Of a stretch of 32,056 nucleotides of DNA, positions 1-32,056 are shown in pieces; positions within the stretch are counted from its first letter, which is position 1; each line of letters opens with the position of its first letter. The stretch is from IMG/VR virus record IMGVR_UViG_3300030060_003579, positions 1 to 32,056 of that record, one strand, 5' to 3'. Origin of the DNA: a virus (taxonomy: Duplodnaviria; Caudoviricetes). The notes under the pieces are model-generated. The model did no database searches, had not been told where the DNA came from, and worked only from the letters and a program-made list of their open reading frames with translations. Position numbers and translations under genes: made by a program.

Positions 1-10
1 ATAAAGCTAA

Positions 11-42
11 GGTTACAAGTTCAAATCTGGTCACCCCGACCA
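11..42 (+). mobile_element. attP: attP core: 3' end of a tRNA with a tRNA-Pro-type acceptor strand
   Basis: GGTTACAAG-TTCAAAT-CTGGT-CACCCCG-A-CCA gives a T-arm (one A.G mismatch), an acceptor strand ending G72-A73 as in tRNA-Pro, and CCA. It lies upstream of a tyrosine integrase operon. Confidence 0.85.
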
Positions 43-53
43 AATCACCTAAT

Positions 54-105
54 TTTCAAACCCTATGTTTTCTGCCAGTTTTTAAGGCACAGCAAGGGTT
101 TGAAA
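54..105 (+). terminator. Long hairpin directly after the tRNA fragment (possible terminator or processing stem for the restored tRNA)
   Basis: TTTCAAACCCT (54-64) / AGGGTTTGAAA (95-105) with inner TGCC/GGCA; no strong U tract. Confidence 0.5.
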
Positions 106-177
106 CATATCTAACAGATTATTTTACTAATCTACTACAATACCTTTCTAAGACATTTACAACTATTTTACAGCAAA

Positions 178-220
178 TATGTGGTTACCATGTGGTTAGT
201 AAAAAATTCAATGGTTACCA
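178..220 (+). repeat. Putative integrase arm-type binding repeats
   Basis: TGTGGTTACCA (180-190), TGTGGTTAGTA (191-201) and TGGTTACCA (212-220), about 140-180 bp from the att core. Confidence 0.7.
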
Positions 221-240
221 GTTTTATACTGATGACCCTC

Positions 241-269
241 TTGACATACTAGGCGCTTACGCCTATAAT
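241..269 (+). promoter_or_regulatory. Consensus sigma70 promoter of the integrase operon with an operator in the spacer
   Basis: TTGACA (241-246), 17 bp, TATAAT (264-269); palindrome TAGGCG-CTTA-CGCCTA at 250-265. Confidence 0.9.
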
Positions 270-301
270 ATAATTATTAACGCAAATATTGGAGAATGAC
301 G

Positions 302-475
302 ATGACACCAACGCAGGCCATTAAAGAAATAGATACTGTTATTGAGCAGATCATTTCTAAAACAGAAAAGGACAAAGCTAAAAAGCTTAAAAAAGCCTAT
401 GAGATAGTAAAGCAAGACTATCAGGATAAAATTAACTTATCTGTGATTAGAACAGATCATAGCCTTTACCTTTAG
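302..475 (+). CDS. Small hypothetical protein, 57 aa (absent from ORF track)
   Basis: GGAG RBS at 291; MTPTQAIKEIDTVIEQIISKTEKDKAKKLKKAYEIVKQDYQDKINLSVIRTDHSLYL; the stop overlaps the next RBS. Confidence 0.75.
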   Translation: MTPTQAIKEIDTVIEQIISKTEKDKAKKLKKAYEIVKQDYQDKINLSVIRTDHSLYL

Positions 476-487
476 GAGAATGACGAA

Positions 488-808
488 ATGAAAATGACAT
501 TTAAAATAAAATCTAAAAAACATTTTGAAAAATTATTACGCAATTCTACAGCCTGCATAAAATTTTATGATGAACAAAGTGGTTTTTTAAATGATGGTGA
601 TAAAAAAATCCATTCACCGATTTTAGGTGACCCTGAAGTAGCATATCAAATTGCAAGGATTTATATTGATTTATATGAAATATATTTGTCAATCAGTTGT
701 GACTTTGATTTAGGTAATTATCCATATACTCTTTTTAGTTCATCAAATATTGATAATTACCCTTTTTATTGGAAAGGTTTTGAATACTTAGAAAATTTTG
801 GAGAATGA
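488..808 (+). CDS. Hypothetical protein, 106 aa, very AT-rich
   Basis: ORF with AGGAG RBS at 474-478; no recognisable motif. Confidence 0.7.
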   Translation: MKMTFKIKSKKHFEKLLRNSTACIKFYDEQSGFLNDGDKKIHSPILGDPEVAYQIARIYIDLYEIYLSISCDFDLGNYPYTLFSSSNIDNYPFYWKGFEYLENFGE

Positions 809-809
809 C

Positions 810-1985
810 ATGGATATTAAAATAAAATATCAAAAATCATTAAAAATTTATGTGGCTAGAATATCTGATGGTTCTCGATATGGTAGACAAATCTATGGCA
901 AAACACCTGAAATAGTTAAAGAAAAACTACAAGGTTTTTGGTTAATGCCTACTAAGCAGAACAGAGATAGCATAACTATAGGTGAGGTATTGTCAGGTTT
1001 TATTCTGCACATGGAGAAAAGAACTTTAGGCAAGGTTGATGGACAGAAAAGAATTAGGCTGCAAAGTTATGAAAACTATAAATCTTATGACAAAGCTTTG
1101 GTTGCACTTACTGTTTTATCTAAGCCTTTAGGTGATTATAAAATACAACAGATAGATAAAAACTTTCTTAATGAAATACTAAATGCACTTGAACAGAAGT
1201 ATAATACTCACAGTGCAAAGCATAAGCATGAGTTATTTAGCTATTTTAAAAGTGCAATGCTGTGGTTGCACAAACAGGATAGAGAACTGTATCCACTTGT
1301 TGACCTCAAAGAGATTGTTGTGAAGCTTACAAAGAAAGAATCTTTTGTTCCTAAAAGACTAGATGCTCAGCTTGTATTGAGAACTGTTGACCAGGTATGC
1401 AAGGAAAAGTATGCAATATATGTTTACCTCTGTGCCAATGGTTTAAGGGCATCTGAGGCAAATGGTTTAAAGCCATCTGACTTTGATTGGACTAAAAACA
1501 CTGTGCATATTCAGAGAACTGTAGACAAGTCAAGAAATGTTATTGCTATTGAGACAGGCTATGAGTGTGGAACTAAAACTCCATCGTCTAACAGAAAAGT
1601 ACCATTAGGATCAGAATTGGCTAATAGAATTAGAAAGTTTATTATGTTGCACCCAAACCTAGAATGGATGTTTCAAGCAGATAGAAAATACGATGGCAGA
1701 CCTATTAAGCAGCAGAATTTAGCTAAAGGTGGTTTGCATAAAGCATTAAAGCATTTAAAAGAAAAAGGGCAGAATGTAGAATGGAAAGGTGCAATGCATG
1801 GTCTAAGACATTACTATGGCTCTTTGTTATTGGCTGAAGCTGCTAAACTTGGTAGAAACCCAACATGGGTACAGAAGAGGCTAGGGCATAGCAATTTACA
1901 AACAACGCTTGGCATCTATTCACATGACATTGATGAAGATAACCAAGAGTTAAATAATGAAGTAGAAAGACGTTTAAACGGCTAA
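810..1985 (+). CDS. int: Tyrosine integrase
   Basis: Catalytic set GLRASE, TKT, HGLRH, LGH, IYSH. ATG 810 follows GGAG at 800 (the track starts at TTG 798). Confidence 0.95.
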   Translation: MDIKIKYQKSLKIYVARISDGSRYGRQIYGKTPEIVKEKLQGFWLMPTKQNRDSITIGEVLSGFILHMEKRTLGKVDGQKRIRLQSYENYKSYDKALVALTVLSKPLGDYKIQQIDKNFLNEILNALEQKYNTHSAKHKHELFSYFKSAMLWLHKQDRELYPLVDLKEIVVKLTKKESFVPKRLDAQLVLRTVDQVCKEKYAIYVYLCANGLRASEANGLKPSDFDWTKNTVHIQRTVDKSRNVIAIETGYECGTKTPSSNRKVPLGSELANRIRKFIMLHPNLEWMFQADRKYDGRPIKQQNLAKGGLHKALKHLKEKGQNVEWKGAMHGLRHYYGSLLLAEAAKLGRNPTWVQKRLGHSNLQTTLGIYSHDIDEDNQELNNEVERRLNG

Positions 1986-1994
1986 ATTATTTTC

Positions 1995-2207
1995 TTATCC
2001 ACTATCTTTTCTATCAGTCGTGCTTTGATAGCGTGGCTGATTTTTTATCCACTCATTTATCTCCTGTTTTGAATAATAAATTCTTTTACCAATTTTCATA
2101 AATTTTGGAGCATACTTTGGGCCTTTATATCTATACCATTGTAAAGTTTTAATTGATATTCCAGTAAGTTCTGAAAGTTCAGTTTCACTAATTAATATTT
2201 TTTCCAT
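1995..2207 (-). CDS. xis: Excisionase / AlpA-MerR-like HTH protein
   Basis: LISETELSELTGISIKTLQWYRYKG..PKFMKIGKRIYYSKQEINEWI pattern; convergent with int. Confidence 0.8.
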   Translation of the reverse strand: MEKILISETELSELTGISIKTLQWYRYKGPKYAPKFMKIGKRIYYSKQEINEWIKNQPRYQSTTDRKDSG

Positions 2208-2210
2208 AAA

Positions 2211-2498
2211 TTACTCCTTATTTTCTACAGGCCAAAGGTTGCGAGTTGCACCTTCTTTCTTGATCTTGCCGCTTGCAACTAATTTATTTATCGCATAGTT
2301 AAGTCCATTCGGACTTTTTCCATACCCTTTCTCACCATTAAGATAATCATGTATCTCTCTCTGTGTTGGCGGTATCTTGTGCTGCTTTACATAGTCTTTG
2401 ATAAACTCCAAAGCATGAACTCCCATAAGGGTAACACCTCTGTTTCTGTAGCTTGTATCTTGATCCTCTCTATCCATAATCTTTATAATGTTCTGCAT
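2211..2498 (-). CDS. LexA N-terminal-like winged-helix DNA-binding protein (no peptidase domain)
   Basis: LEFIKDYVKQHKIPPTQREI..KSPNG...INKLVASGKIKK..TRNL resembles the LexA DNA-binding domain. Confidence 0.75.
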   Translation of the reverse strand: MQNIIKIMDREDQDTSYRNRGVTLMGVHALEFIKDYVKQHKIPPTQREIHDYLNGEKGYGKSPNGLNYAINKLVASGKIKKEGATRNLWPVENKE

Positions 2499-2685
2499 TA
2501 AATTTTACCTCTATTCTTCCCTGTAGAACTGTCACAATACGTTTGATTAAACTGTAGTGTGGTTCTTTTAAATTGTTTTCTAGCCTATACAAAGTTGTCT
2601 CAGAGACATCTGCACTCATGGCAACTGCCTCTCTTGACCAACCCAGTTCAAGCCTTTGTTTTTTTATTTGATCACCAATGGTCAT
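2470..2685 (-). CDS. XRE-family HTH protein
   Basis: IGDQIKKQRLELGWSREAVAMSADVSETTLYRLENNLKEP. Confidence 0.85.
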   Translation of the reverse strand: MTIGDQIKKQRLELGWSREAVAMSADVSETTLYRLENNLKEPHYSLIKRIVTVLQGRIEVKFNAEHYKDYG

Positions 2686-2870
2686 TCTTTTTTTTCCAAA
2701 GCTGCTTTCATAAACTCCATAGCCTTATGAAACATCTGTTCTTTAGACATTTTGATTTCATATTGCTTACCCTCAACAACCAAAAGCACAATATCTGCTC
2801 TTGGAATTATGAAAGTATGGTGTTTATTATCTGTAGCCTTGCCCACTGTTACCTGGATCAGCAGGGTCAT
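2682..2870 (-). CDS. Hypothetical protein, 62 aa
   Basis: Fits the leftward operon, with an ATGA overlap to the next gene. Confidence 0.6.
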   Translation of the reverse strand: MTLLIQVTVGKATDNKHHTFIIPRADIVLLVVEGKQYEIKMSKEQMFHKAMEFMKAALEKKE

Positions 2871-3159
2871 TCATTGGCATACTATTGCTTATATGCTGTG
2901 GCCCACCTTGATTGTAGTTTTGCTGTTGATAGTTTTGTTGCTGTGGTTGACCCATGCCCTGACCAGGCTTTTGTCCTTTTGGAAGAACAACCATCTTGCC
3001 TTGTCTCTGTGGCAACATATTGAGTAGAAATGATGGTTCAGCTTCACCTCTTGATGGGTTAGGCGGCAGTATTACACCAATCTTGTTTGCATACTCAGGT
3101 TTGTAACCTTTTTGTGGATTACCTTCTATAAAGTATATATCCTGTTGTTCCTGTATCAT
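2827..3159 (-). CDS. Hypothetical protein with Q/G/N-rich tail (possibly ssDNA-binding-like)
   Basis: Small beta-rich N-terminus plus GQGMGQPQQQNYQQQNYNQGG tail; recombination-module context. Confidence 0.6.
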   Translation of the reverse strand: MIQEQQDIYFIEGNPQKGYKPEYANKIGVILPPNPSRGEAEPSFLLNMLPQRQGKMVVLPKGQKPGQGMGQPQQQNYQQQNYNQGGPQHISNSMPMNDPADPGNSGQGYR

Positions 3160-3533
3160 ATTGATAGCATCCCTTCTTTTGTTCTGAATAAATTTGTGTA
3201 TAAGTCGTATAAGTCAGCATGGTTCGCAAACTCTCTGATGAGAGCGATATTGTTATCGTGAAACCTGCCAATCTCCTGTGTTGGGTCACCATATAGGTAA
3301 CGTAAATCATTGATGGCAACTAAGGCTTTCATCACCTCTACAAAGGAAGCTGTAGCCTTTGCCCTGTTGTCAGGGTTGCCCATATAAATATCAAATGTCT
3401 GTGTAGCATTTACTGTCCATTCTTTAAGTTCATCTACTGTCTTTATTGTTCCTGCTGCACAAGCCTGTTGCACAACTCCAGTGGTATAGATGTTTCTGCT
3501 CTCAGCAGGTGTTGTAGGTTTAAATGCCATCAT
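3156..3533 (-). CDS. Hypothetical protein, 125 aa (recombination module)
   Basis: GGAG RBS; downstream of the PD-(D/E)XK nuclease. Confidence 0.75.
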   Translation of the reverse strand: MMAFKPTTPAESRNIYTTGVVQQACAAGTIKTVDELKEWTVNATQTFDIYMGNPDNRAKATASFVEVMKALVAINDLRYLYGDPTQEIGRFHDNNIALIREFANHADLYDLYTNLFRTKEGMLSI

Positions 3534-3544
3534 ATACTCCCATA

Positions 3545-3600
3545 TATTTGGTGAGGGTCTAAATTTGAACGAGGAAACATGAAACTAGACCCTCATAACT
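3545..3600 (-). ncRNA. Candidate structured RNA, hairpin A (10-bp stem, 24-nt loop, 3' ACCA)
   Basis: Minus strand AGTTA-TGAGGGTCTA-[GTTTCATGTTTCCTCGTTCAAATT]-TAGACCCTCA-CCAAATA; flanks identical to 30994-31044. Confidence 0.55.
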
Positions 3601-3697
3601 AATTAACTGCAGAAACTGCAATGAGAAACAACAGATAGACAACTATAATTATCAGCATCCATTTTCTCATAAATAATTCTATTGGGGTTCTACTCAT
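3599..3697 (-). CDS. Small single-TM membrane protein, 32 aa (absent from ORF track)
   Basis: MSRTPIELFMRKWMLIIIVVYLLFLIAVSAVN; the start overlaps the end of the nuclease gene. Confidence 0.6.
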   Translation of the reverse strand: MSRTPIELFMRKWMLIIIVVYLLFLIAVSAVN

Positions 3698-4526
3698 TTC
3701 TGTATCCCCATATCTTTTTTACCTGTGCTATTATTTCACTATCAACATTGTTCCAAACATAGTGACTGAAGTTTGGAATTATATAGCGTGAAATAATCTC
3801 TGCCTTATCACTTATTTTTAATAAATTCTGTCTTGCCCTTGCCGACATTCGCATGGTTTCAAATGCAGAATTTAAGGCTTGTGGTTGTAATAACTCACAA
3901 TTTGTCTGATCAAACACCATATAGCCTTTGTGGTTAGCATAGATGATTCTGACAGGTTTATTAGATGCTTTGCTGTATATAGCAGCCTGTCTTACATTAC
4001 TCGCTGTAGGACTCTTTGGTAGCGACTGTGTACGTTCTGAGAAAGTACCATCAGCTTTCTGAAAAGGTGTTGGCCATTTGCTTTTAGCTTCATTGATATA
4101 ATCAAACTCTACTACATCAACATAACCGCCAACATTAAGGTCAATTCCTTCAGCATCTGTCTTGCAAAGCTGTTCTATTTCATCAACTTTTATATTGCAC
4201 TCAGCAGATGCCAGGACAAAGTTATTAACTACAGTATCAAAATGTTTCATGCATAATTTATGCTGTTCATGGTCTTTGGCATTGGGTGCATTAAACTTAG
4301 ATAGTTCGTGCTTACAAGTCTCTATAGCTTCTTTTAATGGTTTACCCTCTAAATACATCTGCCATGCCCTATGAGCCTCTCCACCTGCTCTCATCTTGCT
4401 ATTTGCAGGGTTAATTCTATCTCTATCAAGACCTGCTACATACTTGGCAATGAAGAAGTCCAAAGGACAATGCTCAGGGTCTAGACGGCTCGGAAACCAC
4501 ATATCAATAAGATTGCTCATAGTCAT
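3690..4526 (-). CDS. PD-(D/E)XK (Cas4/RecB-like) exonuclease
   Basis: MRAGGEAH, IEQ, GGYVD, INEAKS, RQAAIYS motifs; start may be ATG 4520. Confidence 0.8.
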   Translation of the reverse strand: MTMSNLIDMWFPSRLDPEHCPLDFFIAKYVAGLDRDRINPANSKMRAGGEAHRAWQMYLEGKPLKEAIETCKHELSKFNAPNAKDHEQHKLCMKHFDTVVNNFVLASAECNIKVDEIEQLCKTDAEGIDLNVGGYVDVVEFDYINEAKSKWPTPFQKADGTFSERTQSLPKSPTASNVRQAAIYSKASNKPVRIIYANHKGYMVFDQTNCELLQPQALNSAFETMRMSARARQNLLKISDKAEIISRYIIPNFSHYVWNNVDSEIIAQVKKIWGYRNE

Positions 4527-4529
4527 TTA

Positions 4530-4558
4530 ATCTTATAGGCATTAACGCCTATAGTAAA
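4530..4558 (-). promoter_or_regulatory. Leftward early promoter with operator
   Basis: Minus strand TTTACT (4558-4553), 17 bp, TAAGAT (4535-4530); the spacer holds TAGGCG-TTAA-TGCCTA (4551-4536). Confidence 0.75.
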
Positions 4559-4574
4559 GCCAAAAAAAAACATA

Positions 4575-5207
4575 TTATGGTCTAATCCAATCAACTATCA
4601 TTATCCATTTTATTTGACCTATATTTGGCTCAGCTATGTTTGTTCCAGGCAACATGACAAGTTCAAATTTATTGTTTGCAGTAGTTGTAAGATAACCTAA
4701 ATGCCTACAGTTAGTTATACATTCAGCCACAACCAGTTTACCTATATTTTTAATTATTTCTTCATCATCTGTAATCATCTTTGGCTTACAGAAATATGCT
4801 CTTGTTTGATTCATTATCTTTGTTGAGTTCATGCCAAAAGCTACATATTCCTGCCCATTATCTTTAATCATTGTAGAGCCTGGTGTATCAGGACTAAGGG
4901 CTGTTATCTCCCAGTTATTCTCAGGGTTTACTAAACCTAAATAACGCACTTCCCTTAAATCATCTAATGGCTGAGCAAGCTGCATGAATGTAGCAAAATC
5001 AGGAAATCTTTTTGATAGTTTACCTACAGTTCTCATTGAGAGAACATGATCTGCCCTAGTCGATATATCATTGACAAAGCCAGTAAGTGTACTGGGTGAA
5101 ACATCAGCTTCAGATGCAAATTCTGATAAACTCATACCATGCGTTTTCGCACAGTTAAGTAAAGCCTGTTTAATCTGATTCCTATTCATAAATGACGAAT
5201 AATACAT
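4575..5207 (-). CDS. CI-like repressor (N-terminal XRE HTH, divergent C-terminal domain)
   Basis: GMSLSEFASEADVSPSTLTGFVN HTH; divergent from a cro-like gene; alternative start ATG 5189. Confidence 0.75.
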   Translation of the reverse strand: MYYSSFMNRNQIKQALLNCAKTHGMSLSEFASEADVSPSTLTGFVNDISTRADHVLSMRTVGKLSKRFPDFATFMQLAQPLDDLREVRYLGLVNPENNWEITALSPDTPGSTMIKDNGQEYVAFGMNSTKIMNQTRAYFCKPKMITDDEEIIKNIGKLVVAECITNCRHLGYLTTTANNKFELVMLPGTNIAEPNIGQIKWIMIVDWIRP

Positions 5208-5299
5208 TTTTTACCCTTTTACAAGTATGTTACCAAAATAATACCAATCTATAACAATAAACGCATATTTAATTGATAAATTTTACCATTTTGCACTAA

Positions 5300-5328
5300 T
5301 TTACATTATAGGCGTTTGTGCATAGAGT
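5300..5328 (+). promoter_or_regulatory. Rightward early promoter with degenerate operator
   Basis: TTTACA (5300-5305), 17 bp, TAGAGT (5323-5328); TAGGCG-TTTG-TGCATA (5309-5324) sits in the same register as at 241-269. Confidence 0.7.
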
Positions 5329-5357
5329 ACTTACTAGGTACTAAACAAATAACAAAA

Positions 5358-5543
5358 ATGTCAAACGAATTATTACAAAATCTTATAAAAAAAATAGAGC
5401 TTACTTATGGTAGTATATGGCGAGCATCACAGACACTAGATGTTGATTACTCCACTTTGCTCAGATGGCGAAAAGAGCAGCAAAAACCCAACACAGCTAC
5501 CCTAGAACGTATTGCAGAGGAGATGAATCGCAATGACAACTAA
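5358..5543 (+). CDS. Cro-like HTH protein
   Basis: GSIWRASQTLDVDYSTLLRWRKEQQKPNTATLERIA; ATG 5358 preferred over TTG 5316, which lies inside the promoter. Confidence 0.8.
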   Translation: MSNELLQNLIKKIELTYGSIWRASQTLDVDYSTLLRWRKEQQKPNTATLERIAEEMNRNDN

Positions 5544-5730
5544 AATAGAAGAACTTTCATTGGCTGCACAGAAGCGAATCATTGAGCGATTAGACCGCAT
5601 AGAAAAAAACTTTGACCGTCTATTTGATAATCTTGATGATCTGAAGGGTGGCATCAACCGACATGATCAGACCCTTTATGAAACTTTAGTCAAACCTGTC
5701 AGAGATGAAGAGGATTTTGATGGGCGGTAA
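5533..5730 (+). CDS. Small coiled-coil hypothetical protein
   Basis: GAGGAG RBS; overlaps both neighbours. Confidence 0.7.
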   Translation: MTTKIEELSLAAQKRIIERLDRIEKNFDRLFDNLDDLKGGINRHDQTLYETLVKPVRDEEDFDGR

Positions 5731-6049
5731 ACATTCAAGGAACAAAGGTGCAGCATATGAAAGAGAGATTGTTAATCAGCTAAAAGAACATGGTGTACTA
5801 GCTGAGAGAGTACCATTGTCAGGTGCTATGAAGGGTAATTATGGCGGTGATATAAAGCTTGGCCCTGTACTTGGATATATCGGAGAGTGCAAACGCTCCA
5901 AGAAAAGCCTTAGTAGAATTTATAAAGCATTAGAGCAGGACAACGCTGATTTTCTGTTTGCAAGAGATGATGGCAAGGAGACTGTAGCCATTGTTAGAAT
6001 GGAAACCTTACTGACATTGTTTAAGCAGCTTGGATGGGCGAATGAATGA
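5720..6049 (+). CDS. Hjc-type Holliday junction resolvase
   Basis: SRNKGAAYERE..RVPLSGA..GDI..GECKR; start ATG 5720 after GAGG. Confidence 0.85.
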   Translation: MGGKHSRNKGAAYEREIVNQLKEHGVLAERVPLSGAMKGNYGGDIKLGPVLGYIGECKRSKKSLSRIYKALEQDNADFLFARDDGKETVAIVRMETLLTLFKQLGWANE

Positions 6050-6809
6050 GAAACTCAGGCATCTTGATTTATTCTCAGGTATCGGTGGCTTTGCACTTGG
6101 TCTTGAAAGCACTGGCGGTTTTAAAACAGTTGGTTTCTGTGACAATGAACCCTTTGCTCAAAAGGTGCTTAAAAAGCATTGGCCTGACGTTCCCTGCTAT
6201 GAGGATGTAAGGGATGTCGGAGTGGAAACAGTTGGATATAGAGGAGTGGATATCATCACAGGAGGATTTCCCTGTCAGCCCTTCAGTGTCGCAGGAAAGC
6301 AAGACCCAAAAGACAACCGCCAACTCTGGCCTGAAATGTTTAGAATTATCAAAGAAATCAGACCCACCTACGTCATTGGAGAGAATGTCAGAAATCTTAT
6401 TAGCATCAGAGAAGGAGTGGTATTCGAGCAGGTGTGTACTGACCTGGAAGGTGAAGGTTACCAAGTGCAGACGTTTGTATTACCTGCTTCAGCAGTCAAC
6501 GCACCGCACCAAAGATACAGATGTTGGATTGTTGGTATCATGGCCGACTCCACAACATCAAGATCACAAACATCATCCAAAAAACGCTTGGAACAGAAAG
6601 AAACAGAAAAAACAGATGCAATTACCTCACATGGTGGGAATATCAGAAACTTCAACTTTAAAAACAACTGGACAGTTGAACCCTCAGTGGGTCGAGTGGC
6701 TCATGGGATACCCAATAGGGTGGACAGACTTAAAGGACTAGGCAATGCAGTTGTGCCACAGATACCTGCTGTTTTGGGTAGAGCGATATTAGAGGTGCAT
6801 GATGGCTAA
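6042..6809 (+). CDS. DNA (cytosine-5) methyltransferase, large (alpha) polypeptide
   Basis: Motif I DLFSGIGG, IV GFPCQPFS, VI GENV, VIII HQRYR, X RLKGLGNAVVP; motif IX is not in this frame. Confidence 0.92.
   Translation: MNEKLRHLDLFSGIGGFALGLESTGGFKTVGFCDNEPFAQKVLKKHWPDVPCYEDVRDVGVETVGYRGVDIITGGFPCQPFSVAGKQDPKDNRQLWPEMFRIIKEIRPTYVIGENVRNLISIREGVVFEQVCTDLEGEGYQVQTFVLPASAVNAPHQRYRCWIVGIMADSTTSRSQTSSKKRLEQKETEKTDAITSHGGNIRNFNFKNNWTVEPSVGRVAHGIPNRVDRLKGLGNAVVPQIPAVLGRAILEVHDG
6214..6741 (+). CDS. Nested +1-frame methyltransferase small (beta) polypeptide carrying motif IX
   Basis: 175-codon ORF inside the MTase; GAGG at 6201-6204; ends LNPQWVEWLMGYPIGWTD (motif IX-like) and contains WPTP. Confidence 0.75.
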   Translation: MSEWKQLDIEEWISSQEDFPVSPSVSQESKTQKTTANSGLKCLELSKKSDPPTSLERMSEILLASEKEWYSSRCVLTWKVKVTKCRRLYYLLQQSTHRTKDTDVGLLVSWPTPQHQDHKHHPKNAWNRKKQKKQMQLPHMVGISETSTLKTTGQLNPQWVEWLMGYPIGWTDLKD

Positions 6810-6951
6810 AGAAAGAGATGAGATAGAGGTAAGGCTTGACAATAATAAATGCCCTTACTGCCTGGCTGAATTAATTGACAGCCATGAGGAGGTCAAAAAA
6901 TGTTGGGTCTGTGGTTTAGTTGTATCCACTGCTAAGGATGAAGATGACTGA
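6802..6951 (+). CDS. Small zinc-ribbon protein, 49 aa (absent from ORF track)
   Basis: MAKERDEIEVRLDNNKCPYCLAELIDSHEEVKKCWVCGLVVSTAKDEDD; GAGGT RBS; overlaps both neighbours. Confidence 0.8.
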   Translation: MAKERDEIEVRLDNNKCPYCLAELIDSHEEVKKCWVCGLVVSTAKDEDD

Positions 6952-7747
6952 GACATTTATCAATAAATCTACATTGCAGGAGAACTATTCTACCTTGCCC
7001 AATAAGCTGATCAATGATGAGAAGTTGTCAGGTGATGGTCTAGCAGTGCTTGTTTATCTGTTATCAAAGCCGTCAGACTGGAAGGTCAATGCACAGAATA
7101 TTGCCAATAGATTTGGCTATGGCATCAATAAAGTCTATCAGATTATCAAGCAGCTTATTCAATATGGTTACGTCAAGAAAGATGTCATCAGAGATCAGGG
7201 TAAGTACACGCAAATCGTTTACCACGTTTATGATCAACCATTTCACTGTTTACCACAAATGGATTTACCACAAATGGATATCAGTGAAACATACAAAAGA
7301 AAGAAAGTACTAAATAAAGAAATAACAAATGCCGTAGAACCATCAATATTCGATATTGCTGCTTCTAGGCTCATTAATCATGATGTACCTGATAAGAGGG
7401 CTAGAGGTATAGTTGCAATGCTCCTCTCTTCCTTTAAGAACATTACTGCTGTCAAAGAAAAGGAAAAGCTTTTAAAGGATGCCGTCTTTAAATTGCCTGA
7501 AACAATTACACAAGCTGACAGAGTTGTGCCTTACCTTACTAGAATGATACAGGCTACTGATGTTGTTAAAGAGCCTGAACAGAACTTCAGTGTTCAATAT
7601 AAATTGAGTGTTGATGATGTACTGACAGCAGGGCCTGCCTATCAAAGTAAGATAAACAGAGACAGTGACAAGGCTATGCAGGTTATGACAATGATAAAAA
7701 CAAATCAGATACACAGAGATCAGATAAGGTGGTTTAATGGGGCTTGA
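6944..7747 (+). CDS. Replication initiator (N-terminal winged HTH)
   Basis: NYSTLPNKLINDEKLSGDGLAVLVYLLSKPSDWKV..IIKQLIQYGYV; internal iterons; start ATG 6944. Confidence 0.8.
   Translation: MTETFINKSTLQENYSTLPNKLINDEKLSGDGLAVLVYLLSKPSDWKVNAQNIANRFGYGINKVYQIIKQLIQYGYVKKDVIRDQGKYTQIVYHVYDQPFHCLPQMDLPQMDISETYKRKKVLNKEITNAVEPSIFDIAASRLINHDVPDKRARGIVAMLLSSFKNITAVKEKEKLLKDAVFKLPETITQADRVVPYLTRMIQATDVVKEPEQNFSVQYKLSVDDVLTAGPAYQSKINRDSDKAMQVMTMIKTNQIHRDQIRWFNGA
7218..7330. repeat. Putative origin of replication inside the initiator gene
   Basis: TTTACCACAAATGGA x2 (7249-7278), partial TTTACCAC (7218-7225), flanking IR TTTCACTG (7241-7248)/CAGTGAAA (7282-7289), then an A-rich tract. Confidence 0.75.
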
Positions 7748-8102
7748 TGAGTTATACGACAGGTTGGAAGAAATGGTGCTTGTATGTAACAGCTTCCCAT
7801 CACCAATCAGAAAACAGAAACTGTGCTTTTGGCCTGAATATGCTAATGATGCCAACCTTGCCTATGGATATAATGTGACTACAGTTAGTATTAAGCCTAC
7901 TAATGACATGATAGATCGTTGTGATGAAGCACTGTTATGGGTGTTGAATATGCCTTTGGAAGACAGGAAAATTGTTTGGTTAAGAGGTTCTAAACTGTCC
8001 TGGAGGAAGATTTCTTCATTTTTTTCATGTAATAAAGATACTGCGAAAGCCAAGCACACTCTAGCTTTGGTGAGATTGCAACATAAAATACGTCAAAAGT
8101 GA
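7737..8102 (+). CDS. Putative late-gene regulator (DUF6362-like, C-terminal sigma-4-like HTH)
   Basis: DRLEE..FWPEY..MIDRCDEALLWV..DRKIVWLRG..WRKIS; last early gene before the late leader. Confidence 0.65.
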   Translation: MGLDELYDRLEEMVLVCNSFPSPIRKQKLCFWPEYANDANLAYGYNVTTVSIKPTNDMIDRCDEALLWVLNMPLEDRKIVWLRGSKLSWRKISSFFSCNKDTAKAKHTLALVRLQHKIRQK

Positions 8103-8113
8103 AAGGTTTTTTT

Positions 8114-8156
8114 ATTAGACAAAAAGCCAAGAATTAGACACATAATTAATTAAAAT
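8114..8156 (+). promoter_or_regulatory. Probable late promoter region
   Basis: ATTAGACA direct repeat (8114-8121, 8133-8140); -10-like CATAAT (8141) and TAAAAT (8151) without canonical -35 spacing. Confidence 0.45.
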
Positions 8157-8211
8157 AGAGTAAATTTATTTTTTCCTATAAATATCTCCTAAAAGAGGTT
8201 AATTTTATTTT

Positions 8212-8258
8212 GGCAGCCTAGTAGATTATTCGTCATTCTCCGCTAGGCTGTTTTTTTT
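8212..8258 (+). terminator. Intrinsic terminator of the late leader with a large anti-RBS loop (candidate sRNA 3' end)
   Basis: GGCAGCCTAG / CTAGGCTGTT stem, 21-nt loop TAGATTATTCGTCATTCTCCG, T8 tract at 8251-8258. Confidence 0.8.
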
Positions 8259-8267
8259 GAGGACACT

Positions 8268-8354
8268 ATGAACACTAAAAATAAAGAACAGAAGATTAAG
8301 AAATCTTTATCATTTTGGGAGTGGCTAGATATAAAGCTTAAAGAATGGTTGTAA
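8268..8354 (+). CDS. Trp-rich micropeptide, 28 aa (absent from ORF track)
   Basis: GAGGA RBS; MNTKNKEQKIKKSLSFWEWLDIKLKEWL; stop is 1 nt before the terS ATG. Confidence 0.55.
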   Translation: MNTKNKEQKIKKSLSFWEWLDIKLKEWL

Positions 8355-8355
8355 G

Positions 8356-9006
8356 ATGCGAGGACAGTTAAAGCCTGGTGTTAACTGGTTAGAAATAGAG
8401 AATAGAATAAGGTCAGGTGAGAAAGCTTTTGCAATCTCAAAAGACTATGAGATAAGCAGACAGGCAATAGAGAAGAGAGCCAAGAGGTTTGGTTGGTTAC
8501 GATCTCAGAAAGCTGTAGAAGTAGCTAAGATCAATGCAAAGGTTGCAAATGGTGAGATAAAGAGTGCAACCAAACGCAGTGCAACCTTAATGACAAAACG
8601 TAATCATGTACAGAGATTTGATAAGGATACACCTGAGACAAAGGATGCTATCCTCGAACTATTAAAGGAAGGCAACCCAAGAACAATAGCGGCTCAGTGT
8701 TCAGGAGTTTCTTTGGATAGCTTGAACAGGTGGGTAGATAGAGACGATCAGTTTGCTTTGTTGGTACGTCAAGCAGAGAGCGAGGCAGTGCGTTTTAGGC
8801 TGCAAAATATCAAAAAAGCAGGTAATCGTGGTGACTGGAAAGCTGATAGTTGGTACTTAGAGAGAACACAAAGACAGATATTTGGTAATGAAAACAATAA
8901 GTTAGGTGCTATGAACCTGCAGATAAACATAATGAGGGATACAAGTACAGAACCTGTGACCATTGACTCTGTAACCATTGATAATGCTGAGGTTTCAGAA
9001 AGTTAG
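8356..9006 (+). CDS. terS: Terminase small subunit
   Basis: N-terminal HTH (NWLEIENRIRSGE..ISRQAIEKRAKRFGW), second HTH, GDWKADSWYLERT motif; upstream of terL. Confidence 0.8.
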   Translation: MRGQLKPGVNWLEIENRIRSGEKAFAISKDYEISRQAIEKRAKRFGWLRSQKAVEVAKINAKVANGEIKSATKRSATLMTKRNHVQRFDKDTPETKDAILELLKEGNPRTIAAQCSGVSLDSLNRWVDRDDQFALLVRQAESEAVRFRLQNIKKAGNRGDWKADSWYLERTQRQIFGNENNKLGAMNLQINIMRDTSTEPVTIDSVTIDNAEVSES

Positions 9007-9365
9007 TCACCACATAGTCACCACATACCCCCATGCCATGCCCCACAGGGTCGGTGCTTTGGCGTAAGCGAAAACGTATATATCACACTCACGCACACAC
9101 AAAATTTTAACCACCATAGGTTGCACTATTAAACAGGTTGCACAGAAGAAGGGTTGCAATGACACAATTTGATCCATCAATGGTTGCACAGATGTTAATG
9201 CAACCTGTAGGCAAGGAGTCTTTAGACCAAAAGGTTGCAGATGAAAATTACTTTCAACCAATAGAAATACCATTACCTGGAATGCTTTCACCATTGGATA
9301 TGCAGGGTGGTTTCTTTATGAGTCCTGAAACAGCAAAAAAGGTTGCGTATGGTGGAGCGGTTGCA
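8541..9365. repeat. Cluster of GGTTGCA heptamers around the terS end (candidate packaging signals)
   Basis: Exact copies at 8541, 9119, 9136, 9152, 9182, 9233, 9359 (+) and 8565, 8580, 9199 (-). Confidence 0.6.
8956..9027 (-). repeat. Inverted copy of the attP arm-repeat array
   Basis: TAGTCACCACA x2 (9004-9025), GTAACCATTGA (8971-8981) and GTGACCATTGA (8956-8966) match 178-218 in reverse complement. Confidence 0.65.
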
Positions 9366-10511
9366 GGTGCATCCTTTGTGCCAGGAGCAGGATTTGTTGA
9401 TGCCGCAGGTGGTGCGGTAGATGTAACAGGACAGCCGTTACTTAGTTTTGGTGAGAATATTGGACAGGGTAATTATCTTGATGCCGCCTTACAGGGATTA
9501 GGTGTTGCAGGTGATATGGCTACTTTTGCAGCACCATTTACGGCAGGTACATCATTGGCATTAGCGGCAATGTTAAAAGCACCTGGTGCAGCTAGAAAAG
9601 TTACAAAGGCTACAGAAGTTGCCAGTGATGTTTCTAAGTTTTCTGGCATGGATAAAGCAAGCAGGTTAGAAAGAGCTAGAAAATTAGGCTTTGATGTAGA
9701 TAATCCAATTTATCATGGAACAAACACAGATGAATTGACTGAGTTTGATGAAAGCAAGATTGGTTTAAGAGATGAAGGGTTTTTCGGTAGAGGTTTCTAT
9801 TTTGCTGATAATGCAGGAGAGGCAGGATACTATGGCAAGAATGTTGGTGAATATTTTGTAAGAGGTAATTTATTAGATTTAACTGATACATCAGGAGAAC
9901 CATCATATTTAGGAAGTCCACTTATATTTATTAATTGGGCAGAAAAACTAGACAAGATTGATATGCTTGATGATACACACAAGCAAGCACTTAAAGGTGC
10001 TAAAAAAGTTGTAAAATATTTTGATGAAAATGTAACAATTTTACCTGCACAAAACGCTGATGGCACTACAGGTTACACAGCTAAAATAATTGACCCTACT
10101 CGTGATCCTTTTGATGGTGATCCACAGGAAATTTTTATGCGAAGTAGGTATGATGATGATTTTCCAAAAACACAGGAAGAGGCAAAAGAAAGGTTATTTT
10201 ATCAATTTGCAGATGATGTAAGAACTAACCAATACAAAGACACAGATTTCTTTGAAGGTTTTAATGATGATTTCTTATTTTCATTGTCAGATTACATTAG
10301 AGAAGGTGGAGATGTTTCAGGTCTTAATGCTTCTAAGCTAACTGAAAAAGCTAAAGCGGCAGGATTTGATGGTATAAGAGCAGGTGATGAAACTGTAATC
10401 TTTGATGCTAAAAATATTCGCTCTTCTGATGCAGCGTTTGATCCAAAAAAGACAGATAGTCCACAACTATTATCAAGTGTAATGCAAGATAGTATGACAG
10501 CAGTAGCCTAA
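9159..10511 (+). CDS. ADP-ribosyltransferase (ART-PolyVal-like, H-Y-E clade) with Gly/Ala-rich pre-toxin-like N-terminus
   Basis: YHGT (9711), GRGFYF (GFYF at 9792), GFDGI..DETVIFDAKNIRS..AAFDP; start ATG 9159. Confidence 0.8.
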   Translation: MTQFDPSMVAQMLMQPVGKESLDQKVADENYFQPIEIPLPGMLSPLDMQGGFFMSPETAKKVAYGGAVAGASFVPGAGFVDAAGGAVDVTGQPLLSFGENIGQGNYLDAALQGLGVAGDMATFAAPFTAGTSLALAAMLKAPGAARKVTKATEVASDVSKFSGMDKASRLERARKLGFDVDNPIYHGTNTDELTEFDESKIGLRDEGFFGRGFYFADNAGEAGYYGKNVGEYFVRGNLLDLTDTSGEPSYLGSPLIFINWAEKLDKIDMLDDTHKQALKGAKKVVKYFDENVTILPAQNADGTTGYTAKIIDPTRDPFDGDPQEIFMRSRYDDDFPKTQEEAKERLFYQFADDVRTNQYKDTDFFEGFNDDFLFSLSDYIREGGDVSGLNASKLTEKAKAAGFDGIRAGDETVIFDAKNIRSSDAAFDPKKTDSPQLLSSVMQDSMTAVA

Positions 10512-11941
10512 TGGCAAAAACAATACGGCTTGAGTATGATCCGCAGCCTAAACAGGCATTGCTTCATAAATGTAGAGCAAGACAGATATTATTTGGTGGT
10601 GCTGTTGGAGGTGGTAAAAGTCACGCATTGAGATGGGATTGTATCGCATTTTGCTGTGAGAATCCTGGCTTGCAGGCATATATCTTTAGAAGGTCATTGC
10701 CTGAGTTGGAGAGTAACCATATACAGCAGATAAAGAAGGAATTGCCGTCAGAACTTGGTAATTTCTCTGAATCAAGGAAAAGATTTGAGTTCTATAATGG
10801 CTCTTATATACAGTTTCAGTATTTGGAGCGAGATTCTGACTGTGATCGTATTCAGGGTGCAGAAATACACCTGGCCTGTATTGATGAGGCAGGACAAATG
10901 TCAGCCTATCAGCTTGGCTATATAAAAAGTAGATTAAGACTTGGCGGCTATGAGCCAAAACAGAAACAGTATCTGCCAAGATTGGTAATGACTGCTAATC
11001 CAGGTGGTATTAGTCATAACTTCTTAAAAGCCTTGTATATTGATCCATCACCGCCTGAAACGTACTTTTATGATGTAACCATGAAAGACCCTCGCAATAA
11101 GAGCGATAAGGGTTGGTTGTCAATGTATATTCCTTCAAGGATGGAGGATAATAAGTTTATTGACCCTAATTATGGTGCATCTTTGTCAGGTTTGCCGTTT
11201 GAGTTGGCAAGAGCATTAAGAGAAGGTGACTGGGATTTAGTTGTTGGTTCTTTCTTTGGTGATGTATTCAGGCGTGATCGCCATGTAATAAAGCCGTTTG
11301 AGATACCTGAACACTGGCTGAGGTTCAGAAGCTTTGACTGGGGTTCTACAAAGCCTTTCTGTGTTGGTTGGTACACTGTTGCACAGCAATCTGATGACTT
11401 TGCGGATGGTGCATTGATTAAGTACAGAGAATGGTATGGTGCTGCAGGGCCTGACAGAGGGTTAAAACTCACTGCTGAAGAAGTTGCTCAAGGTATTAAA
11501 AGCAGAGAAGGTTATGAACGCATTGATTATTCTGTAGCTGATCCTTCTATATGGAAATGGGAATCAGGGCCGTCTATTGGAGAACGTATGGCAAAGTTAG
11601 GAGTACGTTTTAGAAGGGCGGACAATTCAAGAGTAGCAGGGTGGGATCAGATAAGACAAAGGCTAATTGGTGAAGATAATACACCAATGATGTATCTGTT
11701 TGAAACCTGTACAGACCTTATAAGAACATTGCCTCTGATGCAGCATGATCAGCACAGACCTGAAGATATTAATACAAAACAGGAAGATCACGCAGTTGAT
11801 GAGTTGAGGTACGCTTCTATGAGCAGAAGTTATCAAAGACCGATACCTGAAATGGAAGAAGATAAGTTTAGACCGCCAACCATAGATGAAATGATGGCAG
11901 GTCTTGATAATGCAACACCATATAAAACATGGAGATTATAA
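10511..11941 (+). CDS. terL: Terminase large subunit
   Basis: Walker A GGAVGGGKS, Walker B CIDEAG, TANPGG, nuclease FDWG..DPS..EDHAVDELRY. Confidence 0.95.
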   Translation: MAKTIRLEYDPQPKQALLHKCRARQILFGGAVGGGKSHALRWDCIAFCCENPGLQAYIFRRSLPELESNHIQQIKKELPSELGNFSESRKRFEFYNGSYIQFQYLERDSDCDRIQGAEIHLACIDEAGQMSAYQLGYIKSRLRLGGYEPKQKQYLPRLVMTANPGGISHNFLKALYIDPSPPETYFYDVTMKDPRNKSDKGWLSMYIPSRMEDNKFIDPNYGASLSGLPFELARALREGDWDLVVGSFFGDVFRRDRHVIKPFEIPEHWLRFRSFDWGSTKPFCVGWYTVAQQSDDFADGALIKYREWYGAAGPDRGLKLTAEEVAQGIKSREGYERIDYSVADPSIWKWESGPSIGERMAKLGVRFRRADNSRVAGWDQIRQRLIGEDNTPMMYLFETCTDLIRTLPLMQHDQHRPEDINTKQEDHAVDELRYASMSRSYQRPIPEMEEDKFRPPTIDEMMAGLDNATPYKTWRL

Positions 11942-13882
11942 TTGGCATACGGATCAGGCGAAACTGAGCCAACAAAAGAAACTGACAGAGCCGCTTACTG
12001 GAACAGTAAGATTACAGAGGCGAGAAGGTTTGAAGAGACTTGGAGAGACAGGTCACAGGCTTTAGTAGATAAATACAGAGATGATGGAATAGACAGGCAG
12101 GATAGACCCTTTCATACCATGAATATCTTTTATAGCAATGTTGATACATTAAAGTCAGCTTTGTATTTTAAAACACCGAAGCCAAAAGTCAGCAGACGTT
12201 TCAAAGATGGTGATCCTGTTGGGAGAGCCATTGCAGAACTGATAGAACGTGCATTGCTGTATCAACTCGATATGTATAACTTTGACAGCACCATGCGTAG
12301 GGCTATTGAAGATATGCTGATTACTGGCAGAGGTGTTGTCAGGATGCGTTATGACCCTGTAATTATTGAGGGAGAACCAAAGCGAGTTGATATAGAGCAG
12401 CAACCTATTGGTGAAGGTGTATTCAGATTTGTCAGTAAGGATGGTGAAGAATTTACACCTGATCAGATCAAGCAGGACACAAGAGGACTTTTTGTAGAGG
12501 GTGATGCAGAAGAGGTTGTTGGTGAACAGTCTATCTACTGTGAGTATGTGCATTGGTCTGATTTTACGATTGAACCAAACAGGGTATGGGATGATGTAAA
12601 CTGGATTGCATTTCGTATCCTGATGACTAAACAGCAGTTGATTGACCGCTATGGTGAAGAAGCTGCCATGAATATACCTCTAACCTACAGGCCTGATTAC
12701 TCATATAATGCAGAAAAAGAAACAGAGACAGATAGAGCAGAGGTATATGAAATTTGGGATAAGCTTTCTTCAAAACAGCTATTTCTTGCTATGGGGCATG
12801 ATAAGATACTTGAAGAGAATGATGACCCATATAACCTGATAAACTTTTGGCCCTGTCCTGAGCCTATGTATGCTGTGAGTACTACAACCACAACAACACC
12901 AGTTCCTGAGTTTATGATCTATGAAGATCAGGTGGCAGAACTTGATCTCATTACAGGCAGAATTGGTGTACTGACTGAAGCACTGAAAAGAAGAGGTGTT
13001 TATGATGCATCTTTCTCAGAATTGCAAAGATTGGCTGATGCTAGAGATAATCAATTTGTTCCTGTTGACAATATGGCAATGCTGCAGGCAGGCGGTGGTT
13101 TACAGAATGTCATGCAGGAAGCACCATTGGCAGGTATTATCCAGGCTTTACAGCAACTGTATCAGTCAAGACAGGTTATAGTTCAAACCATTTATGAGAT
13201 TGTCGGTATCTCTGATTTGATGCGAGGTACTTCTGCGAGTAGAGAAACAGCGACTGCTCAAAGAATAAAAGGGCAGTTTGGCTCTATGCGACTTGTCAAC
13301 AGACAAAGAGAGTTAGAGCGTTTTATGGATCAGATTATGGAAATGAAGGGCGAGATGCTTGTTGAGAATCTTGAGCCTGATGTCTTGCAGAAAATAACCT
13401 CTGTATCAGTAACTCCTGAGATGGTTGCTGTTTTGAGAAATGACAGATTGCGTTGTTTCAGGGTCAGAATTGATACTGATGAATCACAGGCACTTGATGC
13501 TGCCGTAGATCAGAAACAGAGGACTGAGTTTTTGACAGCTTCAGTACAGTTTCTGCAATCAGTTGGCCCACTTGTTTCTTCAGGTGCATTGGGATTTGAA
13601 CAGGCAAAACAGATGCTTTTATTTGCAGCTAAAGGTTTTTCAGGTGCAAGAGAATTGGAAGAAACACTTGAAGCATTACAACCGCCACAAAGAGGGCCGT
13701 CACCAACTGATAAATTGGTAGAGGTAGAAGCAGGAAAACTAAAGGCTCAAACAGAACAGGCTGCGGCTGATGCACAGGTTAAAGTTGCAAGATTGCAGTT
13801 AGATAAAGAAAAAGCAGATATAGATGCAAGACAGAAACAGGAAAAACTTGAAATTGAAAAAGCAAAATTGGTGGCAGGATAA
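11942..13882 (+). CDS. Portal protein (P22-like, with C-terminal coiled coil)
   Basis: 646 aa directly after terL; TTG start after GGAG; GISDLMRG..ETATAQRIK motif. Confidence 0.85.
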   Translation: MAYGSGETEPTKETDRAAYWNSKITEARRFEETWRDRSQALVDKYRDDGIDRQDRPFHTMNIFYSNVDTLKSALYFKTPKPKVSRRFKDGDPVGRAIAELIERALLYQLDMYNFDSTMRRAIEDMLITGRGVVRMRYDPVIIEGEPKRVDIEQQPIGEGVFRFVSKDGEEFTPDQIKQDTRGLFVEGDAEEVVGEQSIYCEYVHWSDFTIEPNRVWDDVNWIAFRILMTKQQLIDRYGEEAAMNIPLTYRPDYSYNAEKETETDRAEVYEIWDKLSSKQLFLAMGHDKILEENDDPYNLINFWPCPEPMYAVSTTTTTTPVPEFMIYEDQVAELDLITGRIGVLTEALKRRGVYDASFSELQRLADARDNQFVPVDNMAMLQAGGGLQNVMQEAPLAGIIQALQQLYQSRQVIVQTIYEIVGISDLMRGTSASRETATAQRIKGQFGSMRLVNRQRELERFMDQIMEMKGEMLVENLEPDVLQKITSVSVTPEMVAVLRNDRLRCFRVRIDTDESQALDAAVDQKQRTEFLTASVQFLQSVGPLVSSGALGFEQAKQMLLFAAKGFSGARELEETLEALQPPQRGPSPTDKLVEVEAGKLKAQTEQAAADAQVKVARLQLDKEKADIDARQKQEKLEIEKAKLVAG

Positions 13883-14856
13883 TGACTGAGTTTTTTCCAC
13901 AAGCACCAATGCTGCCTTATTACAGGTACTCTGAGCAAGGAAACCTTTTTGCTCCCAAAGGGTATGCTCAGGGTACACTTGTTGATTTATTGAGCAGTAG
14001 AAAAACAACCGACACAACAGGAGATATGCCCTTAAATTTAATGCCACCTGTCGATATATCTGAATCAGACCAATCTAAAACTGAATTAGACCAACCAACA
14101 TTTGAGGAGGTTAAAGACAGTGGAACGCAAAGTTTTTTCAATGGTATGGATGTTAACGAGGGCGATAATCTTTCTTTTGACGATTTGTCTGATTTATCTC
14201 TTACTGATGGTTTGTTTGGGGGGATCACAGTTAGTGGTAACTCACCAAAAGGATGGAATACACAGCACCAAAAAGAGTTTGATGCCTTAGTTGCAGCAGG
14301 TTTGAAACCAAGTGCAAAATGGACAGGCAGTGACTGGTATGTATTCGCAAAAGAGTTAGATGGTACGCCATTTGGTGAGCCAGGCATGATGTCACTAGCT
14401 GACAGTTATACATCTAAGGGCAAGTATGGTGGTCAAGCACCTGGAATCTTAGGACTAGCACAAACTGTGACAGGATCATTTAAACCTGATGAGGTGTTTC
14501 AGAAGAACCTTGCAGAGGCATTAGATACATTCTCTAATGAAGAGTTTACAGAATTGCAACCTAATAGTTTTGGAAGCAAAAACGCAGTTTTAAGTGCAGG
14601 TACAGTAACTGCAAAAAGAGGTGGTGCTGTTACAGCTAAAGAAGGCGGTACTGTAAAAGCAAAAGAACCACCTAAACCTGCACCAAAAACACAAAAACAA
14701 AAAACTGATGAACTTAGAAAATTAATAGAAGCTGCTGTAGCTGCTGCCAAAAAGAAAAAAGAAGAAGAAAATAGACAGCAGGAAAAAGAAGCAAGGCAAG
14801 GAACTAAGTTTGACAGAGACTTTACCAAAGATAAAAGTGGGAGAAAATATTTCTAA
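13882..14856 (+). CDS. Hypothetical protein (acidic N-half, Lys-rich C-terminus)
   Basis: 324-aa ORF coupled to neighbours by TAATG overlaps. Confidence 0.75.
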   Translation: MTEFFPQAPMLPYYRYSEQGNLFAPKGYAQGTLVDLLSSRKTTDTTGDMPLNLMPPVDISESDQSKTELDQPTFEEVKDSGTQSFFNGMDVNEGDNLSFDDLSDLSLTDGLFGGITVSGNSPKGWNTQHQKEFDALVAAGLKPSAKWTGSDWYVFAKELDGTPFGEPGMMSLADSYTSKGKYGGQAPGILGLAQTVTGSFKPDEVFQKNLAEALDTFSNEEFTELQPNSFGSKNAVLSAGTVTAKRGGAVTAKEGGTVKAKEPPKPAPKTQKQKTDELRKLIEAAVAAAKKKKEEENRQQEKEARQGTKFDRDFTKDKSGRKYF

Positions 14857-15077
14857 TGCGAAAAACTTTTGTCATGCAGAATGGTGAACTTGTAGAAAAG
14901 AAAACCATAATGGAAAAACGCTTGCAGTTAATCAGTGATATTGAACCTTATCAGAACATGGTCAATAGAGGTTGGATTACTGGCAGACGGCAACACAGAG
15001 AATTTTTAAAACAACATAACTTAGTAGAACTTGGAACAGATGGAGGCCAAATAAAAAATGGAAGCACAGCAAATTGA
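14856..15077 (+). CDS. Small head-module hypothetical protein
   Basis: ISDIEPYQNMV..ITGRRQHREFLKQHNLVELG; precedes the scaffold gene. Confidence 0.75.
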   Translation: MRKTFVMQNGELVEKKTIMEKRLQLISDIEPYQNMVNRGWITGRRQHREFLKQHNLVELGTDGGQIKNGSTAN

Positions 15078-16116
15078 TAGCACTGATCAGGAAGTTCAGA
15101 CAGCAGATGAGCCAAAAACACCCACATTAAAAGAAACATTGGAAGCAGCGGTAAAAGGGGAAGATAGTTTACCTGAAGCACCTGCTGAAAAAATGGAAGA
15201 GGTGCAAAGGGAAGATGAGCAGACAGAAGAGACAACTGAGGAACAGGTAGAAGAAAAAGAAGCACCTGTGTTAGAAGAACTGACTGCACCAAAGCATTGG
15301 CCAAAAGAAGAACAGGAAATATTTAATGCATGGGATGCAAACGTACAGCATCAGGTCATGGGCCGTTATAGAGAGATGGAAGGTGACTATACAAAAAAGA
15401 CACAGGCATTATCAAAGTATAAAAAACGCAATGAAGCGTTAGATGAGATTTATGGCCCTTTTAAAGATGATTTCCAAAGGGCAGGAATGGATGAAGTCGC
15501 AGCAACAAGACAGTTACTGGCGGCACACAAATATTTGAGGGAAGACCCACAGCAAGCACTTAAATGGCTTGCTAAGTCTTATGGTGTTGATCTTACAGCA
15601 GTCAATGATGACACAGCTATAGAGGATGAATACGTTGACCCACAAATGAAAGCAATGCAACAGCAGATTGCTCAGTTGCAAGGCACAATACAAACTCAAC
15701 AGCAACAAGCACAGAATATGCAGAAGCAGGAAGTGCAGACACTGATTGACAACTTTCAGACAGCGAAAGATGAAGATGGTAATTTAAAGCATCCGCATTT
15801 TGAAACTGTACAGAATCAGATGGCAGCTTTAGTTGCCTCTAGACAGGCGAAAGATATTGCAGAGGCTTATGATATGGCAGTCTTTGCAAACCCTGAAACA
15901 AGAGCAAAAGTTCTTGAAGAGCAGGCTAAACAAAAAGAAGAAAAGGCCAAGAAAGAGACTCAGCAGGAGGTGAAAGCCGAAGCAGTCCAAAAGGCTAAAA
16001 AGCAGCAGAGGGTAAATGTCAAAGGCAGTGGCACTCCAAGTAATTCAGCAGTTCCAAGTGGTATGAGTTTGAACGAAACAATTAAATTTTCAATGAAACA
16101 ACTACAAAAGGGGTAA
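15058..16116 (+). CDS. Capsid scaffolding protein
   Basis: Acidic E/Q-rich helical protein just upstream of the major capsid gene. Confidence 0.8.
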   Translation: MEAQQIDSTDQEVQTADEPKTPTLKETLEAAVKGEDSLPEAPAEKMEEVQREDEQTEETTEEQVEEKEAPVLEELTAPKHWPKEEQEIFNAWDANVQHQVMGRYREMEGDYTKKTQALSKYKKRNEALDEIYGPFKDDFQRAGMDEVAATRQLLAAHKYLREDPQQALKWLAKSYGVDLTAVNDDTAIEDEYVDPQMKAMQQQIAQLQGTIQTQQQQAQNMQKQEVQTLIDNFQTAKDEDGNLKHPHFETVQNQMAALVASRQAKDIAEAYDMAVFANPETRAKVLEEQAKQKEEKAKKETQQEVKAEAVQKAKKQQRVNVKGSGTPSNSAVPSGMSLNETIKFSMKQLQKG

Positions 16117-16119
16117 ATT

Positions 16120-17061
16120 ATGGCAAGTCCAAATTTGTCAGAAATTATTACTACCACCTTGCGTAACAGGTCAAGAAGCCTGGCTGATAACGTATCAAAT
16201 CACAATCCTCTTCTTAACAGAATGAGAGAGCGTGGTAATATGACACTTATCACAGGGCGAGACATAGTGCGTGAGTTGGAGTATGCAGATAATGGTACTG
16301 TTGCTTTCTACAACGGCTATGAAGTATTAGATACTTCACCTGCTGACGTATTAAGTTCAGCCGTTTACGATTATAAACAGCTTGCAGGAAACGTAACAGT
16401 TTCAGGCTTAGAGCAAATAAAAAATAGTGGCGAACAAGCCATCATTAATCTTTTAGAAGCAAGAATAGGAAACCTTGAGCGATCAATGGAAAACTCTCTT
16501 GCAACTTCTCTGTTCAGCGATGGAACAGGCACAAGTTCTAAGGAGATTGGTGGCTTACAGTTAGTTGTTGCTGATGCAGGAACAGGAACTGTTGGTGGTA
16601 TTAACTCATCAACTTTTACGTTTTGGCAGAACAAGCAAACAACAGCAACTAGTAGTGCGTTTAGTACCACTAACATACAGGCAGATATGAATAATATTTA
16701 TATTCAGCTTGTTAGAGGCACAGATGCACCTGACTTAGTTGTAGCAGGTTCAACACCTTATACAACTTTCCTAGCCACTCTACAGACTCTGCAAAGAGTA
16801 GCAGATAGTAGATTAGCCGATCTTGGCTTTACAGCAGTTAAGTATCTTAACTCAGATGTTGTCTATGACAGCAACTGTGCAGCAAGCAGAATGTACTTTC
16901 TCAATACAAATTACTTGAGATTAGAAACTGCGGCTAATAGAGACTTTGTTCCAGGTGAAGCTAAGGAATCCATCAATCAAGATGCCACTGTAGTGCCAAT
17001 GTTTTGGTCAGGTAATTTAACCTGCTCTAACAGAAGCTTGCAGGGTGTACTACATACTTAG
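16120..17061 (+). CDS. Major capsid protein
   Basis: 313 aa; ITTTLRNRSRSLADNVSNHN..GGLQ..WQN..GNLTCSNRSLQG; position after scaffold. Confidence 0.9.
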   Translation: MASPNLSEIITTTLRNRSRSLADNVSNHNPLLNRMRERGNMTLITGRDIVRELEYADNGTVAFYNGYEVLDTSPADVLSSAVYDYKQLAGNVTVSGLEQIKNSGEQAIINLLEARIGNLERSMENSLATSLFSDGTGTSSKEIGGLQLVVADAGTGTVGGINSSTFTFWQNKQTTATSSAFSTTNIQADMNNIYIQLVRGTDAPDLVVAGSTPYTTFLATLQTLQRVADSRLADLGFTAVKYLNSDVVYDSNCAASRMYFLNTNYLRLETAANRDFVPGEAKESINQDATVVPMFWSGNLTCSNRSLQGVLHT

Positions 17062-17070
17062 GAGGGTAGA

Positions 17071-17538
17071 ATGAGTTTCGCACCAGTATTAGGTATTGAC
17101 GTAACTTCAGTCAGTGATACGGCTGAGTTTTTATTAGGTCAGCATGGAGCGGTAGTTGGTTCTCCGACTAAGCTTTATAAGTATGTACAGTATGACACAG
17201 GTTCAGCAGGAGCAGCAGCCGTAGCAGGTGAGGTTTCATATTATTACACATTAGATGGGTACAAAAATAATGTTGTGACGAGTGATCTCTCTGACTCAGT
17301 TGAGATTGGAGCAGGTGTTCTTCAAGCTGTGATGACTGATGGGCAATTTGGTTGGATTCAGATTTCAGGCCCTGCCACATTGACTATTGCATTAACCGCA
17401 GGAGCAGATGGTGACCCATTAACTCCAACAGGTTCTGCTGATGGTACATTAGATGTTAGTGCTGATGTTACAGATAACGTCTGTGCAATCGCAGGCGATA
17501 TATCTGACAAGGAAATTATTTGCACATTTCCTTTATAG
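17071..17538 (+). CDS. Capsid decoration / cement protein (probable)
   Basis: G/A/D-rich beta protein with GQFGWIQISG, strong RBS, followed by a terminator. Confidence 0.65.
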   Translation: MSFAPVLGIDVTSVSDTAEFLLGQHGAVVGSPTKLYKYVQYDTGSAGAAAVAGEVSYYYTLDGYKNNVVTSDLSDSVEIGAGVLQAVMTDGQFGWIQISGPATLTIALTAGADGDPLTPTGSADGTLDVSADVTDNVCAIAGDISDKEIICTFPL

Positions 17539-17554
17539 CATACGCAAATCAACT

Positions 17555-17580
17555 AGGGGCAGGGCAACTTGCCCCTTTTT
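17555..17580 (+). terminator. Intrinsic terminator after the capsid genes
   Basis: AGGGGCAGG-GCAA-CTTGCCCCT-TTTT with a GNRA loop. Confidence 0.85.
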
Positions 17581-17597
17581 AACTTTATGGGGGAACT

Positions 17598-17987
17598 ATG
17601 AGAGTCCAGTTTTTTAAAAAAATGTTTAATGGTGAGATGCGTGATTTTGCAAGAATACCTGTAACAGATACAAAAGATATTTTAGAGACACCTGTTAGAG
17701 CAACAGATGTGCAACGCTTCCCAAAAGAGTGGGCAGAATTTAAGAAAAATGAAAACAAGAAAATCACTGGTACTTTACTTGATACATTGCCAGGCATTTC
17801 AGAGGATAAAAAAATTGAATTGGAACTTAAAGGTATTCAGACAATTGAGCAGTTGGATAAGGCAAAAAGTGCAATATTGCAAAGCATGGGTGATGTCTAT
17901 GTTTCACTGCAAAAAATCGCCCAACTTCATGTCAAAGCCAACAGTAAAAGCAGCACCAAAAACACACAAGAAAAGAAAGAAAAATAA
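17598..17987 (+). CDS. Hypothetical protein with HhH-like motif
   Basis: LLDTLPGIS..LELKGIQTIEQL. Confidence 0.7.
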   Translation: MRVQFFKKMFNGEMRDFARIPVTDTKDILETPVRATDVQRFPKEWAEFKKNENKKITGTLLDTLPGISEDKKIELELKGIQTIEQLDKAKSAILQSMGDVYVSLQKIAQLHVKANSKSSTKNTQEKKEK

Positions 17988-17990
17988 AAA

Positions 17991-18701
17991 ATGACTTTGC
18001 TTAGTATGTGCCAAAATGTAGCTGATTTCACAGGCTTTGAAAGGCCAACAACAGTTATTGACAATACAGACCCTATAGCAAGACAGTTATTAGCCCTTGC
18101 ACAAAGGGAAGGTAAGCAGTTAATGCGAGTAAGTGATTGGGCAATACTAAAAAAAGAACATACATTCTCAACATCAAATGGCACAGCAGCCTATGCCCTG
18201 CCAAGTGATTTTGACAGATTAGTTTTAGAAACATCCTACAACAGATCAGACAATGATATACTTACAGGCCCTATAACGAGTTCAGAATATCAGTTGGTCA
18301 ATCATGGAATGGCAACAACAGGCACAACAGAAAAATTTAGACTAAAAGCTGCATCAAATGCTTTAAAGTTTGAACTAGACCCAACACCATCATCAACACA
18401 GACTATTGGATTTGAATATGTATCAACACAGTTCTGTCAGTCATCAGGTGGGAGTGGGCAGGCTGCGTGGGCAGCAGATACAGATACAGGGATACTTGAT
18501 GAAACAACAATGGAAATGGGCATAACATGGCGGTTTAAAGCGGCTCATGGATTAGATTATGCAGAGGATTACAGGCAATACCAGTTAGAAGTCAGACAGG
18601 CGATTGCCCGAAATGGCTCTGCACCAATATTGCAGTTAGATGATGCAAGAAAACTTATAGTAGGGCCATATCAGACAGATGGTAATTATGGTATAAGTTA
18701 A
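17991..18701 (+). CDS. Head-tail adaptor protein
   Basis: MTLLSMCQ..YALPSDFDR..WRFKAAHGLDYAED; position before the nozzle gene. Confidence 0.75.
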   Translation: MTLLSMCQNVADFTGFERPTTVIDNTDPIARQLLALAQREGKQLMRVSDWAILKKEHTFSTSNGTAAYALPSDFDRLVLETSYNRSDNDILTGPITSSEYQLVNHGMATTGTTEKFRLKAASNALKFELDPTPSSTQTIGFEYVSTQFCQSSGGSGQAAWAADTDTGILDETTMEMGITWRFKAAHGLDYAEDYRQYQLEVRQAIARNGSAPILQLDDARKLIVGPYQTDGNYGIS

Positions 18702-20248
18702 TGCTGCAACCAATAAGAACAGCAAACAGATTTAGAGTTAAGTCTGTTTCAGTACCTGCTCCTGTGGGTGGTCTGAACAGTCGTGATTCAGTCGATAATA
18801 TGAAGCCTTTGGATGCAACTACTTTAATAAATATGTTTCCCACAATAGGCAAGATTACATTAAGAGATGGGTACACATCATTTTGCACAGGTGTAGGCAC
18901 AGGTGATGTTGAAACATTAGCTGAACATAATGCAGGTGATAACAGACAACTATTAGCAGTTGGTTCTAATGGCACATTGTATCAAATAAATACTGGTTCT
19001 GCTGTATCTAAAAAAACAGGGTTGTCAAATGGAAGATTTCAGACGGCTGCATTTAATGGCAGAACTTTGTTTGTTAATGGTACAGATACACCTTTTGCGT
19101 GGGATGGTTCATCTGCATCAAATCTGACAATAACACTATCTGACAGCACAAGTGCTGATAGCCTTAAAGGTGTTCATGTTCACAAAAACAGAGTTTATTA
19201 TTTTAGAGGTGATGAGCAGAAGTTTTATTACTCAGCCACAGTCGATACCTTTCAGGGAAATTTCACTCTGTTTAATTTAGGTTTGGTTGATAATATAGGC
19301 GGTAATCTTATTCAAATACAGACACTCACCATAGATGGCGGTGAAGGTACAGATGATCTTATAGCTTTTATCATGGATTCAGGAATTGTGCTTGTTTATT
19401 CAGGAGACAATCCAGGCTCAGGATTTGCCTTAAATGGTTCATTTAGAATTGCAGAGCCTGTCAATGAAATAAGGGGAGCAGCAAAGTTTGGCGGTGATGT
19501 AGCAGTCATAACATCAGAGGGTGTTGTGGCACTTTCTAAGGTATTTAACAGAGACAGGATAGGTACAAGAGCAACTGCATTATCTGAAAAGATAAGAGGC
19601 GATATAATTGCACAAGTCAAAGAAACAAAAACATCGACTGGTTGGCAGATTTTTATAGACCCTAAAGGTGATAAAATATTTATAAATTTTCCAACAGGAA
19701 GTTCTTCTGACTTATATAATCAGTTTGTATTTAACCCAATCATAAATGCGTGGTGTTTGTTTCAAAACATACCTGCAAGAGTTTGGGGGCAGTATAATGG
19801 TGATGTATTTTTTGGAGGTGCATCAGGCGTTGTTTATAAAATTACAGGTAATGCGGATGGATCAGATGCTATTGTGGGTGATGTAGCAACTGCATTTAAC
19901 TATTTTGGTGACAGAGGAAGTTTAAAAAAATTCAGTTCAGTAGCACCAATGTTAGAGGGTGTTGTCAGCAATATAAGTTTTTCGTTTGGTGTAGCAGTTG
20001 ACCATGAGCCAACAACATTGCTTGATTTGACAACTGCACAGTTTACAACAGATTTAGCTTCATGGGATGAGGCAGAGTGGGATCAGGAACATTGGGCGGA
20101 TGCTGAAGGCAGTGCCATAACACAAAGACGTAAAGCAACCAACAAGATAGGCAGAGCAATCTCGCTTAGAATAAAAATATCATCAAGCACACAACCTATA
20201 AGTTTTGTAAGTGCTAATTATCACATATTACCAGGAGGGCCGATTTAA
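18701..20248 (+). CDS. Tail nozzle / packaged-DNA stabilisation protein (P22 gp10-like)
   Basis: 515-aa beta-rich protein beginning PAPVGGLNSRDS. Confidence 0.75.
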   Translation: MLQPIRTANRFRVKSVSVPAPVGGLNSRDSVDNMKPLDATTLINMFPTIGKITLRDGYTSFCTGVGTGDVETLAEHNAGDNRQLLAVGSNGTLYQINTGSAVSKKTGLSNGRFQTAAFNGRTLFVNGTDTPFAWDGSSASNLTITLSDSTSADSLKGVHVHKNRVYYFRGDEQKFYYSATVDTFQGNFTLFNLGLVDNIGGNLIQIQTLTIDGGEGTDDLIAFIMDSGIVLVYSGDNPGSGFALNGSFRIAEPVNEIRGAAKFGGDVAVITSEGVVALSKVFNRDRIGTRATALSEKIRGDIIAQVKETKTSTGWQIFIDPKGDKIFINFPTGSSSDLYNQFVFNPIINAWCLFQNIPARVWGQYNGDVFFGGASGVVYKITGNADGSDAIVGDVATAFNYFGDRGSLKKFSSVAPMLEGVVSNISFSFGVAVDHEPTTLLDLTTAQFTTDLASWDEAEWDQEHWADAEGSAITQRRKATNKIGRAISLRIKISSSTQPISFVSANYHILPGGPI

Positions 20249-21057
20249 TGGCGTTTTCATCAGGAACATTCTCAAGATTACATGATTGGACAACTGATAG
20301 AGATGCAGGGATAAAAATATCTGCAAGCCGTACTGATGCTGAGTTTGATGGCATCGCTACTGGTTTAACAACCTGTATTCTAAAAGATGGAACTCAGACT
20401 TTAACTGCAGTGATACCTTTTACACTCGGTTTAAGTTTACCAACAGATAAAAAGGTTCAATTCAGAGATAGTAATATATATATTAATTCATCTACAGATG
20501 GACAATTAGATGCCGTAGCTGATACAGAAATTGAACTAACAGCACCAACTGTTGATATAGCAGCTTCAACAGCAGTTACCATAGCAACGCCATCATTGAT
20601 TATTACAGACAACACAACTGATGAGCCTATTGTGCAGATTAAAAACACACATAATGGCACAACGGCAGGTGAACTAAGGTTTGTCATGGATAAAGGTGCG
20701 GCAGGTGCAGATGGTGATGATCTTGGCACAATATCATTTTTTGGTGATGACTCAGGGCAAAATCAAACGGCATTTGCTAAAATAGTCGGTGAAGTTTCAG
20801 AGGCTGACGATACAGATGAAGCAGGTAAACTTTCCTTCTTTGTAGCAGAAAGTGATGGAACAAATACAGCATTGACAGCAGGTTTGGTTTTAGAAGGTGA
20901 ACACGCTACAGATGGTGAGATAGACGTTACAATAGGTGCAGGTTCAGCATCAACAACCACAGTTGCAGGTAATTTGGCTGTAACAGGGTCTTCATTAACA
21001 GTTAATGGTGTTCCTTTTAATGATGAAGCCACAGCATTAGCAATAGCATTAGGGTAA
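20248..21057 (+). CDS. Tail fibre/spike proximal protein
   Basis: N-terminal anchor (ISASRTDAEFDGIATGLTTCILKDGTQT), G/T/D-rich body, C-terminal ATALAIALG. Confidence 0.7.
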   Translation: MAFSSGTFSRLHDWTTDRDAGIKISASRTDAEFDGIATGLTTCILKDGTQTLTAVIPFTLGLSLPTDKKVQFRDSNIYINSSTDGQLDAVADTEIELTAPTVDIAASTAVTIATPSLIITDNTTDEPIVQIKNTHNGTTAGELRFVMDKGAAGADGDDLGTISFFGDDSGQNQTAFAKIVGEVSEADDTDEAGKLSFFVAESDGTNTALTAGLVLEGEHATDGEIDVTIGAGSASTTTVAGNLAVTGSSLTVNGVPFNDEATALAIALG

Positions 21058-21067
21058 GGAGAAAAAA

Positions 21068-21484
21068 ATGGCTAATCAATTTAGAGTTATGACATTTGCA
21101 GCAGAACCTGCAAGTACATCAGCAGGTAGTGAATATCATGTATATACAACTCCTTCTAGCACAACCACAGTCGTTATAGGTCTTATACTGACAAATATAC
21201 ATACTTCACAGGTAACAGCTAAAGTTCTACTTGAATCTGATACGACAGGTGATGCAACTTCTTCAGCAAGTCTTACAAACAATATAGGTGCAGGTACAGG
21301 TTCAGGAAGCAGTAATAACAACACTACTGCTGTATTATTAAATGGTGTACCCTTACCTGTTGGTGCAAGTTTAGAAGTATTGTCAGGAGGTAAAATAATT
21401 TTACAGCCTACAGATACAATTACAGTTTCATGCTCTGTCGCTGACAAATTATCAGGTGCATTAAGCATCATGGAAATAACATAA
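21068..21484 (+). CDS. Tail fibre-associated beta-sandwich protein
   Basis: VYTTPSSTTTVVIGLILTN..GGKIILQPTD..LSIMEIT. Confidence 0.65.
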   Translation: MANQFRVMTFAAEPASTSAGSEYHVYTTPSSTTTVVIGLILTNIHTSQVTAKVLLESDTTGDATSSASLTNNIGAGTGSGSSNNNTTAVLLNGVPLPVGASLEVLSGGKIILQPTDTITVSCSVADKLSGALSIMEIT

Positions 21485-21954
21485 TGAAAACACCTGAGTT
21501 TCAAGGCACACGTTTATGGGATAGATTATGTTGGGCAAAAGAAAACCTTAAACCTGTGAAAACAGATATAAGAGTTGTTTATGAAGACCCAAAAGAAATG
21601 GATAATCCTGCAAAAATATTAATACCTGACCCTAACTGGATGGCTTGTGCCTTAAATGGGGGAATCTTACCAAAAGTATGGGTCTATTGGGAACTGGCAA
21701 AGGATGAAGCACAACCTGATTTTGTAAAGCATACAAGGGGGTATTTGTTACATAATACTAAGCCTATTGATGCAATGACAGAAGAACAGGCAATAGAATA
21801 TTTAATTAAAAAAAATATACCTAAAAGAGTTTGGCAAACATGGGATGAAGGCAACAAACCTAAAATGATTATTTGTAGAACGCATCAACTGCCCAAGCAT
21901 AGACAATGGCGTAACGCCTGGCAAATTAGAAATGACATAGAATTAGCAGCATAA
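21484..21954 (+). CDS. Tail-module hypothetical protein
   Basis: AMTEEQAIEYLIKK..LP..RQWRNAW. Confidence 0.7.
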   Translation: MKTPEFQGTRLWDRLCWAKENLKPVKTDIRVVYEDPKEMDNPAKILIPDPNWMACALNGGILPKVWVYWELAKDEAQPDFVKHTRGYLLHNTKPIDAMTEEQAIEYLIKKNIPKRVWQTWDEGNKPKMIICRTHQLPKHRQWRNAWQIRNDIELAA

Positions 21955-21963
21955 GGAGATTAT

Positions 21964-22335
21964 ATGACAAGTTTTATTGAAGATAAGGATGGCAAAAAGA
22001 TTGATGCAGCAAGTGTAAAATCAAAACCATCTGACAGACATTTTAGAAATGCATGGGCTATTTCAGGTGATGTTATTGCAGAGGACATGACAAAAGCTAA
22101 AGAAATATTCAAAGACAAAATAAGGGAAGTTAGAAAGCCATTATTAGAAGCTGAGGATGTTGTCTATATGAAAGCATTAGAAGCAGATGATGCGACTGCC
22201 AAAACAAATTCAGTAAATAAAAAGAAAGCTTTGAGAGATGCACCTGCGGCAAAAGCAATTACAGATGCAAAAACTATAACTGAATTAAAAGCAGCATGGG
22301 ATACATCAGTATTAGGTGATAGCCCTTACGCATAG
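21964..22335 (+). CDS. Tail fibre assembly-like protein
   Basis: DRHFRNAW..KIREVRKPLLEAEDV..KKALRDAPA..ELKAAW. Confidence 0.65.
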   Translation: MTSFIEDKDGKKIDAASVKSKPSDRHFRNAWAISGDVIAEDMTKAKEIFKDKIREVRKPLLEAEDVVYMKALEADDATAKTNSVNKKKALRDAPAAKAITDAKTITELKAAWDTSVLGDSPYA

Positions 22336-22344
22336 GAGTAAATA

Positions 22345-22533
22345 ATGAGTGAAGTAAATCATATTGGCAAAACTGGTGAGCAGACAAGTTTTGAACCTAT
22401 TGTTAGACAGAATGAAAATGAAATTGTTAATACCTTAACTATTGATGCAACTAATAATGCAGTTTCAGCAGGGCCAATAACTATAGCAACAACAGCTACT
22501 GTTACAGTTAATGGTTATTGGAGTATTGTATGA
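22345..22533 (+). CDS. Small tail fibre subunit
   Basis: NAVSAGPITIATTATVTVNGYWSIV. Confidence 0.65.
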   Translation: MSEVNHIGKTGEQTSFEPIVRQNENEIVNTLTIDATNNAVSAGPITIATTATVTVNGYWSIV

Positions 22534-22934
22534 CAAGTCAGTTAAATGTAGATCAAATAACAGGTGTCTCAACAGCAGGTCAAATAACTGTAACACTTGA
22601 AAATAGTGAGAGTCAGATATTACAACAAGGGTTGGCTAAAGTTACTGCAAATATAACTTTATCAGGTACATCACAATCTGATGCTGCACTTAATATAAGT
22701 GGTGTAGTAGATGGTGGAGAAGGGTTAAATACAATTACTGTATCAAACGCATTTTCTGCAATTAAAGCTGCTGTTCCAAGTGTAACTATACATGATGGCA
22801 GTTATTCAAGAGGAATAAATATTGATGATGCCTCAGCTTCAGTTTTTATAACTAGAGCATTTGTTGCAGATAGTGGTGCATTAACAGACGATAATGTTGA
22901 CAATTCAGTTGTAATTCATGGAGATTTAGCATAA
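22530..22934 (+). CDS. Short tail fibre module, paralog 1
   Basis: MTSQLNVDQI..QQGLAK..GDLA; ATG 22530 overlaps the upstream stop. Confidence 0.7.
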   Translation: MTSQLNVDQITGVSTAGQITVTLENSESQILQQGLAKVTANITLSGTSQSDAALNISGVVDGGEGLNTITVSNAFSAIKAAVPSVTIHDGSYSRGINIDDASASVFITRAFVADSGALTDDNVDNSVVIHGDLA

Positions 22935-23473
22935 TGGCTAGTATATTAAAAGTAGATGCAGTGCAGACAACTGCAGGAAAACCAATAGTCAATAGCACTG
23001 GTTCTGTTTTGCAGGTAAAACAATCTGTTTTTCTTGGCACATTTACAACAGCAAGTACATCTTTTACTAATATAGTTGATGGTAGTAGTAATATTTTTCA
23101 GGTATTAATAACACCGACAGCAGTCACAAGCAAAATTTTAGTAATTGTTAATTGTTCTATTGCAGGAGGTGATGCAGGTAGTGGTATTACCCTTGTAAGA
23201 GATTCAACAGAAATTTTTAGAGGTGCTACAGATGGTTCTAAAAACAGATTTAGTCAGACTGGATTTTATGGAATAGATGAATCACAATACAGTCAAGGTG
23301 CAAATTGTATTGTATTTTTAGATGATCCTGACAGTACCTCAGAATTAACGTATAAAGTTCAGGCTAAAATTCGAGCAACAACATTATACATAGGAAGAAC
23401 TGTTTTTGATACAGACAATGATAATGCTTCAAGGCATCCTTCTTCTATTACAGTTATGGAGATTGCAGAATGA
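22934..23473 (+). CDS. Short tail fibre module
   Basis: MASILKVDAV..GSVLQV..ITPTAVTSKILV..LTYKVQ..SSITVMEI. Confidence 0.7.
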   Translation: MASILKVDAVQTTAGKPIVNSTGSVLQVKQSVFLGTFTTASTSFTNIVDGSSNIFQVLITPTAVTSKILVIVNCSIAGGDAGSGITLVRDSTEIFRGATDGSKNRFSQTGFYGIDESQYSQGANCIVFLDDPDSTSELTYKVQAKIRATTLYIGRTVFDTDNDNASRHPSSITVMEIAE

Positions 23474-23766
23474 CAGATATTATAAGTGCAATTCAAGCAT
23501 TAAAAGCAGATGCACAGGTAAGCGTTGGTGACGAAAATATTAAGGCTATAATTTGGCATGATGGCAACCCAACTAACATTACAGAAAAACAAATACTAGA
23601 TAAACAGGCAGAACTGAAAACAGCTTTTAATAATTTAAAATATCAGAGAGATAGAGCATCAGAGTACCCTGCCATCAAAGACCAATTAGATGACATATAT
23701 CACAATGGCATTGATGGTTGGAAAAAAACAATTAAAGCAGTAAAAGACAAATATCCAAAGGGTTAG
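23470..23766 (+). CDS. Tail fibre chaperone-like protein
   Basis: YQRDRASEYPAIKDQLDDIYH..IKAVKDKYPK. Confidence 0.65.
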   Translation: MTDIISAIQALKADAQVSVGDENIKAIIWHDGNPTNITEKQILDKQAELKTAFNNLKYQRDRASEYPAIKDQLDDIYHNGIDGWKKTIKAVKDKYPKG

Positions 23767-23769
23767 ATT

Positions 23770-24198
23770 ATGGCAAGCCAATTAAATGTAGATACAATAA
23801 AAGGAAAATCCACAGCAGGTTCTGTTAGTATTCAAGGTGAAGGAACAGCGACAACTAACTTGCAACAGGGATTGGCAAAGGCATGGACAACTATAGATGC
23901 TGATGCATCAACTGCTGATGCTTTAGATAGTTTTAATGAAGATTCCATAGATGATGATGGAGCAGGTAAATATGGTATTAATTTAACCAACAACATGGTC
24001 AATGTAATTTATTTTCAAGCTTGTAGCAGTTGTAATCATTCAACAAGTTCTGACCATCAAAGATACACTACTGGTGCATATTCTGGTGGAACAATGGATA
24101 GAGATAAAACTACTAGTAATGCCAAAATAGGATATTTCGGTTCAACTTATGCAGATACATTTGTGGTGGGAACTATAATAACTGGTGACTTAGCATGA
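23770..24198 (+). CDS. Short tail fibre module, paralog 2
   Basis: MASQLNVDTI..QQGLAKAW..GDLA. Confidence 0.7.
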   Translation: MASQLNVDTIKGKSTAGSVSIQGEGTATTNLQQGLAKAWTTIDADASTADALDSFNEDSIDDDGAGKYGINLTNNMVNVIYFQACSSCNHSTSSDHQRYTTGAYSGGTMDRDKTTSNAKIGYFGSTYADTFVVGTIITGDLA

Positions 24199-24395
24199 GT
24201 GTTATAAATATTGATAATAAAGAATATCAGATTGATAAATTATCACAAAAGGCTAAATCCTATGCTGAACACTGTCATGATTTAGATAAAAAAATCGTTA
24301 TTTTGGAAAAAGATTTAGAGCAGTTAATTACAGCAAAGAATACATATTACAATGCTTTAAAACAGGAACTTGATACACCACAAGCGGCAGAGTAA
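24195..24395 (+). CDS. Small coiled-coil protein
   Basis: INIDNKEYQIDKLS followed by a heptad pattern. Confidence 0.7.
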   Translation: MSVINIDNKEYQIDKLSQKAKSYAEHCHDLDKKIVILEKDLEQLITAKNTYYNALKQELDTPQAAE

Positions 24396-24592
24396 TGACT
24401 AGGAAATCTGTGCAGAATGTTGAGAGTGATTTGCGGTCACATGAAAGAGAATGTGAGGTACGCTATCAGTCTATTTTGTCACAGCTAGAAAAAATGGATA
24501 AAAGAATTTTTAGAATGGAAGGGCTTATATTAGCAAGCACAGTAACTGTCTTTGGCAGCGCTGCAAGTTTGTTCGCAATACTTCTTAATTAG
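24395..24592 (+). CDS. Small coiled-coil protein with C-terminal TM helix
   Basis: HERECEVRY..RMEGLILASTVTVFGSAASLFAILLN. Confidence 0.7.
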   Translation: MTRKSVQNVESDLRSHERECEVRYQSILSQLEKMDKRIFRMEGLILASTVTVFGSAASLFAILLN

Positions 24593-24604
24593 AAAGGTGA
24601 ACAA

Positions 24605-25066
24605 ATGCTTGTTGAACTTGCGGCTATTAATGCTGCCATAGGCACAATCAAAACTACTATTGCTCATGGGCATGATCTGTCCAAAGCGGCAAGTGCAATC
24701 GCAAAATTTGTAACTGCTGAAGAGGATATCAGGGAAAGAGCCAACGCAAAAAAGAACAGTATGTTTAGTAAGTTACTAGGCAAAGATACTGCTGATTTTG
24801 AAGAGTTTATTCATCTTGAAGAAATCTCCCAAAAAAAGGAGGAACTTAGAGAAATTTTGCAACTATATGGCAGACCTGGAATGTATAGTGACTGGATTAA
24901 ATATCAGACAGAAGCTAGAAAGCAAAGACAGAAAGCTAAAATAGAACAAAAAGAAGCCTTTGACCGCCTTATACGCAACATAATGATTTCAATATTAGTC
25001 ATTGTAATTATTGGAGGTTTATTGGTTGTTGCATGGTTTGCTTACTTTTTAAAAGGACAGCAATGA
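24605..25066 (+). CDS. Membrane-anchored helical protein
   Basis: C-terminal hydrophobic IMISILVIVIIGGLLVVAWFAYFL; AAGGTG RBS. Confidence 0.75.
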   Translation: MLVELAAINAAIGTIKTTIAHGHDLSKAASAIAKFVTAEEDIRERANAKKNSMFSKLLGKDTADFEEFIHLEEISQKKEELREILQLYGRPGMYSDWIKYQTEARKQRQKAKIEQKEAFDRLIRNIMISILVIVIIGGLLVVAWFAYFLKGQQ

Positions 25067-25521
25067 TACAGTTATTATTAAATAGAGATGACTATGTTTC
25101 TGCATGGTTGCAGTCGAAGATACCTGGCATAAGATTTCACGATTGCAAAGCTATAGGAATTATTAAAAATCAAAAACTTATAGCAGGAGTTGTATATCAT
25201 AATTTAAGAGATGGTCAGATAGAAGCAAGTATAGCCATAACAGATAAGAACTGGGCTAATAGAAAAATACTCTATGCTTTGTTTGCCTATCCGTTTGTGC
25301 AATGCAACTGTCACAGAATTTTGGTTACTGTCAAAGATAGTAACAAACAATCTATCAAGTTAGCACAAAAGCTAGGTTTTCAGAAGGAAGGAACATTGAG
25401 AGATATGTTTCCACCTGATAATGCTGTTTTACTTGGTATGTTAAGAAGTGAATGTAAATGGTTGAATATAAAGGATAATTATTATGGGCAAGTCAAATCC
25501 ATCAGCACCGCCAGTACCTGA
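25063..25521 (+). CDS. GNAT-family acetyltransferase-like virion assembly protein
   Basis: LIAGVVYHN..FAYPFVQ..SNKQSIKLAQKLGFQKEGTLR; precedes the ejection proteins. Confidence 0.8.
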   Translation: MIQLLLNRDDYVSAWLQSKIPGIRFHDCKAIGIIKNQKLIAGVVYHNLRDGQIEASIAITDKNWANRKILYALFAYPFVQCNCHRILVTVKDSNKQSIKLAQKLGFQKEGTLRDMFPPDNAVLLGMLRSECKWLNIKDNYYGQVKSISTAST

Positions 25522-26509
25522 TCCTAATCAGTTAATACAACAGGATGCTGCACAAAATAGAATAACACAATTTACGCCTTATGGTAATTTGCTATTTGGT
25601 AGTGTGGGTAATCAGGGGCAGTTTGTTCAAGGGCTAGTACCTGAAGGTGGCACTGCTGCTGCTTACACACAGGAAACACCTTTTCAAAGTCAGTTAAGGT
25701 CACAACAGGAGGCATTAGGTCTTGGATTGGCTACAGAAGCAGGGCAACAGTTTGATCAGTTAGCTGCACAAACACCATTTGATTACACAGCAGGACTTCC
25801 GCAATATACCTTTCAAGATGCGAGCAACTTACCTCAATTTCAATCAACAATATCAACAGAAAATCTACCTGCACTGCCGACAGATTTTGAAGATACAAGA
25901 AGGCAAGTGACACAATCTGTTTTTGACAGGCAGTTAGGATTGTTACAGCCTGGCTTTACAAAACAAAGAGAAGACCTTGCACAGAATTTGGCTAATCGTG
26001 GAATACCTATTGGCTCTGAAGCCTATAACCAGGCATTGAACAGATTGGACACTCAGCAGTCTGAACAGACTCAAAGGTTGGCACTTACTGCTGATGTTGC
26101 AGGAGGGGCTGAAGCTTCAAGACTGTTTGGCATGGCATCTACAGCTAGAGGACAACAGTTTGGTGAAAATGTTGCCAATGTCGCACAGGCAAATCAAGCA
26201 AGACAACAACAGATAGCTGACCAGTTAAGAACAAATGAACTGCAGAATCAACAACGCCAGGCAATGCTGAATGAACGTATTGGATTAAGAGGGCAACAGT
26301 TTAATGAACTTGCAGCCTTATTAGGTGGCCCACAGATACAGCAACCAACTTTCTTTGCTCCAAGTGCCGTTAATACTTTAGGTGCTAATCAGTTAAGTGG
26401 TAGTGCTGCGGCAAATGCATTTAATCAGCAAATGGCTAATTATGGCTCAGGAATGGGTGGTTTATTTGATTTGGCAGGATCACTCGGTTCTGCATACATT
26501 TTAAGTTGA
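25484..26509 (+). CDS. DNA ejection (internal virion) protein 1
   Basis: MGKSNPSAPPVPDP start, Q/A-rich body, Gly-rich hydrophobic C-terminus. Confidence 0.7.
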   Translation: MGKSNPSAPPVPDPNQLIQQDAAQNRITQFTPYGNLLFGSVGNQGQFVQGLVPEGGTAAAYTQETPFQSQLRSQQEALGLGLATEAGQQFDQLAAQTPFDYTAGLPQYTFQDASNLPQFQSTISTENLPALPTDFEDTRRQVTQSVFDRQLGLLQPGFTKQREDLAQNLANRGIPIGSEAYNQALNRLDTQQSEQTQRLALTADVAGGAEASRLFGMASTARGQQFGENVANVAQANQARQQQIADQLRTNELQNQQRQAMLNERIGLRGQQFNELAALLGGPQIQQPTFFAPSAVNTLGANQLSGSAAANAFNQQMANYGSGMGGLFDLAGSLGSAYILS

Positions 26510-26516
26510 GGTAAGA

Positions 26517-28061
26517 ATGGCAACATCATTAAATTTTCCACAATTTAGATTTGGTAAAACAGAACTAGATGAACTTTACAGTCAAGACAAAATAGGGCCA
26601 TCAAGATACATGGCTTTAAGAGGTGATGGTTTTAGAACAAACCCAAGTCAACAGTCTGAATTAGCACAAAGACTTATGAGCAGTGTACAACCCTATAGTG
26701 GTCAAATAGCTGCAAGTAGAAATGCAATGAATTTAATGCCATTAGCACAACCTCAACAGCAAATGTCACAAGGTCAGGGGCAAGGGCAAGGTCAAGTGCA
26801 AGGTCAAGGGCCATCATTTAGGTTTCAAGACCTTAATCGTGCTTTTCAGCTAGACCCAAGAAACACACTTGCTAATACCTTAATGCAACAAGGCATGAGA
26901 GGTGGCCCAGTAAGAACACCATTAGAAGGCATAGGAAGGTTATCACAGAGTCTTGTCGGTGCGATGTTACAGAAGAGGGCATTGGATAGATTAGAAGGGC
27001 AGGAGGCAACTAGAATTGAAGAACAGAATATTCAAAGTGCTAATCTTGAAAACGCTTTAAATGAACAACTATCACAGTTACCAAATAATAGTCCAATTAT
27101 ACCTTTAATTAAAACTATACAATCTTCATCAGGTTCTGAAGATGCACTTAACGCTTTAGCTGAAATACAAGCAAGAAATTTAACTGTAACACCACCACCA
27201 ATATTTAAAAATGTTCTTGACGTAAATGGAAATATTGTTGGGCAAGCAGCGTTTAATGAAAATAATGAACAAGTTGGGGCAATACAATATGCTCCTGAAC
27301 CAAAACTATCTGCTTTAGGACAGCAGGCAATAGATGCAGGTTTAGAACCAGGCACAGAAGAGTTTAAAAACTTTATACTAGAAAATGCTAAAAAGAGTGG
27401 TCAAAATATTACCATTAGCACAGGTGTTGGCGGTGAGGTTGGTTATAAAGAATTAATACAAAGAAATAGAAGCTTTAGTGAAAAAGCAACAGCTGCTCAA
27501 AACAATAGCGACAAAGTACAGCTAATGATTGATTTTTTATCTGATGATATTGTGAAGACTGGTGTTTTGGCAGGAAATATTAACACCATTAATAAACTAG
27601 GGCAATTTTTTAACCCAGATTTTAAACTAGAAGGTGTTGCAGGAACAGATGCTTTTGTTGCTTTTACCAATGAAATAATTTTACCATTAGTGTCACAATT
27701 AGGAAGAAACCCAACAGACTTAGATTTGCGATTTGTAACAGACGCACAAGTAAGTTTAGGAAAATCTGTAGAAGGTAACTTGTTTTTATTAGAAGCCTTG
27801 AAAGTTCGACAGGCTAGAGATATTGCAGCAGCTAATTTTGTAAATGATTTTATTTTATCAGAATTTGAAAAAAATACTCCAATGGCACAAATTCCATTCT
27901 TATTAGATAAAGGCCTTGCAAATTTTATTAACACTGATCCACTTTTTACAAATTCATATAACTTTCTTGCAAGCAAATTTAAAGAAATTACAAAAAATGA
28001 ACCACCAAAACCAGATATCAAAACCAAAATGAAACAGTCAGGGTTAATTACTAATGAGTAA
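26517..28061 (+). CDS. DNA ejection (internal virion) protein 2
   Basis: 514-aa Q-rich helical protein; position. Confidence 0.65.
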   Translation: MATSLNFPQFRFGKTELDELYSQDKIGPSRYMALRGDGFRTNPSQQSELAQRLMSSVQPYSGQIAASRNAMNLMPLAQPQQQMSQGQGQGQGQVQGQGPSFRFQDLNRAFQLDPRNTLANTLMQQGMRGGPVRTPLEGIGRLSQSLVGAMLQKRALDRLEGQEATRIEEQNIQSANLENALNEQLSQLPNNSPIIPLIKTIQSSSGSEDALNALAEIQARNLTVTPPPIFKNVLDVNGNIVGQAAFNENNEQVGAIQYAPEPKLSALGQQAIDAGLEPGTEEFKNFILENAKKSGQNITISTGVGGEVGYKELIQRNRSFSEKATAAQNNSDKVQLMIDFLSDDIVKTGVLAGNINTINKLGQFFNPDFKLEGVAGTDAFVAFTNEIILPLVSQLGRNPTDLDLRFVTDAQVSLGKSVEGNLFLLEALKVRQARDIAAANFVNDFILSEFEKNTPMAQIPFLLDKGLANFINTDPLFTNSYNFLASKFKEITKNEPPKPDIKTKMKQSGLITNE

Positions 28062-30042
28062 AGTAGATGAATTAAAAGAATTGCAACAAAATTTAGAAAT
28101 TGCAAAAGCCGATGGAAAAATAACACAAAAAGGGTTAGCTACTTTAGAGGCTATAAATAATGGTGCTTTTAATAATCCAACCATTGCTAATGTGCTTCAA
28201 GGTATTTCTGTTGCATCAAGTGACGAAATTGGTGCTTATATTAACTCTTTGCTTACACCAGATTTAAGTTATGAAAATGCTTTATTAATTGAAAAAGCAG
28301 GTGTAGAGACTGCACAAAAAGAAAGACCCATACGACAATATATTGAAAATGCGTTGGGTTCTGCTGCCCCTACATTATTAACAAGAGGCAGAAACATGGG
28401 TGTTGTTGGCACTGGAGCAACATTTGGCGGTCTTTATGCAGGAGGTGCGAGTGAAGCTGACCCTCAATTATTTTCACCTAAAAGATTGCCTGATGCAGCA
28501 ATAGGAGCAGGAACAGGAGCAGTTGTTGCACCACTTACAAATTTAGTTTTAAAACCAATAGCAAATTTAAGTTCTAATGTAAAAAAACTTTTTGAAGGCC
28601 CAAAGAGAATAGGGCAAATACAAGCAAGAAGATTAATTCAGGAGGCAATAGAAAATGAGTCACAATCTGTTGAAGAGGCTATTCTTTATGTAATAAATAA
28701 AAACAATACTGGAAAACCATATACACTTGCTGATTTAGGCGAAAACCCAAGAGCGTTATTAGATGCAGCAAAAGTGTTGCCAGGAAAGGGTGCTTCAATT
28801 ACTAAAAAATTTTTAAAAGATAGAAATAGTGGAAAATTAGCAAGGTTATCCTCAGATTTAGTTAAGGCTTTTGGTAGAGAGGCTTCTTTTTATGAAGAGA
28901 TAAATGCTTTAGAACAAGCAAGATTTAGCAAAGGCAATTTTTTCTATAAAAGAGCATACAAATCAAAAATTAAAGTTACCAAAGAATTACAGGAATTATT
29001 AAAAAGGCCATCTATTCAAAAAGCATTTTTAAAAGCAACTGATATAGCAAAAGAGGAAGGCAAATTTTTTAATATAAGCATTAATGAAAATGGACAAATT
29101 GTTACAAAAGATGGTGCTGTTATTAAAAGTGTTCCTACAAGATTTTTGCATTTAATTAAGCGTGGTCTTGATGATGAAATTTACACAGTAAGAACAACTG
29201 GTTCAGGTAAAGAAATTTTAAACGCATCTAAAAACACTAAAAATGCTTTGCTTAATATTATGGATGAACAAAACAATAGTTACAAACAGGCAAGAAATTA
29301 TTGGTCAGGTAGTGTAGCAGTTGGCGATGCAATGAAATTAGGTAACGACTTTCTAAAAATGAACGCTAATGAGTTGTCACAAGAAATTATTAACATGGAT
29401 TTATCTGAACTTGAAGGCTTTAGATTAGGTGCAATGCAGGGAATTATTGATGAAATAGAGCGAGGTTCAGAGACAACAGCAGTTTCAAGGCTTTTAAGAT
29501 CACCTGCAAGAATAAGATTAATAAAAATGACATTTCCACAAAGCGATGCAGGTGCTAAAGCTGCTGATGCTTTTATTGCTAGATTAAATGATGAAGTGAC
29601 CTTGTTGGAAACAAGCAGAACAATATTAGGAAACTCAGCTACTGCACAAAGACAGGCAGTTGTGCAAAAAATAGAAGAAACAACAAAAGTTAATCCAATA
29701 GTAGGAATTACTGATGCAATAAACAGAGCAATTAGAAAAGATTTTAACAACATTGAGATTGATCAAAAAACAGAAATTGCAAATGAAATGGCTAGAATTT
29801 TAACAGAAACAAATCCTACTAAACTTAAAATTATTGAAAAAGAATTAAGTCAGAAAGGCATAAAATTTGTTGCACAGAAATATCTTAAAGATGCAGCACC
29901 AATGATTTTATCTAAGTTAATAAATCCTGCACAGGCAGCAGCACAAACAGGGCAAAGTGTTGGTTCACAAAACTTAGGTTCAATGTTGCAACCTTTCTTT
30001 CCTTTGGCATCGGTTTTATCTAAGCAATCACAAGGTCAATAA
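28054..30042 (+). CDS. DNA ejection (internal virion) protein 3
   Basis: 662 aa with G/A-rich N-terminal membrane-inserting segments and LHLIKRGLDD..YKQARNYW. Confidence 0.7.
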   Translation: MSKVDELKELQQNLEIAKADGKITQKGLATLEAINNGAFNNPTIANVLQGISVASSDEIGAYINSLLTPDLSYENALLIEKAGVETAQKERPIRQYIENALGSAAPTLLTRGRNMGVVGTGATFGGLYAGGASEADPQLFSPKRLPDAAIGAGTGAVVAPLTNLVLKPIANLSSNVKKLFEGPKRIGQIQARRLIQEAIENESQSVEEAILYVINKNNTGKPYTLADLGENPRALLDAAKVLPGKGASITKKFLKDRNSGKLARLSSDLVKAFGREASFYEEINALEQARFSKGNFFYKRAYKSKIKVTKELQELLKRPSIQKAFLKATDIAKEEGKFFNISINENGQIVTKDGAVIKSVPTRFLHLIKRGLDDEIYTVRTTGSGKEILNASKNTKNALLNIMDEQNNSYKQARNYWSGSVAVGDAMKLGNDFLKMNANELSQEIINMDLSELEGFRLGAMQGIIDEIERGSETTAVSRLLRSPARIRLIKMTFPQSDAGAKAADAFIARLNDEVTLLETSRTILGNSATAQRQAVVQKIEETTKVNPIVGITDAINRAIRKDFNNIEIDQKTEIANEMARILTETNPTKLKIIEKELSQKGIKFVAQKYLKDAAPMILSKLINPAQAAAQTGQSVGSQNLGSMLQPFFPLASVLSKQSQGQ

Positions 30043-30044
30043 TC

Positions 30045-30488
30045 ATGGACATGGAAAAACTAAGACAACAACTCATCATTGATGAATCGGTGAAGCTCGA
30101 GGTGTATCTTGATCATTTGCAACTGAAAACTGTTGGAATAGGCCATTTATGCAGAGAAGATGAACCAGAGTTTGATGAGCCTGTAGGCACACAAATTACA
30201 GAAGATAGATGCACAGAACTGTTTGAAGAAGATATTAAGTCAGTCATCAAGGACTGTAAGAAGGTTTTTGAAGATTGGGATGACATGGATGATGAAGTCA
30301 AACAAATCTGTGCCAATATGATGTTCAATCTCGGTTTGCCAAGATTTAGCAAATTTAGAAAAACCATTAACAACATCATAAACAAAAACTATTTGAAAGC
30401 TGCTGAAGAGATGAGAGACAGCCGTTGGTACAGGCAAGTTACTAACAGAGCAGAAAGATTAGCTAAAAGAATGGAAGCAATAGCGTGA
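30045..30488 (+). CDS. Endolysin, T4-like lysozyme (GH24)
   Basis: E-x8-D-x5-T catalytic pattern (ESVKLEVYLDHLQLKT), VGIGH, NMMFNLG, DSRWYRQVTNRAERL. Confidence 0.92.
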   Translation: MDMEKLRQQLIIDESVKLEVYLDHLQLKTVGIGHLCREDEPEFDEPVGTQITEDRCTELFEEDIKSVIKDCKKVFEDWDDMDDEVKQICANMMFNLGLPRFSKFRKTINNIINKNYLKAAEEMRDSRWYRQVTNRAERLAKRMEAIA

Positions 30489-30799
30489 CCCAAAAAAAGC
30501 TACAGAAAAAATCTGTGTTTAATGAGTATGATGAAGATAGTGATGGAATAATTTCAGATGAAGAGCTGTCTCATGGCAAAGAAATTAAAGAGTTAGAATC
30601 ATCTTTACGCAAACAGCTTGCACAATTAAGAATGGCTAGATACTCACTTATTGGCATGGGGGTTTTTACTGCCGCAATGTTTTTCATGCCAATAGAAAAA
30701 ATCAAAGCTTTATCAGACATCAGCAATTTATTTTATATATCAGGTGCAGGTATTGTGGGTGCTTATATGGGTACATCAGCATGGATGGCAAGGAAATAA
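30485..30799 (+). CDS. Two-TM membrane protein with EF-hand loop (holin/antiholin candidate)
   Basis: DEDSDGIISDEE followed by two hydrophobic helices; GTG overlaps the lysozyme stop. Confidence 0.75.
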   Translation: MTQKKLQKKSVFNEYDEDSDGIISDEELSHGKEIKELESSLRKQLAQLRMARYSLIGMGVFTAAMFFMPIEKIKALSDISNLFYISGAGIVGAYMGTSAWMARK

Positions 30800-30982
30800 G
30801 TGTTATGGGTTTTGTATGTGTTTCTTGTAGGTGCAGAGGTAGAAGAACTTGTCTTTTTCAATAGCCTTGATACTTGCCTCGAATACGCAATCAAAATCAG
30901 AGAGCAGGACTTGCACCAAAGAGTTGCAGGAGACAAGCTTTATATCAAAACTTTTTGCATACCTCAAAACAAAGATAATTAA
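30800..30982 (+). CDS. Small protein with hydrophobic N-terminus and two Cys
   Basis: MLWVLYVFLVG..FNSLDTC..TFCIP; GTG after AAGGA. Confidence 0.65.
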   Translation: MLWVLYVFLVGAEVEELVFFNSLDTCLEYAIKIREQDLHQRVAGDKLYIKTFCIPQNKDN

Positions 30983-30993
30983 ATAATTTTTAA

Positions 30994-31044
30994 AGTTATG
31001 AGGAGTATATTTGATTGGTGTCACTTTTTGCTCCTCACCAAATA
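30994..31044 (+). ncRNA. Candidate structured RNA, hairpin B (9-bp stem, 21-nt loop, 3' ACCA)
   Basis: AGTTA-TGAGGAGTA-[TATTTGATTGGTGTCACTTTT]-TGCTCCTCA-CCAAATA; flanks identical to hairpin A. Confidence 0.55.
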
Positions 31045-31055
31045 AAGGATAAAAT

Positions 31056-31511
31056 ATGATTAGTTTACTAGGCTCATTGTTGGGCTTTGGAACAAGTTTT
31101 TTGCCTTCAATATTAGATTTTTTTAAACAGGCACAGGCTCACAAACAAAAACTTGAAATGATGAAAATGCAGAGTGAGTTACTTGAAAAGAAATCTGCAC
31201 TGCGTATTCAGGAACTGGACAAGCAGGCTGAAATAAAAGAAGTGGAAGGATTGTATAAACATGATGCAAGTTTGGATGGTGGTAAGTTCGTTAACGCTCT
31301 ACGAAGTTCGGTTAGGCCTGTCATCACTTATATTTTTATGGGCTTATTTATTGCCGTAGAAGTTTCAATAATAGTTAAGTTTATGGAAACTGGCGGTGAT
31401 TGGACAGGAGCAGTAAACCTTTTATGGAGTGATGAAGTTGCAGGACTTTGGTCAGCTATATTAGCTTTTTGGTTTGGCAACAGAGCGATCTCAAAATTTC
31501 AAAGAAAATAA
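31056..31511 (+). CDS. Holin-like protein (3TM, GTA-holin-like)
   Basis: LRSSVRPVITY..ILAFWFGNR; lysis region. Confidence 0.7.
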   Translation: MISLLGSLLGFGTSFLPSILDFFKQAQAHKQKLEMMKMQSELLEKKSALRIQELDKQAEIKEVEGLYKHDASLDGGKFVNALRSSVRPVITYIFMGLFIAVEVSIIVKFMETGGDWTGAVNLLWSDEVAGLWSAILAFWFGNRAISKFQRK

Positions 31512-31512
31512 C

Positions 31513-31812
31513 ATGGCAAGAAAAAGAATTAATCTTACTTCAAAGCACAAATCACCTTCAGGGGGTTTGAATGAGGCAGGAAGGCGTTTTGCAAGATCGC
31601 AAGGGTCTAACCTCAAAAGACCTGTAAAGAGCGGTGACAACCCTCGCAGAGCAAGTTTTTTAGCGAGAATGGGCGGTTCTCGTGGCCCTGATTACAAAGA
31701 TGGCAAACCAACTAGGAAGTTACTGGCACTTAGAAAATGGGGGGCTAGTTCATCTGCTGATGCAAGAGCAAAGGCAAAGAAAATTTCAGAGAGAAACAAA
31801 AAGAAAGGATAA
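31513..31812 (+). CDS. Small highly basic protein
   Basis: KSPSGGLNEAGR..NLKRPVKSGDNPRRASFLARM..LALRKW; start ATG 31513. Confidence 0.8.
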   Translation: MARKRINLTSKHKSPSGGLNEAGRRFARSQGSNLKRPVKSGDNPRRASFLARMGGSRGPDYKDGKPTRKLLALRKWGASSSADARAKAKKISERNKKKG

Positions 31813-31816
31813 AATT

Positions 31817-31912
31817 ATGCCAATGGTTAAAGGTAAGAAATATCCATACACAAAAAAAGGTATGGCAGCAGCATCTAAAGCAAAGAAAAAAACTAAAAAG
31901 GTTAAAAAGTAA
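31817..31912 (+). CDS. Very basic micropeptide, 31 aa
   Basis: MPMVKGKKYPYTKKGMAAASKAKKKTKKVKK; AAGGA RBS. Confidence 0.75.
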   Translation: MPMVKGKKYPYTKKGMAAASKAKKKTKKVKK

Positions 31913-32056
31913 TGGCTAAAAGACCTGGATTATATGCAAACATTCATGCAAAAAGAAAAAGAATAAAAGCAGGTTCTAATGAGAAAATGCGTAAAGCAGG
32001 AACAAAAGGCAGACCCACCGCAGCAGCTTTTAAACAGGCAGCAAAGACTGCAAAGA
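31912..32056 (+). CDS. Small basic protein, truncated by the window end
   Basis: MAKRPGLYANIHAKRKRIKAGSNEKMRKAGTKGRPTAAAFKQAAKTAK..; TAATG coupling. Confidence 0.75.
   Translation, partial: MAKRPGLYANIHAKRKRIKAGSNEKMRKAGTKGRPTAAAFKQAAKTAK

Follow-up and report, generated by a model that had tools for sequence, protein, structure and literature searches.

The locus described here raises the question of whether the leader of a phage late operon gives rise to a short RNA that acts in trans on the phage's own integrase operon and, if so, at which stage. The window, that is, the whole 32,056-nt stretch of marine phage DNA that was analysed, carries in its late leader a hairpin whose loop is complementary to ribosome binding sites (RBS) in the integrase operon. 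The leader lies 7.4–7.9 kb away from these sites, and the complementarity extends over 10–13 nt and covers both the Shine-Dalgarno (SD) sequence and the spacer that follows it.

Genome organisation, attachment site and likely host

The integrase gene is located at 810–1985, an assignment made through both PHROG and Pfam. A leftward early block houses an excisionase-like gene and a likely repressor gene, and a rightward early block has as its last gene one for a protein of the DUF6362 family (7737–8102). From 8356 onward there follow genes identified by PHROG and Pfam profiles as terS, terL, portal and capsid genes, of which the gene for the terminase small subunit, terS (8356–9006, + strand; PHROG 4102, E = 6.9e-13), is the first large gene of the late operon. 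The 24-nt att core (19–42, + strand) corresponds to the 3' end of tRNA-Pro(GGG). It exactly matches seven genome stretches in GTDB, four of which are tRNA-Pro(GGG) 3' ends; three of these four are in SAR116-labelled records and one is in a bin labelled Rhodobacterales, so the host of the phage is, judged by these sequence matches, likely to be SAR116. On contig 11 (L184/L185) of SAR116 genome G007 the att core occurs twice at a distance of 1.6 kb, bordered by sequence of the phage att arms; the ORF between the copies does not resemble the genes of the phage, as in a small island or a prophage remnant at tRNA-Pro.

Several other features of the late region were noted in passing. Between terS and terL lies a variable gene (9138–10511) with an ART-PolyVal ADP-ribosyltransferase-like domain (E = 2.9e-09), whose product is 29–84% identical among relatives, compared with 70–97% for TerL. 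Between the leader hairpin and terS there is a 28-codon ORF with its own RBS (8268–8354), which has counterparts in L013, L148 and L153, and none in L001–L008. The end of the late region (30800–32056 in the window, and likewise in G001, L234 and L254) contains several very short Lys/Arg-rich ORFs just before att, an arrangement common to all lineages.

The leader hairpin and its complementarity to the integrase operon

The hairpin (8211–8258, + strand) resembles an intrinsic terminator, with a stem formed by 8211–8222 and 8242–8253, whose core is CAGCCTAG/CTAGGCTG, and a U tract (U8) at 8251–8258. The loop (8223–8241, + strand) comprises 19 nt, or 21 nt when the closing U-G is left unpaired, and bears the anti-RBS seed TTCGTCATTCTCC (8229–8241). 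The seed is the exact reverse complement of 475–487 over 13 nt, and matches 291–302 over 12 nt and 800–809 over 10 nt. An earlier, sequence-only reading of this DNA had described the loop as antisense to these three sites, and every coordinate proved right, as did the coverage of SD and spacer. The decanucleotide GGAGAATG shared by the three sites occurs on the + strand at 291, 475 and 800, once on the - strand at 8234, and nowhere else in the 32 kb, when 0.030 and 0.006 copies of this 10-mer would be expected under a third-order Markov model.

Each of the three targets (all on the + strand) spans the SD sequence GGAG and the spacer of an operon gene, the respective ORFs starting at 302, 488 and 810. 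The predicted RNA was compared with 174 mechanically called start regions of the window in a duplex scan that takes accessibility into account. The RBS of operon gene 2 (475–487; gene 488–808, 106 aa) ranked first of the 174 at -19.4 kcal/mol, that of gene 1 (291–302; gene 302–475, 57 aa) second at -18.6 kcal/mol, and that of the integrase gene (800–809) third at -15.1 kcal/mol, while the next start region scored -13.0 and the mean was -5.9 kcal/mol. A further 13-nt match to the loop, not among the sites of the sequence-only reading and located at 5191–5203 in the 5' end of the repressor gene, is missing from the repressor genes of relatives and was therefore taken as chance.

The short RNA predicted from the leader is about 105 nt long (8152–8258, + strand), with a 5' end placed, to within a few nucleotides, from the layout of the promoter discussed below. 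Its predicted fold has a z-score of -3.6, and one of 200 shuffled sequences folded equally well. The longer span marked out in the sequence-only reading, 8114–8258, gives a z-score of only -1.9. Two sets of metatranscriptome contigs gave no match to the stretch, and a single possible RNA run covered terS only, results that speak neither for nor against such an RNA. The same reading had pointed to a second CU-rich box, TCTCCTAAA (8185–8193, + strand). This box is present and does complement 471–479, but it is predicted to be paired within a small hairpin and is not conserved among 19 aligned relatives, and it is probably not functional. A search of the window with the covariance models of Rfam 15 gave no match at the gathering threshold; within 8000–8400 the best score, with the C4 family included in the search, was far below threshold (E = 0.48).

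The integrase operon has its own consensus sigma-70 promoter (TTGACA-17-TATAAT; 241–269, + strand), which is overlapped by a palindrome at 250–265. Copies of the pattern TAKGCR-N4-YGCMTA, which was derived from these same sites, are found at 250–265, 4536–4551 and 5309–5324, at three early promoters, the latter two copies flanking the repressor and early genes. The palindrome is, on sequence grounds, likely to be the repressor operator, and the integrase operon would be an early operon under repressor control. The same palindrome was also seen before gene 1 in the related genomes G201 and G198.

Conservation in close relatives

A search with the DUF6362 protein yielded 14 viral loci, every one of which has the hairpin and its loop. 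They are also present in 18 of 24 metagenome loci, several of which duplicate viral loci; of the remainder, five end before the hairpin and one is a weak, unrelated match. Among 19 distinct sequences, 18 of the 19 loop positions are invariant. In the same 19 relatives the 12-pair stem is paired in 96.9% of cells, and two-sided changes are seen at four of the 12 pairs. These changes amount to 12 cells, a number reached in none of 500 shuffles, to which no probability is attached because the sequences are related. The leader hairpin is thus a real, conserved and covarying RNA element.

On the target side, the motif GGAGAATGAC directly precedes the ATG in 36 of 37 operon genes in the 14 loci (four of them near-identical), and the gene walk from which this count was obtained overlooked two further motif-bearing sites. 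The genes that carry it belong to 10 of 11 unrelated small-protein families and to three integrase types. The integrase operon is a variable gene array, and the motif is where its cassettes are exchanged. Arrays of this kind, in which exchanged small genes are linked through the repeated RBS and in some cases located after int, can be seen at 291–1985 in the window and in L008, L015–L026 and L157; one such cassette (L026:9159–9806) may encode a protein that resembles DNA methyltransferases.

Such exchange might suggest that no RNA pairing is involved at all, the motif being an inherited cassette junction, a strong RBS or a DNA-binding site, and its complement in the loop being incidental. That the motif serves as a cassette junction or strong RBS may well explain why it is repeated. 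It leaves unexplained, though, why a nearly invariant loop should be held in a covarying stem, and why its orientation with respect to the motif should always be antisense. The idea that the motif is simply a generic host RBS was ruled out, since the motif followed by ATG was found in none of four likely host genomes, all of them incomplete.

Pattern searches added further loci of the same kind. A 16-nt loop pattern returned 41 stretches, made up of five known loci, 12 further loci (mostly repeat contigs) with the hairpin in its proper context, and 24 unrelated chance matches. A scan for the RBS pattern returned 17 stretches, and none of the 16 new ones had an operon with the repeated motif. 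No prophage copy of the hairpin was found in GTDB (no stretches) or, allowing one mismatch, in 192 genomes of the host order, and a last scan of viral sequences yielded no new contigs.

Loop and target change together in other lineages

Starting from a DUF6362 protein 54% identical to that of the window, 29 additional loci were collected; a terS alignment gave 80, many of which overlapped the earlier sets. Three further leader types were recognised among them, located in the same place, preceded by the same TAGACA promoter, and mutually alignable. In type 2 the loop TTCCTAACCA(G) pairs with (C)TGGTTAGGAG; TTTTCCTAACC is kept in 24 of 24 loci, and gene 1 starts with TGGTTAGGAG in all three contigs that reach the integrase operon. 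In G198 the loop is TTCCTACTCCA and gene 1 has TGGAGTAGGAA-ATG, while in G203 the loop is TTTTCCAATTCCGATTGCA and gene 1 has TGCAAATTGGAATTGGAGAA. The sequence-only reading had named joint divergence of loop and RBS in related genomes as a way of checking its proposal; in four lineages, including that of the window, each loop was indeed found to match its own gene 1. The matrix of RNAs against targets over the four lineages is diagonal, with cognate energies of -15.1 to -19.7 and cross-lineage energies of -4.8 to -11.7 kcal/mol. Among the start regions of its own genome, the start of gene 1 ranks first of 66 in G201, first of 157 in G198 and first of 168 in G203. The ranking left out an antisense ORF overlapping the hairpin itself, and that for G198 used a looser accessibility cut-off than was applied to the other lineages. 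When loops were shuffled with the anti-SD core retained, the observed Watson-Crick run was reached in 7, 215, 236 and 891 of 100000 shuffles in the four cases.

Certain features of these data bear on how they are to be read. Contigs that carry both loop and target number 3, 1 and 1 in the three other lineages. The hairpin of the window shows no visible alignment to the hairpins of the other three, and so strict compensatory evidence lies among those three. Judged by the pure Watson-Crick run, G198, G200 and G203 each contain a longer match than the cognate one, and in L239 there is a tie, so that the first rank of the cognate match requires G-U pairs and accessibility to be taken into account. 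The DUF6362 proteins of the four lineages are 44–63% identical; the lineage of the window forms a single branch with good support, and resolution among the others is poor. In G203 three cassette genes share a motif, GGAGTAGA, which the G203 loop does not match, and repetition of an RBS can therefore arise from cassette exchange alone. This untargeted repeat speaks for an absence of RNA pairing, but three other loops that each match their own gene 1 would then go unexplained, as would the constancy of loop and orientation already described, and we consider it very improbable that no pairing takes place.

The proposal that the RNA pairs with all three genes of the operon applies to the window's lineage, in which every gene has a target site. 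What the lineages share as target is the first gene, and outside the window's lineage no operon gene but this one carries a site. In G201 and G198 the later genes of the operon, int included, overlap stop-to-start, and a block at gene 1 would therefore also act on int, through translational coupling or polarity. In G201 the RBS of the replication-initiator gene comes second (-16.5 kcal/mol); this site overlaps the end of the upstream gene and has a mismatch in L229, L233 and L240. Complements of the type 2 loop were also seen before the replication-initiator gene and before another gene of the early right region (L234:9165 and L239:7158); these imperfectly conserved stretches are, by their sequence, possible second targets.

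The element is not required by all relatives. Within the group, L278, L279 and G204 have leaders of about 30 nt with no hairpin, and cognate pairing was not found in G204 (rank 23 of 130) or in the more distant G001 (rank 94 of 252). In seven further loci of G001-type phages that have int within reach, and whose DUF6362 proteins are about 30% identical, there was no match between the leader and an evident RBS; in G001, int lies directly after att.

The DUF6362 protein and the putative late promoter cassette

The leader is placed between the DUF6362 gene and terS. A late cassette of the lambdoid type is backed by a whole-length match between the fold of the DUF6362 protein and phage 21 Q (Q21) and by a conserved promoter layout. 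The DUF6362 (PF19889) protein (7737–8102, + strand; Pfam E = 2.1e-20) was modelled from 126 sequences with pLDDT 88, and consists in the model of an N-terminal helix, a long loop and a sigma-4-like helix-turn-helix (HTH). The structure of Q21 (6p18_Q) aligns with it over 106 residues within 1–121 (Z 9.3, rmsd 4.3, about 12% identity; Z 7.5 in a wide structure search). Sigma region 4 domains tie with Q21 in score (Z 9.4 as against 9.3), but align over 67–69 residues in the C-terminal half, and Q21 is the sole high-scoring match that aligns with most of the model. Foldseek with the same model gave no match in the PDB at E below 0.001, and the DUF6362 sequence gave no Q match in the PDB at E up to 1, the assignment to Q being one made by fold. 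On the strength of the model the DUF6362 protein is predicted to be a Q21-like antiterminator; a shared fold does not in itself show function, and the protein may act instead as a sigma-4-type activator. No paper naming DUF6362 was found in the open-access literature. DUF6362 genes also occur, nearly always singly, in 42 of 192 SAR116-order genomes. Most of 30 such loci (L199–L228) have after the gene a different, conserved promoter-like motif, TTGACA/GCACA-AAATAGGAT-N4-TCCTATTAT, and in none of the 30 was a comparable terminator loop seen; these genomic copies are possibly those of a domesticated prophage or of a GTA-like regulator.

The putative pR'-like promoter (8116–8156, + strand) comprises a -35-like TAGACA (8116–8121) and a -10-like CATAAT (8141–8146) separated by a 19-nt spacer, with a direct repeat of TAGACA at 8135–8140 (+ strand). 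A second -10-like hexamer, TAAAAT (8151–8156, + strand), is by its sequence pattern a candidate sigma-dependent pause element. A consensus promoter scan did not list this promoter. Of the 31 rows listed, 30 have TAnnnT at an offset of 36 from TAGACA, the exception being a stray match, and in types 2–4 this pattern lies 11 nt after the -10 candidate; it is better conserved than the upstream -10. If the upstream hexamer is the -10, then in types 2–4 the predicted transcript would begin with the opening bases of the long hairpin, and by analogy the RNA of the window would run from about 8152 to 8258. Termination at 8258 is suggested by the covarying stem and the U8 tract in the window's lineage, while in G198 and G203 the hairpin lacks a U tract and the ATG of terS comes directly after it. 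In several relatives no more than about 10 nt separate the U tract from the start of terS, which leaves no room for another promoter, and the late genes must therefore be reached by read-through.

Proposed mode of action

Taking these observations together, we think it likely that the late-leader RNA represses the integrase operon in trans at some stage. The best explanation, in which we have somewhat more than even confidence, is that it does so in the lysogen and early in infection. According to this proposal a late promoter of the lambda pR' type would give a short transcript ending at 8258, whose loop would pair in trans with the RBS of the integrase operon and block translation for as long as the DUF6362 protein is absent. 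What the sequences themselves show is the complementarity, its conservation, its change in step with lineage, the covarying stem and the order of genes; the promoter, its start site, termination at 8258, antitermination by the DUF6362 protein and the repression are deduced from them. In the lysogen the RNA would act as a second lock, behind the repressor, against leaky production of Int and of the cassette proteins; after infection it would limit expression of the integrase operon to an early pulse. Since Q systems make their short RNA when Q is absent, repression is most likely to operate in lysogens and, upon infection, once the first minutes have passed. The sequence-only reading is supported in its main proposal, but it had envisaged a late-phase switch; with a Q-type cassette the short RNA is expected where Q is lacking and need not be late. 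The 19-nt spacing between -35 and -10 in the window counts against our preferred explanation.

The main rival is one of late timing: the DUF6362 protein would switch the promoter on, or the leader would become plentiful through read-through, and during lytic growth the integrase operon would be shut down by the hairpin, whether this is present as a separate RNA or at the 5' end of the late mRNA. It would work much as the retroregulation of int by sib does in lambda. The lack of a U tract in G198 and G203 fits this picture, as does the tie between sigma-4-type folds and Q21 for the DUF6362 protein, and the stronger conservation of the downstream TAnnnT is what would be expected of an activator-dependent promoter. 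Yet if the downstream hexamer were the -10, transcription would miss the 5' arm of the long hairpin, although this arm pairs with the 3' arm in three lineages that differ in sequence; the U tracts present in two lineages and the whole-length match to Q21 also count against late timing. We therefore regard late timing as rather unlikely, and prefer repression in the lysogen and early infection.

A minor alternative reverses the direction of control, with the mRNA of the integrase operon binding the loop and refolding the leader, so that read-through is allowed or the start of terS is freed, and early expression licenses the late genes. The seed does adjoin the 3' arm of the stem, and in other lineages the 3' arm holds a purine-rich stretch before the terS ATG. 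Against this, the complement falls on the SD region in all four lineages, a position that simple triggering would not call for; a gene for a dedicated Q-like protein lies alongside; and relatives that lack the hairpin keep their late operon. Control in this direction is, in our estimation, quite unlikely, and nothing was found in favour of the earlier suggestion that pairing with int mRNA modulates termination.

Relation to known systems

The closest parallel is StxS, which according to the accessible parts of the reports is a processed, Hfq-bound RNA of 74 nt that acts on stx1 and on the host gene rpoS, and is made as a short RNA in the lysogen, where Q is absent (PMC7547250, PMC8065619). StxS and the lambdoid PR'-tR' transcript resemble the RNA predicted here in their origin at a late promoter that follows a Q-type gene, in ending at an intrinsic terminator, for which there is here a terminator-like hairpin, and in base pairing in trans, which is here predicted. 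In contrast to StxS, the predicted targets here are starts of the phage's own integrase operon, and the seed is a perfect match of 10–13 nt in the terminator loop that changes together with its target between lineages. The cassette as a whole resembles those of Q21, AlpA and GafZ. As far as the consulted portions of these sources go, Q cassettes comprise a Q gene, a promoter, a -10-like pause element, a terminator and the late genes (10.1101/651190), and GafZ is an alphaproteobacterial antiterminator with a sigma-like HTH (PMC11150451). The order of sigma-4-like regulator gene, promoter, -10-like element at the start site, terminator and late genes is common to all, with promoter and terminator predicted in the present case (10.1101/651190, PMC11150451). 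The present cassette differs in that the TAGACA repeat overlaps the -35 and does not lie wholly in the spacer, in the low identity to Q21 (about 12%), in that the binding element is a putative one, and in the lack of a leader terminator in some relatives. In the partial text available, the antisense RNAs sar of P22, OOP of lambda and aQ each act on a single gene, respectively ant, cII and Q (PMC12197685); they resemble the RNA proposed here as phage RNAs that block or destabilise an mRNA of the lysis–lysogeny decision (PMC12197685).

The specificity of the C4 antisense RNA comes from short complementary boxes, through loop–target pairing, and the CI RNA of P4 likewise pairs through such boxes to repress a regulatory operon of its phage. 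In P1 and P7, as the consulted text has it, C4 lies within the operon that it controls, c4-icd-ant (PMC8198154). C4 thus resembles the present RNA, whose action is predicted, in repressing a regulatory operon of the phage (PMC8198154); here, unlike C4, the RNA is encoded 7.4–7.9 kb from its targets, at the late promoter, int is among the predicted targets, and there is no match to an Rfam family. Within the portion consulted, the review PMC12197685 describes no RNA from a late leader that acts on an integrase operon; a search of the open-access literature, at the level of titles and the opening lines of abstracts, gave no report of this RNA or of any late-leader RNA acting on int. Control of an integrase operon by a phage late-leader RNA thus has no precedent that we could find in print in that literature.

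A more distant lead is offered by the cluster K mycobacteriophages, which have 11–19 copies of an extended RBS (SAS), with one reversed copy in four of them (PMC3203893, in the part available), and for which the role of SAS is still described as unexplained in the sections seen of later papers (PMC11373665, PMC12699233). In both cases many unrelated non-structural genes are preceded by a conserved extended RBS, of which a single further copy has the opposite orientation. The sequences are unrelated, and SAS sites are spread over half of the genome, whereas here the sites are confined to one operon. The reversed SAS was seen in the apical loop of a long predicted intergenic hairpin in Adephagia (L350:545–625; reversed SAS 58683–58694; z -3.9) and in Anaya (L351:543–623; reversed SAS 59871–59882; z -0.7), with stems that differ in sequence; in Pixie no reversed SAS was found at one mismatch. 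The hairpin placement thus holds for two of three genomes, both of subcluster K1, and we treat the hairpin as a candidate anti-SAS RNA and only as a lead.

Biological implications

It is tempting to draw these strands into a joint reading, which we put forward tentatively and regard as possible, with the odds against it. A master off switch in the form of an anti-RBS RNA with one hairpin and an exchangeable seed might be widespread among phages, and any gene that gains the matching RBS would join its regulon. Pairs of seed and RBS would diverge in the manner of immunity types, so that a prophage silences the integrase operons only of incoming phages of its own type. In these SAR116 phages the switch would come about as a by-product of antitermination by a Q21-like DUF6362 cassette, and SAS in cluster K would be explained in the same way.

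If repression by the leader RNA is borne out, an RNA layer would be added to the control of integrase, and a late antitermination cassette would be tied to integration; StxS, the sole characterised late-leader RNA that was found in the sources as consulted, acts instead on a toxin gene and a host gene. The four natural seed/target pairs constitute a ready specificity matrix, and DUF6362 gains a testable function as a Q21-like antiterminator. A group of temperate phages would be tied to SAR116 through its tRNA-Pro site, and the joint reading would offer a direct test of the purpose of SAS in mycobacteriophages.

Follow-up and report, generated by a model that had tools for sequence, protein, structure and literature searches.

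What is the short hairpin that stands directly before the putative holin gene of this temperate marine phage, and what does its loop do, given that a second hairpin with the same flanks and a different loop is found elsewhere in the genome? The reading that we favor, at roughly even odds (about 0.5), is that such hairpins would be antisense cassettes released by RNase P, that sister units would carry a guide against the restriction gene mrr, and that the hairpin before the putative holin gene, here called B, would act in the same manner on the start of a host mRNA. The window, by which we mean the whole stretch of 32,056 nt that was analyzed (record IMGVR_UViG_3300030060_003579, 97% complete), is annotated with integrase, resolvase, methyltransferase, terminase, portal, capsid and lysozyme genes and represents a temperate phage. 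The features on which the argument turns are the following:

1..45, + strand: copy of a tRNA 3' end, likely the attP core, sharing its 3' end with a host tRNA-Pro
798..1985, + strand: tyrosine integrase (temperate lifestyle)
3549..3600, - strand: unit A in the early operon, with leader 3600-3595, G+1 at 3594, 10-bp stem, 22-nt loop and ACCA at 3552-3549
3690..4526, - strand: early-operon gene upstream of unit A (PHROG 10230, unknown function)
30045-30488: lysozyme, near the putative holin
30994..30999, + strand: 5' leader of B (A-2, U-1), a predicted RNase P leader
31000..31007, + strand: 5' strand of the B stem, an acceptor-like stem of 8 bp that begins with G+1 at 31000
31008..31028, + strand: payload loop of B, 21 nt; contains a small apical hairpin and, at 31017-31022, the GGUGYC that is invariant in its class
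31029..31036, + strand: 3' strand of the B stem, pyrimidine-rich and also anti-SD-like
31037..31040, + strand: ACCA tail of B (discriminator plus CCA)
31056..31511, + strand: putative holin directly downstream of B, labeled from its position beside the lysozyme (PHROG 6637)

The initial annotation had proposed that one constant-flank pattern occurs here in two copies, and this was borne out: the pattern is found at 30997-31043 (+) and at 3546-3597 (-), and 0 of 100 shuffled sequences gave two matches (shuffle mean 0.00). The flanks of 10 nt and 12 nt are identical between A and B, and both hairpins are indeed intergenic, share the orientation of the genes beside them and lie closely 5' of a ribosome-binding site (RBS). 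B consists of one hairpin of 37 nt and a tail (unit 31000-31040); its ACCA ends 15 nt before the ATG at 31056, the Shine-Dalgarno (SD)-like AAGGA lying between them at 31045-31049. Compared with shuffled sequences, B folds with z = -3.2 and A with z = -4.9. Neither hairpin gives a tRNA or tmRNA cloverleaf with ARAGORN or Rfam, an intrinsic terminator (GC stem plus U run) is absent at both, and the phage record holds no match to a CRISPR or tandem repeat family and no cas or other effector gene nearby. A known terminator or repeat family, which had been named beforehand as counting against the proposal, was thus looked for and none was found. The gene after B had been called a holin; it does adjoin the lysozyme gene, but the label is positional only, the family being of unknown function and no Pfam family being matched by the ORF.

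The capsid protein is 96% identical to its counterpart in a SAR116 single-cell genome (L199, genome G001), and a prophage in that genome is a near relative of the phage. One end of the prophage is a tRNA 3' end, and its lysis genes run on into sequence resembling positions 12-184 of the record, which makes it probable that the phage genome is circular. Consequently, the separation of 27 kb first reported for the two copies applies along the linear record, and across attP the hairpins are ~5 kb apart. The tRNA 3'-end attachment cores of the phage (1-45) and of the prophage (L202:2038-2080) differ, which suggests that close phages integrate at different tRNAs. Relative to this phage, the prophage capsid gene (L202:17552-17809) has an insertion of ~257 nt near its start. 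Within the integrase operon, the motif GGAGAATGAC stands before or overlaps three successive gene starts (289-298, 475-484 and 797-806), and a 59-aa gene at 296-475 is kept in relatives. The overlapping frames 6030-6809 and 6214-6741 both match DNA methyltransferase families in PHROGs, and only 6030-6809 matches Pfam; among nine related loci, L119 is the only one with the phage methyltransferase.

A family of units with tRNA-like ends

The pattern and covariance-model searches that the initial annotation had suggested found many further instances and no match in Rfam, and its idea that tRNA-minihelix-like scaffolds carry payload loops and form a family is now supported by at least 60 distinct units in marine phages. 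Judged by their sequences, these units are a real and, within the literature searched, unreported family of structured, modular phage RNAs that resemble the C4/CI kind. Their common frame consists of a leader, G+1, a stem of 8-14 bp and a 3' RCCA; they are 32-82 nt long and start with GAG at the 5' end. At the A site, in the early operon, they are single, and at the B site they stand singly or in tandem (up to three) before putative holin genes of three mutually dissimilar types. An exact-flank scan gave 35 viral matches, 10 of which are A orthologues, relaxed scans brought in further units, and a unit A occupies the same position in 9/9 relatives of the gene upstream of A. Among the relatives of the putative holin (80 kept of 121 found), the three closest carry units, with differing loops and in one case as a tandem pair, and the covariance model found no unit in the other 77 kept relatives.

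A sequence-only junction pattern gave 83 matches, 32 of them before a putative holin of one of the three types; both stems reach at least 8 bp in all 32 of these and in 0 of the other 51. Outside the search pattern, the 3' ends of the 32 downstream units are RCCA (30) or ACCC (2), and the leaders of the 32 upstream units have A-2 in every case and U-1 in 24, many of these junction units being close relatives and so non-independent. For comparison, the leaders of host tRNAs have A-2 in 11/25 and U-1 in 13/25, and none of the 25 host tRNAs starts with GAG. A filter that required stem, leader and tail kept 64 distinct units, and conservation counts taken from this filtered set are partly circular. 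After four of the 64 had been dropped as unrelated or chance (L168, L179, L193 and L196), the classes comprised nine A units, 20 short units (S), two of B type, 28 long units (L) and the single unit L040. Both its position and its GGUGYC, a core invariant in 22/22 S/B-type units (21 besides B), place B with the S units, and a covariance model built from these units also finds A (E = 0.003). The loop had initially been described as variable; loops do differ between the two copies, but they do not vary freely and sort into conserved classes.

Unit-bearing phages vary in capsid type and in size (34-56 kb among complete or nearly complete records). Similar DNA was found in none of 50,697 annotated phages, and our literature search found no report of the hairpin family; its short motifs are absent from the seven searchable supplements of PMC10690425, whose files 1 and 2 may list the family without a function. 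For host chromosomes, the covariance model gave one weak look-alike (L510:12971-13022 in G001:C12, E = 0.23), which probably lies inside a gene. An unrelated phage (43% GC) has, before a primase-like operon, two tandem units that keep the leader/G+1/RCC frame, contain several hairpins inside and have no Rfam match (L193:2930-3058, -). Single units with the same frame occur in other phages at L160:3001-3064 (+) and in L624 and L630, that of L160 lying ~135 nt after a tRNA gene (model E = 0.0007). The scaffold may be far more widespread. The single unit at L040:2492-2534 has a fourth loop type, and its apical loop resembles a tRNA anticodon loop.

The stems covary in both of the larger classes. 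In the S/B-type class (22 sequences including B), two-sided changes occur at 6/9 pairs, with 99.5% of cells paired; the corresponding values for the 28 sequences of the L class are 9/13 and 99.7%. The covariation score was reached by 0/500 shuffles, and slid controls drop to 41-69% paired. The small apical hairpin in the loop also covaries. Many stem pairs are G-U, which on the opposite strand are A-C mismatches; these frequent pairs hold on the transcribed strand only. This speaks against a DNA-level element, such as a cassette recombination site or a cruciform, a reading favored by the fact that close phages differ by gains, losses and exchanges of units. Grouped with it, and equally improbable to the point that we give them almost no weight, is a conformational switch, suggested at the outset, in which loop B pairs with its own tail; that form is 9.4 kcal/mol worse (-6.0 vs. 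-15.4 kcal/mol) and is impossible in 20/22 related units, which do not have the necessary UGGUG.

Predicted release by RNase P

The units have the features of an RNase P substrate, namely a paired G+1, a 3' RCCA and a single-stranded leader, and the L15 GGU partner is kept in 4/4 RNase P RNAs of the host family. Passages of PMC11143913 describe hairpin model substrates as well as these determinants (RCCA, which pairs with the L15 GGU; G+1/C+72, on which there is stacking; and A-2/U-1 in the leader), and a passage of PMC5499578 names the 4.5S, CI and C4 RNAs as hairpin-like RNase P substrates, with 4.5S ending in CCC. On these grounds we consider it quite probable that host RNase P would cleave at G+1, and somewhat likely that the 3' end would be released by an endonuclease and trimmed to CCA, yielding a trans-acting RNA. 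In the arrays, the gap between one CCA and the next G+1 is just 3-7 nt, and therefore both ends would be freed by a single cut, in the manner of tRNA operons. Removal of a 3' trailer down to CCA is a general step of tRNA maturation. Applied to this locus, B would be cut out of the late transcript by host RNase P, the product would be a stable small RNA, and pairing of its loop at the translation start of a host mRNA would block the translation of that mRNA.

The same cut might instead serve the neighboring gene in cis. The initial annotation had allowed for processing sites of this kind, and cleavage at G+1 would leave a protective 5' hairpin on the downstream transcript and in this way adjust the putative holin (B) or the early gene (A). 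A cis site would suit the position of the final unit, whose end is 5-15 nt from the next RBS at the A and the B site alike and, at the B site, in front of putative holins of three dissimilar types; it would also suit the lack of promoter and terminator matches in a search at B. However, the G001 prophage has no unit before its putative holin despite 91% identity across that gene (an essential holin role for B is not supported), units occur in just three of the 80 kept relatives of the gene, tandem arrays and class-conserved loops would be superfluous for a cut site, and the SD is not covered by the hairpin. We consider a purely cis-acting site unlikely, and B may possibly tune its downstream gene.

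Candidate pairing partners of the loops

The guide-like loops of the initial annotation are supported for the A class, whose loops are anti-SD/start and in one type match Mrr_N starts; for B, and for this phage's own A, searches returned no host target. Each of the nine distinct A loops is complementary to an SD followed, after 3-5 nt, by a start codon; judged on the loop alone, this holds for 0/55 other loops. A search of five host-family genomes with the L118-type loop gave five matches vs. two in controls; one of the five is a gene start, belonging to an Mrr_N gene of the host-family genome G003. A tighter L118-type pattern, refined after the G003 match had been seen, gave one match in 192 SAR116-order genomes, at the same G003 start (control 0). 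The L118-type pattern matched 40 times in a metagenome scan; 13 of these are further A units, and among the other 27 the sole true gene start, by inspection, is again Mrr_N (L361). For six guides, the binding energy with the two Mrr_N starts is -26 to -34 kcal/mol, in each case lower than the best of 300 shuffled sequences, and this phage's own A type reaches -11 to -13 kcal/mol on them. L118-type A units thus have extended complementarity across the SD and start codon of a host gene. The A guide variants read MPVP, MPMP and MPIP, and ATG/GTG start alternation occurs among them. Mrr is described, in the relevant passage of PMC3874209, as a type IV, modification-dependent restriction enzyme.

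Two starts underlie the mrr match. In G003 the gene meets the contig edge after 150 aa; L361, from a non-host contig of 51% GC, is an N-terminal fragment of 146 aa; and no catalytic domain is visible in either. In G001, none of 2104 ORFs begins with the peptide pattern of the L118-type guide, and by energy alone one ordinary G001 gene ties with mrr for the L118 guide (-32.1 vs. -31.9). Among 3996 candidate starts, the mrr start ranks 2, 1, 6 and 1 for four guides. Four other Mrr_N genes in the SAR116 order are poor matches to the guides, and when further Mrr relatives were sought in the genome contigs, only G003 itself and one distant gene were found. Taken together, mrr is very probably the target of the L118-type A units. 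Relatives of the upstream gene at 85-93% identity carry the mrr-type loop and one at 73% carries the loop of this phage; loop types assort independently of flanking genes, which points to cassette exchange. Tracking of the phage C5 methyltransferase with the mrr guide was considered and rejected, as one of four covering loci has the gene and this phage has it together with a different guide. The A loop of this phage gave no target in its own genome or in the host searches, where all matches were at control level.

Loop B can be read in a similar way. The reverse complement of the loop plus 3' arm is SD-N6-GTG-ACA-CCA-ATC-AAA, that is, a GTG and four codons. In a ~98% identical strain (four contig sets from one study), B differs at two loop positions and at none in the leader, stem or tail; one of these changes (31024 C>T) turns anti-GTG into anti-ATG, and in L643, the other B-type unit, an ATG start with similar codons can be read. 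The strain changes also keep the small apical hairpin, and a structural constraint fits them equally well; many of the 20 S units, which share the core of B, do not read as anti-start. We therefore offer loop B as an anti-start guide tentatively, as a reading that could fall either way, and that its target would be a host defense gene is doubtful. No target stands out in the phage's own genome (record 97% complete), 32 matches in viral contigs include no convincing gene start, host-family and SAR116-order genomes gave none, and a scan of all genomes gave 59 matches in many unrelated families from which no target emerged. In 1.87 Mb of host stretches, the best match, 14 nt upstream of a murG-like start, was judged near chance. 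McrC, which we had presumed to be a candidate, is represented by five genes in the 192 genomes, none of which matches. No consistent host gene start was found for S and L units either. The missing target of B is weak evidence, since these genomes are incomplete and accessory defense genes are sparse in them, Mrr_N being present in 5/192 genomes of the order.

A temperate phage with the processing logic of C4 (PMC5320573, in part) could also be expected to use such loops on its own transcripts, as immunity RNAs of C4/CI type directed at an antirepressor or at the integrase operon, and a small gene past attP does begin with similar codons. That attP-side gene, however, binds B at -19.7, whereas background starts reach -24.9, neither A nor B has a target that stands out in the phage's own genome, S and L units have no antisense self target in eight phage records, and there is no Rfam C4 match. 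The immunity reading is largely refuted in silico, and we give it very little credence. In G198:C1, the loop of an L unit (13061-13122, -) resembles, in the same sense, the virion-protein gene of its own phage at 24261-24305 (z = -6.5, duplex scan), possibly by chance.

A further reading accepts the release of small RNAs and makes decoys of them, the B, S and L loops binding a host RNA-binding protein, a nuclease or the CCA end of tRNA rather than an mRNA start. The bound element would be the G-rich apical hairpin, which covaries and whose GGUGYC is invariant while the remaining loop varies, or the AU-rich loop of the L units (35-55 nt, with a conserved U-run); that so many S units do not read as anti-start, and that searches gave no mRNA target for B, S or L, would be accounted for. 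There is presumably also a likeness to CsrA-binding hairpins and tRNA anticodon loops. With A units on the same scaffold plainly anti-SD/anti-start, both known B-type loops reading as in-frame starts with similar codons, and no binding protein identified, we nonetheless regard the decoy as improbable.

Returning to the antisense reading, the units are probably anti-host. In its widest form, which we regard as speculative, marine phages may possess a protein-free, modular anti-defense system in which hairpin arrays are cut by host tRNA-maturation enzymes into stable guides, each aimed at the start of a host defense gene (mrr for one class) and swapped between phages, with B as a late-expressed guide. 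If true, phages would counter restriction via RNA silencing of defense-gene translation and not via proteins or DNA modification, and would borrow tRNA processing to turn a 40-nt cassette into a stable guide. The loops would then record which host genes these ocean phages are pressed to silence and would also predict hosts. The scaffold would be a minimal natural design for stable antisense RNAs.

Comparison with known systems

CRISPR-like arrays and RNA anti-CRISPRs share with the phage units constant flanks, variable inserts, tandem organization and RNA-based counter-defense. The units differ from CRISPR-like arrays in numbering one to three, in having no cas or effector gene nearby and in a processing that is apparently borrowed from tRNA maturation. 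The CI RNA of the P4 satellite phage acts on its own leader to end transcription, and for the units our search found no such cis target. Together with the M3 RNA of phi80, CI RNA is likewise a phage-encoded, hairpin-like, non-tRNA substrate of RNase P, according to a passage of PMC5499578.

The closest likeness to the C4 RNA of P1/P7 (Rfam RF01695) and to the C4-like sRNAs of Acinetobacter is release by host RNase P at the base of the closing stem, which is predicted here. As described in parts of PMC5320573, PMC12197685 and PMC2864571, C4 is cut from a longer transcript by RNase P, and its variable loops set the target and cover a ribosome-binding site. C4 starts with GGW, has three stem-loops in ~77 nt with the two short loops a' and b', and acts on a target of the phage's own (ant), whereas the phage units are single hairpins of 32-82 nt with a GAG start, occur in tandem, and have as the one target found a host restriction gene. 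Rfam models of C4 and related RNAs gave no hit at gathering score in the phage record, and none at E <= 10 (4 loci) or E <= 1 (7 loci). With no model match, one hairpin and no own-genome target, the units are not members of C4.

Trans-acting phage sRNAs such as PreS of lambda are likewise small phage RNAs that pair with a host mRNA, as portions of the review PMC12197685 describe; they are single sRNAs of the Hfq type, unlike units on an RNase P scaffold, and the text of the review has no mention of RNase P scaffolds or of restriction genes as targets (0 occurrences of both terms). With hairpin model substrates, the 4.5S precursor and external guide sequences, the units share G+1, the long stem, the RCCA/CCC tail and the A-2/U-1 leader (passages of PMC11143913 and PMC5499578). 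Unlike RNase P model substrates, they are natural, phage-borne and arrayed, and their loops are interchangeable.
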